From a virus (taxonomy: Duplodnaviria > Caudoviricetes): a stretch of DNA of 51,045 bases. Position 1 is the stretch's first letter, and the number at the start of each line of letters is the position of its first letter. Shown here one piece after another: positions 1 through 51,045 of the stretch. The stretch covers positions 1 to 51,045 of IMG/VR virus record IMGVR_UViG_3300011412_000009, one strand, 5' to 3'. The position numbers and the translations under genes were made by a program. The notes beneath the pieces were generated by a model, which saw only the letters and a program-made list of their open reading frames with translations, was not told the DNA's origin and did no database searches.

Positions 1-50
1 CCTTTCCTCGCGTGGCCGCAAAAACGGGCTAGGGGTATTATTTTAGCACC

Positions 51-1289
51 ATGCCAAAAACATTAGGAAAAGTGGGGAAGGCCCACCGTGCAGACTCAGG
101 CGTCTCGCACATCAAGGACTTGGTGCCTGATCCTGAGAATCGGCGGGCGCATAACCCCCGGAATCTCGGGATGGTGTCGGATGCGCTGCGGGAAGTTGGG
201 GCTGCGCGGTCGATTGTCATCGACGAGGACAACGTGATCCTGGCTGGCAATGGGGTGACTGAGGCGGCGGCTGAGGCTGGGATTACCCGTGTGCGGGTCA
301 TCGAGGCGTCCGGGGATGAGTTGATTGCGGTGCGGCGGTCTGGCCTGACGCCGGCCCAGAAGCGGGCGCTGGCGATTTACGACAACCGGACGGGGGAGTT
401 GGCGACGTGGGATTTCGACCAGTTGAAGGCGGATGTGGATGCTGGGCTGAGCCTCCAGCCGTTCTGGACCGAGGAGGAGACGGCCGCGCTACTGGCGAAG
501 CACTTTCCACCGGCCGAAGGTTTGACCGACCCGGATGCCGTGCCAGACGAGCGGGCGACCGACATCGTGCCTGGGGATCTGTTCGAGTTAGGTCGGCACC
601 GGCTGATCTGCGGCGACTCCACAGACGCGCTGGTGGTGGACAAGGTGCTGGCTGGCGTGAAGCCGCACCTGATGGTGACGGACCCGCCGTATGGTGTGAA
701 TTACGACCCAGCCAAAGCTAGAGCACCCAGTAAGGACTCGGCGCGAGGCAAGGTGTTGAACGACGACCGATCCGACTGGCGTGAGGCATGGTCACTGTTC
801 ACAGGATCGGTTGCCTACATCTGGCACGCCATGCGAACGAGCGGCACGGTGTTCTCAAGCCTAGAGGATTGCGGTTTTGAGGTCCGTTCAGAGATCGTGT
901 GGGATAAGGGTCGGCTAGTGATGAGCCGAGGCCACTACCATCCTCAGCACGAAAGTTGTTGGTATGCCGTGCGCGATACGGCCAGCTGGTCAGGCGGTAC
1001 GAAACAGTCGACGGTTTGGCTGATTCATCACCAGAAGTCGGAAACAGGCCACGGCGCCCAGAAGCCGGTCGAGTGCATGCGTCGGCCCATCGAAAACAAC
1101 TCCAGCCACGGCCAAGCCGTCTACGAGCCATTCAGTGGCAGCGGGACCACCATCATCGCGGCCGAGCAAACTGGCCGAGCCTGCTACGCCATCGAACTAA
1201 ACCCGACCTACGTGCAGGTCGCCATTGATCGCTGGGAAGCCTTCACCGGCCAGAAGGCCGTCAAAGTTGGAGAGGCGGTCAGCGTATGA
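51..1289 (+). CDS. ParB-like N-terminal domain fused to an N6-adenine/N4-cytosine DNA methyltransferase (beta-class motif order)
   Basis: N-terminal NPR..N, IVIDEDNVILAGNG and AIYDNRT motifs; catalytic DPPY; H.AQKPV; SAM-binding EPFSGSGTT. Such genes are commonly found just before terS. Confidence 0.9.
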   Translation: MPKTLGKVGKAHRADSGVSHIKDLVPDPENRRAHNPRNLGMVSDALREVGAARSIVIDEDNVILAGNGVTEAAAEAGITRVRVIEASGDELIAVRRSGLTPAQKRALAIYDNRTGELATWDFDQLKADVDAGLSLQPFWTEEETAALLAKHFPPAEGLTDPDAVPDERATDIVPGDLFELGRHRLICGDSTDALVVDKVLAGVKPHLMVTDPPYGVNYDPAKARAPSKDSARGKVLNDDRSDWREAWSLFTGSVAYIWHAMRTSGTVFSSLEDCGFEVRSEIVWDKGRLVMSRGHYHPQHESCWYAVRDTASWSGGTKQSTVWLIHHQKSETGHGAQKPVECMRRPIENNSSHGQAVYEPFSGSGTTIIAAEQTGRACYAIELNPTYVQVAIDRWEAFTGQKAVKVGEAVSV

Positions 1290-1398
1290 GCGTCCGCTGG
1301 TTTATGCCCACCGTGACGACCCACGAGGATATCTGGCGGCATCTGCGCTATGTCCCGATCTGCGGCTGGCGGTTGTCGTTCCGTGGTGGGGGTTGTGA

Positions 1399-1887
1399 AT
1401 GAGAGGCCGCAAGCCGCAGCCGACGGAGCTAAAAAAGCTGCAGGGCAACCCAGGTAAGCGCCCGCTCAACACCCGCGAGCCGGTCATGCCGGAAGCGGAC
1501 CCCTCCTTCGATGCGCCTCCGGTGGAACTAGCGTCTGACCTGGTTGCGGCTGGGGAGTGGCAGCGGTTAGCGCCTATTCTGCGGAAGTCCAAGACGGTGA
1601 CAGAGGCGGATCGTGGGGCGTTGTTATCGCTGTGCCAGCAGTGGAGCCGATACCTTGAGGCCAACAAGAGCGTGGCGACGGCCGGTATGGTGGTCAGATC
1701 CCCAAGCGGCTACCCGATGCCCAACCCCTACATCGCCATTGCGAATCGGGCGCTGTCGATGTGCGTCAAGCTCTGGGCCGAGTTGGGGTTAACGCCGAGT
1801 TCCCGCAGCCGTGTGACCTCCGTGGGCGATGATTCCGCTGGCGATCCGTTTGCCGAGTTCGACGCCACCCCAGCCCATGTCAACTAA
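1399..1887 (+). CDS. terS: Terminase small subunit, P27 family
   Basis: MRGRKPQPTELKKLQGNPGKRPLN start, NPYIAI and ELGLTPSSRSRV motifs; directly upstream of terL. Confidence 0.93.
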   Translation: MRGRKPQPTELKKLQGNPGKRPLNTREPVMPEADPSFDAPPVELASDLVAAGEWQRLAPILRKSKTVTEADRGALLSLCQQWSRYLEANKSVATAGMVVRSPSGYPMPNPYIAIANRALSMCVKLWAELGLTPSSRSRVTSVGDDSAGDPFAEFDATPAHVN

Positions 1888-3571
1888 CCCCGTCGATGAC
1901 TATGCGCTGGCTGTCGTCAAGGGGCACATTCCTGCCGGCAAGTATCATCGGCTGGCCTGCACGCGGCACCTGAAGGACACGCAACGCGAAGGCACGCCTG
2001 GATTTCCGTATCGATTTGACCTGACTCGAGCGAATCGCCTGTTCCGGTTTGCCGAGCAACTCCGGCACTATAAGGGCGAGTGGGCTGGACGGAATATCAA
2101 GCTCGAGCCGTGGCAACTCTTCATCCTCGGCAGCGTGATTGGCTGGGTGCATCAAGACACTGGCCTGCGACGGTATCGCACGGCCTTCCAACAGATCCCT
2201 CGCAAGAACGGAAAGAGCCTCATCGCGGCCATCGTCCTGCTCTACCTGACGTTCTTTGACGGGGAGCAGGGCGCAGAAGGCTATTCGATTGCCACCAAGC
2301 GTGACCAGGCCAAGATCGTGTTCGGTGACGCCAAGAAGATGGTGCAGTCCAGCGGGTTGAAGACCCGGATCAAGATCCTCGTCTCCAACCTACACCGGGA
2401 CGATTCAGCGTCTAAACTGATGCCCCTTGGGGCCGACCATGACGGCACAGACGGCCTGAACCCTTCGGTGGTCGTAGTCGATGAGATGCACGCGATGAAG
2501 GATCGCGGCATGTTGGACGTGATGGAGACGGCGACTGGTGCCAGACGGCAGCCGCTCATCTATGAAATCACGACCTTTGGAGACGATCCAGTCTCGCCGT
2601 GGGGCGACCAGAACGATTACGCCAACAAGATCCTTGAGGGCGTGCTAGTCGATGAGTCGTTCTTCGTGTTCACGGCCCACGCCGATCTCGAGGATGACTG
2701 GACGAAGCCAGAGACGGCACGGAAGGCCAACCCGAACTACGGTATCTCCGTCAACCCAGAGGACTTGGCCGCGAAGGTGCTGAAGGCGCAGGGGATTCCG
2801 AGTGCTTCGGCCACCTATAAACAGAAGCACCTGAATCTGCTCGTGAACGCCTCTGCGCCCTGCCTGTCTGTGGACGGCTGGCGCCGTGGCCAGTCGCATC
2901 TGAGCCGGGAGGAGTTCGCGGAGTCGCTTGAGCATGAGCCGTGTTTTGTCGGCATTGACCTCGCCTCCAAGATCGACTTGTGTGCGCTTTCCTTAGTGTT
3001 TCCTCCGTCACCACTTCGGTCGAAGTGGGCCGTGATTCAGCACATCTGGACCCCAGAAGACACGATGGTCGAGCGTGCCCACCGGGATAGAGCTCCGTAT
3101 GGCATCTGGCATGACCAGGGCTGGCTGGAGACAACTCCCGGCACCCGCATCGACCACGAGGTTATCCGAGAGACGCTGGTAGCAGCACGGGAACGCTACG
3201 ACCTAGAGATGATTGGCTTCGACCCGTGGCACGCGGACAAATTGATCGAGGAATTGATCAAAGTGGACGGCTTCCCTGAAGCGCAAGTGGTGGCGGTGCC
3301 GCAGACCTTTGCCGGCATGTCCTCGGCCTGCCTCCGGGTGCAGGCGGATATTCTCGCTGGGGAAGTCGATGCCGGTGGCTGTCCGGTGACGGCGTGGGCC
3401 GTGAGTAATTGCGTGGACCAGCGGGACGGTAAGGACAATATCCAGTTTATCAAGAAAAAGTCGAGGGGCCGGATTGACCCGGTCGTGTCGCTGTCGATTG
3501 GCGTGGCGCTCTGGCTGAAACGGCCAGAAGCGGTGGCCCCAGCCTTCCAAGTCATGGTGTTTGGCCGATGA
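1877..3571 (+). CDS. terL: Terminase large subunit
   Basis: Walker A PRKNGKS, Walker B VVVDEMH, nuclease GIDLASKIDL, FDPW and C-terminal RIDPVV. ATG at 1877 overlaps the end of terS. Confidence 0.96.
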   Translation: MSTNPVDDYALAVVKGHIPAGKYHRLACTRHLKDTQREGTPGFPYRFDLTRANRLFRFAEQLRHYKGEWAGRNIKLEPWQLFILGSVIGWVHQDTGLRRYRTAFQQIPRKNGKSLIAAIVLLYLTFFDGEQGAEGYSIATKRDQAKIVFGDAKKMVQSSGLKTRIKILVSNLHRDDSASKLMPLGADHDGTDGLNPSVVVVDEMHAMKDRGMLDVMETATGARRQPLIYEITTFGDDPVSPWGDQNDYANKILEGVLVDESFFVFTAHADLEDDWTKPETARKANPNYGISVNPEDLAAKVLKAQGIPSASATYKQKHLNLLVNASAPCLSVDGWRRGQSHLSREEFAESLEHEPCFVGIDLASKIDLCALSLVFPPSPLRSKWAVIQHIWTPEDTMVERAHRDRAPYGIWHDQGWLETTPGTRIDHEVIRETLVAARERYDLEMIGFDPWHADKLIEELIKVDGFPEAQVVAVPQTFAGMSSACLRVQADILAGEVDAGGCPVTAWAVSNCVDQRDGKDNIQFIKKKSRGRIDPVVSLSIGVALWLKRPEAVAPAFQVMVFGR

Positions 3572-3777
3572 GTTTACTCAAGCGTGCCGTGGACTGTCGG
3601 CCAGTCGGCCGTCCACGAAGCCTGACGCAGAAGTCCACCGTTTGCACCTGGGTTGAGAACACCACGCATGATCGGCTGATTCAAGTGGCGAACCAGCGCG
3701 GGATGTCAGTTTCGGAATACGTGCGGCGTGTGGTGGTCTTTGCTATCAAGGACGAGAGTTCAGGGAAGCCCACTTGA
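3568..3777 (+). CDS. Small ribbon-helix-helix (CopG/Arc-like) DNA-binding protein
   Basis: GRPR followed by a beta segment and HDRLIQVANQRGMSVSEYVRRVV, matching the RHH pattern. ATGA overlap with terL. Confidence 0.65.
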   Translation: MSLLKRAVDCRPVGRPRSLTQKSTVCTWVENTTHDRLIQVANQRGMSVSEYVRRVVVFAIKDESSGKPT

Positions 3778-3873
3778 CAACCGACCGCACACTATAGGAA
3801 AGTAGCGGAACCGTCGCGTGTATTCAGCACACGACGGCTCCTCACCACGTCAGGTCCGAAGGGGGACCAGATC
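3774..3873 (+). promoter_or_regulatory. Probable promoter and structured leader of the Cas7-like cassette
   Basis: Perfect TTGACA at 3774-3779, but the -10 box is poorly defined. Hairpin CCGTCGCGTG/CACACGACGG starting at 3811. Hairpin GGTCC-GAAGGG-GGACC covers the likely RBS. Confidence 0.4.
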
Positions 3874-4671
3874 ATGGCTAAAGCCAAGAGTAACACCTCT
3901 ACCGTTCTCGCTCCGTCCGACACCGTCAGCGACATTCTGAAAGTCAGCACCGGCACGCTGAACTGCTGCGTGCTCGGCACCAGCCCGATCATTCTCAATC
4001 GTCTCAGCGAGAAGGCGAAGCACGAACTGCTGATGCCCCGTGGACGCAAGTCCGTGTCAGAGCGGAGCACGTCGCTGAAGCACGATCCGTTCGCGGAATA
4101 CCGTGCGTCTCCGCACACGCTGCGGTCTGACGACAGCCAGCCGACGTTTCTGGCGGTGCCGGCGACGGCATTCAAGGGGGCGCTTCGCACGGCCGCGCTC
4201 GACATGCCTGGGATGAAGAAGGCGCAGATCGGACGCCTCACGTATATCGAAGGCGATTACGTGAACCTCTACGGCATCCCAAAGTTGTTCATGGCGGCGG
4301 TGCGGTCGGCCGACATGAATCGCACGCCGGACATTCGCACGCGGGCCATCGTGCCGCAGTGGGCCTGCGAGGTGCGGATCACGTTCGTGGAACCGCTCAT
4401 CCGGGCGCAAGCGGTGGCGAATCTGCTTGGTGCGGCAGGCATCACCATCGGCGTGGGTGACGGGCGTCCAGAGAAGGGCGCGATGAACAACGGCCAGTTC
4501 AAGATCGTCTCGAAGGATGACCCGGAGTTTCTGGCCGTCATCAAGTCTGGTGGTCGCAAGGCGCAGATCGAGGCCATTGAGCACCCGACCTGTTACGACG
4601 ACGAATCCACCGAACTGCTGTCATGGTTCACGGGCGAATTGGAGCAGCGGAAACTGAAAGGGGTTGCGTGA
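3874..4671 (+). CDS. Stand-alone Cas7/RAMP-superfamily-like protein, putative RNA-guide-binding backbone
   Basis: First strand VLGTSPIIL; VPATAFKGALRTAA resembles the Cas7/Csm3 IPGSSLKGALR helix; C-terminal glycine-rich loop AGITIGVGDGRPEKG..NGQF. 265 aa. Confidence 0.75.
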   Translation: MAKAKSNTSTVLAPSDTVSDILKVSTGTLNCCVLGTSPIILNRLSEKAKHELLMPRGRKSVSERSTSLKHDPFAEYRASPHTLRSDDSQPTFLAVPATAFKGALRTAALDMPGMKKAQIGRLTYIEGDYVNLYGIPKLFMAAVRSADMNRTPDIRTRAIVPQWACEVRITFVEPLIRAQAVANLLGAAGITIGVGDGRPEKGAMNNGQFKIVSKDDPEFLAVIKSGGRKAQIEAIEHPTCYDDESTELLSWFTGELEQRKLKGVA

Positions 4672-5132
4672 TGAAGCTCACGGAAGCACAGATCGCACGG
4701 CTGCACGGGTTGGCCTCGGAACGTGGCGAACTCCTGCCGAGTCGTGTCGTGGAAGATGCGAAGAGGAAGACCAGTCCACTGCACACGTTGTTTGAGTGGG
4801 ACGTGAAAGCGGCGGCGGCGATCCAGTGGATCGACCGCGCACGGGAGATCATCGGCAGCGTCGTGATTGTTGTCCAGCGGAGCGAATACGTCGTCAAGAC
4901 GCCTGCTTACACGCGAGATCCTGACGCGAAAGGCGAAGGCTATCGCTCGGTGACTGCGCTGCGTGACGATCCGGTGGCTGCGCGTGCGTCGTTGCGTTAC
5001 ACGTTGGAGGTGGCATCGGGCCACCTCCGTCGTGCCTACGACTTGGCGGAACCGCTGGGACTGGCTGGTGAAATCGACAAGATCGTCGAGGACATCATGG
5101 GCGTGCAGCGGAAGATCTCCACGGCTGCATAG
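4671..5132 (+). CDS. Phage protein of unknown function, coupled partner of the Cas7-like gene
   Basis: TGATG stop/start overlap at 4669-4673. Motif LPSRVVEDAK...SPLHTLFEWD..AA...W..RAR.II; helical C-terminus. 153 aa. Confidence 0.75.
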   Translation: MKLTEAQIARLHGLASERGELLPSRVVEDAKRKTSPLHTLFEWDVKAAAAIQWIDRAREIIGSVVIVVQRSEYVVKTPAYTRDPDAKGEGYRSVTALRDDPVAARASLRYTLEVASGHLRRAYDLAEPLGLAGEIDKIVEDIMGVQRKISTAA

Positions 5133-5137
5133 AACAC

Positions 5138-5781
5138 GGCAGGCATGGCGCGGTGCGATCTGGCGAGTTCAGTCAGGGTCCGGCGCGGTCTGGCAAGGTT
5201 AGGAGTGGCGGGGTGCGGTCAGGCACGGCAGGCGAGGTTGGGCTTGGCACGGTCCGCTATGGTCTGGCAGGGCACCGTTAGGCCTGGTATGGCAAGGCAG
5301 GCGAGGCGGTGTCTGGCGAGGCGTGGCCGGGAGCGGACTGGCGTGGTGAAGCCAGGAGAGACACGGCAGGCTAGGCGTCACAGGTCTTGGTGCGGCACGG
5401 TCAGGCTCGGCCCGGCTAGTTGCGGCACGGCAGGACTGGCAAGGACTGGTGCGGTGTGTCGGGGTGAGGCCCGACCCGGCAGGCTAGGTAGGGCAAGGCG
5501 TGTGTCTGAGAGGCACGGCAGGCATGGCGGTGCCAGGACGGGCTTGGTACGGCTCGGCGGGACGAGGTTGGGCAGGCATGGCTGCGCTGGGCATCGTCGG
5601 GCTAGGCTAGGCCGGGTGCGGCTGGCCAAGGCAGGCACGGTGTGGCTTGGTAGTGTTCGGGACGGCCCGATGCGGCTGGATACGGCAGGCCGGGATTGGC
5701 GCGGCACGGCATGACGGGGCGCGGCCCGCTGCGGCAGGCGTGGAAAGGATAGGCGGCGTCTGATATGGCAAGGCGCGGCGT
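5138..5781 (+). ncRNA. Non-coding GGY-NN pentamer array in 11 units, putative guide-RNA array
   Basis: About 120 in-register pentamers, 93 starting with GG by my count. GGCA inserts at 5138, 5227, 5296, 5365, 5429, 5478, 5517, 5571, 5630, 5684 and 5733 (all spacings 5n+4). Starts 5 nt after the partner gene's stop and ends at a terminator. RNA function is inferred. Confidence 0.8.
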
Positions 5782-5814
5782 GGGTCTTCATGGCTCACGC
5801 CGCTTTTGTATTTT
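5775..5814 (+). terminator. Intrinsic terminator closing the array
   Basis: GCGGCGTGGGTC-TTCAT-GGCTCACGCCGC forms a 12-bp stem with two G-U pairs, followed by TTTTGTATTTT. Confidence 0.85.
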
Positions 5815-5867
5815 CCTACTAGAAAACCCACAGATATCGCAAACGCCCTCAGTATGGCATCCGAGCC

Positions 5868-7811
5868 ATGCTCGATCGCGCGTATTCCATTTTAGAAGTT
5901 AAATCGGTCGATGCGGAGAAGCGCACCTTCTCCGGCTGGGCAACCACGCCTAGCCCCGACAGGGTTGGCGATGTCATCGAACCGATGGGCGTCGAGTTCA
6001 AGAACCCATCGCCCCTCCTGCTCTACCACGACACCACGCAGCCTGTCGGCCATGTGACCTTCGGCAAGCCGACGAGCAAGGGCGTGCCGTTCACGGCCAC
6101 CATTCCCAACGTGGTCGAGCCTGGGACGCTGCAGGATCGCGTCAACGAAGCGTGGTTGTCCGTCAAATACGAATTGTTCAAAGCCGTCAGTATCGGCTTT
6201 AAGGCTGTGTCTGGATTTGTCGAGCCGCTGAAGTCTGGCGGGCTCCGATTCCTCAAGACCGAAGTCCTTGAACTCTCGCTCGTGGTCGTGCCGGCGAATG
6301 CCGAGGCCGTGATTACCACGGTGAAGTCGCTGGATGCCGAGCATCTCCCCGCGTCAGGGGTCGAAGCTCTGCCAGTTGTTACTCCATCATCTGCGGGCGT
6401 CTCCGCATCACGCGCAAAAGCGCAGACCCCAAAGAAAATGAAATCTTACGCTGACCGTATCGCCGATTGCGAAGCCAACCTGCTGACCAAGACCTCCGAC
6501 CGTGAAGCCATCCAGGCCAAGGTGAGCGAGGAAGGGCGCACGAAAGACCCGCAGGAGCGGGAAACCTTCGACAGCCTCGGGCGAGACATCGCGGGCCTCG
6601 AAGCCGAGATCGCGGACCTGAAGGAACTGCAGTCCATGCAGGCCAAGGCCGCCGTGCCCGTGTCCGGCACCGACCCGAAGAAGGCGTCCGACGCCCGTGG
6701 CGGCACCAACGTCATCCAGGTCACGTCCAACCTACCCAAGGGCACCGGCTTTACCCGCTACGTCATGGCGCTCGCGGCCAGCCGTGGCAACCGGGGTGAG
6801 GCGCTCCAGTTTGCCAAGCGGTGGGAGCGTGATTCACCGGAAGTCGTGCAAGTCCTGAAGGCGGCAGTGGATGCCGGCACCACGACCGATGCAACGTGGG
6901 CCGCGCCCCTGGTCGTCTACAACAACCTGGCGAGCGAGTTTATCGAGCTGCTGCGACCGGCCACGATCATCGGGAAGATCTCGGGCTTCCGGCGTGTGCC
7001 GTTCAATGTCTCGATGCCGCGCCAGACGGCCGGCTCGACGGTGGGCTGGGTCGGACAGGCCAAGCCGAAGCCGGTCGGAGAACTGGCGTTCGACACCGTG
7101 TCGCTCGGCATGGCGAAGGCCGCCGGCATCATCGTGATTGCCGAGGAACTGGCCCGCTCGAGTGACCCCTCGGCCGAGATGGTCATCAGCACCGACCTCC
7201 GCAACGCGATCGCGGAGTTCCTCGACGCGCAGTTCATCGACCCAGCCGTGGCGGCCGTGGCGAACGTGTCGCCGGCCGCTGTCACCAACGGCGCCTCCGT
7301 CATCGACTCGACGGGCACCACGGCTGCGGCCTTCCGCACGGACTTCGCGGCGGCCCTGGCCGTCTGGTCAGCGGCAGACCTGTCGATCTCCGGTGGTGTG
7401 GTCGTGATGACTGAGACGCAGGCGATGCGCCTCGGCATGATCGTCAATGCGTTCGGCCAGCCGGAGTTCCCTGGTATCGGCGCGGGTGGCGGGAGCATCT
7501 TCGGGATGCCGGTCGTGACCTCGGAGAACATCCCGGCCGAAGGCGGATCGCCGGCCGGCAACCGCATCATCCTGCTCAAGCCGGGTGAGATCTTCATGGC
7601 GGACAACGGCGGGATCGTGGTGGATGTGAGCCGTGAGGCGAGCGTCCAGATGAACACCGCGCCGGATGACCCGGCCACGGCCAGCACGGTGCATGTGTCG
7701 TTCTGGCAGAACAACCTCGTCGGCATTCGCGCCGAACGGTTCATCAACTGGCTGAAGCGGCGTAGTGCGGCGGCGGTCATCATCGAAGGCGCCGTCTACA
7801 CGGGCGCGTAG
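5868..7811 (+). CDS. HK97-family prohead protease fused to major capsid protein
   Basis: N-terminal protease motifs (LLYHD, AVSIGF, LELSLVVVPANAEA), coiled-coil scaffold region, capsid C-terminus FWQNNLVGIRAERFINW. Confidence 0.93.
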   Translation: MLDRAYSILEVKSVDAEKRTFSGWATTPSPDRVGDVIEPMGVEFKNPSPLLLYHDTTQPVGHVTFGKPTSKGVPFTATIPNVVEPGTLQDRVNEAWLSVKYELFKAVSIGFKAVSGFVEPLKSGGLRFLKTEVLELSLVVVPANAEAVITTVKSLDAEHLPASGVEALPVVTPSSAGVSASRAKAQTPKKMKSYADRIADCEANLLTKTSDREAIQAKVSEEGRTKDPQERETFDSLGRDIAGLEAEIADLKELQSMQAKAAVPVSGTDPKKASDARGGTNVIQVTSNLPKGTGFTRYVMALAASRGNRGEALQFAKRWERDSPEVVQVLKAAVDAGTTTDATWAAPLVVYNNLASEFIELLRPATIIGKISGFRRVPFNVSMPRQTAGSTVGWVGQAKPKPVGELAFDTVSLGMAKAAGIIVIAEELARSSDPSAEMVISTDLRNAIAEFLDAQFIDPAVAAVANVSPAAVTNGASVIDSTGTTAAAFRTDFAAALAVWSAADLSISGGVVVMTETQAMRLGMIVNAFGQPEFPGIGAGGGSIFGMPVVTSENIPAEGGSPAGNRIILLKPGEIFMADNGGIVVDVSREASVQMNTAPDDPATASTVHVSFWQNNLVGIRAERFINWLKRRSAAAVIIEGAVYTGA

Positions 7812-7819
7812 TCGTGACC

Positions 7820-7850
7820 GAGGGCGCTGCGGGTATACCGTGGCGCCCTC
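7820..7850 (+). terminator. Stem-loop after the capsid gene (weak terminator or mRNA stabiliser)
   Basis: GAGGGCGCTGCGG-GTATA-CCGTGGCGCCCTC, 13-bp stem; poor U-tract. Confidence 0.5.
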
Positions 7851-7861
7851 ACTTAACCGCC

Positions 7862-8155
7862 ATGCTACTCCTGCATCTCTGGCTGTTGCTGGCGCTCTTA
7901 TTGGTAGTGCTTTCCCAAGGACGACGCATCATGGCAACCGCCGCAGAAATCAAGGCGCTCGTAGTGGAAGTGAAGGCCATCGCGGCCGAAGTGGCTGGCG
8001 ACCTCGACGAAGTCATCGGCAAGCTCGAGGGCGGGCTGTCGGCCGAGGAAGCGGCGGCTGTAGCCACCGACCTGTCTGAACTGCGCGACCAGTTGCGCGG
8101 CGTGGCCGACAAGGTGCCGGAGCCGGTCGAGCCGCCTGTCGAACCTCCCGTCTAG
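7862..8155 (+). CDS. Hypothetical coiled-coil protein with possible N-terminal hydrophobic segment (alternative start 7931)
   Basis: MLLLHLWLLLALLLVVL followed by an acidic amphipathic helix and a PEPVEPPV tail. Confidence 0.55.
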   Translation: MLLLHLWLLLALLLVVLSQGRRIMATAAEIKALVVEVKAIAAEVAGDLDEVIGKLEGGLSAEEAAAVATDLSELRDQLRGVADKVPEPVEPPVEPPV

Positions 8156-8344
8156 GTGGCCGCCGTGGTGGCGCTGATTGCCAAGGCGACCTTCCCCTAC
8201 AACGGGCTGGCGCTCACTCCTGGCGACCTGTTTGAGGCCGTGTCCGAGCGGGACGCGGAAACCCTCCGTCTGCTCGACAAGGCCGAGGACGCCCCGAAGC
8301 CCAAGCGCCGGTATCAGCGTCGTGATCTGGTGTCGGAGCCGTGA
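8156..8344 (+). CDS. Small head-region protein
   Basis: Fills the gap to the portal with a GTGA overlap; basic KRRYQRRDL C-terminus. Confidence 0.65.
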   Translation: MAAVVALIAKATFPYNGLALTPGDLFEAVSERDAETLRLLDKAEDAPKPKRRYQRRDLVSEP

Positions 8345-9717
8345 ACCTGTTCGGCCTGTCGATCACGCGCACGAAAGCGGCGCCTGTCAACCTCTCTGGG
8401 GTGGACGGGAGCCGCTCGTGGTGGCCGCTGATTCGTGAGAGTTTCACTGGCGCGTGGCAGCAGAACGTCGAAGTCACGGTCACCGATGCGCTGACCTATC
8501 CCACCGCGTTTGCGTGCGTGGTCCGCATCGCCTCGGACATCTCCAAGTTGGCGGTGCTGCTCACGAAACCGACTGAGGACGACATCTGGACCGAGGTCGA
8601 GAACCCGGCGTTCTCCCCTGTCCTTCGGACCCCTAATCACTTCCAGACGCATCTGCAGTTCTACGAATACTGGATGCTGTCGAAACTCACGAGGGGCAAC
8701 ACCTACGTCCTGAAGATCCGTGACAACCGGAGTGTCGTCACGGCCCTCTACGTATTGGACCCTAATCGTGTCCAGCCCCTCGTGGCTCCTAACGGCGACG
8801 TGTTCTACCAACTCAATCGGGATGACCTCTCGCGCACACCGGACGAACTCATCGTGCCTGCGCGGGAGATCATTCACGACCGCTTTAACTGCCTCTACCA
8901 CCCACTGGTCGGGTTGTCACCACTCCATGCGGGCGGGTTGAACGCCATCCAAGGGCTACGGATTCAGACCAACACCGCGAACCTGTTTGCCAACGGCGCG
9001 AACCCAGGTGGCATCCTGACGGCTCCACTCCACATTCCGCAGGAGACAGCCGACCGGATCAAGGCGTATGTGGACGGCAGTTTCCAAGGCGCTGGGGTTG
9101 GCAAGACGCTGGTGCTCGGCGACGGCATGGGCTACACGCCGGTCATGATGAACGCCGTCGATAGCGAGTTGGTCGAGCAGTTGAAGTGGTCCGACGAGAA
9201 GTTGTGCTCGGTCTTCGGCGTGCCGGCCTACATGGTCGGGGTTGGCCCCTACCCGTCCTACAACAACGTGCAGGCGCTCCAGCAGCAGTATCACAGCCAG
9301 TGCTTGCAAGTGCATCTGGAGTCCATTGAGCGGCTGCTGGATGAAGGACTCGGGCTGCTGCCGCTTGGCTTCCGGTCGATGTTTGACCTGAATAGCCTCC
9401 TGCGGATGGACTCGGCCACCATGATGGCGACGATCGCGCAAGGCGTCGGCGCTGGGGTGATGAAGCCCAACGAGGGCCGCAACCAGTTGAACCTCGCTGC
9501 CGTGACTGGTGGCGATACGCCCTATCTGCAGCAGCAGAACTACTCACTAGCGGCACTGGACGCTCGAGACAAAGCCGCACCAGCGCCTTCAGATACGACG
9601 CCTTCCACTCCTGAGCCTGAACCTGAGCCAGAGGATGAACCGGAAGACGAGCCGGTGGACGACAAAGCCATCGGCGAGATGCTCCAGAAAGCACTCGAGG
9701 AGTTACAAGCCGCATGA
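8341..9717 (+). CDS. Portal protein, HK97 family
   Basis: ACVVRIASDISKL, PNHFQT, RGNTY, GLSPL, FGVPAYMVG and MKPNEGR motifs. Confidence 0.95.
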   Translation: MNLFGLSITRTKAAPVNLSGVDGSRSWWPLIRESFTGAWQQNVEVTVTDALTYPTAFACVVRIASDISKLAVLLTKPTEDDIWTEVENPAFSPVLRTPNHFQTHLQFYEYWMLSKLTRGNTYVLKIRDNRSVVTALYVLDPNRVQPLVAPNGDVFYQLNRDDLSRTPDELIVPAREIIHDRFNCLYHPLVGLSPLHAGGLNAIQGLRIQTNTANLFANGANPGGILTAPLHIPQETADRIKAYVDGSFQGAGVGKTLVLGDGMGYTPVMMNAVDSELVEQLKWSDEKLCSVFGVPAYMVGVGPYPSYNNVQALQQQYHSQCLQVHLESIERLLDEGLGLLPLGFRSMFDLNSLLRMDSATMMATIAQGVGAGVMKPNEGRNQLNLAAVTGGDTPYLQQQNYSLAALDARDKAAPAPSDTTPSTPEPEPEPEDEPEDEPVDDKAIGEMLQKALEELQAA

Positions 9718-10571
9718 CCGCACAGGATACGGCGGCGATCGTCAAGGGCATTGCCCCGGTGATTCTCCAGGTGGTGTCGTCGGCCGTGGCGCCCTTGCAA
9801 ATAAAGATCGCCGCGCTCGAGGCGCAACTGGCTGGCGTCAGGGATGGCCGCGATGGCAAGGACGGTCAGGATGGGAAGGACGGCAGAGATGCCGAGTTGG
9901 TCAGCAAAGAAGACATCCTCGATTGCATTCTGACCAATGCCGGGGGGCTTGATGGCATTGTGCGGGATTACCTGATAGCCAACCCTCCGAAGGATGGCGC
10001 GAAGGGCGAACCTGGGATAAACGGCAAAGACGGCGAGCCAGGGATTGCCGGCAAGGACGGGATCGGCCTTGCTGGGACGCTGATCAACAAGGACGGCTCG
10101 CTCGTCGTGACGCTCTCAGACGGCACCATCCACGAACTGGGGCCAGTGGTCGGGCGTGACGGCGAAAAGGGCGCAGACGGCGTCGGTATTCAAGGCGAGC
10201 CAGGACTGAACGGCAAAGACGGGACGCTCGAGAACATCTACCCAGTGCTGGAAGAGCGCTCGCTGTTCTTTAGGTTCAAGTCTGACGACAAGTTGGTGCC
10301 TGGGTGGGCCGTGAAGCTCCCGATGCTGATCGACCGTGGCGTCTGGTCACGGGACAAGGCTTACGAGATCGGGGACGTCCTGAGTTACGGCGGCTCGGCG
10401 TGGATCTGCAAGCAGGACTGCCAAGCCCAGCAACCTGGCACGGATGCCGGCGCTGACTTCTGGCGGCTGGCGGTGAAGCGTGGGAACGACGGCAAGCCTG
10501 GGACGAAGGGCTTGGACGGCAAGGACGGCCTGACTGGGCCTCCCGGCCGTGACGGGACGAGGACTTACTGA
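9714..10571 (+). CDS. Collagen-like (G-X-Y repeat) virion protein
   Basis: Several GKD/GRD/GEP triplet runs and a C-terminal RGVW....Y..GD.....GSAW domain; follows the portal. Confidence 0.75.
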   Translation: MTAQDTAAIVKGIAPVILQVVSSAVAPLQIKIAALEAQLAGVRDGRDGKDGQDGKDGRDAELVSKEDILDCILTNAGGLDGIVRDYLIANPPKDGAKGEPGINGKDGEPGIAGKDGIGLAGTLINKDGSLVVTLSDGTIHELGPVVGRDGEKGADGVGIQGEPGLNGKDGTLENIYPVLEERSLFFRFKSDDKLVPGWAVKLPMLIDRGVWSRDKAYEIGDVLSYGGSAWICKQDCQAQQPGTDAGADFWRLAVKRGNDGKPGTKGLDGKDGLTGPPGRDGTRTY

Positions 10572-10933
10572 TGGCCTGGTCCCCGCTGCAGGAACTGGTG
10601 ACGCTGGATCAGGTGAAGGACCGCCTGCGGATTCCTCGCACGCATCTGGCGGAAGACGAAGACTTGCAGTTGCAGTTGGAGATCGCCCACGAAGTCTGTA
10701 TGGACTTCATCGCCCAGCGGGTGTCAGGTCTAGCGGCGTGGCAGTCCACGGCGGATGGGTGGACGGCGTCCACAGTGCCTCGGCGGGTGGTGGGCGCGAT
10801 CCTCGCGCAGACGGTCTGGTTGTATCGGTTCCGTGGGGACGACACCGACACGCCGGAGCGCAACGAAGGTGCGGCCATTTGCAAAGAGGCGGCGGCGTTA
10901 CTGATGCGCCTCCGTGACCCGGCTATCTCATGA
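10571..10933 (+). CDS. Head-tail connector (HK97 gp6-like)
   Basis: LVTLDQVKDRLRI, VP..V..AIL...WLYRFR and LLMRLRDPAI motifs; position. Confidence 0.8.
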   Translation: MAWSPLQELVTLDQVKDRLRIPRTHLAEDEDLQLQLEIAHEVCMDFIAQRVSGLAAWQSTADGWTASTVPRRVVGAILAQTVWLYRFRGDDTDTPERNEGAAICKEAAALLMRLRDPAIS

Positions 10934-11559
10934 CGAAGCTGCCACAGTGCCAGTCTGGCACGGTCGCAATACTGGCGTCTGGCCCATCGCTGGCGCCGGA
11001 AGACGTCGCGTATTGCCGAGGCAAAGCCACGGTCATTGCCGTGAATGATGCCGTGCGGTTGGCGCCGTGGGCCGACGTGCTGTATTCCAGCGATCCGGGT
11101 TGGTGGCAGAAGCACAAGTGGATGCCTGACTTCGCAGGCGTGCGCGTGAAGGTAGACAGCGTGCGGGCACATAGCGCCCATAAGCCTCCACTTGAGTGGA
11201 ATGGGGTTCTTTCGCTGAGGAACACAGGCAAGGACGGCGTTGAGTTCTCGCCTGACGGCTTGAGAACGCAAATCAATTCCGGTGGCGCGGCTATCAACCT
11301 TGCCGTCCATCTCGGCGCGAAGCGGATCGTGTTGCTGGGTTACGACATGGGGCCATCAGGGAAGCGGTATCACTTCCACGACGAGAAGAATACCTACTCG
11401 GCCTACGACGTGTTCATCAAGAACATCGGCACGATGGCGGCTCCGTTGGCAGCGGCTGGCATCGAGGTGGTGAACTGCTCGCGGCAGACGAAACTCCAGT
11501 GTTTTCCTCGCATGTCGCTCAAAGAGGCCCTACCTGAACGAATGGCGGTGGCCTCGTGA
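10930..11559 (+). CDS. Maf/DUF115/sialyltransferase-like glycosyltransferase-fold protein
   Basis: ILASGPSL, VIAVND, NSGGAAINLAVHLGAKRIVLLGYDM and VVNCS motifs; paralogous to 42628-43236. Confidence 0.6.
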   Translation: MTKLPQCQSGTVAILASGPSLAPEDVAYCRGKATVIAVNDAVRLAPWADVLYSSDPGWWQKHKWMPDFAGVRVKVDSVRAHSAHKPPLEWNGVLSLRNTGKDGVEFSPDGLRTQINSGGAAINLAVHLGAKRIVLLGYDMGPSGKRYHFHDEKNTYSAYDVFIKNIGTMAAPLAAAGIEVVNCSRQTKLQCFPRMSLKEALPERMAVAS

Positions 11560-11882
11560 GTATCGGCACGATGCGGTCGTATGTGCGGGTGCTGGTGCCG
11601 ACCACCACCGATGACGGGGAAGGTGGACAGTCCGTCCGCTGGGACGAGGGCGAGGAACTGTGGGCCGACATCCGGCCGTTGTCGGCGAGGGAGCAGGCGC
11701 TGGCCGGGGCGCTGCAGTCCATTGTGACGCTGGTTGCTGTGACGCACTACACGACCTGTGTCACGACCCAGCGCCGGCTGCAGCGGATTGACCCGGAAGG
11801 GCCAGACCTGCAGATCCTCGGTGTGCGCGACCCGGATGGACGTCGGCGCATTGTGGAGATGGACTGTGCGGAGGTCGTCTAG
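11556..11882 (+). CDS. Head closure / head-tail adaptor (SPP1 gp16-like)
   Basis: DDGEGGQ..W, WADIRPLSARE and ILGVRDPD motifs. Confidence 0.85.
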   Translation: MSIGTMRSYVRVLVPTTTDDGEGGQSVRWDEGEELWADIRPLSAREQALAGALQSIVTLVAVTHYTTCVTTQRRLQRIDPEGPDLQILGVRDPDGRRRIVEMDCAEVV

Positions 11883-12346
11883 TGGCCGGCTCGCGTGTCC
11901 GCGATGTCGTGAACGCGGCAGTGGATGGGTTGAAGGCGGATGCGGCGCTATTGGTGCTCATCGGCCCAGCCACGAAGGTGGACACGCACATTCGGCAGGG
12001 GACTGACACCCCTTACACGATGGTGCTGGGAGGCGACGAGATTCCGTGGGCGCCGGTCCTCCTGCAGACGCTGGGGTCGCCGCTGGATACCGATGGCGGG
12101 GATGACGGCGGGCGACAGGTGGATGTGATTGTGCAGTGCGTCTCGACCTATCGCGGCACGAAGGAAGTCGATCAGATCGCGGATCGTGTGATGACGGTGC
12201 TGACAGACGACGGGACGTGGCGATTGGTCACCGGGTTTCAGTTGTCCGAGTTTGTGCGGAACCAGTTCCAGCCGCCTGTCGATTTGAACGCCGACGGGGT
12301 GTTGTGGTTTGTGCGGCTGGTCACGGTGCGAGTCACCCTGCAGTGA
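11882..12346 (+). CDS. Tail terminator / completion protein (DUF3168-like)
   Basis: L.ADAAL, PY..LG and S.Y.G..EV..IAD.V..VL pattern; position. Confidence 0.7.
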   Translation: MAGSRVRDVVNAAVDGLKADAALLVLIGPATKVDTHIRQGTDTPYTMVLGGDEIPWAPVLLQTLGSPLDTDGGDDGGRQVDVIVQCVSTYRGTKEVDQIADRVMTVLTDDGTWRLVTGFQLSEFVRNQFQPPVDLNADGVLWFVRLVTVRVTLQ

Positions 12347-12573
12347 CCCCTGCGGCGTATGACCAGTTGCTGGTGTTGTTACGACATTGCGTCATCGACA
12401 ATCCCCCTGACGATCAGGTGCGGCGGTTGTCGAAGGGGTTAGTTAAAGCTTTGACCCGTTACCTGCAGATGCAGGGGACGGATTCACCCGACCAGGCTCG
12501 CATCGGAACGCCTCGCCCTGATGGGCCTCGCCTCCGCGAACGCCTCCCTGGCACTTCAAACAGGACGGTGTAA
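12343..12573 (+). CDS. Hypothetical protein
   Basis: GTGA overlap with the upstream gene; fills the gap to the tail tube gene. Confidence 0.45.
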   Translation: MTPAAYDQLLVLLRHCVIDNPPDDQVRRLSKGLVKALTRYLQMQGTDSPDQARIGTPRPDGPRLRERLPGTSNRTV

Positions 12574-12574
12574 C

Positions 12575-12985
12575 GTGGCGAAATATCACGGCCGCAGGGG
12601 CCAGATCGAGGTCGGCGCAGGGTCACCGAGGACCATCATTTGCTCGATCGCGTCGTGGAGCATTTCCTTCACACGCGACAAGACCGATGTGACCTCGCTG
12701 TGCAACACCAACAAGGTCTATCTCGTGGGCCTGAAGGATGTCAGCGGATCGTTCGAAGGGTTCTTCGACACGGACGACTTCAGGGCGCTGTTCGAGGCCG
12801 GCGATTCGGCCACCGGCACGACGATTCGGATCACCCCCTCGCTGGATGCGGGCGAGTGGTATTTCGACGGGCCGGCATGGCTGGATGTGACCGTCACCGG
12901 CTCGACGGCTGACGCGGTGAAGGTCAGCGGCACATTCTCAGCGAACGGCGACTGGCGTGCCGTGCTGGGCGGATCGCCGGTCTAA
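12575..12985 (+). CDS. Major tail tube protein
   Basis: GTG start after AGGACGG. Beta-rich, with WSISF..D..DVTS and Y.VGLKD.SGSFEGFFD motifs. Confidence 0.8.
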   Translation: MAKYHGRRGQIEVGAGSPRTIICSIASWSISFTRDKTDVTSLCNTNKVYLVGLKDVSGSFEGFFDTDDFRALFEAGDSATGTTIRITPSLDAGEWYFDGPAWLDVTVTGSTADAVKVSGTFSANGDWRAVLGGSPV

Positions 12986-13054
12986 CCGGCACGACGAGGC
13001 TACTGGGCACGGGCAGCAATCCCGCTGCCCCTCCCCAGTGGCGAGCAAGGACGT

Positions 13055-13468
13055 ATGGCGACACGACTGGAACTCCCGAACGGACAATGGATCGACGTGA
13101 AAGACAAGCTCAACATGCAGGATGTCGAGGATAAAAATCTCTACTCCTCGGACGGTGTCTCTGCGGACGGGCAGACGATGCGGTTTTCCGTCATCCGGCA
13201 CAGCGTGGCGACGGCGGCGATCTACATCAAGAACTGGTCCGATGGGTTGACCGACGAGAACGGCAAGCCCGTGCGGTGGCCGCTCGAGAAGCCGTCCTTC
13301 CGGGACCGCACGGCGACGGTGAAGAAGCTCGACCAGGACGTCTTCGAGACGATCTACAAAGTCCTGCGGAAGCACGCGAAGGAGACGGAGGACGAGGACG
13401 AGAGCGAAAAAAAAGAAGCCCCTGGTGGCGAGAGCGACTCTGGTCCGACTTCACCCTCTGCGAGTTGA
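13055..13468 (+). CDS. Tail assembly chaperone (gpG-like)
   Basis: Between tail tube and tape measure; slippery GAAAAAAAAG at 13406-13415. Confidence 0.75.
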   Translation: MATRLELPNGQWIDVKDKLNMQDVEDKNLYSSDGVSADGQTMRFSVIRHSVATAAIYIKNWSDGLTDENGKPVRWPLEKPSFRDRTATVKKLDQDVFETIYKVLRKHAKETEDEDESEKKEAPGGESDSGPTSPSAS

Positions 13469-13632
13469 TGCACTGGACGCTGCCAGAGTTGCGGCAGTTG
13501 ACGGTGGCCGAGCATGAGGCGCTGATCGAGTGGGCACGGGACCGGGCCGACCGGATGAGCGGCGAAGAAGGCATCGACATGGACAAGGTCATCGACGCTG
13601 CCACAACTGCGAAGGAGGACGACGATGCCTGA
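13406..13632 (+). CDS. -1 frameshift extension of the tail chaperone (gpGT-like)
   Basis: The -1 frame is open past the A8 run and reads ...LCELMHWTLPELRQLT..., typical of gpT segments. Confidence 0.7.
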
Positions 13633-14032
13633 AGACTTCTCCGTGGCGCAACTGCAGAAGGCGATGGAAACCGCCACCGACGACATCAAGCGGGAGATGT
13701 CTGGGCTGATCGACAGTGCCGCCCAGTCGATGCTCAACCGAGTGCAGCAACGGTTCCCGGTGGGTCCGACTGGCAACCTGCGGGCGCTGGTGCGCGTCAC
13801 GGCCTCGAGGCCATCGGTTGGGGCACTCCTAGGCAAGAAGGTGCGTGGGACGGCCGCGCACATCCACATCTGGCAAGAAGGCACACGGCAGCGTACGGAT
13901 GCCACGAGAGGCAATGCGAACCGTGGCCGGATGCCAGTCGGGGGCCGCGTGTTTGAAACTGCGGCGGCAGAAACCAGAGCCAACATGTTGCGACGAGCGC
14001 AGGACATGCTGAACCGGAACCGGGAACTGTAG
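13625..14032 (+). CDS. HK97 gp10-like tail completion protein
   Basis: PVGPTGNLR and AHIHIWQEGT motifs. Confidence 0.65.
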   Translation: MPEDFSVAQLQKAMETATDDIKREMSGLIDSAAQSMLNRVQQRFPVGPTGNLRALVRVTASRPSVGALLGKKVRGTAAHIHIWQEGTRQRTDATRGNANRGRMPVGGRVFETAAAETRANMLRRAQDMLNRNREL

Positions 14033-14036
14033 GCGG

Positions 14037-17000
14037 ATGCTCCAAGCAACCTTCGTAGCCGACTTCACAAAATGGGATAAGGCATTAGCCGATGCCCAGA
14101 AGGGCCTCAAGACGTTTGAGGTGGCTGGGAAAGGTGTGCAGAAGCAACTGGAGAATATGTCGAAGTCCCTCTCTGGGGTGAACATCAAGAGAGAGTCCGA
14201 CATCGCAGTGGCGGGGATCAAAGCCATCGGCGGGGCGTCGGCCTTGACGCAGAAGGAAGCGCAGCGACTGAACGCTATCCTCACTGAGTCCATTGCCAAA
14301 TACAAAGCGATGGGCCAGCAAGTGCCGGCAGAACTGCGAAAGATCCAAGCCGAGACGGCGAAGGTAACGAAGGAAACAGGATTACTTGGGAGCGCAGTTG
14401 GGAAGGCTGGTGCGCTGCTCGCTGGCGCCTTCACGGTCGGCGCAGTCGTGAACATGAGCCGGAAGGTGCTGCAACTCGGCAGCGATCTCGCGGACCTGTC
14501 GGCCAAGACTGGCATCGGGGTTGAGGCACTGCAGGAGTTCAAGTTCGCTGGCGGATTGGTGGGGGTGTCTGTCGAACAGATCACCAATGCCGTCAACCAA
14601 ATGCAGAACCGCATCTCCGAAGGCGACAAGTCTGCGGTGGGTGCGCTGAAGCGGCTCAATATCTCGTTCGACTACTTCAAGAAACTCAAGCCTGAGGACC
14701 AGTTCCAGGCCGTCGCTGATGCGGTCGGAGAGATCAAAGACCCCGCCGAGAAGGTCCGCACGGCGATGGACCTGATGGGCAAGACCGGGGCGCAAGTGCT
14801 GCCGGCGCTCACGGCCGGATTCAAAGACGCCAGAGAAGAAGCCCTACGCATGGGCGTCGTGCTGGACGAGAAGACTATCCAGGCACTCGACCGGATGGGC
14901 GAGCGGATCGAGGCCATTCAGGGCATCTACCTCGCCGGGTTCGCTCGTCTCCTCGTGGAGCTCGAGCCGCTCCTGATCACCTTTGCCAAGGGCCTCGCCA
15001 ACTCTGCGACGTGGCTTGGCAAGATGCAGGACGAGTTTGAGATCATGCTGGTTGGAGTTGGCCAAACGACGGCCGAGTTTGCCGACATGGAAGTCGGCCT
15101 CTACAAACTGGCCGAGGCGCTCAACCCTGCCGCCAAATTGATGGGCACGTTTAGCGACTCCATCGCAGACGCACGCAGGCGAGCGACAGAGGCGCGGACG
15201 TGGGTCAAGGCGATGGCCGATGGCATACAGCGTGATGCCACCAAGGCGCTGATCGCACTGGCCAAAATAGGAGAAGTTCGCCGCGCTCCGATTGCACTTG
15301 GTGCTGGTGGGGCTTCAGGGGCGCCGAGCGACGAGGAGATCAAGCGGTTCCAGAAGTGGCGCGACGAAGTCACTGGGGCGGCCACTGAAAAAGCCCTCGC
15401 GCAACTGACGAAGGACTGGATGGCACTGTCAGCGGCTGAACGGCAGTCGGTCGCAGCCCGTCAGGCGGTCACCAAACAATACGAAGTCCTGCGGGCACTC
15501 TTGCCGACGGTGGGCGGGGCGCTTGAGGACTTGCGGAACGACACGATTAGCCTGCTGATTCCGAACAAGGTCTTGCAGCAGCAGTTCCTGAGCCTCGGCT
15601 CGACCGCGATGCCTGATGCGGTGCGGATGTTCAGGGCCGGACAGGCGGCAGTGGACAACCTCAACCGAGACACCACATCACTGTCTCGGACGGTGGTGAA
15701 ACTCAAGGACGGCATGGGCGCGATGCCGGCTGTCCTGAAGTCCACTTCTGTCGCTGCGAATGACTTGGCATTGCGGCAACTGGAAGCTGCCGAAGCCGCG
15801 CAACTCTGGCGCGATAATCTGGAAGACCTCGCGCAAGCCTTCGCCCTGCTGGCCCAGATTGCCCCAGGTGCGCTCGGGAAAGTGGCCTCACTGATGGGCA
15901 AGGTCACTGGGTCCATCAACCTCGCCGTGAAGGGCTGGGATTCCTTCATGTCCGGCATGAAGGCGCTCAAGGGTGGCAACACGCTGGCCGGGTTGACTGG
16001 TATCGCCTCTGGTATTCTCGGCATCGCTTCTGCCGCCGTGGCACTCGGCAAAGCCATTGCCGACCTGTTCCACTCGCGGGCCGAGAAAACGATGGCGCGG
16101 GTGGCCTACGAGTTCGGGGTCACCATCAGCGAGGAGTTGGCACAGGGGATCGAGGACGAAGCGGAACGGCAGTTCGGCGGTAGTCGGCAGGCGTCCAAGA
16201 TCTTCCACCTTGACAAGATTTTGTCGGAAGGCGGCGGGTTGTCAGAAGCCAACATTAAGCCGATGTTTGCGCGGTTCCGTGACTTGTTCTCGATGCTGCA
16301 AACAGGTGCGTTCACCAGCGCCCAAGCTGTGCAAGTCCTCGATGACAACTTCCGCACCTTTGCGGACTTCGTGACGAAGGGTGGCTCGCTCGCCAGTAAG
16401 GAACTGCTCGACATCATCCGACTCACCAGAGAGACGGGTCTGGCCTCCGCTGAAGTCTCAGCCTTTGTGGTGCAGGAAAGCAATAAGGCGCTGGGTGGGC
16501 TGACGACCTTCCTGCAGAACGTCCAGGTAAAGACGCAGGCCGCTGCCGATGGGATCGGGGCGGCACTGTTCGGCATCTTCGAGGCGCAGACGGCGAATGG
16601 GGTGCCAGCGGCCGAGGTCATCAAACAACTCGACCCGCTGATCAAGAACCTCGACGCGCAACTCAAGAAGGCCGGTCTGTCTGGTGGCGCGGCGTTTACC
16701 GCCATCAAGGACTTGGCTGCGGTCGCCGGTCACGAGATCGCGGGGCCGCTCATCACCGGCATCCTTGGGCTCGGCACGGCGCTCGAGGGGTTGCACAACT
16801 CGGGCATCCTCACGGAGGAGATGTTCGACGGGTTGACGGCCTCCATCGCGGACACCTACGCGCAGATCCTCGCCACAGGAGTTGACGGGTCGAAGGCGCT
16901 CCAGCTCATCGCCCCAAGTCTGCAGGACATCTGGGAATTGACAGAGGATTTTGGGCACACTGTCGATGACGCTACGCAGAAGTTACTCGACGAAGCCAAG

Positions 17001-17516
17001 GCCGCTGGATTGGTTGGGGATGAACACCGCACCGCGACCGAGCAGATGCTGAAGCTGACCGAACGGATGACCACAGCGGTTGAGTTTCTCGCCAAAGCCT
17101 TTGGCTATGTGACCGATAACGTCGAAGACCTCGGAGACGCGATTGAGAACCTGCCCGATGTCCCAAGGGGCGTGCCAGAGGGTGGCGGCGGTGGTGGTGA
17201 CTACGAGCGCTATGCTCGCGGCGGGCTTGTCCCCAAGCGCATGGCGTGGGGTGGCCCCAGCGGGTCCGATACCGTGCCGGCGTGGCTGAGTCCTGGCGAG
17301 TTTGTGATGAGCCGTGCTGCTGTCAGCCGGATCGGGGCCAACAACCTTCAGGCCATGAACAGTGGCTCCGGTGGTGGTGTGACCTTGAATTTTCCAGGGA
17401 TGGTCATCAACGCCTCGTCCAAGTCTGACGGGGAAGCGGCGGCCGAAGCCTTCTTAACCTACATTGAGCGCAACTCGAAGGGCGCGGGATCTCGCATCCG
17501 TGCTGTGGTGCGCTAG
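14037..17516 (+). CDS. Tape measure protein
   Basis: 1159 aa, Ala/Leu-rich and helical; C-terminal YARGG...SDTVPAWLSPGEFVM motif. Confidence 0.92.
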   Translation: MLQATFVADFTKWDKALADAQKGLKTFEVAGKGVQKQLENMSKSLSGVNIKRESDIAVAGIKAIGGASALTQKEAQRLNAILTESIAKYKAMGQQVPAELRKIQAETAKVTKETGLLGSAVGKAGALLAGAFTVGAVVNMSRKVLQLGSDLADLSAKTGIGVEALQEFKFAGGLVGVSVEQITNAVNQMQNRISEGDKSAVGALKRLNISFDYFKKLKPEDQFQAVADAVGEIKDPAEKVRTAMDLMGKTGAQVLPALTAGFKDAREEALRMGVVLDEKTIQALDRMGERIEAIQGIYLAGFARLLVELEPLLITFAKGLANSATWLGKMQDEFEIMLVGVGQTTAEFADMEVGLYKLAEALNPAAKLMGTFSDSIADARRRATEARTWVKAMADGIQRDATKALIALAKIGEVRRAPIALGAGGASGAPSDEEIKRFQKWRDEVTGAATEKALAQLTKDWMALSAAERQSVAARQAVTKQYEVLRALLPTVGGALEDLRNDTISLLIPNKVLQQQFLSLGSTAMPDAVRMFRAGQAAVDNLNRDTTSLSRTVVKLKDGMGAMPAVLKSTSVAANDLALRQLEAAEAAQLWRDNLEDLAQAFALLAQIAPGALGKVASLMGKVTGSINLAVKGWDSFMSGMKALKGGNTLAGLTGIASGILGIASAAVALGKAIADLFHSRAEKTMARVAYEFGVTISEELAQGIEDEAERQFGGSRQASKIFHLDKILSEGGGLSEANIKPMFARFRDLFSMLQTGAFTSAQAVQVLDDNFRTFADFVTKGGSLASKELLDIIRLTRETGLASAEVSAFVVQESNKALGGLTTFLQNVQVKTQAAADGIGAALFGIFEAQTANGVPAAEVIKQLDPLIKNLDAQLKKAGLSGGAAFTAIKDLAAVAGHEIAGPLITGILGLGTALEGLHNSGILTEEMFDGLTASIADTYAQILATGVDGSKALQLIAPSLQDIWELTEDFGHTVDDATQKLLDEAKAAGLVGDEHRTATEQMLKLTERMTTAVEFLAKAFGYVTDNVEDLGDAIENLPDVPRGVPEGGGGGGDYERYARGGLVPKRMAWGGPSGSDTVPAWLSPGEFVMSRAAVSRIGANNLQAMNSGSGGGVTLNFPGMVINASSKSDGEAAAEAFLTYIERNSKGAGSRIRAVVR

Positions 17517-18272
17517 GTGTCCTGCTTCAAGTTTATGCGGCCAGACGAAAACATCCTCTATGGTGGCGCGGTATCAGGCGGGGCCGCCAGTGGGTTTTCG
17601 GATGACTGGTTAGTGGATGGCGTGGTGAATAAGCCGGCCAAGGCGACCACCGGCACGCAGACCTGGACCGTCACCCCGCTCGTGGCTGGGACGGTAGACT
17701 TTATTGCGGTCGCCAATCACAACATCGATGCGGCGAGGACGATCACCATCGGGGGGGATGTGTCTGCCACGCTCGCTGGTCCTGCGGCTCGAGCGAACGG
17801 CATCAACGTGAACCCGTGGGCGCAAGTGTCCAGCGTGGCCGGCGTGGATAACATCACCATCGGTGTGTCTGGGAACAGTTCGGCGTTGACCATCGGGGAG
17901 TTCTTTGCTGGGAAGTTGCGCGAGTCGTCGTATGGGATGCGGGTGCGGACGCCATTTACGCCGTCGTATAGTGGCATTCGGCATGAGACGGATGGCGGGA
18001 CGGCGCTGATCTACGAATTGCCATTCGTGCGGCGCGGTATTTCCACGTCCATGGGGGCGGATGATTCCGACCTTGAACAGTTCCTCGCATGGTTTGAGGC
18101 GGCCAGGGCGAACACGCGGCCGTCGGTGATTATTCCGTTTGATGATCAACAGGATGCCTGGGTGGTGGAATTTCTCAGGTTAACCTACGAGCCAATTCTG
18201 TATCAGAGCAGTTCGTCAGCGACCTACATGGTGACGATGGAGTTTGCCGAGTTTCCAAGGTATCGCTTCTGA
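17517..18272 (+). CDS. Putative distal tail / virion structural protein
   Basis: Immediately follows the tape measure; beta-rich. Confidence 0.55.
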   Translation: MSCFKFMRPDENILYGGAVSGGAASGFSDDWLVDGVVNKPAKATTGTQTWTVTPLVAGTVDFIAVANHNIDAARTITIGGDVSATLAGPAARANGINVNPWAQVSSVAGVDNITIGVSGNSSALTIGEFFAGKLRESSYGMRVRTPFTPSYSGIRHETDGGTALIYELPFVRRGISTSMGADDSDLEQFLAWFEAARANTRPSVIIPFDDQQDAWVVEFLRLTYEPILYQSSSSATYMVTMEFAEFPRYRF

Positions 18273-19300
18273 TGGCTGGGCTGTTCGCGGACAATTTCGG
18301 GTGGTATACCAAGGCGCAGATGCCGCGCTACTGGAATGGCTTGAGCAGTGAGACGGGGACGATCCTGCTCGGACCATACGGTCGCTCGAGTGGCACGGGC
18401 CTTCGGTTCTCTGGCAACTTTGGGGACTTCATTTCCGTCGATCTGACGGGCCGGGTGTCTGGCGCGAAGTGTATCGGCGGGTGCGACTTTCGCATCTCGG
18501 CCTATCACGGATCGACCAACGTGATCTTCGGGGCCAACGAGGGCGGGTCGGTGCAGTGGACGTGTTATCTCAACGCGAACGGGACGATCTCGTTCTACCG
18601 TGGGTTGGGGGTGGGATTGCTTGGCACGACCACCTACGTGGTGCCGCTCAACGAGCACATCTATCTGAACTGGGACGTGGAGATTGGCAACGTCGGCAGT
18701 GCGCGGCTGGACGTCTGGGAAGATGGCGATGCCTCGGCGCAAGTGGTGCTCAACGTCTCCGGCGTCGACACGCAAGCGACCGCAAACGCGACGTGGGATG
18801 CGTGGTCATTTGGTGCTGCGAGCAGCGGCACCACGGACTATGCCAACGCGATCCTGCAAGACGGATCGGGCAGCTACAACAATGCGCGCCTCGGGCCGGC
18901 CGATGTCCTCGGTCCCCGGCCCTTCTCGGCGGGGTTCCATCAGGCGTGGGCACCAGGTGCCGGGATCGACCATGTGACACAGATCAGCGAAGCCACCTCG
19001 GACGACGACGCGACCACGCTGGTGGCGACCTCGACGGGGCTGACCGAGACGTTTGAGTTCGAGGACGCGCCCTACCCGGAACGTCAGATTGCGTTCTCGG
19101 AACTGATCGCGGTGGCGAAGGAAGCCGGGGGCGGGGCCATTGCACTGGTGGCCCGTCAGGACGTCACGGATACGGTCGGCAGCGATCAGCCGCTGACGTC
19201 CGACTATCTCGCCTACTACGGCTGCTACCAGACCGCACCGGACGCGACCCCGTGGACGCCGGCCGTGTGGAACCCGATGCAGTGGGGCGTGCAATCGTGA
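18272..19300 (+). CDS. Virion structural protein (beta-sandwich-rich)
   Basis: TGATG coupling; Gly/Thr/aromatic-rich; tail module. Confidence 0.55.
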   Translation: MAGLFADNFGWYTKAQMPRYWNGLSSETGTILLGPYGRSSGTGLRFSGNFGDFISVDLTGRVSGAKCIGGCDFRISAYHGSTNVIFGANEGGSVQWTCYLNANGTISFYRGLGVGLLGTTTYVVPLNEHIYLNWDVEIGNVGSARLDVWEDGDASAQVVLNVSGVDTQATANATWDAWSFGAASSGTTDYANAILQDGSGSYNNARLGPADVLGPRPFSAGFHQAWAPGAGIDHVTQISEATSDDDATTLVATSTGLTETFEFEDAPYPERQIAFSELIAVAKEAGGGAIALVARQDVTDTVGSDQPLTSDYLAYYGCYQTAPDATPWTPAVWNPMQWGVQS

Positions 19301-19309
19301 GGAGGATCT

Positions 19310-19801
19310 TTGGCTTCAGGTAACACGCTTTGCGTCTTCACGGCGCTGCACAACAGTCCGCCGGCCAGCAATCCGGCGACGTTTGACACGCGCAACGGGA
19401 CGCCGGTCCTCGACTTCGATACGACCACGCAGGAGATCGCGATCTTCGTGGGCGTATTGCCTCGGCACTATGCCGGAGGCGGGGTCACGGTCTATCTGCA
19501 CTGGGCCGCCACGTCCGCCACGAGCGGCACCATCGGCTGGGACGTGGCCTTTGAGCGGCACCTGGCCGGCACAGACACGCTGGCGGCTGATTCGTTCGCC
19601 TCCGCGCAGACCGTCACGGCCGCCACCGTGCCAGGGACGGCGGGCATCCTGAGTGTCACGAACGTGGCGTTCACCAACGGCGCGCAGATGGATTCGCTGG
19701 CGGTCGGTGAGAGCTTCCGGTTGCGGGTTCGACGCGATGTGTCGAACGACACTGCGGCGGGTGACGGCGAGTTGCTCGCCGCCGAAATCAAGGAATCGTA
19801 G
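19310..19801 (+). CDS. Virion structural protein
   Basis: GAGGA RBS before a TTG start; beta-rich. Confidence 0.55.
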   Translation: MASGNTLCVFTALHNSPPASNPATFDTRNGTPVLDFDTTTQEIAIFVGVLPRHYAGGGVTVYLHWAATSATSGTIGWDVAFERHLAGTDTLAADSFASAQTVTAATVPGTAGILSVTNVAFTNGAQMDSLAVGESFRLRVRRDVSNDTAAGDGELLAAEIKES

Positions 19802-20568
19802 TGGCGATCAACCTCCTGGGATCGACCGACTCTCGCGTGAACTTTGGCGCCGTGGCGATCGCCGGGTTCACCGCGATCACGGTGGCGTTCACGATTCGTA
19901 CGGCCGCGTCCCTCGTGGGGACTTTCTTTGTCACGAAGTGGGGCAACCTGCTGAACGAACAGGCATTACTGATTGATCGGATCAACACCGACGAGATCGA
20001 GGTGCTCGTCGCGCAGAACTCCGGGTCCGCCGTCTACTACGGCGTGGCGACCACCGACTCTCCGGTGACGACGAGCACGCTGCTTCGGGTTGTGTGTCGG
20101 ATGGACATTGCGGGCGTCACGGCAGACATCTGGGTGAACGGGGCCGTGCGGTCCATGGCAAACACCTTCACCGATGGGCCGACAGCAATCGGGACCAGCG
20201 CGGGCGATATGTGCGTGGGTCAGCAGCCGTTCCACCCAGCCGATGGTGTCGATGGCGACTATTCAGAGTTCGCGATCTGGTCTGAAAAGGTGCCGGACTG
20301 GGTGGCGGAATCCTACGGCAAGGGCATGTCGCCGGCCTTCTACCGAAGGAGTACCAGTTTCCTGTATTCCAGGCTGTCGAATACGTCGGACATGCGGGAC
20401 ATCTGGACGAGCGGAACGGGCGCCCATAACAACGGGATCGATGCGGCCCATCCGTCTATCTATTACCCAGCCACGCCGTTATCCACCTTCCCAGGTGTCG
20501 TGCCAGCGGGCGGCGGTGGCACTATCCCGGTCTTCATGCACAACTACCGACGAAGGCGAGCGGCATAG
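19801..20568 (+). CDS. LamG/concanavalin-A-like domain protein
   Basis: DIWVNG and DGDYSEFAIWS motifs. Confidence 0.6.
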   Translation: MAINLLGSTDSRVNFGAVAIAGFTAITVAFTIRTAASLVGTFFVTKWGNLLNEQALLIDRINTDEIEVLVAQNSGSAVYYGVATTDSPVTTSTLLRVVCRMDIAGVTADIWVNGAVRSMANTFTDGPTAIGTSAGDMCVGQQPFHPADGVDGDYSEFAIWSEKVPDWVAESYGKGMSPAFYRRSTSFLYSRLSNTSDMRDIWTSGTGAHNNGIDAAHPSIYYPATPLSTFPGVVPAGGGGTIPVFMHNYRRRRAA

Positions 20569-20570
20569 CC

Positions 20571-21227
20571 ATGATGTTTCTCAAGCAAAGCACCGCCGTC
20601 GATGTGGGGATCGGCCCGTTCCTGGATGAGACCGACGGGTTTACCGCGATGAGCGGATTGACGCTCTCGCAGGCCGACATTCGCCTGAAGAAGAACGCAG
20701 GCGCCTGGGCGCAGAAGAACGATACCAATGCCGCCACACACGAGGAGGCGGGCTGGTACGAGTGTGCGCTGAACACCACCGACACCGACACCCTCGGCAA
20801 GCTCCTGCTCGCGGTGCATGAGTCTGGGGCGTTGCCGGTGTGGCACGAGTTCACGGTGCTCGCGGCCAACGTGTACGACTCGCTGATCGGGGGGACCGAC
20901 GCCCTGCAGGTTCACGCCAACGAGATCACAAATGGCCTGATCACGGCGGCGGCGATTGCCACGGGGGCGGTGGATGCGGACGCGCTCGCCACCGATGCGG
21001 TCAACGAGATCGCGGACGGGATCATGACGCGGGCCTCCACCAACTGGGAAGCGAGCGCCCCCGTGAAGTCGCTCGGCACCGCCGTGATGCTCGCCACACA
21101 TCACACGGAAGACGACGCGGGCACGCTGCGGGTCTATCGCGCGGACGGCACCACGCCGCACGCCAGTGCCGCGATCACGACGAACGCCGCCAAGCAACCG
21201 ATCGAGGACATCGCCGGACTCGCCTGA
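20571..21227 (+). CDS. Virion structural protein
   Basis: GWYECAL...DTDTLG motif and ITAAAIATGAVDADALA repeat-like segment. Confidence 0.55.
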   Translation: MMFLKQSTAVDVGIGPFLDETDGFTAMSGLTLSQADIRLKKNAGAWAQKNDTNAATHEEAGWYECALNTTDTDTLGKLLLAVHESGALPVWHEFTVLAANVYDSLIGGTDALQVHANEITNGLITAAAIATGAVDADALATDAVNEIADGIMTRASTNWEASAPVKSLGTAVMLATHHTEDDAGTLRVYRADGTTPHASAAITTNAAKQPIEDIAGLA

Positions 21228-23209
21228 TGGCTGCCACCAGGGGACGCGGACTTCGGAGCAAGGGGCTGTTCGGCCGGTGGGCGGTCGATGGCAGCGGTAG
21301 CACACTCGTGCTGACGCAACTCGTCAACCTGCTCGTGCAACTGCGTCCGATTGTCCCGGCTGCCGCCTCCCCTTGCGCGGGTGGCGGCACGGTGGCCTCG
21401 AGCACGAACCCGTCGGCAGGCACGAGCCTCGCCACGGCGATCACCCCCCTCGCCTACATGACCCTGCAGACCGACAGCGGGGAAGAACGCTACGGCACGC
21501 AGCACATCGCCTTCGGGAGCACATTTATCGAGGCTAGGGTCACACGGTGGGGATCGTTACGTCGGTCGTTGTCGGATTGGTTTGGCGGGTTCGACGTCGG
21601 CACCTTCCAAGTGGAACTGGCCGACACCGATCGCCGCCTGCGTGGACTGGCTGATTCGGGGACATTGCTCAAGAAGCGGGTGGATGTCTACGTGTCCGAT
21701 GCCGCCACGATCCGATCGAGTGGGACGGCGCGGCGGGTGTTCTCTGGTGTCGTCATTACCCACCGCCCGCTCTCTGGACTGCGGTATCAGTTGACCTGTG
21801 AGGATCGGCTGGGGTCCATCCTCAACCAATACTTTTCCGGAAGGAAAACGGCCCCGTCTCGGGTGTTCACGGTTGAGGACTTCCCGAACCTGGCCAACCC
21901 CAACGATGCGGATAGTCCCAGTCCAGGCAACCCGACGCTCATCGGCAAGCCGGTGCCTGTGTGCTATGGGAACCTCTCCGACGTGCATCTGGGGTCTGAC
22001 CGCATCGGGGTGGTCCCCGCGCACTTCGTCGGCCGGCGATTAGTGGACGGGTTCGACTGGGACGAATACGTCGTCTGTCAGGGGGCGGTCACGAATATCT
22101 CGGAGTGGTTTCAGTATCCAGGCATCGGGCCGCTCATCCGGCACCTGAAGGAGCCGGAAAGCGAGGGGGTGTCGGTTCTGATTCCAGGCCACGCCGGGTG
22201 GACGGCCGCCGTGGGTCCGGACAAGTTTCGGGACTTCAACGGCCGGCGCTACACGGTCATCTACGCTCGCGGTCCGAGCAGTTGGCTGGCCACCGATGGG
22301 CGTATCCCGATCACACTGAACCTGTGCGGGTATGAAACGGTCGGGGATGGCACCGGCTCGATGATTGACTCGTTGGCGCTTCAAGTGCAGCACTTCCTGA
22401 CCAACTTTGTATTCTCGGAATACGAGGACGGGAATTGGAATGCGATCCCCACGGTGAATAGTTATTCCGTGCTAAAGTCTGGCACATTCTCTACCGTGAA
22501 GACGGTCAGCGAGGCGCGTGTGTCCGGTGGGCATAAGGGCGCGTGGATGCTCGCCCATGATGGCAGCGCCCCGAACCTCCGCGATGTGTTGGCGGACCTC
22601 TGCCGGTCGGGAGACTTCGATCTCGGACAGAACTGGGACGGACAGATCATTGCCTCAATGGTGAATGCTTCCTCGTCCTCGGTGGCGGATTGGACCGACC
22701 TGATCAACGTGTTACAGGACGGCCTCGATCTGGAGCGGAGGTTTGATCTGTCCGCCACGGCGGTGCGCTACCGCTACGCCCGTCGGTATATCCAACCCAT
22801 CACCAACCCCACGCCGGCCGAGACGGACCTATTGCCTGGGGCGAACCGGATTCCTGATCCCGACTGGATTCTCAGTGACGAGGTCACGGATGCTGGCGCC
22901 GAAGCCGCTCTCGGAGAAGACAAGCCCTACGACGTGACGTATGGCGCGGTGCGCGATGTGGTGACGGCCGATGACGTCTCTGCCGAATGGTTAGCCCGAA
23001 GCGCCCAACACAACGAGGGGCCATTGATGGGGCAAGTCAGGACGCATCTGGAAGCCACCGACGTGGACCTTGGGGATAACGTGGACGTAACGCACTTCGG
23101 AGGGGTGGGCGCCAGCGGCTATACCGATAAGCGCCTGCGGGTGCGTGAACAAGACCTCGACCTGAATCAGATGACGGTCACGTCGACGGTGCAGGATGTG
23201 TCGGTATGA
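21227..23209 (+). CDS. Large tail-tip / baseplate hub-like protein (660 aa)
   Basis: ATG at 21227 overlaps the previous stop; GKPVPVCYG motif; C-terminal DVDLGDNVDVTH as in tail-tip proteins. Confidence 0.65.
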   Translation: MAATRGRGLRSKGLFGRWAVDGSGSTLVLTQLVNLLVQLRPIVPAAASPCAGGGTVASSTNPSAGTSLATAITPLAYMTLQTDSGEERYGTQHIAFGSTFIEARVTRWGSLRRSLSDWFGGFDVGTFQVELADTDRRLRGLADSGTLLKKRVDVYVSDAATIRSSGTARRVFSGVVITHRPLSGLRYQLTCEDRLGSILNQYFSGRKTAPSRVFTVEDFPNLANPNDADSPSPGNPTLIGKPVPVCYGNLSDVHLGSDRIGVVPAHFVGRRLVDGFDWDEYVVCQGAVTNISEWFQYPGIGPLIRHLKEPESEGVSVLIPGHAGWTAAVGPDKFRDFNGRRYTVIYARGPSSWLATDGRIPITLNLCGYETVGDGTGSMIDSLALQVQHFLTNFVFSEYEDGNWNAIPTVNSYSVLKSGTFSTVKTVSEARVSGGHKGAWMLAHDGSAPNLRDVLADLCRSGDFDLGQNWDGQIIASMVNASSSSVADWTDLINVLQDGLDLERRFDLSATAVRYRYARRYIQPITNPTPAETDLLPGANRIPDPDWILSDEVTDAGAEAALGEDKPYDVTYGAVRDVVTADDVSAEWLARSAQHNEGPLMGQVRTHLEATDVDLGDNVDVTHFGGVGASGYTDKRLRVREQDLDLNQMTVTSTVQDVSV

Positions 23210-23370
23210 ATGCGCCACTCCCCGCGTTCGCCCTGCTCATTCGTGCCCATCGTGCGGCGCTCGATCTCCTCCATGCGTGTAAAGTGCTGTCGTCCAAGGA
23301 CTGCGACTGCGGGATTTGCCGCTCGCGGTCGTGGCGCCAGAACCGGTTGTGTCTGAAACGAGGAACTCCC

Positions 23371-23880
23371 ATGAAAGTGAAATTGTCGATGTTGCTCGCG
23401 CTCGGATTAGTGATTCTCTCGGCGCTGCCGGCGGCGGCGCAGCCTGCCAACTCCAAGATCACCTTCGGTCTGCAGAGTTCGGTCAGCGTGTTCGCCATCA
23501 ACTTTAAGGCCGACGCGACGCCGACCGCGGCGTCGACGGGGTTCGGCAAGACGGTCGTCAACTTCACCTGTGGTGCGGTGGCGGTCGCCTCTCCACACTG
23601 CCTGCCATCGGACAGCTACACGCTGACGTTGGTGGATAGCGTGACCAAGCAGGCCGTGACATGGGCGCGCATTGGCAAGGCTACGCCTCCGTTCGCCACG
23701 CCTCCGGGAGTGCCTGCTGGGAGCACAGCCACATTTACGGCCGCGTTGAATCTGCCCAACTCCATCGCAGTCGTGGTGGACGTCAACGGCACCGGTGCGG
23801 CGCGATCCGCGACGTTCTCGATTGAGGTCGCCGGGGGCACGATCACCACCCTCCCGACGATCACTGTTACCCAGCAGTAG
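23371..23880 (+). CDS. Signal-peptide-bearing beta-rich protein
   Basis: GAGGA RBS; MKVKLSMLLALGLVILSALPAAA|QP is a Sec signal with an AxA site. Confidence 0.65.
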   Translation: MKVKLSMLLALGLVILSALPAAAQPANSKITFGLQSSVSVFAINFKADATPTAASTGFGKTVVNFTCGAVAVASPHCLPSDSYTLTLVDSVTKQAVTWARIGKATPPFATPPGVPAGSTATFTAALNLPNSIAVVVDVNGTGAARSATFSIEVAGGTITTLPTITVTQQ

Positions 23881-23897
23881 GTAGGGACCACACTTCC

Positions 23898-24989
23898 ATG
23901 CCGACCGCACCGTTGTTTCTGCCGTACGGGGTACCGATCTGGGGGTACAACAACCCGTCCTCGGTGACGTTCAGCGGGGTCAACCTGAACGCCAACAACG
24001 TTGCGGTTGGCTGGGCCTTCCAGCCACATGACGTACTGACGATTACCCACCTGGGCTTTCGCTACAACCAGCGCACCGGCACACCGCCGACGTATCTGAT
24101 CTCGCTGCAAAGTTTGACGACTGGCGGTCTTCCGGACGGCACCCCGAAGGGTGGAGGCTCGCCCGCGTCGAAGACGTTCACGCCCCCGGCCGACGCCACA
24201 TGGGATGGTACGTGGCAATGGATCGCGCTCGACAACGCGTACGCGGCGACGCGCGGCGAGCTGCTGGCCATTGCCATTGAGTACTCCTCAGGCACTGTCA
24301 ACGGCAGCAACTTCTCGAACATCACAGCCCGGTGGTTCGGTGGACCACAACTCCAGGGATTCCCACACAGTTTCACGATGACAGCCGGGACATGGTCGAG
24401 GGGGTTCCTCTCCCCGGTGTTCGGCTATCGCACGGCCTCCGGTCGGTTCGGCCAGCCGCTCGTCAGTAGCACGGTCACGAACGTGGCAAGCGATCTGACG
24501 CCAGATGAAGTGGGCCTGTCGTTCAATGTGCCAGCCGAGATCGCATCCGCATACCAGTGCCTCGGCGTGGACATTCAGATGAGGGGCGGGCCCACCGCCA
24601 CAGATTTCGATCTGGTTCTGTATAGCGGGACGACGGTCATTCAAACCCTCACGATTGACTGCGACGTGGTCTCTGTTAGCAGCGAACTGTTCAACCGCTT
24701 GTATTTTGCCGACGCCACCCTACCGACGCTCGTCGGCGGGCAGACGTATCGACTCGCCATCAAACCCAACTTCGTCAACGCGAGTGGGCAGGCGCAACTC
24801 CGCACGTGGACCTTTGCCGAGAACGCCGATCTCGGAGCCTTTCCTGGGGGCACGAGTTGGGTCGCGACGAGTCGCACGGACGGGGGCGCGTGGTCCGACA
24901 CGGATACGGCGAGACCTTTTCTGATCCCGCTCCTGCACGACATCTCACACAGTGCCCCCGTGGTCATTTACATGCCGGACGTGCCATGA
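23898..24989 (+). CDS. Virion structural protein with two similar beta-sandwich halves
   Basis: Internal resemblance of ATRGELLAIAI to LVGGQTYRLAI and of MTAGTWS to TDGGAWS. Confidence 0.55.
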   Translation: MPTAPLFLPYGVPIWGYNNPSSVTFSGVNLNANNVAVGWAFQPHDVLTITHLGFRYNQRTGTPPTYLISLQSLTTGGLPDGTPKGGGSPASKTFTPPADATWDGTWQWIALDNAYAATRGELLAIAIEYSSGTVNGSNFSNITARWFGGPQLQGFPHSFTMTAGTWSRGFLSPVFGYRTASGRFGQPLVSSTVTNVASDLTPDEVGLSFNVPAEIASAYQCLGVDIQMRGGPTATDFDLVLYSGTTVIQTLTIDCDVVSVSSELFNRLYFADATLPTLVGGQTYRLAIKPNFVNASGQAQLRTWTFAENADLGAFPGGTSWVATSRTDGGAWSDTDTARPFLIPLLHDISHSAPVVIYMPDVP

Positions 24990-25558
24990 GCCTGACCACG
25001 ACCGAACGCACGCTGTACGAGGAGATGTGGGCGGTGCCGCAGTACGCCGAGCACTCGCCTGGCGTGCAGATGCTCCCGATGTTCCTGCAATGCGTGGGGG
25101 CCGCGCGTGGGCATGTCCTGGATGCCGGCAGCGGGTCCGGGAAGGGCGCCCTCGCCTTGCGTGACGCCGGGTTCCGCGTGACGTGCTGCGACGTCACCGA
25201 CGCGGGCCTGGTGCCGGACGCCCGCCTGTTGCCCTTCCGTCAGGCCTGCCTCTGGGCGCCGCTGCGCCCGATCGCGCCGACGGGGTCGTTCGACTGGGTC
25301 TACTGCACCGACGTCCTCGAGCACGTCCCAACGCAGTTCACGATGCTGGCGATCGACCAGATGCTCCGGGTCGCGACGCGGGGCCTGTTCATCAGCGTCT
25401 CGCTCGTGCCGGACAGCTTCGGCGTCTGGGCCGGGAAAGCGCTCCATCAGACCGTGCAGTCCTTTCCATGGTGGAAGGACTCGATCGCCGAGGTGGGGCG
25501 CGTCGTCGATGCGCGTGACCTGATCAACGCCGCTACCTTCTACGTGGAGCCACGATGA
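24986..25558 (+). CDS. Class I SAM-dependent methyltransferase
   Basis: VLDAGSGSG and FDWVYCTDVLEHVP motifs. Confidence 0.85.
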   Translation: MSLTTTERTLYEEMWAVPQYAEHSPGVQMLPMFLQCVGAARGHVLDAGSGSGKGALALRDAGFRVTCCDVTDAGLVPDARLLPFRQACLWAPLRPIAPTGSFDWVYCTDVLEHVPTQFTMLAIDQMLRVATRGLFISVSLVPDSFGVWAGKALHQTVQSFPWWKDSIAEVGRVVDARDLINAATFYVEPR

Positions 25559-26442
25559 CGACCGCGCTGACCGAGGACCGGTTGAAGGTGCTCGACGGGA
25601 TCGAGATGCAGGGGAACATCAACACCCCTGACGAACGGCTGGCCGCCAACGTGGCGCACAGTATCCGCCTCGGGTTCCCGCAACTCCGTCCGCAAGCGCC
25701 CCAGGCCGACCGGGTCTGTCTCGTCGGTGGCGGGCCGAGCCTCGCAGACACCGAAGAGGAACTGATCGCCCTCTACTTCGCCGGCGCGAAGGTGGTCACG
25801 GTCAACGGGTCCTACCGCTGGTGCCTGGAGCGGAACATCCGGCCGAGCGCGCAGATCGTCCTCGATGCCAGGGCGGAGAACGCGCGCTTCGTCTCGCCAG
25901 CGATCCCGCAGTGCCGCTACATGGTGGCGAGCCAGTGCGCCTCGGAGACCTGGGCGGCGCTCGAGGGTCGGCCCGATGTGTGGATCTGGCACGCGGCGGC
26001 ACGTGACAACGAGACGATCCGCCCGATCCTCGACGCCTACTACCTGGGCCAGTGGATGCCCACGCCGGGCGGCACGACGGTCGTGATGCGGGCGGTGTCG
26101 ATTCTGCGGGCCTTGGGGTTTCTGCGGTTCGACCTCTTCGGGGTCGACAGCTGTTTCATGGGTGGCGCGCATCACGCCTACGCCCAGCCGGAGAACGAAG
26201 CGGATCGGGCGTTCCCGTTTACCGTCTGGCCGACAGGGCACAAAGACCTGGCGCGCGAGTTCCTCTGTGCGCCCTGGCATGTGAAGCAGCTCGAATGCTT
26301 CCTGCAGACGATCCGAATCAACGGCGATCAGTTTCTCCTGAACGTGCATGGCGAGGGGTTGTTGGCGTTCGCCCTCCAGGCGAGCGCTGAGGTGGAGTGG
26401 TCGGTCGATGCTGCCGCTATCGCGTGCAGCCGGAAGGAGTAG
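25555..26442 (+). CDS. DUF115/Maf-like glycosyltransferase-fold protein
   Basis: LVGGGPSL, VVTVNGSY and GGTTV..RA......LGF..F.LFGVDSC motifs. Confidence 0.65.
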   Translation: MTTALTEDRLKVLDGIEMQGNINTPDERLAANVAHSIRLGFPQLRPQAPQADRVCLVGGGPSLADTEEELIALYFAGAKVVTVNGSYRWCLERNIRPSAQIVLDARAENARFVSPAIPQCRYMVASQCASETWAALEGRPDVWIWHAAARDNETIRPILDAYYLGQWMPTPGGTTVVMRAVSILRALGFLRFDLFGVDSCFMGGAHHAYAQPENEADRAFPFTVWPTGHKDLAREFLCAPWHVKQLECFLQTIRINGDQFLLNVHGEGLLAFALQASAEVEWSVDAAAIACSRKE

Positions 26443-26448
26443 CGAGTT

Positions 26449-26892
26449 ATGGCTGCAGGCGCTTGGACGGTTTACAACGAAGCGAAGAAGTACATCGGCA
26501 ACGCCACGCTGAGTCTGGCGACGGCCAAGCGGATCACGCTGCACACCAGCGCGAGCAACGCCAACACGGCCACGCTGAGCATCTACTCGGAACTGACGAC
26601 CGAGGTGACCTCAGGCAATGGATACAGCTCGAGCGGCAAGTCGCTGGCCACGATCGCGTGGACGGTCGGCGCGTCGGCTGGGCAGTACAAGTTCGATGCC
26701 GACGACGTCGTCTGGACGGGCACGGGCGGGTCGATTGCGAACATCAAATTCGCCGTCATCTCGAACGTGTCCGGCGGTGCCTCCGGCAAGCTGCTCTGCC
26801 GGTCGCAGTTGACGAGCAGCCAGTTCACTCTGGCGAGTGGAAATACCTTGACCATCGCAATGAACGCGTCGGGCATCTTGACGCTGGCGTAA
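26449..26892 (+). CDS. Virion structural protein (fibre-associated)
   Basis: GNGYSSSGK.L, FDADDVVWT and SGI.TL motifs. Confidence 0.6.
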   Translation: MAAGAWTVYNEAKKYIGNATLSLATAKRITLHTSASNANTATLSIYSELTTEVTSGNGYSSSGKSLATIAWTVGASAGQYKFDADDVVWTGTGGSIANIKFAVISNVSGGASGKLLCRSQLTSSQFTLASGNTLTIAMNASGILTLA

Positions 26893-26895
26893 GCC

Positions 26896-27270
26896 ATGAC
26901 GGTCAAGTTCGTCGTCCGTCTCCTCGATGCGGCGGGTGGGTTGCTCGCGTGGGCCACGGTGTACGGGACCGCCCGTCCACAGGACCGCGCGGGCTCCTGC
27001 CCGTTCTTTCCTCCTGGCCCGACCGCGTTCGCGATCGAACGCGAGGGCCTCGCCGTACAGATCAGCGTCCACTGGTGTGACCTCGACGTCGCACGGGTCC
27101 AGGCGCTGGTCGAGCCCGTGCCCGTTTCGCCTGGGAAGGTCTTCTCGTTCGCGTGGATCGAGCCGGTGTGGCTCGTGCCCGGGATGCGCGACGTGCCATT
27201 GCCGGCCGTGACCGTGCGTGCTCCTGTTGCGATTGGCGTGCCGGTGGGCACGATGGCGGCGGTGACCTAG
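26896..27270 (+). CDS. Hypothetical protein
   Basis: Tightly packed ORF within the operon. Confidence 0.5.
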   Translation: MTVKFVVRLLDAAGGLLAWATVYGTARPQDRAGSCPFFPPGPTAFAIEREGLAVQISVHWCDLDVARVQALVEPVPVSPGKVFSFAWIEPVWLVPGMRDVPLPAVTVRAPVAIGVPVGTMAAVT

Positions 27271-27273
27271 CCG

Positions 27274-29544
27274 ATGGCGATGCCCGTCACGACGTTTCGT
27301 GCGTCGATTTTCTCGACGACTGCGGCGACGTCATACGCGACGACGAGCACGTACACGCCGGCTGCTAATTCTCTCCTGCTCGCCGTCGTCGTCGGCTGTT
27401 CGACGTCGGTCGTCGATCCGAATGCCGCGACACCCTTCGCAGGCCATGGCGTCACTTGGACGAAGTTGACGCTTTCGGCGAACGGCATCTCGACGACACA
27501 CGCTGTCAGTGTGTGGGTCGCCAAAGCCGGTGCGTCGCCGAGCAGTGCCGCCTGTACGGCCGCGTGGACGACCAACCGCACCGGCTGCGCGATTATCGAG
27601 TTCGAGATCACCGGGGCCGACGTGTCAGGGACCTCGGCTGACGCGATTGTCCAAAACCCCACGACGAACGGCACGGCCACCAGCGTCACGGCCACCGACC
27701 TACTCGCGGCAGCTGGGAAGGCGGACAACGCCGCAATCGCGTTCTGGTGTCACCTTGCCAACGAGGCCACGACGGCTGGCGGTGGCGACTGGTCGGAGCC
27801 GGCAGGCGCGGACGGGAACTTCAACAGTCCGGCCACCGGCACTGAGGGCCAGGTTGCCGGCACTTTCAACCGGAGTCCAGCCGCCTCGTGGAGCACCTCC
27901 TCGGCCTACCGGGTCGTCGGGATTGAAGTCAAGAGCAATAACACCAGCATCTCTCCGGAACAAGGCCCTGCGACCATGACCGGGTTGGTGCCGTCACTGG
28001 CGCTGGCGTTCGGGATTGGCGCTGGTGCGCTGGGCCTGACCGGCCACGTGCCGAACGTTGGCGTCACCACGCCACCCCTCGAGCCTGGCGTGGGATCGCT
28101 GAGTGTGGCGGGCACAGCCCCCAGCCTTGGATCTGGAGCCTACGTCGGCGCGGGCAGCATCGCCTTCAGCGGCCCCGCCCCTACGGCGACGACCGGCCGA
28201 ACGATTGACGTTCCCACGGGCGCCCTCGTCCTCAAGGGACCGCAGCGGGCGACCAAGTCGAACCTGAACTTTACCGGCTACGCCCCGGCGCTGCTGGTCG
28301 GTCAGACGCTGGCTCCCGACGCTGGCAGTCTGATCCTGACCGGGCACGCGCCCTCACTCGTAACGGACGTCCGGCTCTCGCCGGCGGCCGTGGCGCTGGT
28401 CTTCACCGGCTTCGCACCATCGATCGCGGCGAGCGAAACCGTCAGTCCTGGCGGGGGCGTCCTCACGATCACCGGGTTGGCGCCAGACGCTCGCCTGACG
28501 TACCTGGCCACGCCAGACGCCGGGGCGCTGGTCCTTGCCGGGCAGACCCCGACGGCCCGAGAGGAGCATACCGTCGCCCCGGCCGCTGGCGCACTGACCC
28601 TCTCGGGCCTCACGCCGACCGTCCAATTCGTGGAGACCGTCAGCCCGCCTGCTGGCGTTCTGACGCTGACGGGCTTGGCCCCGACCCTGGCGGCAGCAGA
28701 GCAGGTCAGCCCCGCCGCAGGCGCCCTGACGCTGTCTGGGCTCGCGCCTGCGCTGGACGCCGGTCTGACGCCTGCCCCTGGTGCGCTCGCCCTGACAGGC
28801 TTGGCGCCGGCCCTGGAGTTCTCCTACACCCTCACGCCCACGACCGGCGCACTTGTGCTAACCGGGCCGCCGCCTGCGGCACTTGGGGCCGGGACGTTCC
28901 AACCGAATACCGGCACGCTGACACTCATCGGCCACGCGCCGAGTTTCACCGTCGCGGAGGTCGTCAGGCCGGCATCGGGATCGCTGGCGCTGAGCGGTCA
29001 GGCCCCAACGCTGGCCTTCGGACTGCCGGTGGGCGCGGGCGCGCTCGTGCTGTCGGGACAGACGCCTACCGCTAGCGCGACCGACCACCACGACATCTCG
29101 GTGCCGTCCGGGAGCCTTATCCTCACCGGCTACGGGCCGACGCTGAGTGGCCAACTCTCGGCGGCGCCGGCCGCTGGGGCGATGGTGCTCACCGGCCATG
29201 CGCCAGCCGTGCGCGTCGCCGAGACGCTGTCGGTGCCATCCGGGGCGCTGACGCTGACGGGGTATGCGCCGGCGTTGACGTTCGAGCTCCGGATAGAGGT
29301 CACCGCAGGCACGCTCAGCCTGCAGGGGTATCCGCCGGCCCTGACCTTCGGCGAGGTCGCGCCGGACACGGGCGTCCTGACATTCACCGGCCACGCGCCG
29401 ACCGTCCGCGACGTCACCCCGCTCAACCTCTGCGACGCCGACACCGTGTCGCTCGTGCCCGATCGTCACTCAGTCTCACTGGTGCCTGAGCGCGAATCCC
29501 TCTCGCTGGTGCCTGACCGACGGACAAGGACGTACTGCCCATGA
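27274..29544 (+). CDS. Long repeat-containing fibre-like protein
   Basis: N-terminal beta domain, then about 23 copies of a ~20-23 aa PxxGxLxLxGxxP unit; three SLVP(D/E)R repeats at the C-terminus. Confidence 0.75.
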   Translation: MAMPVTTFRASIFSTTAATSYATTSTYTPAANSLLLAVVVGCSTSVVDPNAATPFAGHGVTWTKLTLSANGISTTHAVSVWVAKAGASPSSAACTAAWTTNRTGCAIIEFEITGADVSGTSADAIVQNPTTNGTATSVTATDLLAAAGKADNAAIAFWCHLANEATTAGGGDWSEPAGADGNFNSPATGTEGQVAGTFNRSPAASWSTSSAYRVVGIEVKSNNTSISPEQGPATMTGLVPSLALAFGIGAGALGLTGHVPNVGVTTPPLEPGVGSLSVAGTAPSLGSGAYVGAGSIAFSGPAPTATTGRTIDVPTGALVLKGPQRATKSNLNFTGYAPALLVGQTLAPDAGSLILTGHAPSLVTDVRLSPAAVALVFTGFAPSIAASETVSPGGGVLTITGLAPDARLTYLATPDAGALVLAGQTPTAREEHTVAPAAGALTLSGLTPTVQFVETVSPPAGVLTLTGLAPTLAAAEQVSPAAGALTLSGLAPALDAGLTPAPGALALTGLAPALEFSYTLTPTTGALVLTGPPPAALGAGTFQPNTGTLTLIGHAPSFTVAEVVRPASGSLALSGQAPTLAFGLPVGAGALVLSGQTPTASATDHHDISVPSGSLILTGYGPTLSGQLSAAPAAGAMVLTGHAPAVRVAETLSVPSGALTLTGYAPALTFELRIEVTAGTLSLQGYPPALTFGEVAPDTGVLTFTGHAPTVRDVTPLNLCDADTVSLVPDRHSVSLVPERESLSLVPDRRTRTYCP

Positions 29545-29882
29545 GCACGCCGAAACTGATCATTGTCGAAGGCGAGACGACGGCCAAACCCCAGCAGTTG
29601 CTGGAGGAGGGGGAACCCTTCGACGGCACCGGCCTGACGGTGGAGTTGGAGATCAAGCGGTGGAACGGGTCCGCCATGGTGGACATCGGCGTCAGCCCTG
29701 GCCCGGTCGCGGCGTGGCAGACGCAAGCCACTGGCATCGTGGAAGTGACTGGCGTGGATGCGCTGTCACTCGGCAGTTACTTCGTCCGGTACAAACTCAC
29801 CAACGGCGCGAGCGAGTTTGACTACATCCCCAACGGCGATCGATCGGACCTGTGGCAAGTGGTGCCTGTGGCCGCTCGATAA
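29541..29882 (+). CDS. BppU-like / Ig-like fibre attachment protein
   Basis: PFDGTGLTV, G.Y...YKLT and YIPN pattern. Confidence 0.45.
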   Translation: MSTPKLIIVEGETTAKPQQLLEEGEPFDGTGLTVELEIKRWNGSAMVDIGVSPGPVAAWQTQATGIVEVTGVDALSLGSYFVRYKLTNGASEFDYIPNGDRSDLWQVVPVAAR

Positions 29883-29892
29883 AGGAGTCTCC

Positions 29893-30228
29893 ATGTCTGT
29901 GCTGTTCTCGGTCGTCGGCTGGCTCATCAAGCTCTACGTCGGCACGCTCATCGCCTCGCTGTCGCCATTGGCGATGACGTCTGGCTTCTCGCTGTTGGCC
30001 TTCGGGCTGGTCAACGCCATCGGGTTGCATATTCTTCTGAATGCCATCCAGCGCGAGCACAACGTGGTGCCGCCCAAGCCCATCCTGATTGGGCTGTGCG
30101 TGGCGGGGTTGCTGGCCGTTGGGGTGTCGGTGGCCTCGGCGCTGCCGGCCAACGGCTGCGAGACGTGCGTGGCCAACGGGAATGGCTGGTGGTATTGCTT
30201 CGCCATTTACGGGCTCTACTGCCTGTGA
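29893..30228 (+). CDS. Multi-pass membrane protein with Cys-rich C-terminus
   Basis: AAGGAG RBS; three or more hydrophobic segments. Confidence 0.6.
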   Translation: MSVLFSVVGWLIKLYVGTLIASLSPLAMTSGFSLLAFGLVNAIGLHILLNAIQREHNVVPPKPILIGLCVAGLLAVGVSVASALPANGCETCVANGNGWWYCFAIYGLYCL

Positions 30229-30247
30229 GTCTTCGGCATGAGGGTCT

Positions 30248-30673
30248 ATGTTTGGCCTACTCTTTTCGAGGCGGTATGACGATGAGTGGCTGACGGTTCG
30301 TCCCGATCTCTCCCGCTATGCCACACTGAAAGAGGAAATGGACGAACGTGACCGACTCAACTATGAGCCTCCCCGGCACCGTCGAAAGGATGACAGCGAC
30401 GTGCATCCTCTTATTCGGTATGGCGTGCGTGTCGGGATTCCCTCCGTCATGGCGGCGTGCCTCGTCTATTGGCTGGTGATGAAACTCGACACGAAGCAAG
30501 ACGCCGCGCTCGAGTTGGCACGGACCCATGCCACGATGACCACGATGATGACGGAACAGTCCAGCCGGATTGAACGCCTGATGGAGATCTCCGTGGCGCT
30601 GCAGACGGCGCAGTGCTACAACGACGCCGACACGGTGGACGAACGCCGACAATGCGGGCTGGCGAGTCGATAG
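30248..30673 (+). CDS. Single-pass membrane protein (start uncertain)
   Basis: VGIPSVMAACLVYWLV transmembrane segment followed by a helix. Confidence 0.5.
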   Translation: MFGLLFSRRYDDEWLTVRPDLSRYATLKEEMDERDRLNYEPPRHRRKDDSDVHPLIRYGVRVGIPSVMAACLVYWLVMKLDTKQDAALELARTHATMTTMMTEQSSRIERLMEISVALQTAQCYNDADTVDERRQCGLASR

Positions 30674-30681
30674 GAGACGAG

Positions 30682-31098
30682 GTGGCGACTCCCGATGAGG
30701 TGTCCCTGCGTGTTTATCTGGAGTCCTTGATCGCCTCAGCCGATCAACGCTACTCGCAGCGGTTTGACGCGCAAGAGAAGGCCGTGACCTCGGCGCTGGC
30801 CGCCGCGAAAGAGGCGGTGATCAAGGCCGAGATCGCGTCAGACAAACGCTTTGAGGGGGTCAATGAGTTTCGGGCGGCGCTCTCCGATCAACAGCGGACG
30901 TTGATGCCTCGGGCGGAAGTTGAAGCGATCAACACGGCGCATGAAAAGGAAGTCTTTGAACTCAAGAAACGGCTGGACGCGCTCGCCGCTGAACGTGCCG
31001 GCATCAAGGGCGGCTGGGGCTATGCGGTCGGGGTTGCGGGACTCGTGGCCTTACTCATCGGTGGGGTGTTGACGGTGTTGAACCTGTCGAAAGGCTGA
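30682..31098 (+). CDS. Coiled-coil protein with C-terminal membrane anchor (lysis region)
   Basis: AGGAG RBS and GTG start; EKAV.SALAAAKEAV.KAE...KRFE.VNEFR..L.D; C-terminal transmembrane helix. Confidence 0.65.
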   Translation: MATPDEVSLRVYLESLIASADQRYSQRFDAQEKAVTSALAAAKEAVIKAEIASDKRFEGVNEFRAALSDQQRTLMPRAEVEAINTAHEKEVFELKKRLDALAAERAGIKGGWGYAVGVAGLVALLIGGVLTVLNLSKG

Positions 31099-31099
31099 G

Positions 31100-31483
31100 A
31101 TGCCTGACAAACTCCTCGGCGTCCATCCCGACCTCCAAGAGAAGGTCCACCGCATCCTTGACGCCATGACGGTGCTGGGGTTGGAGATGCGGGTGACGGA
31201 CGGGCTGCGGACCATCGAGCAGCAGCAAGCCCTCTATGCCCTCGGGCGGTCGAAGCCTGGGAAGATCGTGACCAATGCGGATGGGGTGGTCCATCGATCC
31301 AACCATCAGGTCCATGCGGACGACTTCGGCCATGCGGTGGACTGCACCTTCTGGGTGGACGGAACGCCGTCGTGGGCCGAAGACCTCCAATGGCGACTCT
31401 ATGGCGAGATGGCGAAGGCGCTCGGGCTGAAGTGGGGCGGGGACTGGTCAAAGCCAGACAAGCCGCACATTGAGTTGCCATGA
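31100..31483 (+). CDS. Endolysin, peptidase M15 (L-Ala-D-Glu endopeptidase-like)
   Basis: GLRTIEQQQALY, SNH, GHAVD, WGGDW and DKPHIEL motifs. Confidence 0.9.
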   Translation: MPDKLLGVHPDLQEKVHRILDAMTVLGLEMRVTDGLRTIEQQQALYALGRSKPGKIVTNADGVVHRSNHQVHADDFGHAVDCTFWVDGTPSWAEDLQWRLYGEMAKALGLKWGGDWSKPDKPHIELP

Positions 31484-33798
31484 GCAATTTGACCACCGAC
31501 GGCACGGCGCTCTACACCAGCAGGATTCATGGGCACCTCGTTGAGGTGTGGCGCGAGTCTGCCCTGCTGCAGGCGTCCCGGCTGATGCCGGTGGCCATCA
31601 TGGATGACGTGGTCGCCGTCTCCCCCGCTGGTCGTGTGGCGCTGTCGGTCAAGACCGGGGCCGATCATGCGTGGGGATGTGTGGACTTCGGCCCGTGGAT
31701 CGACTTCGGTCCTGCTCAAGGTGGGCACAGCAACCACGTCGCGTGGGTGGATGAGCGGTTTGTCTTCGCCCGTATCGATGCTGGCGCCGTGGACCTGGTC
31801 GAGCAGAACGAGACAGGGCAGGAGATCCACCGTGTGCCCTGCAGCATCCCCGGCACCTCGCAGGGCATCCTCCAGTATGACGACCTCGAGCATCGGTTTG
31901 TCCTGAGCGACGAGCGCCGGGACGTGGCCATCGGGACGATCCACTACGTCCTCCCCGTGCGCCGTGGGGCGTGGTGGAACGGGCAGTGCATCGTGGGCGG
32001 CGACCACAACCGGATCACCCATGCCAGCGGGGCACCGTCGTGGCAGTCCGGCCCACAGTCCCAGGCCGAGCAACCGCAACTGGCGGTGATTGGCGAGCGC
32101 CTCGTCACCAACGGGCCGATGGAATACTCGACCGCGCACCCCAACCAGCCGCCGACGGTCACCCCTATCCCCCCGGAGCCGCCTGTGCCCATCGCCAGAC
32201 CCAAAGTGACGATTACGGACTATCAGCCGCGCACGGGGCCGGCGCCGTTGGCGTGTCGGGCCGTCTGGGCCAAGGAAACCGGCTCGGGGCCAGTCACACG
32301 GGTCGAGTGGCTGATCCGGCCGCTGGGCACCTCCGCGTGGACGGTGGCCGCCAACAACGTTGCGACAGACGCCACGCACACCTATCGCGTCGGGGCGGGA
32401 TCGTTTGAGATTGCCCTGAAGGGGATCGGTCCCGGAGGCACCGCGCAGACGAGCAAGCAACGCATCATCCGGGCGACCGCGCCCACGCCAGAGCCGCCAG
32501 ACCCCGGCCCTGTGCCGCCCATCCCGCCTGAGCTACCCGTGCCGCCGCCGACCTCGGCAAGGCTGGGCCTCGTGCGGGGGAACGGCTTCCAGTTCACGGA
32601 CGATACCGGGGGGTTCCTGGCGTGGGGCACGACCCTGTTCTGGGGTGCCTACGGTTATGTGTTTGAGCGGGACCGGATCGAGGCGCACCTCGCCAATATC
32701 CAGCGCAAGGGCATCGATTACGTGCGGGTGATTGCCACTGGGCTGCGGAAGGGCACGGCCGAGCGATCGCTGGACCCCTCCACCTCGAGCTACGCGCAGG
32801 GCATCGCCGGCCTGACCGATCTGGCGTATGACACCTACGGCCTTCGGGTGCAGTGGACGATCTTTGGGGCCACGTATGACGCGCCGACGAAGACGGATCG
32901 GGCGCGGGCGGTGGACACGTTCTGTGCGGCGCTGGCCGGACGCACGCACAAAGTCCATGCGGTGGAAATTGGGAATGAGGCGTGGACTAACGGATTTCCT
33001 GGCGACGAGGGTCGCGACGAACTCACCGCGCTGGTAGGCCGTGTCCGTGACAAACTCCCGAACCTCGTCGCGCCGACCTGTCCCGCCCCCGGTGACGACA
33101 TCACCCGCGAGAAAGTCCAGTATTACTACAAGGGCACCAGAGCCACGGTCATCACCGAGCACCATGCGCGGTCGGAAAAGCCTCCAGATGGCGTGTGGCG
33201 GCACACGAAGAAGCCGTGGCGCGAGACGATGTTCGTCGTGGAGGGGTGTCCGAAGCTGCGCCGGAATCAGGAGCCGTGGGGACCGGAGTCCTCCGGGGAT
33301 GAGGGCAACGATCCCACGGTGCTGGCGATTGACGCCGTAGTCACCTGGCTGGCCGGTGAGGGCGATTACCTGCTGCACTGCGGGGGAGGTATCTACGGGC
33401 TGGCCGACCCCACCAGGGGGCGCCCAGCGGACCTGTGGGACACCGAGAATTGGGACGCGATCTGTGCCGGCATCAAGGCCATGCGGGCAGCGGTGCCGGC
33501 CGACCTCCCCAACTTCACCAAACACAAGACCAACAAAGGCCCCTTCCGGTTTGTCGATACCCCTGACGAACAACTCAGCGCGGCGTATAGTGCCACCAGC
33601 GGATCTGGGGTTGGGCAGCGGATTGTGCAGCCCGTCTGGGGTGTGGTGAAAGCCACAACATTCACCTTACAGGATGGCCGCTGCACGGGCACCATGCTGG
33701 ACCCGGCCACCGGGGCTGTGCTCGCCACCTTCGATCGGTCGTTTACGGTAACACCGCAACAGCGGGCCGTGGTCGTCGTGGCCACCAGGACCGCGTAG
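31480..33798 (+). CDS. Multidomain protein with Pro-rich linkers and a C-terminal TIM-barrel glycoside hydrolase-like domain
   Basis: GIDYVRV, EIGNE (clan GH-A-like acid/base) and NQEP motifs; PKD/Ig-like middle domain between two Pro-rich linkers. Confidence 0.6.
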   Translation: MSNLTTDGTALYTSRIHGHLVEVWRESALLQASRLMPVAIMDDVVAVSPAGRVALSVKTGADHAWGCVDFGPWIDFGPAQGGHSNHVAWVDERFVFARIDAGAVDLVEQNETGQEIHRVPCSIPGTSQGILQYDDLEHRFVLSDERRDVAIGTIHYVLPVRRGAWWNGQCIVGGDHNRITHASGAPSWQSGPQSQAEQPQLAVIGERLVTNGPMEYSTAHPNQPPTVTPIPPEPPVPIARPKVTITDYQPRTGPAPLACRAVWAKETGSGPVTRVEWLIRPLGTSAWTVAANNVATDATHTYRVGAGSFEIALKGIGPGGTAQTSKQRIIRATAPTPEPPDPGPVPPIPPELPVPPPTSARLGLVRGNGFQFTDDTGGFLAWGTTLFWGAYGYVFERDRIEAHLANIQRKGIDYVRVIATGLRKGTAERSLDPSTSSYAQGIAGLTDLAYDTYGLRVQWTIFGATYDAPTKTDRARAVDTFCAALAGRTHKVHAVEIGNEAWTNGFPGDEGRDELTALVGRVRDKLPNLVAPTCPAPGDDITREKVQYYYKGTRATVITEHHARSEKPPDGVWRHTKKPWRETMFVVEGCPKLRRNQEPWGPESSGDEGNDPTVLAIDAVVTWLAGEGDYLLHCGGGIYGLADPTRGRPADLWDTENWDAICAGIKAMRAAVPADLPNFTKHKTNKGPFRFVDTPDEQLSAAYSATSGSGVGQRIVQPVWGVVKATTFTLQDGRCTGTMLDPATGAVLATFDRSFTVTPQQRAVVVVATRTA

Positions 33799-33807
33799 GA
33801 GCCTCCT

Positions 33808-33939
33808 GTGACTCTGTCAAAGATCCTCGCGCTCGTCGGGCTGTTCTGTGCGGTCGTGTCGCTCCTGGGCATCCCAGCGGCCGTCTACGTGCTTCCGGTT
33901 GGTCTAGCCTGCGTAGCGGGCGCGGTGCTGGTGTCATGA
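33808..33939 (+). CDS. Small two-helix membrane protein (43 aa, not in ORF track)
   Basis: AGGAG RBS and GTG start; MTLSKILALVGLFCAVVSLLGIPAAVYVLPVGLACVAGAVLVS; ATGA overlap with the next gene. Confidence 0.5.
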   Translation: MTLSKILALVGLFCAVVSLLGIPAAVYVLPVGLACVAGAVLVS

Positions 33940-34265
33940 ATACGATTACCGGCTCGGCCGTCATCGACTCCCTCGCCATTTCCACGGCCGTCGTGGCGCT
34001 GGTGCAACTGTCGAAGTGGGGCTTCCTGCACGACAAGTATGGTCCGCTGGCGGTGATGATCTACTCCCTGCTCGGCGTGGCCCTGTTTGGCTACAGCAAG
34101 GCCATCCCGTTTTCCGGCGCCAACGTCTGGGAATACTTCGTCGGGTTCATCGCCGTGATGCTCCAGGCGGCGGGCATCTTCGGGTTCACCCGTGCCAGTG
34201 CGGAGGCCGTCTCGAGGATGACCCCGCCCCCAGGTGGGGCCGCTGGTGGGAGCACCACGGTCTAA
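33936..34265 (+). CDS. Holin-like membrane protein
   Basis: Three hydrophobic segments; near the endolysin. Confidence 0.55.
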   Translation: MNTITGSAVIDSLAISTAVVALVQLSKWGFLHDKYGPLAVMIYSLLGVALFGYSKAIPFSGANVWEYFVGFIAVMLQAAGIFGFTRASAEAVSRMTPPPGGAAGGSTTV

Positions 34266-34269
34266 CCTC

Positions 34270-34509
34270 ATGCCCCGGCTCCCCAGGCCCATCCGGAAAC
34301 CACGGCCACCCCTGCCCCGGTGGAAGCGGGCGTGGCGGTGGTATCAGGGACTGCCCCAGCCCGCCAAGCATGGCTTCGCGTTTGGGGCGCGTCTGTTCGT
34401 ATTGACAGGGGCGCTCTACTTGAACGCCACGCACTTCGACAAGACGGAATACCGGACCATCATTGCGATGGCGGTCATGGATGCGGTCGGATTTAAACGG
34501 AGAACCTAA
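34270..34509 (+). CDS. Small basic/hydrophobic protein
   Basis: TAATG coupling with the next gene. Confidence 0.45.
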   Translation: MPRLPRPIRKPRPPLPRWKRAWRWYQGLPQPAKHGFAFGARLFVLTGALYLNATHFDKTEYRTIIAMAVMDAVGFKRRT

Positions 34510-34973
34510 TGCAGACAATGAGACGACAGACGCTGGCGGCACTGATTGTGCTGTCGGCCTTGAGCACGGCGGCCTCGTGCCCCCCGAAGCCCACCGAACC
34601 ACAACGGCAGGAGCAGGTTGTGCTCCTCGCGCAATCCGCGAAGCGGGCTGAGCAGATCGTGCATGTGGTTGAGTCAGCACAGACGACCGAGATCGCGCTG
34701 TTCAACTCGGAGACCATCTCTGACTTCACGCTGGTGAAGCATCAGCAGTATCAGGCGAAGTTTGAGAGGTTCGCGGACATCGCGAAACCCCAACTCGTTC
34801 TTGCGAAGGCCGCATCCACGCCAGACTCAACCCGGGCTCAAGCCATCAACATCGTCGAGCAGGGCGTTCAGGAGTTAATCAAGGAGTTTAAGGTCGATTC
34901 CCCCTCCCCACTGGTCACCGCGATCTTCACTACGCTTGAGCTGACGCTCGAGATCACACAGGGAGGGCAGTAA
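34509..34973 (+). CDS. Predicted lipoprotein
   Basis: MRRQTLAALIVLSALSTAAS|C lipobox-like signal. Confidence 0.6.
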   Translation: MQTMRRQTLAALIVLSALSTAASCPPKPTEPQRQEQVVLLAQSAKRAEQIVHVVESAQTTEIALFNSETISDFTLVKHQQYQAKFERFADIAKPQLVLAKAASTPDSTRAQAINIVEQGVQELIKEFKVDSPSPLVTAIFTTLELTLEITQGGQ

Positions 34974-35251
34974 TGGGAATCCTACAGATCCTTAACATCG
35001 TGTCGATCATTGCCTCTGGCTTCGCGCCATTCAAGAAACAGTTGCAGTGGGTGGAACTCGGCGCGAAGCTCACGACGGATGTCGTCAATGAACTCACGAG
35101 CGGTGGCGCCGTGGTTGTGGACGAGAACGGGAATCCTCTGACGAAGGAACAGGTGTCTGAGATAGCTCAGGCGCACTGGACCGAAGCCATCGCGGGACTC
35201 GACCGCATCAAGGAGCGGGCGCAGAACGAACGCGCTCGGACGGACGGCTGA
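34973..35251 (+). CDS. Hypothetical protein
   Basis: GGGAGG RBS; TAATG coupling. Confidence 0.6.
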   Translation: MGILQILNIVSIIASGFAPFKKQLQWVELGAKLTTDVVNELTSGGAVVVDENGNPLTKEQVSEIAQAHWTEAIAGLDRIKERAQNERARTDG

Positions 35252-35448
35252 TGGCCGGAACCTTCGTCACCTACAAAGGCCGGAAGCAAGGCCGTCAGGT
35301 CTGGCGCTGGAAGACGGTGGCCAGGAATGGGCGCAAGACGGCCAACGCCGGAGAAGCCTACGTCAATCAGTCGGATGCGGTGACCGGCGCATTAGCGACG
35401 GCCCGGATCATTGCCGAGGCCAACGGCTACCGGCTGGCGAAGGGCTGA
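35251..35448 (+). CDS. DUF1508/YegP-like small protein
   Basis: WRWKTVARNGRKTANAGEAY...SDA motif. Confidence 0.7.
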   Translation: MAGTFVTYKGRKQGRQVWRWKTVARNGRKTANAGEAYVNQSDAVTGALATARIIAEANGYRLAKG

Positions 35449-35543
35449 AGCTCAGCCGGTCAGCGCGTGCTGGGAGGGGTGTTACCCTGACGCCCTCAGC
35501 GGGGTTGGACCGCTGGCACGCGCTGGCCTGCCAAAGATAGTGC

Positions 35544-35585
35544 TTGACCTACCGATAGACATGGCATATACATACCAGTATGCCA
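35544..35585 (+). promoter_or_regulatory. Sigma70-type early promoter with overlapping inverted-repeat operator
   Basis: TTGACC (35544-35549), 17 nt, TATACA (35567-35572). Inverted repeat TGGCATA-N10-TATGCCA at 35562-35585. Confidence 0.6.
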
Positions 35586-35741
35586 AAACGAGAGCGCGGT
35601 AAGACCTTCCTGCTCGACCAGATTCCACCAGGCCCGTGGGCCAAAGTGAAAGCGCGGGCGCAGCGCGAAGGGCGTTCCGTCAAGTTCGTCATCCTCACAC
35701 TGCTGGCCGAGTATCTTCAACACGGACTGCGAAGGGACTAG
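35580..35741 (+). CDS. Arc/Mnt-like ribbon-helix-helix repressor (53 aa, not in ORF track)
   Basis: MPKRERGKTFLLDQIPPGPWAKVKARAQREGRSVKFVILTLLAEYLQHGLRRD. Confidence 0.7.
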   Translation: MPKRERGKTFLLDQIPPGPWAKVKARAQREGRSVKFVILTLLAEYLQHGLRRD

Positions 35742-35743
35742 TC

Positions 35744-35875
35744 ATGGACCTCGACATTCTGCTGCAGTCGCTGCGTGAGTCGCTGGCAGGGTTTACGCTC
35801 TCGCTGGTGATGGCGGGTGTGGCGATCCTCCTGTTTGGGTTGCTGGCCCGTGTGGCTGAGCGGTGGGGGTTCTGA
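35744..35875 (+). CDS. Small membrane protein
   Basis: ATG at 35744; one transmembrane helix. Confidence 0.5.
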   Translation: MDLDILLQSLRESLAGFTLSLVMAGVAILLFGLLARVAERWGF

Positions 35876-36042
35876 TGCGTGCGGTGGTGCTCGCCTTGGT
35901 CGGGACTGTCGGCTTTATGTTGCTGCTGGTATCGGCGGTGCTGTGGATGCTGCAGATTGTCAAGGCCGTCTTTCCGCACGACCCGCCGCCGCTGCAGGAT
36001 GGCGAGTCGATTGCCAGCCACCTCGGCAAGTTGCACTGGTAA
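35875..36042 (+). CDS. Small membrane protein (not in ORF track)
   Basis: TGATG coupling; MRAVVLALVGTVGFMLLLVSAVLWML. Confidence 0.45.
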   Translation: MRAVVLALVGTVGFMLLLVSAVLWMLQIVKAVFPHDPPPLQDGESIASHLGKLHW

Positions 36043-36048
36043 ACGGCC

Positions 36049-36489
36049 ATGCCTGAATTGACCTATCGTGACCGCGTGGCGTGCTACTTCAAGGCGCACC
36101 CAGGCCAATGGATCGACGGGATGGCACTAGCACAGGTTGGAGGGTGTTATGCCTGGAGGACACGGGTAAGCGAGTGCCACACCCAACTTGGCATGGACAT
36201 CGAGAACGACGTGCGGCAGGTGCCCAACAGCCGGCGCAAGGTCAGCCTGTATCGGTATCGGCCTACCATTTTGGAGATGGCTGAGATGCCCAAAGACCCG
36301 ATGGAAAGCCCGGAGCAGGCCGAAGTGGAAGCGGACGAACGCTTCTATGAAGACCGGGACGACGCTGAGCCCGACGACGATGAAGACGAGGACCAGCCAG
36401 AGGAGAATCCCCGCGAGAAGGGGGACGACGACGGCGTGGAATACGGCGACCCCAGAGACGAGCAAGAGGAGCGGCGCCGCGATTGGTAG
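36049..36489 (+). CDS. Winged-helix-like protein with a strongly acidic C-terminus
   Basis: L...GG..AWRTRVSE.....G..I pattern followed by a D/E-rich tail. Confidence 0.5.
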   Translation: MPELTYRDRVACYFKAHPGQWIDGMALAQVGGCYAWRTRVSECHTQLGMDIENDVRQVPNSRRKVSLYRYRPTILEMAEMPKDPMESPEQAEVEADERFYEDRDDAEPDDDEDEDQPEENPREKGDDDGVEYGDPRDEQEERRRDW

Positions 36490-36551
36490 AAAGAGGGGGC
36501 GACCGGCTGCGAATACGGCCGCCCCGATCCACAGGAAGGATGAGGCTCCCA

Positions 36552-36983
36552 ATGGACCATAACAGCCCGAGTTTACCAGATATTCCGATCATGAAAGAAA
36601 GCAACGTCAGGCCGATGCCACTGTCGGTGGCCACGCGCATCGAGGTGGTGTGTAACGTCATCGCGGACGTGCTGCACAACGCCTACCAGGTGCAGGCGGG
36701 GTTGCCCCCGACCAACTTCAACTCGCTGCCTGGGGACGTCCAGCGCGTCTACGAAGGCATGGCGCGGTTGGCCGTGGTGCCGTTGTTGGACGAGAACGCC
36801 CTGAAGGTGGCCGAGGGGAAGGCCATCGAGAGCGCGGCAGGCATCCTGCTGAACTACCTCAACGAAGACAATATGGTAGAAGCCGAATTTGTCCCACCAG
36901 AGCGGTGGGAGTATCGCGTCACGGCGATCGTGCGCTCGGCCATTGCCGTCTACCAGAAGTCGCTGATGGAGGTGCCAAGGTGA
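36552..36983 (+). CDS. Hypothetical protein
   Basis: Purine-rich RBS; GTGA overlap downstream. Confidence 0.55.
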   Translation: MDHNSPSLPDIPIMKESNVRPMPLSVATRIEVVCNVIADVLHNAYQVQAGLPPTNFNSLPGDVQRVYEGMARLAVVPLLDENALKVAEGKAIESAAGILLNYLNEDNMVEAEFVPPERWEYRVTAIVRSAIAVYQKSLMEVPR

Positions 36984-37300
36984 ACCGCATTTTCGTGTTC
37001 TGCAACAACTGCTCCGGTGATGGCGATTGGCACGAGTTCACCGCGTTGTCCGAGGATGGCGTGTTTCTCGCTGGTCATATCTGCTCACATCACGCCTATG
37101 GCCCTCACGATATGGGCGTGATCGAAACCGGCTGGAAGCGTGATATTTACGCACGTCACTTCCCTGACGGGTTCACGGTTGAGATGGTGGATAACCCAAA
37201 GACCGATCAAGACGTGCAAGCCGCCTACGCACGTCACTTGGCCATGACGAAGGACGAGTATCAGGCCAAGATCGCTAGGCTTCAAGAGGTGTCCAAATGA
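36980..37300 (+). CDS. Hypothetical Cys/His-containing protein
   Basis: Overlapping start and stop codons on both sides. Confidence 0.55.
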
Positions 37301-38247
37301 GTCCGTTTACGAAGGTGGGCGACATCGCCCCGGTGGCCCTGACCCGTATCTCCCCTGCGCCACGGCCGATGTTCACCGACGAACAAGTCGAATTGATCAA
37401 GCGGACTATCGCTCCTGGTTGTTCCGACGACGAGTTGGCGTTGTTTATCCAACAGTGCCAGCGCACCGGACTCGACCCTTTTGGCCGGCAGATTTATGCC
37501 GTGAAGCGATGGGACAATCGCGCTGGCCGTGAAGTCATGGCCGTGCAGGTTAGCATTGACGGGTTTCGGTTGGTTGCGGAACGGGCTGGCGACTACGCCG
37601 GTCAGCAAGGTCCCTTCTGGTGTGCCCCTGACGGCCTCTGGCGGGACGTGTGGCTTGATAAAGACCACCCGGCCGCAGCCAAGGTTGGGGTGATGCGCCG
37701 AGGCTTTACAGAGCCGCTGTATGCGGTGGCGCTCTGGACGGAATACGCCCAGAAGAAGAAGGACGGGTCGCTCATCGGCATGTGGACCCGGATGCCGGCG
37801 CTGATGCTGGCGAAGTGTGCGGAGTCCCTCGCCCTGCGGAAAGCCTTCCCCCAGGAACTCAGCGGCCTCTACACGGCCGACGAGATGGCCCAAGCCACGC
37901 CAGACCGTGAGCCGGAGTTGATGGCCGTAAAGGCCACGCCAGCGCCTGAGGATGGCCAGGTGCGCGTGCTCGAGGTTGGGCCTCCCGTGAAGGCGGGGCA
38001 ATTCTTCTTCGCCCCGGTGACGCTGACAGGCGGCGTAGTGGTCCGAGCCAAAGGTCAGGACGCGATCGCGCTGTGCCGGGAGTTGGCTTTCGACCAGTCT
38101 CCGATCGTGGTGGAGACGAAGCCGGTGCCGAAGTCGGACGGTACGCAGTCCGAGCAGATCGTGGAGATCCACCGAGTGAACGCGCTGCCGACCGCACCTG
38201 AGGCACCGCCAGAAGTTGAGCAGGCGCTGGGCGAGATCCCGTTCTGA
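37297..38247 (+). CDS. bet: Single-strand annealing recombinase, Bet/RecT family
   Basis: DDELALF...[26 protein letters not shown] and W..MP..ML.KCAES.ALRKAFP motifs. Confidence 0.92.
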
Positions 38248-38585
38248 TGGCTACCGTCCGTGAGATGGTGCGGCAGATTCAGGTCGAAGTGCGCGGCGGG
38301 GATCTACCGCCAGACCGCGCCAGAGAAGTGCTGAACACGCTGACCTCGCTGATTGGGAACTGCAACGACGAGTTGCGCGAGGCCGACATGAATTACAACG
38401 TGGTGCTATTGAAGCACCTCGACACGGACGAAGCCGCCAACCGCGCCAAGATTCGGGCTGAGACAACACCGGAGTATGCCAGGAAGCGCGAGGCGAAGGA
38501 CACGCTGACGCTGGTGATCGAGATGGTGCGCTCGCTCAAGGTAGTGCTCAAGAGCCAGCAGGAGGAGATGGGGTTGACGCGATGA
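38247..38585 (+). CDS. Helical hypothetical protein next to bet
   Basis: TGATG coupling; coiled-coil character. Confidence 0.6.
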   Translation: MATVREMVRQIQVEVRGGDLPPDRAREVLNTLTSLIGNCNDELREADMNYNVVLLKHLDTDEAANRAKIRAETTPEYARKREAKDTLTLVIEMVRSLKVVLKSQQEEMGLTR

Positions 38586-38791
38586 CGGAGTACTACCACG
38601 ACGTGTGGTGCAATGCCAGCCGCCAATTGCCGATGGGAAATCCTAGCTGTTCCTGCGCGATGTATAAGCGTGCGAGACGGGCTGAACAATTTTGCGAGCA
38701 CAACGCTGGTATCAGGGTTTGCGAGTGTCCTACCTGTGAAATAGTGCGCGTGCAACTACGTGAGAATGTGTCCGATGCCAGCCAAGTCTAA
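38582..38791 (+). CDS. Small Cys-rich protein
   Basis: CSC and CECPTC motifs; ATGA overlap. Confidence 0.45.
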   Translation: MTEYYHDVWCNASRQLPMGNPSCSCAMYKRARRAEQFCEHNAGIRVCECPTCEIVRVQLRENVSDASQV

Positions 38792-39080
38792 GGCCGAGAT
38801 GCTCACACGCGCACAGCAGAAGTCCCGCCAGGCGCGGCAGGACGCCAAGGCCCGCAGAGCTTGCACGGATCAGGTCTGGGGTGGGCATGACGTGCAGCAT
38901 GGCAACTGCGCGAAGTGTAGGCGGTTTGTGCTGCGGTCCAGCGTGACGCCGTGGGTGCTAGGGCATGTCCACGAGAAGGTGCCCCGCTCGTTAGGTGGTG
39001 ACCCTGCAGACCCAGAGAACACAGAGTTGTTGTGTTTTGTTTGTCACCAACACGCGCATGGATTGAAGGTCGCGCCATGA
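38775..39080 (+). CDS. HNH-like zinc-binding protein
   Basis: CAKC...HVHE..PRSLGG.....N..LLC..CH..AH motif. Confidence 0.7.
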   Translation: MPAKSKAEMLTRAQQKSRQARQDAKARRACTDQVWGGHDVQHGNCAKCRRFVLRSSVTPWVLGHVHEKVPRSLGGDPADPENTELLCFVCHQHAHGLKVAP

Positions 39081-39370
39081 AGAATTGCGTGCGCCTCGGC
39101 AAGTGGAAGCCCTGCCTGATCGATACCTGCACCACCCTAGTACTGACCGCTGGCGGCCGGAAGCGCTGCGACCCCTGCCAGAAGGTGAAATGGGCAGAGG
39201 ACTCCAAGGCGCAACGGAAGAAGAAGGGACTGCCGCCGTTGCCTGATGTGCCAGAGTCGTCGTTTCTGATCGAGGCGCGGTTTCAGCAGGCGCTAAAAGA
39301 GGTCCAGTCCCGGCGTGGCGAGCGCGAGATTCTGATTGGTTGGGCGTCTCCGCTGTCGAGGATACGCTAA
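39077..39370 (+). CDS. Small Cys-containing protein
   Basis: C...C and CDPC motifs; coupled to neighbours. Confidence 0.45.
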   Translation: MKNCVRLGKWKPCLIDTCTTLVLTAGGRKRCDPCQKVKWAEDSKAQRKKKGLPPLPDVPESSFLIEARFQQALKEVQSRRGEREILIGWASPLSRIR

Positions 39371-39549
39371 TGAACGCCCTCCCCAAGTGCTGCGTCTGCG
39401 ACCTCCCCGGTGCCGTCCTGCGCCTGCAGTATGGCGAGGTCGGGCCGTGGTGGCTACACCCAGCGTGTTGGATCAAGGTCAGGTCCGACTTTCCGGTGGA
39501 GACGCCTGAGCCGGTGGATGAGAGTAAAGAGGAGTTGCGGAAGGAATGA
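39370..39549 (+). CDS. Small zinc-finger-like protein
   Basis: CCVC...LHPAC motif. Confidence 0.45.
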   Translation: MNALPKCCVCDLPGAVLRLQYGEVGPWWLHPACWIKVRSDFPVETPEPVDESKEELRKE

Positions 39550-40003
39550 CAATCGTGCTACAACGTGGTCGGCCCGAAGCGTTGCTGCTCCGAGCCGACC
39601 TACCGTCTTCGTGCTGTTGGCGGACAGCGACGAGTGGGCGACCCAGTTATACCACGGGTGGCCTGTTTCTCTCTACTCCCCCACAACCTGAAGCGGTCAC
39701 GCCGGTCCATCTGGACTATAGGTGGAGCCGAGTGCTGCGGTCCTTGGCGGCGAACGAGCAAGGACACTTCGGTAGCGACCCTGAAGCGAGTGGGCAACGT
39801 TCTCAACGAAACGACCCGCACAAATGCACGGCTGAGAGGCTGATAGCCAGGGGTCTTGTTGCGGTAGAAACGAGTCAGCGGGTAGACACGCAGGCGCGTG
39901 CCGCTGAGGGGCAGGGACCGCAGACGCTGAAGACGGGGGATAGAGGGCCGCTGGTTGTACCGTCAGCCATGCAGGGAATAGCCGTTGTTTGTACAGAGGC
40001 TTT

Positions 40004-40405
40004 ATGCTCTTTGTAATTGCGCCACAACAATTCGAGCAGGATTTCCAGCAATTCTGGGCCGTCTATCCCTGCCACAAGGCACGGAAACAGGCGGAGAAGG
40101 CGTGGCAGCAAGTCAGAGCGTCCCAGCACCTCCCGGCCATCCTCGAGGCCATTGAGGCGCAGAAGGCCGAGCGGGCGGCTCCAGGGTGGCATCCCGCGTG
40201 GCCCTACCCTGCGAGTTGGCTCAGAGCCGAGCGGTGGACCGACGACGTGGTCATACCAGTCAGAAAACGGCTGGACGGGCGTACCGACAGCGATCCCTGT
40301 CCTATTTGCGGCTACCCCGACCCCCGGCACCACAGCCGGGTGCAGTGCAACCAGTTGTGGCTCGAGCAGCAGCGTGGCGGTCCTCCTGTGGAGCCAGCGT
40401 CGTGA
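40004..40405 (+). CDS. Protein resembling the C-terminal domain of phage replication initiators
   Basis: F..FWAVYP.HKARKQAEKAW and PYPASWL...RWTD motifs. Confidence 0.6.
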   Translation: MLFVIAPQQFEQDFQQFWAVYPCHKARKQAEKAWQQVRASQHLPAILEAIEAQKAERAAPGWHPAWPYPASWLRAERWTDDVVIPVRKRLDGRTDSDPCPICGYPDPRHHSRVQCNQLWLEQQRGGPPVEPAS

Positions 40406-41196
40406 GCCCATTAGCCATTGATCTGTTTTGTGGGTTGGGTGGTTGGACCGAAGGGTTACTGGCCGAAGGTTATCGGGTGGTCGGCTTTGACATTGAGCAG
40501 CACGTCTACGGCGAGGCTCGGTATCCCGCGCAGCTCGTGCTACAGGACGTGCTGACTATTCATGGCTCGCAGTTCAAGGACGCCGCGCTGATTGTGGCCT
40601 CACCGCCATGCCAGGCATACAGCTACCGAGCGATGCCGTGGAAGCGTGCGAAGGCGTTGCCGCCGCCAGACAACTCGCTATTTGAGGCGTGCTTTCGGAT
40701 TCAGGGTGAAGCGTGTGATGCGGCAGGGAGGCATATCCCGCTCGTGGTGGAGAACGTCAGAGGCGCACAGCCGTGGGTGGGGCGTGCTCGCTGGCACCAC
40801 GGGAGTTTTTATCTCTGGGGCGATATTCCTGCGCTCATGCCGCTAGTGCTGACGCATCCAGCGAAGCGTGTCGGCCATGACTGGAGCCGATTTGCGAAAA
40901 CCGGCGAGGTGTCTCCACACTGGCGACTCAACGGTGAGGATTCCGTGAAAGTGTATCCGCAATTCGCAGTGGCCACGGGTATCAAAGGAGCGGATGGCGG
41001 CTGGTTTAACGACAACAAACGTAAAGGCGGCATGGAGACAGGCCGGCTGAGTCGTTCAGGCAGCAAGAGCAGCGCCCGTAAGGCCGCATCGGCGCACATT
41101 GCGAAGATTCCGTTACCTCTGAGCCGTCACATTGCTCGAGCATGGTATCCAGCAGAAGTCGTAGGTTGGGAGCGGGAAGGGGCACAGGCGCGATGA
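40402..41196 (+). CDS. C5-cytosine DNA methyltransferase-like protein
   Basis: Motif I IDLFCGLGG, motif IV SPPCQ, motif VI ENV. Confidence 0.8.
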   Translation: MSPLAIDLFCGLGGWTEGLLAEGYRVVGFDIEQHVYGEARYPAQLVLQDVLTIHGSQFKDAALIVASPPCQAYSYRAMPWKRAKALPPPDNSLFEACFRIQGEACDAAGRHIPLVVENVRGAQPWVGRARWHHGSFYLWGDIPALMPLVLTHPAKRVGHDWSRFAKTGEVSPHWRLNGEDSVKVYPQFAVATGIKGADGGWFNDNKRKGGMETGRLSRSGSKSSARKAASAHIAKIPLPLSRHIARAWYPAEVVGWEREGAQAR

Positions 41197-41513
41197 CCTA
41201 CGCACGCAAGGTTGATAGCACGCACAAGGCCGTCGTGGAGGCGTTCAGGGCCGCTGGGTGGCACGTTCTGGCAACCTTCAGGCTCCCCAACGCCCCTGAC
41301 CTGTTCGTGGCCAAGGCTGGGCGTACCGTGGCGGTGGAGGTGAAGGGGCCAAAGACGAAGGTCACGCCGGGGCAGCAGTCCTGGCACGCGGACTGGCCGG
41401 GGGATACCGCGATTGTGCGGACAGTCGAGGACGTGTTGGAACTACACCGACGAATCTCATATATGCCTTCTGTTCAACGAGTTACGCATGGCATCGAGGT
41501 GCTGACGACATGA
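41193..41513 (+). CDS. PD-(D/E)XK nuclease (VRR-NUC / resolvase-like)
   Basis: APDLFV.....VAVEVK....VTPGQ motif. Confidence 0.8.
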   Translation: MTYARKVDSTHKAVVEAFRAAGWHVLATFRLPNAPDLFVAKAGRTVAVEVKGPKTKVTPGQQSWHADWPGDTAIVRTVEDVLELHRRISYMPSVQRVTHGIEVLTT

Positions 41514-42202
41514 GCCGCTACCCGTCCGTGATTGACGAGGTGGCCACGCTTCAGGCCGTGCTGGACGGCAGCAGCCTCGCCCGGTTTGGGGATGGGGAGT
41601 TGAACCTGGCTCGTGGACTGGACATTCCCTGCCAGCGGTGGAGTGCCGGTCTTCAGCATCGGCTGATGGGCATCTTGGAGGACTCCGGCCGGTGCTTGGT
41701 GGGCATCCCAAACATCCACTCGGCAACCCCGAAGGCGGTCTTCTGGTCGAAGTATCTGACGCTCGCCCCTCCACTTCTGGCTGATCGGGAATACGTCAGC
41801 GCGTTTATCTCCCGGCCTGACTCGGCCCCGTGGATCGACACGCCGGTCTATTGGGACGCCCTCGAGATGCTCTGGGCCGGGAAGGACGTGACGCTGGTGC
41901 GCGGCGACAGCCTGAAGGCGCTCTCCCCGATTGACCTCGACTCCGCGAAGTCCATCCGCACCATCTTGGTCCGCAAGACCAACGCTTTCGCGTGCTACGA
42001 CGAGACGCTGGACCTGATCGGCCGTCCGTCTGGGCCTGTGCTATTGTGCGCGGGACCGACCGCGACGGTGTTGGCCGTGGATCTCTGCGCTCGAGGGGTC
42101 CATGCGGTAGACCTCGGGCATGTCGGGGTCTTCCTCCGCAAGCACCGACGTGGCGACATGGCGACCAGCCTGACGCCGGCTGAAAAGGCGAGGGACTTCT
42201 GA
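41510..42202 (+). CDS. GT-D fold glycosyltransferase (DUF1792-like)
   Basis: SLARFGDGE, AFISRP and GPTATVLAVDL...G..AVDLGH motifs. Confidence 0.85.
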   Translation: MSRYPSVIDEVATLQAVLDGSSLARFGDGELNLARGLDIPCQRWSAGLQHRLMGILEDSGRCLVGIPNIHSATPKAVFWSKYLTLAPPLLADREYVSAFISRPDSAPWIDTPVYWDALEMLWAGKDVTLVRGDSLKALSPIDLDSAKSIRTILVRKTNAFACYDETLDLIGRPSGPVLLCAGPTATVLAVDLCARGVHAVDLGHVGVFLRKHRRGDMATSLTPAEKARDF

Positions 42203-42271
42203 TGGTCCCTCCAAACGGCCTAGACAAGAAGCCTGTTTTCTAATGACTCCCGGTGCAGTGGGCGACATGAA

Positions 42272-42631
42272 ATGGCGATGATTCGGCGTGCGAGATACAT
42301 TATGACGAATTGGGCCAGCCGTCCGTCACCTGGAGGATGGGGCGTTACCTTCTCGCATAATTGGACCTTTATGAAGGTCTTACAGGACGTTCCAGGCGCG
42401 GCGTGTTGGCGCTGCAAGAAGGACTATCGGCGTGGCGACAACCTTGTCCACATCGCCATCAATTCCGAAGACATATTGAAGCCCGAAGAGATCTACCACT
42501 ATCGCTGTATTCCTCCAGCGCGGTGGCACTTCGGCAAACTTGCCGGGTCGCTCCCGGCTTGGGACTTGCCGTCCGATGAGTCCCCTGCTGAAAATGCAGG
42601 CACGTCATCGGCGGCGGGTCCGACTTTATGA
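42272..42631 (+). CDS. Hypothetical protein
   Basis: CWRC...HYRC motif; ATGA overlap downstream. Confidence 0.4.
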   Translation: MAMIRRARYIMTNWASRPSPGGWGVTFSHNWTFMKVLQDVPGAACWRCKKDYRRGDNLVHIAINSEDILKPEEIYHYRCIPPARWHFGKLAGSLPAWDLPSDESPAENAGTSSAAGPTL

Positions 42632-43236
42632 CGTGGACTCCCCCACCTGTCTGGTCTGTGCCGAAACTGTGGCCGGGTGAGCGGTGCTTTGTGCTCTGCG
42701 GTGGCGCGAGTATTCAGGCGCAGCGCGAGTTGATCCCACAACTCCCCGGCAAGGTTATCGCGGTCAAACACGCGGCCCTGCTGCGGCCTGACGCGGACGT
42801 GCTGTTCTGGGCTGGCGAGCACGCTGAGACGTTGGCCCCGCCTGTCCTGAAAGCCTTTCGAGGCCGGTATATCGTCGTCAGGGGCAAGGGCCATCCGGTC
42901 TTTCCTGTCGAGGCCAAGCGGGTGGGGCGACCCGATCGCCACTACGAGTTGTGCGACAATCCGTCACTCGTGTCGGGCTATGACGCGGGCACGTCTGCGA
43001 TTAACCTGGCCTACCACTTCGGGGCGACGACGATTATCCTGTTGGGCTACGACATGACCGGCCCGTCTGGCTCACCAGGAATGCCTCCCCCGAAGGAAAG
43101 CGTGTTCCAGACGCACATGCTGCCGCTGCCGCTGATTGCCGCCGATGCCGAGCGCAAGGGGATTCGGATTGTGAACTGCTCGCATCTCAGCCGGGTGGCG
43201 TGTTTTGAGCGTGGCCGGGTGGAGGATTTCCTGTGA
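42628..43236 (+). CDS. Maf/DUF115-like glycosyltransferase-fold protein, paralogue of 10930-11559
   Basis: VLCGGASI, AINLAYHFGATTIILLGYDM and IVNCS motifs. Confidence 0.6.
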   Translation: MTWTPPPVWSVPKLWPGERCFVLCGGASIQAQRELIPQLPGKVIAVKHAALLRPDADVLFWAGEHAETLAPPVLKAFRGRYIVVRGKGHPVFPVEAKRVGRPDRHYELCDNPSLVSGYDAGTSAINLAYHFGATTIILLGYDMTGPSGSPGMPPPKESVFQTHMLPLPLIAADAERKGIRIVNCSHLSRVACFERGRVEDFL

Positions 43237-44201
43237 ACGGCTCAGCGAAAGACTATGCCTTTGGGCAGAAGAATAACTGGCGTAGGACTGTCTGGAATGA
43301 CGTGCTCAGCCGCACAAGAGGTCTAGAGAAGACCCACCCCGTTTTATATATGCCTGGACCGGACGACATCGACAGAGACGTTGCAGCGTGTAAGGGGGTG
43401 CCAAGTAGGAACCTGATAGCGATAGACCGCAGTTTCAGTAATGTTGCCAACGTGAGGCGTACCAAGAACCCAGCAGTCTGCGCTGATGTTTTTCGGGTGT
43501 TGAGCGCTTGGCCTGTGGATCGTCCCGTATGCGCGATCATGCTTGATCTGTGCTGTGGGATGACGATGTATTTAGCGAAGGAATTACAGGCATTACTGTT
43601 GCGACAACCCTTCTGGGGCGCGGCGGTGATGGTAAACATGATGCGTGGCAGGGACGCAGAGACGAACGAGATCAGGGCAGTATTGTCGCGCTGTGGTGCG
43701 CTACGTATGGCGGCTGACATGGTAGGTCAGGGATACTTGTCAGACAAGCACAGGGGCTTGTGTTTGACGGTCTGGAATGGATCGAAGGCGTGGGCCTCGT
43801 GCGTTCGTGTCAACGCTGGGGATTGGGAAGCGGCAGCGGATCAGATATTTTGCAGCGATGAAGATGTATGGAGGCTGCTCGACGGACGGCATTTCAAGAT
43901 CGCTGGGTGCGAGTTCATCAGCCGTTCTGAGGAAGTGAGAGATAAACTTCATGAGTTGGCCGCTGCTAAGATGGCAGTCAGAGAAAAGCCCAGATATTAT
44001 ACCTACCGATCCGGTGTCCTCGTTTTTGATTCTGTCGTATTGTCCAATACCAAGGTCGGCGGTCTACTCCCACGGGAATACGTAGATAACCTAGATGAGA
44101 GATTGCAACTTCAGAAGGACGGTAGAACATCGAGGAAAGTGAGCGCGATGCTGGCCGTGAGAACTCAACGGTCGAATAGAGGCGCGGCATGGAATACATA
44201 A
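43233..44201 (+). CDS. Hypothetical protein, possibly divergent methyltransferase fold, lower GC than flanks
   Basis: VLYMPGP..ID, LIAIDR and IMLDLCCG segments; many AGA/TTA/GTA codons. Confidence 0.5.
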   Translation: MNGSAKDYAFGQKNNWRRTVWNDVLSRTRGLEKTHPVLYMPGPDDIDRDVAACKGVPSRNLIAIDRSFSNVANVRRTKNPAVCADVFRVLSAWPVDRPVCAIMLDLCCGMTMYLAKELQALLLRQPFWGAAVMVNMMRGRDAETNEIRAVLSRCGALRMAADMVGQGYLSDKHRGLCLTVWNGSKAWASCVRVNAGDWEAAADQIFCSDEDVWRLLDGRHFKIAGCEFISRSEEVRDKLHELAAAKMAVREKPRYYTYRSGVLVFDSVVLSNTKVGGLLPREYVDNLDERLQLQKDGRTSRKVSAMLAVRTQRSNRGAAWNT

Positions 44202-44401
44202 AACTAGGCACCGTCGCGCAACAAGTGACGGACGGCGAGACGACCAGTGCCGCCGTTGTGGCAGCGGTCACGGCTGATACCCTTCGCGTGGTCAACGTCA
44301 AAGGCTTGGTCCTGACCGCAGCACAGGTGGCCAGTCATCTCAGCGGGGCTGTGGACGGCGACACCTTGACCTGGACGTCAGCGAATGTGTGGCCGGGATG
44401 A
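44189..44401 (+). CDS. Hypothetical protein
   Basis: Short ORF within the operon. Confidence 0.4.
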   Translation: MEYIKLGTVAQQVTDGETTSAAVVAAVTADTLRVVNVKGLVLTAAQVASHLSGAVDGDTLTWTSANVWPG

Positions 44402-44574
44402 TGATCGACTGTGCGCCAGCTTTCTGTTATATCGGCATGGCCACGTCGGCCATTATTGGCGTGCTATACGTCTGCGTCCTCTGGTGTTATGCCGTGGGAG
44501 CAGCGGAGGCGTTTATAGACTGGAACCGTAGACGTCTTCACGCCAATGACATCACACGGGAACGTCGGTCATGA
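44398..44574 (+). CDS. Small membrane protein
   Basis: One transmembrane helix; ATGA overlaps. Confidence 0.4.
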   Translation: MMIDCAPAFCYIGMATSAIIGVLYVCVLWCYAVGAAEAFIDWNRRRLHANDITRERRS

Positions 44575-45116
44575 TTCGCCAGTCCGACCTCATCTCTGAT
44601 GAATATCTCGACCTTCAGCGGGCCATGCATGCTGCCAAGTTACCCTACGGCAACCGTGGGGCCGAGTGGACGCAGACGGTGCTGGAAGTCGCCAAGCGGT
44701 ATGACGTGGGGTCGATACTGGACTACGGATCAGGCCACGGGCGGCTGGCGTCTGCCCTCCGTGAGCATGGCTACTCGGTGCGGGAATACGACCCCGCCAT
44801 CGAAGGGAAGGACGGCCTCCCGTATTTTGCGGACCTCGTCGTGAGCACGGACATGCTCGAGCACGTCGAACCGGACAAGTTAGACGCCGTGCTGGCCCAC
44901 ATGCGGCTGCTGGCTCGCAAGGCCGTGTTTGTGGTCATCTCCACGCGGGAAGCCCAGCGGGTGCTGCCGAATGGGAAGAACGCGCACCTGATTATCCGTG
45001 ACAAGCACTGGTGGCGGCAGCGGGTGGAGCGGTCTGGCTTTCGGTTGCGAAAGTCGCCGCGCACCATGCCGAAGGAGATGCCCTCGAAGTGCTGGATCGG
45101 GACGCTAAAGCCATGA
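44571..45116 (+). CDS. Class I SAM-dependent methyltransferase
   Basis: ILDYGSGHG, YDPA and DLVVSTDMLEHVEP motifs. Confidence 0.85.
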   Translation: MIRQSDLISDEYLDLQRAMHAAKLPYGNRGAEWTQTVLEVAKRYDVGSILDYGSGHGRLASALREHGYSVREYDPAIEGKDGLPYFADLVVSTDMLEHVEPDKLDAVLAHMRLLARKAVFVVISTREAQRVLPNGKNAHLIIRDKHWWRQRVERSGFRLRKSPRTMPKEMPSKCWIGTLKP

Positions 45117-45829
45117 GTTGTGGACGTTACGCCACTTACGCTGACGGTGCGATAGGACCTCCTGGCTGTGACCTCACGGTCTGTTGCCTCTACGTCCAAG
45201 GCGAGTATCCCTACACGCCTGCCTACGTCTACAACCTCGAGGCGATGGTCACGCGCTGGATTGACCGGCCCTTCCGGTTTGTCTGCCTGACAGACCAGCC
45301 GTGGTTGTTCACGGACCTTGAGACGATCCCCATCCAGAAGTTGCCGGGCTGCTTTGCCTACTGGAATAAACTGCAACTGTTCGACCCGAAGCGCGAGTGG
45401 TCCGGCCGCTTGCTGTATCTCGATCTCGACGTGCTGGTGGTGGCACCGCTGGCCCCGATTATCGACTACCCTGCCGAGTTTGCGCTGACGGACGACCCGC
45501 CGTATGTCAGGCCGAAGGGCCGCGACAAGTATGGGCGTAAGATCTTCCGCAAGTTCAACTCCAGCGTCATGGTGTGGGATGGTGGCACGCAGACGCACCT
45601 CTACACGCAGTGGGTGCCTGACATTGCGAACACCTACTCAGGCGACCAATGCTGGCTAGGGCTGAAAGCCCATAGGGCGGTCGGAATGGATAGGTCTTGG
45701 TTTCCAAGGCTCTCTGAAGTAACGAATCCCCCGTTTGGACAAGCTAAGGTTATCCTCTCTAAATCCCCGAAGAACGATCTTGCTGTCGGCCGGTATCCGT
45801 GGTTTTCAGCCTACTGGGGTGCGGCCTGA
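45113..45829 (+). CDS. GT-A fold glycosyltransferase (GT8-like)
   Basis: FVCLTD, WNKLQLF, YLDLD (DXD), FNSSVM and GDQ motifs. Confidence 0.8.
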   Translation: MSCGRYATYADGAIGPPGCDLTVCCLYVQGEYPYTPAYVYNLEAMVTRWIDRPFRFVCLTDQPWLFTDLETIPIQKLPGCFAYWNKLQLFDPKREWSGRLLYLDLDVLVVAPLAPIIDYPAEFALTDDPPYVRPKGRDKYGRKIFRKFNSSVMVWDGGTQTHLYTQWVPDIANTYSGDQCWLGLKAHRAVGMDRSWFPRLSEVTNPPFGQAKVILSKSPKNDLAVGRYPWFSAYWGAA

Positions 45830-46413
45830 TGGGCATCCTGAAGGAGCCGGCGCAGTTCGTGACCGACCTGAAGTTACCGGCAGGCTTCAGCGTGTGCGAG
45901 TTGGGCCACCAGTTCATGGCGGGTGGTGAGTTGGACGTGCCTGCCTCGGAGTTCTACAAGCGGCTGGGGTGCGGACGGTATGAGTCGGTCGACGCCAACG
46001 GCAAGGGCACGGTCACTGCTGATCTAAACAGGCCCTACGTGGCCTTTACAGGAGGTCCAGGGTTTCATACGGACTTCTTCGATCTCGTTACTGACTTCGG
46101 CACAGGCGAACATATCTTCGACCAAGCCCAAGTGTGGCGCACCATTCACAACCTGACCAAGCCCGGTGGCTATATCGCCTTCGACCGGCCTTCGCAGGGC
46201 TACAGTAAGCATTGCTTCTACCTCATCACGGCTGGCTTGATTCACGACCTCGCGCTGGCGAATGGCTACGTCATCATGCGGCTGGAAAACAAGAAAACCC
46301 CTCGCGGCCAACTCCTACGCGGGGTGCTTCGCACGCCTCGTCATGCGCTCCCATTCCAGCATCCCCAGCAGGGGCGCTATCAGTCGAGTCTCAAGATACA
46401 GGTGGCAGGATGA
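45829..46413 (+). CDS. Class I SAM-dependent methyltransferase-like protein
   Basis: VCELG, Y.SVD.NG, FDLVTDFGTGEHIFD and KPGG motifs. Confidence 0.75.
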   Translation: MGILKEPAQFVTDLKLPAGFSVCELGHQFMAGGELDVPASEFYKRLGCGRYESVDANGKGTVTADLNRPYVAFTGGPGFHTDFFDLVTDFGTGEHIFDQAQVWRTIHNLTKPGGYIAFDRPSQGYSKHCFYLITAGLIHDLALANGYVIMRLENKKTPRGQLLRGVLRTPRHALPFQHPQQGRYQSSLKIQVAG

Positions 46414-46646
46414 GCTACCGAATGTCTGAAGTGATCAAGATGACTGGCGCGGCAAGATCGCAGATCGAGTTTTGGACTCGCTTCGATTGGTTGCCAGACG
46501 CGAGACATGGCGGTGGAACTGGTAGGCATAGGCGATACACAGACGCCGATGTGTCTGCAATCCGTGCGGCGATCAAGTTGTATCGAAAATACGGCCAATC
46601 CGCACCAAGGGCTTACTTTCTTAAGAACAGTGGAGCCGAACAGTGA
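46410..46646 (+). CDS. MerR-type HTH protein
   Basis: YRMSEV.KMTG.....I.FW....L......G.HRRYT..DV motif. Confidence 0.8.
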   Translation: MSYRMSEVIKMTGAARSQIEFWTRFDWLPDARHGGGTGRHRRYTDADVSAIRAAIKLYRKYGQSAPRAYFLKNSGAEQ

Positions 46647-46909
46647 AGGCTAAAGCCAAGACTCGGCGATGCACCTGTCAGCCGGTTGATGGCATCCATA
46701 CGATGTGGTGTGGTCAGCCAAAGCGGAAACACAAGTGTTTCCCTATACAACAGCCGGACCAGCACATCTTGATGCCGTTGAGGTGTCGGTGGTTTGGGCA
46801 CCCGTGGACGTTCAAACACGAGGGATGTTGGGTATTGGCTGTCTGTAGCCGATGCGGATTGCGTGGAGAGCACTGGAAGTCATGTAAGTCGTCTGAGGTG
46901 GCAGGATGA
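46643..46909 (+). CDS. Small Cys/His-rich protein
   Basis: LRCRWFGHPW...CSRCG motif. Confidence 0.5.
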   Translation: MKAKAKTRRCTCQPVDGIHTMWCGQPKRKHKCFPIQQPDQHILMPLRCRWFGHPWTFKHEGCWVLAVCSRCGLRGEHWKSCKSSEVAG

Positions 46910-47079
46910 GGGCATTTCTGATCTGTGCAGTGCTGGTGGCCCTCACCGCTGTGGCGTCGTTCTACCTTGGGTTGCATCAGCGCCAGGTCTTGCCGACGTC
47001 GATTACCACACCTGAGACGATGATCTGGCATCAGGATTGTCTCCCTCCTGCGCCAGGGGAAGTGTTGGAGAAGTTATGA
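46906..47079 (+). CDS. Small membrane-anchored protein (not in ORF track)
   Basis: MRAFLICAVLVALTAVASFYLG; ATGA overlaps at both ends. Confidence 0.5.
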   Translation: MRAFLICAVLVALTAVASFYLGLHQRQVLPTSITTPETMIWHQDCLPPAPGEVLEKL

Positions 47080-47699
47080 TCGGCACGTCCACGACGCTGG
47101 ATGTTCTCCTGAAGCGTGCCGGCAAGTATCAGGACGGCACCACGCCCACCGTGCTGCCGAGGCTGAGCCGCACGCATTTGCCTGGGTTGTGCCACGAGTT
47201 GGGCTTTACGCGAGGGGCCGAGATCGGCGTGTGGAAGGCTGGCTACTCGCTGCAGTTCTGCAAGGAGGCGCCGAACATGCACATGCTCTGCGTGGACTCA
47301 TGGGCACAGCATGACGGCTGGGATGATGGCAAAGCCTCCAGCCAGGACAAGATCGACGAAGCCTATCTGATCGCCACACAAGTGCTGGCTGAGAAGAACG
47401 CCACGATCGTGCGGAGCTTCTCATCCGATGCGGCGGCTCAGGTGCCTGATGGCTCGCTGGACTTCTGCTACATTGACGGGAATCACGCCTACGAGCATGT
47501 GCTGATGGACCTGATTGACTGGGCGCCGAAAGTCAGGGCTGGCGGGATTCTGGCAGGGCATGACTATCGCATCTTCCCAGAGAAGCCGTATATCCAAGTG
47601 GTGCCAGCGGTGTTGGCCTATACAGCGGCACACCAGATCACTCCGTGGTTCCTGACGGCGGCTGACCGGAATCCGAGTTGGATGTGGGTGGTGAGATGA
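47076..47699 (+). CDS. Class I SAM methyltransferase (Methyltransf_24-like)
   Basis: GAEIGV, VDSW, DFCYIDGNHAYE and GGILAGHDY motifs. Confidence 0.88.
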   Translation: MIGTSTTLDVLLKRAGKYQDGTTPTVLPRLSRTHLPGLCHELGFTRGAEIGVWKAGYSLQFCKEAPNMHMLCVDSWAQHDGWDDGKASSQDKIDEAYLIATQVLAEKNATIVRSFSSDAAAQVPDGSLDFCYIDGNHAYEHVLMDLIDWAPKVRAGGILAGHDYRIFPEKPYIQVVPAVLAYTAAHQITPWFLTAADRNPSWMWVVR

Positions 47700-47823
47700 T
47701 AGACAAGGCTAAGGCGTTGGCCAATATTCGTGCAGGCACTCGGGCCGAGATGCGGTTGGCCTGCTGTGTGGTTGTAGCGTCGTTTGTGTTCGCTTTCGGC
47801 TTTTATCTCTACCTGAAAGCCAT

Positions 47824-48429
47824 ATGAAGCAGATCCAAGGCCTCTGCTGGCCAGACGATGTCGGCACCAAGTGGGCGCACAGCTTTAAGCATGTCCGCTC
47901 TCTCGAGTGGGCCGTCTGTCGCTGTCGACAACGTCGCACGGCGGTGCAGGCCGGTGGGAATATCGGCCTGTGGCCTCGACGGTTGGCTGAGGACTTTGAC
48001 CGTGTCATCACCTTCGAGCCTGATGCCATCAGCCGGGAATGCCTACGGCTGAACGTCCCAGCGTCCGTGGAGGTGCATTCGCAAGCGTTGGGCGCCGTGC
48101 CTGGGGTGTGCGGCCTCGAGCGCGAAAGCCTCGGCTCGCACCATGTGGTGCTGAAGGGGACAGGGGTAGACGTGACCACGGTGGATTCACTCGGCCTGTC
48201 AGATCTCGACCTGTTGCAACTCGACATCGAGGGATACGAATACCACGCCCTGTTTGGCGCGATTGAGACGCTGATCCGGTGTCGGCCGGTGGTGCAAGTG
48301 GAGATGCGCGGCTTTTCAGCGCGGTATTACGCGGGCGATGACGACATCCTGCGGCTGCTGGCACGGTTGGGGTATCTGGAGGTGAGTCGGCAACCTGGGA
48401 ATGATGTGGTATTTGAGGTGCCGCAATGA
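47824..48429 (+). CDS. FkbM-family methyltransferase
   Basis: QAGGNIG, VITFEP and LLQLDIEGYE..AL.GA motifs. Confidence 0.9.
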   Translation: MKQIQGLCWPDDVGTKWAHSFKHVRSLEWAVCRCRQRRTAVQAGGNIGLWPRRLAEDFDRVITFEPDAISRECLRLNVPASVEVHSQALGAVPGVCGLERESLGSHHVVLKGTGVDVTTVDSLGLSDLDLLQLDIEGYEYHALFGAIETLIRCRPVVQVEMRGFSARYYAGDDDILRLLARLGYLEVSRQPGNDVVFEVPQ

Positions 48430-49190
48430 GTTGGGACATCGGCCTCCCCCGTGTGGATGTGCCGCAAGGCGACCAGCCGAAGCACTGCACGATTGTGCTG
48501 CCCTACTATGAGAACCCGCGTTTTCTTGACGGCCAACTGACCAGATTTGAGCAGTTCCCTCCTGAGCTCAGCGCACATATCGACCTGATTGTCTGTGACG
48601 ATGCGTCTCAGAGACACCAAGCAGAGGATGTGATTCGCCGGCACTCTGGCAAGATCGCACTCGGCACTGGCTACAGGCTGTTTCGTAATACCGGGCTGGA
48701 CATTGCATGGAACTGGATTGGTGCTCGTAACAGGGGAGCACATGAGGCGTGGCCAGAAAGCTGGTTGCTGATGACGGATATGGATCATGTCCTCCCGCAG
48801 AGCACCGCCGAGGCGCTGGTTTACGGGAAGCACGATCCAGGCACCGTCTACGCCTTCGAGCGGCTCGAGCACTCCGGCGAGCGCATCCACCCTCATTCAG
48901 CCTCGTTCTTCATGACCCGCGAGATGTTCTGGAAGATTGGCGGCTACGACGAGCGATTCGCAGGTCACTACGGCAGCGACGGCCAGTATCGGAAGCGGCT
49001 CCGTGCGACGGCCCCCCTAGTCATCTCCAGTGACCGCCTGATTCGCTACGAGCGGCACGGCGACTCGAGCACAACGGCCTACGCACGCAAGACGCCTGAG
49101 GACAACGCCGCCATCGCTCGCATCGCCAAGGAGATTGAGGGCACACCCCCGCTGGTGCTGAGTTTCCCGTATGTCGAGGTTCCACTGTGA
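48426..49190 (+). CDS. GT2-like glycosyltransferase
   Basis: IVLPYY, IVCDDAS, ARNRGA, TDMDH and IGGYDERFAG motifs. Confidence 0.85.
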   Translation: MSWDIGLPRVDVPQGDQPKHCTIVLPYYENPRFLDGQLTRFEQFPPELSAHIDLIVCDDASQRHQAEDVIRRHSGKIALGTGYRLFRNTGLDIAWNWIGARNRGAHEAWPESWLLMTDMDHVLPQSTAEALVYGKHDPGTVYAFERLEHSGERIHPHSASFFMTREMFWKIGGYDERFAGHYGSDGQYRKRLRATAPLVISSDRLIRYERHGDSSTTAYARKTPEDNAAIARIAKEIEGTPPLVLSFPYVEVPL

Positions 49191-49320
49191 TCCGACAAGT
49201 TGTGGCGACAGGGTTATTGCTGATTGGTTGTGTCCAGTTGGCGTTCCTGTTTGGCTATCGAGTCGGTCTAGCAGTGCTACTGATTACTATTGCCTCCTGG
49301 ATTGTTCTGGAGGAGCAATC

Positions 49321-50034
49321 GTGAGCGTGCTGTCTGTGGTGACATGGAAGTGGCGCTCCCCAAAGGGCTACCGCTCCACCTTCACCTCGGCCCACGTCAA
49401 CACATTATTTAGGATGGTCAAGCGCCACTATGCCGATGGCCATCGCACGATCTGCGTCACGGACGACCCAACAGGGTTGGACCCGCACATCGAGGTGGTC
49501 CCCCTGTGGAAGGAATGGGCCGACATCCCCAGCCCACACGGAGGGCATAACCCCAGTTGCTATCGACGGTTGAAGATGTTCAGCCCAGAGGCTGGCAGGT
49601 TGTTCGGGGAGCGGTTTGTCAGCATCGACCTCGACACGGTCATTACCGGCAACCTGCGCCACCTGTGGAACCGTCCAGAGGACTTCGTGATGTGGGGCGA
49701 AACCGACCCCCGCAGTTACTACAACGGCAGCATGTGCCTGATGACGGCTGGCTCTCGGCCTCAGGTGTGGGAACGCTTCAACCCACAAACCTCGCCCAAG
49801 GAAGCCAAAGCCGCAGGGAAGTTCGGGTCTGACCAGGGCTGGATCTCCTACGTGCTCGGCCCTGGTGAGGCGACATGGACCACCAAGGATGGTGTGTATT
49901 CCTACCGGCTGCACGTCTACCCCAAGAAGGACAAGCTCCCCCCTGATGCTCGGGTCATTATGTGGCATGGCGGCCAAGATCCCTGGGGACCACACGGCCA
50001 GCGGATCGAGTGGGTCAGGCGGCACTATGTCTGA
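49321..50034 (+). CDS. GT-A fold glycosyltransferase (GT8-like), related to 45113-45829
   Basis: GGAG RBS and GTG start; ICVTDD, SIDLD, YNGSM, SDQGWI and WHG..DPW motifs. Confidence 0.8.
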   Translation: MSVLSVVTWKWRSPKGYRSTFTSAHVNTLFRMVKRHYADGHRTICVTDDPTGLDPHIEVVPLWKEWADIPSPHGGHNPSCYRRLKMFSPEAGRLFGERFVSIDLDTVITGNLRHLWNRPEDFVMWGETDPRSYYNGSMCLMTAGSRPQVWERFNPQTSPKEAKAAGKFGSDQGWISYVLGPGEATWTTKDGVYSYRLHVYPKKDKLPPDARVIMWHGGQDPWGPHGQRIEWVRRHYV

Positions 50035-50257
50035 CCGCTACCTCTATCATCAGAATTGTCGGGCCAACCGTATCTGGTTCCTGCGCTGGCCTGTGCCGAA
50101 GCGCGTCATGGTGTGGCTTGACCACGGCCCTAGGTGGATGGGTCGGTGGCTCTACTGGCGTGGACTGTCACGGATGACGATTACGGAAGACACGGCATTT
50201 GGGACACGCGCCTATCGCTGCCAGCGGTGCTGGTTGTGGCTGCACGAGGATCTGTGA
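50027..50257 (+). CDS. Hypothetical Trp/Arg-rich protein
   Basis: Overlapping ORF; CQRC motif. Confidence 0.35.
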   Translation: MSDRYLYHQNCRANRIWFLRWPVPKRVMVWLDHGPRWMGRWLYWRGLSRMTITEDTAFGTRAYRCQRCWLWLHEDL

Positions 50258-50382
50258 TGAAACTGTTCCACCCTTACAAGATTGATTGGCTAGATGTGGG
50301 CCTGATCGTCTTCAGCTCACTCATGGCCGCAGCGTCGTTCGGCATGGCGGTCGGATTCATCATCTGGGTGATCATTCGGTGA
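50257..50382 (+). CDS. Small membrane protein
   Basis: TGATG coupling; one transmembrane helix. Confidence 0.4.
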   Translation: MKLFHPYKIDWLDVGLIVFSSLMAAASFGMAVGFIIWVIIR

Positions 50383-50786
50383 GTCTCGCCCCACTTCGCA
50401 TCTGCAGCGAGCCAGGCTGTCCCACTCCCACACGGGACACCCGCTGCCCCGTGCATACGCGCACACGGATACAGGCGTATGATAGGCAGCGTGGCACCTC
50501 CACCGAGCGTGGCTACGGCGTCAGATGGGGACGCTACCGGGCCTGGTTCCTCGAGCAATGGCCCCTGTGTGGGGACAAACCAGACTCGGCCCCCCAGACC
50601 ACGGACAGCGAGTGCGAGTGGCTGGGCCTCCAGGTGCCCGCTACGGTGGTCGATCACATCATCCCGGTGACTGGGCCAGACGATCCGACGTTCTTCAAGC
50701 CAGAGGCCCACCAAGCCCTCTGTAGCCGCTGCCACGATGTGAAGCGACAACGGGAGAGCACGCAGGCGAGGACGTCATGCCGATAG
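50379..50786 (+). CDS. Terminase-associated HNH endonuclease (HK97 gp74-like)
   Basis: C..PGCP, RGY..RW, ATVVDHIIP and QALC.RCH..K motifs; located at the genome end. Confidence 0.9.
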   Translation: MSLAPLRICSEPGCPTPTRDTRCPVHTRTRIQAYDRQRGTSTERGYGVRWGRYRAWFLEQWPLCGDKPDSAPQTTDSECEWLGLQVPATVVDHIIPVTGPDDPTFFKPEAHQALCSRCHDVKRQRESTQARTSCR

Positions 50787-51028
50787 GCCCACCACGGGAA
50801 GGCGCCTCACGGCGTGAGATGGCTGAGCACGTCGCCAAACTGGTCTACCAGGAGATTATGGGGTGTCGCCACTGCAAGGTAGACTGGCGCACTCGTGATG
50901 GCGTGACGAACAACGCGAACCCGATGGTCATCCAGCCCTTCTCGGCCACTCCCAAGACCATTGTGATTGAGATCGACGGCGGATGCGGACAGCCAGTGTG
51001 GAACGGGGGGGAGGTTGTAACCTCGTGA
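50777..51028 (+). CDS. Hypothetical protein
   Basis: CRHC motif; last ORF. Confidence 0.4.
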   Translation: MPIGPPREGASRREMAEHVAKLVYQEIMGCRHCKVDWRTRDGVTNNANPMVIQPFSATPKTIVIEIDGGCGQPVWNGGEVVTS

Positions 51029-51045
51029 GGTCAAAAGCCCAAAAC

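Follow-up and report, generated by a model that had tools for sequence, protein, structure and literature searches.

A VIPR system with a staggered guide array in a 51-kb tailed phage, and a guide matching the prohead protease genes of other phages

Positions 3874-5813 of the stretch of DNA analysed here (the window, 51,045 bases) almost certainly represent a tailed-phage VIPR (Viral Interference Programmable Repeat) system, in which the RAMP protein Vipr and a vap-type accessory gene are combined with 11 vrRNAs arranged in a staggered array. VIPR is a CRISPR-like RNA-guided DNA silencer which was first described in 2026 (bioRxiv 10.64898/2026.04.26.720920), and the locus is a further example of these already published systems, its staggered architecture being likewise already in print. 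The initial annotation, which had pointed to phage 'VIPR' systems of similar GGY/NN architecture and had outlined a Cas7/RAMP-like gene, a partner gene, a GGY-NN array and a terminator, was correct on both points, as all four elements were located and the system is indeed published. The assignment is based on homology and fold, on the anatomy of the array and its co-occurrence with vipr in relatives, and on one target match. The remainder of the mechanism, namely that the array is transcribed, processed, bound by Vipr and used for silencing, as well as the role of vap, we infer from the characterised SUSP1 system. The virus record has an estimated completeness of 100 and also encodes TerL, a protease-capsid fusion, a portal protein and RecT, the pentamer array being situated in the packaging/head region near terL. 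No Cas1 was matched in the record, in a search that matched 7 of 14 control genomes, no other cas genes were noticed, and no CRISPR-type direct repeats were detected in the window, which agrees with the earlier observation that cas1 and a repeat-spacer CRISPR are absent and sets the locus apart from class 1 CRISPR-Cas systems.

The vipr gene (3874-4671, + strand) specifies a 265-aa protein which, from profile and fold comparisons and its similarity to phrog_4652 (E 3.7e-12), is predicted to be a Cas7-like, RNA-binding RAMP subunit. A phmmer search of the PDB with this protein returned 'SUSP1 Vipr protein' (36pp_D) as its sole match at E 0.7; the same entry was recovered at E 0.029 with a 23-sequence profile and, as the only match, at E 7.2e-08 with a profile of 50 diverse relatives, the next match having an E value of 1.2. 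The homology to SUSP1 Vipr that is detectable by sequence spans only about 50 residues, from the thumb to the G-loop, and for the remainder of the protein the relationship rests on fold. Structure prediction and a Foldseek search, the checks proposed for this gene at the outset, point to a Cas7/RAMP fold: the AF2 model (pLDDT 76.5) had 46 matches in the PDB at E ≤ 1e-3, the best at 2.7e-05, those listed all being Csm3, Cmr4, Cas7-11 or type VII Cas7, and VIA-align superimposed it on Csm3 with a Z score of 9.2 and an rmsd of 3.5 Å over 155 residues, all 50 matches listed by this program being CRISPR RAMPs. The RRM core, thumb hairpin and glycine-rich loop are common to the model and to the type III backbone proteins Csm3 and Cmr4 of the Cas7 family, the beta-hairpin spanning residues 153-173 with R155 and R157 and the G-x-G-D-x-R-P loop residues 193-199; however, sequence identity to these proteins is just 6-14%, and the footprint here is 5 nt as compared to 6 nt.

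In the available text of the structural study of SUSP1 VIPR (10.64898/2026.04.26.720927; PDB 36pp), the residues contacting GGY are R138, D177, W178 and R179, as well as H17, with W178 stacking on the second G. R138, D177 and R179 align with R157, D196 and R198, respectively, so that three of the four mapped contact residues, namely the thumb arginine and the G-loop aspartate and arginine, are retained, and these are kept in 48, 48 and 50 of the 50 relatives; H17 aligns with N42, albeit within a weakly aligned stretch only. The stacking tryptophan is replaced by G197, a loss which is perhaps tolerated, as the family varies at this position (of 50 diverse relatives 20 have W, 11 have G and 6 have F, while G is found in 7 of 23 close relatives). 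The protein is longer than SUSP1 Vipr (265 versus 202 aa), has additional helices at its C-terminus (residues about 216-265), and belongs to a clade of 1829 representatives at 50% identity.

The accessory gene (4671-5132, + strand; 153 aa) has the final base of the vipr stop codon as its first, and the coupling of the two genes that had been noted earlier is hence a one-base overlap. Homologues were found by tblastn in 84 of 110 related loci, nearly always immediately 3' of vipr, and the protein resembles phrog_15946 (E 1.8e-10). Its AF2 model (pLDDT 92.4) comprises an N-terminal domain of helices and a small sheet followed by a helical hairpin. An alternative is that this VIPR does more than bind, for instance by destroying the target, which has been proposed for the nuclease-bearing types III-V, and is not a pure transcriptional silencer. 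In its favour, nuclease or helicase vaps are reported for some types in the main text (bioRxiv 10.64898/2026.04.26.720920), and a fold search with the 153-aa model returned no informative match. We consider this unlikely here, as no DNA-binding, nuclease-like or other fold was recognised in that search, Pfam and NCBIfam gave no match to the protein, and the locus sits in a phage rather than in a host defence island.

Downstream of the accessory gene lies the staggered vrRNA array (5138-5791, + strand), in which 11 guides of GGY-NN pentamers are separated by 4-nt GGCA steps. Identity at lag 5 is 0.47 as compared to 0.311 ± 0.016 in 1000 shuffles, and the period-5 contrast of 0.58 makes the array the sole such region of the window, values elsewhere being at most 0.24. 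The array had been described initially as approximately 650 nt of strict periodicity; this must be amended, as ten phase slips of one base (-1 each) occur at the GGCA steps (GGCA|GGY). After phase correction 132 pentamers are obtained between 5142 and 5791 on the + strand, of which 121 have G at position 1, 113 have G at position 2 and 118 have C or T at position 3, positions 4 and 5 being near-uniform; the strict GGY motif is present in 92 units and not in the other 40. All guides but one of the 11 terminate in GGCAG, the final G of which is also the first G of the following guide, so that successive guides overlap by one base. The guides are 8-18 units long: vr1 (5142-5231) has 18, vr2 (5231-5300) 14, vr3 (5300-5369) 13 variable units plus the constant GGCAG, vr4 (5369-5433) 13, vr5 (5433-5482) 10, vr6 (5482-5521) 8, vr7 (5521-5575) 11, vr8 (5575-5634) 12, vr9 (5634-5688) 11, vr10 (5688-5737) 10 and vr11 (5737-5791) about 11, all on the + strand, the 3' end of vr11 being uncertain because it enters the stem of the terminator. 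The latter (5775-5813, + strand), an intrinsic terminator as originally annotated, closes the cassette; its stem at 5775-5803 has 12 pairs (9 G-C) and a loop of 5 nt, and a T-run comes after it. No Rfam family was found within the array, and no tail intervenes between the guides, unlike in type II, where each vrRNA ends in an invariant 3' tail of approximately 40 nt.

An array of this kind, defined for VIPR as at least four YNNGG/GGYNN units adjoining vipr on the same strand and present here, is not peculiar to this phage. The expectation that homologues would carry an adjacent pentamer array was confirmed in 98 of 110 related loci, where a period-5 array lies within 2 kb of vipr; in six of the 12 loci without an array the downstream sequence is shorter than 700 nt, and the farther flanks (361 kb) contained only one array. 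Of 131 arrays in these loci, all but one (130) are G-rich on the same strand as vipr; in 77 loci, 272 of the 394 four-base steps within arrays are GGCA, and GAY units also occur. A protein-coding role for the array, prompted by a 189-aa ORF (5145-5714, + strand) among the open reading frames of the window, can practically be dismissed, as the period is 5 rather than 3 (identity 0.24 at lag 3 versus 0.47 at lag 5), the phase slips by one base ten times, and G-rich repeats lacking stop codons are expected to leave open frames. It is similarly very improbable that the array acts as DNA, be it a G-quadruplex-prone tract, a packaging signal or a set of RHH binding sites, next to an unrelated Cas7-like gene. 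GG every 5 nt could give two-tetrad G-quadruplexes, and the position in the packaging/head region beside terL would suit such a role, but the array accompanies vipr in those 98 loci whatever the neighbours and almost invariably on its strand, whereas the RHH gene is found in just 12 of 110, and a DNA element would not have 13 in-frame codons from the protease of another phage written into it in a gapped code.

Those codons were identified through guide vr3 by applying the published 1-nt-skip rule, whereby the NN pairs of a guide read the target as NN-x-NN-x. Against the related locus L044, vr3 matches 25 of 28 bases under this rule, while skips of 0, 2 or 3 give at most 19 of 28; the site lies inside a Peptidase_S78 gene (E 9.6e-50), and the skipped bases are wobble positions. 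Against the contig G001 all 26 of the 26 read bases match (other skips, at most 18), and the site in the contig G002 is identical. The 20-base core of vr3 was found exactly in 32 viral contigs, in frame in all 32 on DVRALVDH[DE]T or EVRALVEHDT, and none of 300 shuffles of unit order reached the observed 24 of 26. The match extends from the first unit past a GGCA step to the unit that precedes the constant one, with mismatched codons on either side, and is therefore bounded exactly by two GGCA steps. The homologous site in the phage's own protease gene agrees with vr3 at 11 of 26 positions, i.e. does not match. By sequence, we infer that vr3 is aimed at the codons of a conserved His-containing motif in the prohead (capsid-maturation) protease of other phages; as it is the wobble base that is skipped, a target would not escape vr3 through synonymous changes. 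A target was identified for this one guide of 11: equivalent 20-22-base patterns from six other guides gave no matches in the viral collection, and in the local data no guide besides vr3 scored better than its shuffles.

The ten guides without a target in the data searched, together with the 40 non-GGY units and the glycine in place of the SUSP1 stacking tryptophan, might be taken as signs of a decaying or idle VIPR locus whose guides have drifted and whose silencing has been lost. We regard this as quite unlikely, since both ORFs are intact and retain their one-base overlap, glycine at that position is shared with both diverse and close relatives, within vr3 even the units other than GGY fall on codons of the target that match (26 of 26), GAY units are used in relatives too, and exact-seed searches of incomplete collections are expected to miss targets.

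Taking the locus as a functional VIPR system, the cassette would be transcribed from upstream of vipr through to the terminator, and the array RNA would be coated by Vipr protomers, one per pentamer, each GGY being held and each NN exposed. Each 4-nt GGCA step would break the 5-nt register, and one guide would therefore end and the next begin. Each ribonucleoprotein may then bind double-stranded DNA by reading NN-x-NN-x, blocking transcription without cutting. The initial annotation had arrived at one subunit per 5-nt unit, GGY as handle, NN for recognition and repression of rival phages, which coincides with the published VIPR model, to which the present locus probably conforms, judging from its relatedness to SUSP1 Vipr and the adherence of one guide to the 1-nt-skip rule. 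It is possible, though in our view somewhat doubtful, that the GGCA step is itself the guide delimiter, the one-base register break halting one Vipr filament and starting the next, such that a single transcript of approximately 650 nt is divided into 11 independent guides with no need of a tail, a ribozyme or a Cas6-like enzyme, perhaps even uncleaved, as the clade's weapon against catalytic-motif codons of the capsid protease of rivals. If so, the coincidence of the vr3 match with two steps would be the first natural-target evidence for these boundaries, and a rival phage would escape only via a change in the encoded protein motif.

As compared with the main text and the fig. S18 legend of the VIPR description (bioRxiv 10.64898/2026.04.26.720920), in which 'staggered vrRNA arrays ... 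1 nt overlapping positions' are referred to, the locus presents no defining difference from staggered-array VIPR: it has the same Vipr RAMP gene, downstream accessory gene, GGY-NN pentamer guides, viral setting, abutting guides with a one-base overlap and no spacer or tail, and 1-nt-skip targets in codon register. Staggered arrays are not among the architectures that this text gives as confirmed by small-RNA sequencing. The type II systems it covers are those of Escherichia phage SUSP1, the infection biology of which is treated in 10.64898/2026.10.15.759431, and of a Pseudomonas fulva prophage. With type II SUSP1 the locus shares, besides a homologous Vipr, the GGY-NN code and a guide reading positions 1-2 of the codons in a conserved competitor gene; it differs in having 11 abutting guides in one array, as opposed to units of about 100 nt with a structured 3' tail of approximately 40 nt, and in its target, which is the prohead protease of a rival phage and neither a satellite recombinase nor a set of prophage regulators.

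In TIGR-Tas, too, guide arrays made of tandem repeats are associated with phages and CRISPR adaptation genes are lacking; there the period is 18 nt and the effector contains a Nop domain. A tandem guide array without adaptation genes is common to both, but the period here is 5 nt and the effector a RAMP protein. TIGR-Tas is named, as tandem interspaced guide RNA systems, in the available text of 10.64898/2026.10.21.760802.

The picture of what VIPR is remains unchanged by this locus. VIPR has been in print only since 2026, its staggered-array form resting so far on sequence inspection alone, and the 51-kb phage provides a clean, complete example, in which the two-gene operon is intact and is followed by 11 guides and a terminator. 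The natural target of vr3 fixes guide boundaries and the 1-nt-skip rule beyond the Escherichia and Pseudomonas systems studied so far, and suggests that the head-maturation protease of competing phages is what this large clade fights over. The compact cassette is suited to probing how tail-less guides are defined.

Upstream of vipr, the RHH gene that had been included in the unit exists as a 69-aa ORF (3568-3777, + strand) overlapping the terL stop codon, although its RHH matches are weak and under the curated cut-offs (Pfam NikA-like, E 3.4e-4; RHH_7, E 0.026); similarity to the phrog_876 repressor has an E value of 0.013. Its homologue, by tblastn, lies between terL and vipr in all 12 of the related loci that have one, and it is a neighbour rather than a core VIPR part. 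The TTGACA promoter element noted earlier is present as a hexamer (3773-3778, + strand) that reads as a possible -35 element, but a sigma-70 scan called no + strand promoter there; TTGAC precedes vipr in 3 of 13 related loci, looser TTGACA-like hexamers were seen by eye in others, and in relatives there is a conserved box 12-18 nt past the hexamer. A predicted structured 5' leader of vipr (3806-3873, + strand; RNAalifold, 11 loci) comprises two hairpins joined by a conserved linker, hairpin 1 (about 3807-3841) having 12 pairs, 9 of them with compensatory changes, and hairpin 2 (3853-3868), which holds the ribosome-binding site, having compensatory changes in all 5 of its pairs.

The locus centred on the 265-aa RAMP-like gene vipr (3874-4671, plus strand) is well supported as a staggered-array form of VIPR, a kind of system that has already been described, and the basis for this assignment is homology to a characterised Vipr, a RAMP fold, the anatomy of the array, the linkage between gene and array, and one target that obeys the published reading rule. 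Phage systems with a GGY/NN architecture, which the initial annotation mentioned under the name 'VIPR', do exist in print as preprints of 2026 (bioRxiv 10.64898/2026.04.26.720920, 10.64898/2026.04.26.720927 and 10.64898/2026.10.15.759431), and 99 period-5 VIPR-like clusters were reported as recovered from metagenomes (bioRxiv 10.64898/2026.10.21.760802). As set out in passages of these preprints, the Vipr RAMP protein polymerises on a guide RNA (vrRNA) of GGY/NN pentamers with one protomer per repeat, while the NN bases read double-stranded DNA with every third base skipped (10.64898/2026.04.26.720920, 10.64898/2026.04.26.720927). Binding is described as silencing transcription (10.64898/2026.04.26.720920), and competing phages and satellites are the natural targets reported, with matches that often keep to the codon register (10.64898/2026.04.26.720920, 10.64898/2026.10.15.759431).

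Searches of Pfam and NCBIfam with the 265-aa protein returned no match and its PHROGs match was an unnamed family, the wider family comprising 1741 proteins at E <= 1e-3 (90% clusters) and 1829 representatives at 50% identity. Against PDB sequences the single query found the Vipr protein of Escherichia phage SUSP1 (36pp_D) at E 0.7, a profile of 23 close relatives found it at E 0.029, and a profile of 50 diverse relatives at E 7.2e-08 with the next match at E 1.2, making 36pp_D the only meaningful match among these sequences; the aligned stretch runs from the thumb through the glycine-rich loop. The GGY contacts reported for SUSP1 Vipr in passages of bioRxiv 10.64898/2026.04.26.720927 are R138, D177, W178 and R179, of which the first, second and fourth correspond to R157 (kept in 48 of 50 relatives), D196 (48 of 50) and R198 (50 of 50) of the present protein; W178 corresponds to G197, a position occupied across the 50 relatives by W in 20, G in 11 and F in 6. 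The initial annotation had proposed a Cas7/RAMP fold, and structure prediction bore this out: the AlphaFold model (pLDDT 76.5, pTM 0.75; residues 193-203 form a floppy loop) gave 46 Foldseek matches in the PDB at E <= 1e-3, CRISPR backbone RAMPs throughout among the matches listed, and VIA-align superposed model residues 24-215 on Csm3 with a Z of 9.2 and an rmsd of 3.5 A over 155 residues. Three viral matches at E <= 1e-3 were obtained in BFVD, one of them named as a RAMP superfamily protein. Residues from about 216 to 265 form an extra helical part that SUSP1 Vipr (202 aa) lacks. Among cultured phages the nearest Vipr relatives, approximately 30% identical, were found in Mycobacterium and Gordonia phages, where they are annotated as hypothetical (phage records H13-H37); on sequence grounds these hypothetical proteins may represent unrecognised Vipr genes.

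The G-rich pentamer array follows at 5138-5791 on the same strand, with a lag-5 identity of 0.47 as compared to 0.311 +/- 0.016 in 1000 shuffles and a period-5 contrast of 0.58 as compared to at most 0.24 in the rest of the window. It had been described as strictly periodic, which does not hold, as the GGY phase slips by one base ten times, on every occasion at a 4-nt GGCA step followed by GGY. Once the phase is corrected, the array resolves into 11 segments of 8-18 pentamers each, 132 pentamers in total, with G at position 1 in 121, G at position 2 in 113 and C or T at position 3 in 118, strict GGY in 92, and nearly uniform base use at positions 4 and 5. Ten of the 11 segments, which we take as putative guides vr1 to vr11, are closed by a constant GGCAG unit whose final G doubles as the opening G of the segment that follows. 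This arrangement fits the staggered VIPR arrays and differs from the tailed type II form: passages of bioRxiv 10.64898/2026.04.26.720920 distinguish seven VIPR types, one architecture being 'staggered arrays with overlapping vrRNAs', and the legend of its fig. S18 refers to staggered vrRNAs from '1 nt overlapping positions'. In the same passages it is the hammerhead and single-guide architectures that were confirmed by small-RNA sequencing, and the staggered form is therefore to be regarded as unconfirmed there. An Rfam scan of the array gave no match to any family, and a 189-aa open frame at 5145-5714 was rejected as a gene, since it arises as an artefact where a G-rich repeat lacks stop codons.

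The association of gene and array was examined in 110 loci encoding Vipr relatives, of which genomes supplied 30 and viral contigs 80, and an array was sought up to 2 kb downstream or up to 1.3 kb upstream of the gene. Homologues do carry an adjacent pentamer array: a period-5 array was present in 98 of the 110 loci, with 95 loci having one downstream and 14 having one upstream, and 130 of 131 arrays were G-rich on the vipr strand, the sole array on the opposite strand lying just upstream of its gene (L021:3597-3996). Six of the 12 array-less loci had less than 700 nt of downstream sequence, and another array, 1.7 kb upstream of the gene in one of the 12, was the only one in 361 kb of farther flank. 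GGCA accounted for 272 of 394 four-base steps in the arrays of 77 loci and is thus a family feature, and distances between steps peaked at 44, 49, 54, 59, 64 and 69 nt. In the arrays of two close relatives (L040:2700-3140 and L033:3416-4068), GAC and GAT units occur alongside GGY units, and such arrays are missed by a GG-based detector.

A natural target was sought by converting the NN pairs of the guides into patterns with 0-3 skipped bases, the searches of sequence collections being restricted to exact seeds. Among the 110 related loci, vr3 with one skipped base matched 25 of 28 bases at a single site in the related locus L044, other skips reaching at most 19 of 28; the site lies inside a Peptidase_S78 gene (E 9.6e-50) with all skipped bases on wobble positions. 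Over the 13 variable units alone the match was 24 of 26, whereas unit-order shuffles of vr3 reached at most 22 of 26 in 300 trials, and in these local data vr3 was the sole guide to beat its own shuffles. The ten-unit core of vr3 was found exactly in 32 viral contigs, in every case in frame within ORFs of 106-318 aa (two of which were Pfam-confirmed as members of the protease family), and the encoded peptides were DVRALVDHDT in 25, DVRALVDHET in six and EVRALVEHDT in one. These 32 matches are not background, as six comparable patterns of other guides matched nothing. Two contigs, G001 and G002, match the 13 variable units at all 26 of the bases read; the match opens with the unit directly after a GGCA step and closes with the unit that precedes the constant one, the flanking codons on both sides being mismatched. 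G002 is an ordinary tailed-phage fragment carrying protease, HK97-type capsid and tape-measure genes. The protease region of the phage itself matches vr3 at just 11 of 26 bases. The suggestion that the system is aimed at rival phages was thus supported for vr3, which matches protease genes of other phages, while no target was identified for the other ten guides.

The six patterns that matched nothing in the viral contigs were the exact 10-unit (20-base) one-base-skip patterns of vr1 (3' part), vr2, vr4, vr7 and vr9 and the 11-unit pattern of vr11; these null searches are weak negative evidence, since a single mismatch is enough to hide a target from an exact seed. Guides other than vr3 gave nothing above chance in five whole contigs carrying vr3 sites, nor was a self-target found in the window, where the best score of any guide was 17 of 22 and skips of 0, 2 or 3 bases scored alike. 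For vr11, 17 of 22 bases match in frame where the protease-capsid gene has its Ser-motif region, in the window as well as in related locus L033; the candidate was rejected, shuffled guides attaining 17 of 22 in 26 of 100 trials. A 9-unit seed of vr11 matched 11 times in metagenome contigs, and in seven of the 11 the pattern strand carries a stop in frame. One match extends to 22 of 22 read bases (L156:1428-1459, minus strand of a 1.6-kb metagenome contig), covering the start-codon region of an 80-aa ORF that is followed by a 347-aa transposase-like ORF, and is treated as a lead and not a finding, as such an extension among 11 seeds has a chance of about 0.04.

By extension from the SUSP1 work, the cassette would be transcribed as a single unit as far as the terminator, Vipr would coat the array RNA with one protomer per pentamer, the 4-nt step would break the register and so separate the guides, and the resulting complexes would bind and silence matching DNA. 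Judged from its matches, the likely effect of vr3 would be a block of head maturation in a co-infecting or resident rival. Synonymous changes would be of no help to such a rival, because, in the codons for a conserved His-containing motif, vr3 reads the first two positions and skips the third, and passages of bioRxiv 10.64898/2026.10.15.759431 present the same codon-position logic for a satellite recombinase. The locus is a clean case in which to test how guides are defined in arrays without tails, and it gives a first hint that a large clade targets the capsid protease of rival phages.

The virus record of 51,045 bases has an estimated completeness of 100, its assembly is confirmed by metagenome DNA contigs, and every gene checked lies on the plus strand. 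Among sequencing runs it is listed in three, all of them DNA runs of freshwater sediment metagenomes, two of which may be its source, and in no RNA run. The cassette separates the large terminase from the head genes (1829-9717): terL (1829-3571) is followed by a small 69-aa ORF (3568-3777), a 96-nt leader, vipr, the putative accessory gene vap (153 aa, 4671-5132, starting on the last base of the vipr stop codon), the array, and the intrinsic terminator that had been predicted (stem 5775-5803, then a T-run), and thereafter by a fusion of prohead protease and major capsid protein (5868-7811), 43% identical to its counterpart in Pseudomonas phage PAJU2. The order terL, small ORF, vipr, vap, array, capsid gene recurs in the closest phages, which account for most of the loci with TerL (15 of 110) or the capsid fusion (14 of 110). 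The small ORF, placed by the initial annotation as an RHH gene within the compact unit, does adjoin vipr here but is only a local neighbour outside the core, as a homologue was found in only 12 of the 110 loci and the neighbourhood is mostly conserved in the closest phages. A vap homologue was detected by tblastn in 84 of the 110 loci, nearly always directly 3' of vipr. The vap model is confident (pLDDT 92.4), and the protein had no match in Pfam or NCBIfam, coiled-coil noise alone in a PDB profile search, nothing at E <= 1e-3 in Foldseek, a match of its C-terminal helical hairpin alone in a wide VIA-align comparison (Z about 8) and unnamed viral clusters only in the Atlas.

Upstream of vipr, a TTGACA hexamer is followed 12-18 nt downstream by a box conserved in relatives (3773-3811). 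The hexamer proposed as a promoter element is present, but in the window its distance from the box is not that of a canonical sigma-70 promoter; together the two may act as a promoter specific to the phage, or as an operator at which the small RHH-like protein acts. The vipr mRNA leader (3806-3873) contains two hairpins supported by covariation in 11 related loci, the first with 12 pairs, nine of them showing compensatory changes, and the second, which contains the ribosome-binding site, with five pairs that all show such changes, the two being separated by a conserved short linker. Rfam gave a weak match to RF00043 at 3806-3881, below the gathering score. The hairpins, of which the available passages of the VIPR preprints make no mention, may serve in translational control of vipr. 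Elsewhere in the window the portal gene (8341-9717) lies 3' of the protease-capsid fusion and not 5' of it, RecT is encoded at 37297-38247, and two DNA methyltransferase genes are present, at 51-1289 and 40186-41196, one being of the N6/N4 type and one of the C5 type.

Follow-up and report, generated by a model that had tools for sequence, protein, structure and literature searches.

Results

Organization of the locus

The window, by which we mean the whole stretch of 51,045 nucleotides analysed here, is a complete virus record contained in one contig. Between its large terminase gene (TerL, 1829-3571) and its prohead protease-major capsid fusion gene (5868-7811), which is followed by the portal gene (8341-9717), lie two genes and a repeat array, all on the plus strand. 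The first gene, vipr (3874..4671), encodes a 265-residue protein that is predicted from its family profile and structural model to be a minimal Cas7-like RAMP protein. The second is a conserved, vap-like companion gene (4671..5132); its open reading frame (ORF) is listed from 4623, but it likely starts at the ATG at 4671, whose overlap with the stop codon of vipr reads TGATG. The array (5138..5794) begins 467 nt past the vipr stop and consists of 11 abutting units of NN-GGY pentamers, separated by 4-nt steps at GGC-A-GGC, which we interpret as an array of guides (vrRNAs). Its end runs into a terminator-like hairpin and T-tract (5775..5813, plus strand), in which a 12-pair stem with nine G-C pairs at 5775-5803 is followed by TTTTGTATTT. 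Vipr, the companion gene and the array are probably carried on one plus-strand transcript that ends at the hairpin.

A period-5 array of eleven units

The initial annotation had listed strings of variable dinucleotides for eleven units in this region, and the array is confirmed here. Within 5142-5781 the same-base autocorrelation reaches 0.477 and 0.468 at lags 5 and 10, compared with 0.216 at lag 2 and 0.239 at lag 3, and the lag-5 value of a neighbouring coding stretch (6001-6640) is 0.241. In a sliding scan of all 51,045 bases, the period-5 score exceeded 0.12 only for segments starting at 5051-5626. Five consecutive GGYNN steps, written as GGYNNGGYNNGGYNNGGYNNGGY and allowing at most one mismatch, occur 42 times, compared with a mean of 0.54 and a maximum of 3 in 100 shuffles, and 40 of the 42 occurrences fall within 5142-5725. 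The plus strand of the array is G-rich, with a GC skew of +0.28 to +0.35.

Parsing by dynamic programming resolved 134 triplets from 5138 to 5794 and divided them into 11 plus-strand units, each beginning with a 4-nt step (A-GGC): U1 (5142-5229), U2 (5231-5298), U3 (5300-5367), U4 (5369-5431), U5 (5433-5480), U6 (5482-5519), U7 (5521-5573), U8 (5575-5632), U9 (5634-5686), U10 (5688-5735) and U11 (5737-5794). From U1 to U11 they carry 17, 13, 13, 12, 9, 7, 10, 11, 10, 9 and 11 NN dinucleotides. The dinucleotide strings are identical to those in the initial annotation for U1 to U10, while the parsed U11 is longer by two pentamers, both located in the terminator stem. The units abut directly, and the only word that their junctions share is (C)ACGGCAGGC. 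The triplets themselves often deviate from GGY; in U3, for example, just 7 of 13 conform. Tandem Repeats Finder returned no rows for the array, because only three bases in every five repeat, and an Rfam search of the array at E≤1 gave no matches.

The array is not an assembly artefact. It is present, without a single difference, in contigs from three public sediment metagenome runs, of which two may be the source of the DNA itself; the third run covers 5278-5441 and 5665-5858 with no other letters at any position. None of the three is listed as an RNA run.

The adjacent protein is related to SUSP1 Vipr

Searches against Pfam found no family for either the vipr ORF (3874-4671) or the companion ORF (4623-5132), and in PHROGs the vipr ORF belongs to phrog_4652, a family of unknown function. 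A profile built from 44 homologues, however, matches the PDB chain 36pp_D, 'SUSP1 Vipr protein', with an E value of 4.5e-12 over residues 4-188 of its 202 (185 residues), whereas the window Vipr sequence taken singly reaches only E 0.7 against the same chain. The profile has no further match in the PDB at E <0.1. The AlphaFold (AF2) model of the window Vipr has a pLDDT of 88.9 and a pTM of 0.84, and Foldseek, run against a PDB copy older than the Vipr structure, returned 86 matches at E≤0.001. The top ones are chains of about 200 residues from type III-A Csm, type VII and Cas7-11 complexes, which we take to be their Csm3/Cas7 subunits. As modelled, the fold of the window Vipr is Cas7-like.

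Residues of the two Vipr proteins were paired by matching two alignments by hand. In this pairing R157, D196 and R198 of the window protein align with R138, D177 and R179 of SUSP1 Vipr, which the available text of the structural study names as contacts to the GGY triplet (10.64898/2026.04.26.720927). Across the 44-sequence alignment R157 and R198 are invariant, and the G-loop, GVGDGRPE, is conserved with G193, G195 and R198 invariant. The SUSP1 residue W178, which stacks on G2, is replaced by glycine.

The companion protein has no sequence match in Pfam or the PDB. Its model also has a pLDDT of 88.9, with low values over residues 1-20, and found nothing at E≤0.001 in Foldseek; the rows obtained with VIA-align all have Z <8 and mostly concern a C-terminal helical hairpin. 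None of these sequence and fold searches produced a match strong enough to place the gene in a named vap family. No other cas gene was noticed in the adjoining locus.

One guide matches a prohead protease gene of another phage

According to the initial annotation, the variable dinucleotides may spell gapped targets, read as NN-x-NN-x, so that a guide could skip codon wobble positions. Sequence collections were scanned with exact patterns, in which seeds of 8-10 consecutive NN dinucleotides were written as NNx and the remaining guide was then scored; five of the eleven guides (U1, U2, U3, U4 and U8) were scanned at database scale, with the NNx model only. The U3 seed occurred at 72 loci. Three of these extend to 26/26 bases, five to 25/26 and two to 24/26, while the extension at the other 62 does not exceed 5/10. 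By our own calculation (72 seed matches, about 0.3 per base), some 4e-4 perfect 10/10 extensions would be expected by chance. The ten high-scoring matches all lie in homologous protease genes and therefore count as one independent event, represented by 8 distinct sequence variants: the exact target and seven diverged relatives, which match at 24-25 of 26 bases.

When whole records were searched with the full U3 NNx pattern, it was found at 26/26 in three contigs that represent one phage sampled three times (G004-G006), at 24/26 in G007 and at 25/26 in G008, and the reversed pattern, used as a control, gave no hits in any of the five. With 0, 2 or 3 skipped bases, U3 scores no higher than 18/26 on the same records, where the best of 30 shuffles attains 19-20. 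The initial annotation had asked for a comparison of gap models and of hit rates with those of shuffled strings. For U3 on the target contigs this comparison favours NNx, with 26/26 against no more than 18/26 for the others and with scores above those of the shuffles; on the phage's own genome every gap model stays at the shuffle level, and U1, U2, U4 and U8 yielded chance-level results.

The gene matched by U3 at all 26 of its bases is an ORF of 260 aa that encodes a Caudovirus prohead serine protease (Peptidase_S78, E 1.4e-43), and a separate major capsid gene follows it. The 13 NN dinucleotides of U3 fall on codon positions 1-2 of EGLDVRALVDHDT, as the proposed skipping of wobble positions would have it. 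The conserved H-D in this stretch is presumably the catalytic-histidine motif of the Peptidase_S78 family. Comparison of the 8 distinct sites shows variation at 10 of the 12 skipped positions, as against 4 of the 26 NN positions, in agreement with the suggestion that such a guide would tolerate synonymous change. Both limits of the match coincide exactly with the GGC-A-GGC junctions that bound U3, and the array bases on either side of the unit do not fit the codons that flank the target site. Because the match reads in the same direction as the protease mRNA, the template strand of the DNA could serve as a pairing partner for the guide, whereas the transcript could not.

The target phage (G004; 48.6 kb, with terminal repeats and a GC content of 62%) shows only distant protein similarity to the window phage (about 40-49% for TerL), together with four short patches of similar DNA. 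In the portions of its record examined, vipr, the companion gene and the array are all absent. At the homologous site in its own protease gene, the window phage matches U3 at 11/26 bases. A search of 401 genomes from the order of a Mesorhizobium genome (G001), allowing up to 3 mismatches to U3, found two matches, both with 3 mismatches. Altogether, the best explanation of the match is that U3 is directed at the EGLDVRALVDHDT codons of a prohead serine protease in a distantly related phage family, and such a guide would likely serve to keep a competitor in the shared host from maturing its heads.

Searches with the other guides

The initial annotation had noted no convincing self-match, and the systematic scan led to the same result. 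For each guide and every gap rule, the best score on the window was at most 1 above the maximum of 10 shuffles; the guides do not target the phage's own genome. Tried with gaps of 0-3, the 11 guides remained at the shuffle level on the window as well as on capsid loci totalling 296 kb and VIPR loci totalling 264 kb. So did 536 guides parsed from sister arrays, under every gap rule, on 1.29 Mb of sequence counted over both strands, and none of 443 guides came within two mismatches of any site in a 0.42-Mb set to which the U3 target contigs belonged. On G004-G008 the ten guides other than U3 never scored more than 1 above the shuffle maximum; having no match on the contigs that U3 matches, the guides do not converge on one rival.

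At database scale, the seeds of the other scanned guides all extended at chance level. In IMG/VR, U2 NN1-8 occurred at 13 loci (best extension 6/10), U2 NN5-12 at 11 (5/10), U1 NN1-8 at 10 (5/18), U4 NN4-11 at 3 (3/8) and U8 NN2-9 at 7 (2/6); in JGI metagenome contigs, U1 NN7-16 occurred at 2 loci (5/14). Exact seeds in IMG/VR or JGI contigs therefore gave no target for U1, U2, U4 and U8, that is, for four of the five guides scanned. Missed targets are to be expected, because the seeds require 8-10 perfect NN dinucleotides and the searches covered only these two collections.

The module recurs in IMG/VR

IMG/VR was scanned with a pattern that describes array DNA only, namely the junction word and three degenerate pentamers, and at least 124 loci matched. 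Of the matches listed, 122 of 124 contain period-5 arrays, about 300-1700 bp long, and many of these are far cleaner than the array in the window (period-5 score 0.4-0.6 versus about 0.28). Flanks of 1.5 kb were analysed for 80 loci among the matches listed. A Vipr homologue is encoded in 72 of the 80, and the G-rich strand of the array is the coding strand of vipr in 72/72 cases; the nearest array lies downstream of vipr in 57 loci and upstream of it in 15. The companion has a homologue in 65 of the 80 loci.

The distance from one GGCAGGC to the next, measured over 940 junctions, peaks at 44, 49, 54, 59 and 64 nt, and 78% of 803 spacings in the array family equal 4 mod 5. In a relative that is 71% identical (L070), 736 nt of vipr can be aligned but only 50 nt of the array, which splits into units unlike those of the window, in keeping with hypervariable NN bases. 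Relatives of the capsid gene that lack vipr and the companion (L001-L004 from genomes and L005-L038 from IMG/VR) have no comparable array, their period-5 peaks being just scattered segments at 0.12-0.15, which shows that the element does not go with the capsid gene. A homologous array is also present in the Mycobacterium phage Donkeykong, where it is annotated as a coding sequence, gp48, 'hypothetical protein'.

Discussion

A VIPR locus with tail-less guides

VIPR (Viral Interference Programmable Repeat) systems are described, in the available text of the founding preprint, as consisting of a minimal phage RAMP protein (Vipr), an accessory vap gene and vrRNAs of 9-16 GGY/NN pentamers, which are aimed at competing phages and satellites (10.64898/2026.04.26.720920). 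For the NN dinucleotides it reports pairing with double-stranded DNA according to a '1 nt skip rule', in which the skipped base is the codon wobble position, and its target searches used nhmmer and kept gapless hits with an NN match of at least 80% (10.64898/2026.04.26.720920). In systems of this kind Vipr has an RRM core, a G-loop and a thumb, the accessory genes are numbered vap1-6, and the array, with at least 4 tandem YNNGG pentamers per guide and hypervariable NN, lies next to vipr and is read in its direction. In the structural study, as far as its accessible text goes, one Vipr protomer occupies each repeat, residues holding G1, G2 and Y3 are named, and both guanines of GGY are read by the protein (10.64898/2026.04.26.720927). 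A third preprint, likewise available in part, states that the code fits codon periodicity and blocks mutational escape (10.64898/2026.10.15.759431). The '1 nt skip rule' is the NN-x idea, and what the initial annotation had inferred from the letters is therefore the published mechanism. Given the paired protein and array, the residues aligned with GGY contacts and the U3 match, we consider it very likely that 3874-5813 is a VIPR locus, with a tail-less array of 11 guides, in an uncultured freshwater-sediment phage. It is situated between the large terminase and the protease-capsid genes.

Like the type II system of SUSP1, the locus combines a small phage RAMP protein, a second gene and RNAs of GGY/NN pentamers. 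It also shares with SUSP1 an NN-x match in a protein-coding target of another phage with the skip at the wobble position, and the absence of a self-target. There are several differences. The guides lack the conserved 3' tail of about 40 nt with a pseudoknot in which each type II vrRNA of the SUSP1 clade ends, and abut as a series of 11 at GGC-A-GGC; the Vipr protein is longer (265 versus 202 aa) and carries a glycine in place of W178; the locus is placed inside the head-gene module, unlike the SUSP1 reference locus; and, unlike in SUSP1, its guides do not converge on one rival. The natural targets mapped so far, according to the available text of the 2026 preprints, are those of E. coli SUSP1, a Pseudomonas prophage and types III and V. 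Compared with the reference system, the target found here is a morphogenesis gene, the prohead protease, in place of a regulator, a satellite recombinase or another VIPR.

The abutting guides and the one-base slip of register at GGC-A-GGC fit the 'staggered array' architecture, by analogy with its description in a supplementary legend, according to which neighbouring guides meet at a common boundary, overlapping or offset by 1 nt (Fig. S18 legend, 10.64898/2026.04.26.720920). The unit lengths of 5k-1 nt seen in the window, and in 78% of 803 family spacings, are what such an arrangement has in common with ours. The accessible text does not count this architecture among those confirmed by small-RNA sequencing (10.64898/2026.04.26.720920), and neither that text nor the supplement PMC13142463, as far as available, gives the VIPR type of staggered arrays. 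'GGCAGG' has no occurrence in the available text of the same preprint; the junction word CACGGCAGGC is an observation of the present work and was not taken from 10.64898/2026.04.26.720920.

Comparison can be extended to other RNA-binding systems. With the Cas7/Csm3 backbones of Class 1 CRISPR effectors the proposed complex would share the RAMP fold, one protomer per fixed step of the guide and a pairing that is periodically interrupted; VIPR pairs 2 bases per 5-nt step, as against 5 bases per 6-nt step in Class 1 CRISPR. Unlike CRISPR-Cas loci, the array has no identical direct repeats with unique spacers between them, its repeated unit being a 3-nt word in every 5 nt. TRAP binds trinucleotides spaced by 2 nt, and the array resembles its sites in that a conserved triplet of single-stranded RNA would be recognized once every 5 nt. 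It differs from them in that its units comprise 7 to 17 pentamers, its neighbour is a RAMP protein and not a TRAP ring, and the information lies in the variable bases. A TRAP-like ring binder, Chi or rut sites, G-quadruplex arrays and a pac site had all been considered for the array, and were dropped given the Vipr homology and the literature.

By analogy with the SUSP1 complex, one Vipr protomer would bind each pentamer, sequester GGY and present NN. The dinucleotides would then pair with double-stranded DNA, reading it as NN-x-NN-x, in a process that may involve assembly of a Vipr filament and triplex or R-loop binding, and the bound target gene would be transcriptionally repressed, if the locus behaves as the systems described in the available text of the preprints do. 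Given the degeneracy of the GGY triplets, Vipr may bind part of the units poorly, U3 perhaps among them.

Alternative interpretations

The same degeneracy bears on the alternative that survives best, namely that this is a genuine VIPR locus but a largely decayed one, in which most units are unloaded or without a target, the U3 match being left over from an earlier conflict. The integrity of GGY is indeed below that of sister arrays (a score of about 0.28, as against 0.4-0.6 in many IMG/VR loci), and four of the five scanned guides have no target. Yet vipr and the companion gene are intact and give confident models, and U3 still matches at 26/26 while the phage's own protease is spared. Misses of this kind are also what exact seeds of 8-10 NN in IMG/VR or JGI contigs alone would lead one to expect, and internal degeneracy of vrRNAs is frequent according to the available text of 10.64898/2026.04.26.720920. 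We therefore regard extensive decay as unlikely, though it deserves more weight than the two explanations that follow.

A very improbable alternative is that the array works as DNA, either as a protein-binding repeat of the packaging or centromere-like kind or as a run of two-tetrad G-quadruplexes near the terminase. Its place among the packaging and head genes, downstream of TerL, would suit such a function, and a GG in every 5 nt could form G2N3 quadruplexes. However, the array is strand-asymmetric and co-oriented with vipr in 72/72 loci, and the protein encoded beside it is a homologue of an RNA-binding RAMP whose structure, as presented in the accessible text, was solved on such repeats. 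In addition, capsid relatives without vipr are also without the array (L001-L038), and a structural repeat leaves unexplained why the NN string of U3 matches a gene of another phage.

Least credible of all, and already largely refuted, is a repetitive Arg/Gly-rich protein encoded by ORF 5145-5714 (plus strand, 189 aa) or ORF 5378-5791 (minus strand), for although both frames are open and the Donkeykong array is annotated as the coding sequence gp48, conservation follows a period of 5 (0.48 at lag 5) rather than 3 (0.24 at lag 3), the units of 5k-1 nt (4 mod 5 in 78% of 803 family spacings) shift the reading frame from one unit to the next, neither ORF belongs to a Pfam family, and in-frame TAG pentamers are common in the cleaner arrays of the family.

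Significance of the locus

VIPR as a kind of system is already known from the preprints of April to October 2026; what is new is the locus itself, together with the abundance in IMG/VR of a class of arrays with GGCAGGC junctions, in which at least 124 contigs use one junction word. It provides an environmental example of an architecture that, in the available text, the founding preprint left experimentally unconfirmed (10.64898/2026.04.26.720920). The match between a natural guide and its target that runs from junction to junction is also new, and lends computational support to the notion that one unit is one guide. If U3 acts as proposed, the head-maturation (prohead) protease of a rival, hit at its most conserved codons, would be a new class of natural VIPR target. 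The 8 diverged target sites illustrate how the skipped base absorbs synonymous variation. Such arrays can, moreover, be mis-annotated as genes in isolate phages.

We tentatively suggest, while thinking it less likely than not, that the register slip at GGC-A-GGC sets the guide boundaries and that guides are chosen on codons fixed by the amino acids they encode. A Vipr filament would stop, and the next one start, at the break in the 5-nt phase. A boundary set in this way would make a structured handle or a dedicated processing site unnecessary. The guides may in turn be selected for amino-acid-fixed codons, here those of the catalytic-histidine region of a rival's prohead protease. The evidence for both parts of this suggestion is one match, that of U3 to EGLDVRALVDHDT. 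If they are true, escape would be blocked not only for synonymous mutations of the target but also for most non-synonymous ones.

Genomic neighbourhood of the VIPR locus

In the window phage, a single 647-aa gene (5868-7811) encodes prohead protease and major capsid protein as a fusion, whereas in the phage targeted by guide U3 each of the two has its own gene (L281:874-3397). Directly downstream of the guide comes the window phage's own protease domain, which does not match it. On the other side of the array, a small open reading frame on the plus strand (3568-3777) sits between TerL and vipr; it shows a weak match to NikA-like ribbon-helix-helix proteins (E = 3.4e-4, under the Pfam cut-off).

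A lone run of five GGYNN steps with 1 mismatch was also seen at 36756-36778 (+), in non-periodic surroundings. Its first 13 bases are identical to the start of unit U1, and the run could be either a chance occurrence or the remnant of a solo guide.

Further matches to the U3 pattern

With 3 mismatches, the U3 pattern has two matches in bacterial genomes (L291 and L292, in genomes G182 and G372, of the same order as the Mesorhizobium genome G001); the reversed pattern, used as a control, gave 0 matches in the same scan. The seed scan also placed the U3 seed in a second, unrelated protein family with the peptide FEDGLEVRALVG... (L203, L211, L216 and about 24 more loci). The best member agrees at 21 of the 26 NN bases (81%), a score that would clear the 80% target cut-off of the VIPR preprint (bioRxiv 10.64898/2026.04.26.720920). 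An extension of 5 of 10 is unconvincing, however.

Arrays and Vipr homologues in other phages

Searches with tblastn retrieved Vipr homologues in 25 records of Mycobacterium phages and 5 of Gordonia phages. In Mycobacterium phage Donkeykong, gp49 is a Vipr homologue and follows a GGC-NN pentamer array (L293:1301-1687, corresponding to NC_051648.1 36870-37256). This region has clean GGC-NN pentamers, GGCAGGC junctions and a period-5 score that reaches 0.5; it is annotated as the coding sequence gp48, 'hypothetical protein', and is probably an array mis-annotated as a protein.

Among the closest relatives of the window Vipr, the fixed words differ from array to array. One (L102:1083-1690) mixes the fixed triplets GAC and GGC and has ACGGC-T-GAC junctions, and another (L086, reverse strand) carries the longer junction GGA-ACTC-ACGGC-A-GGC. 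The junction word and the fixed triplet appear to change in step with the Vipr clade.
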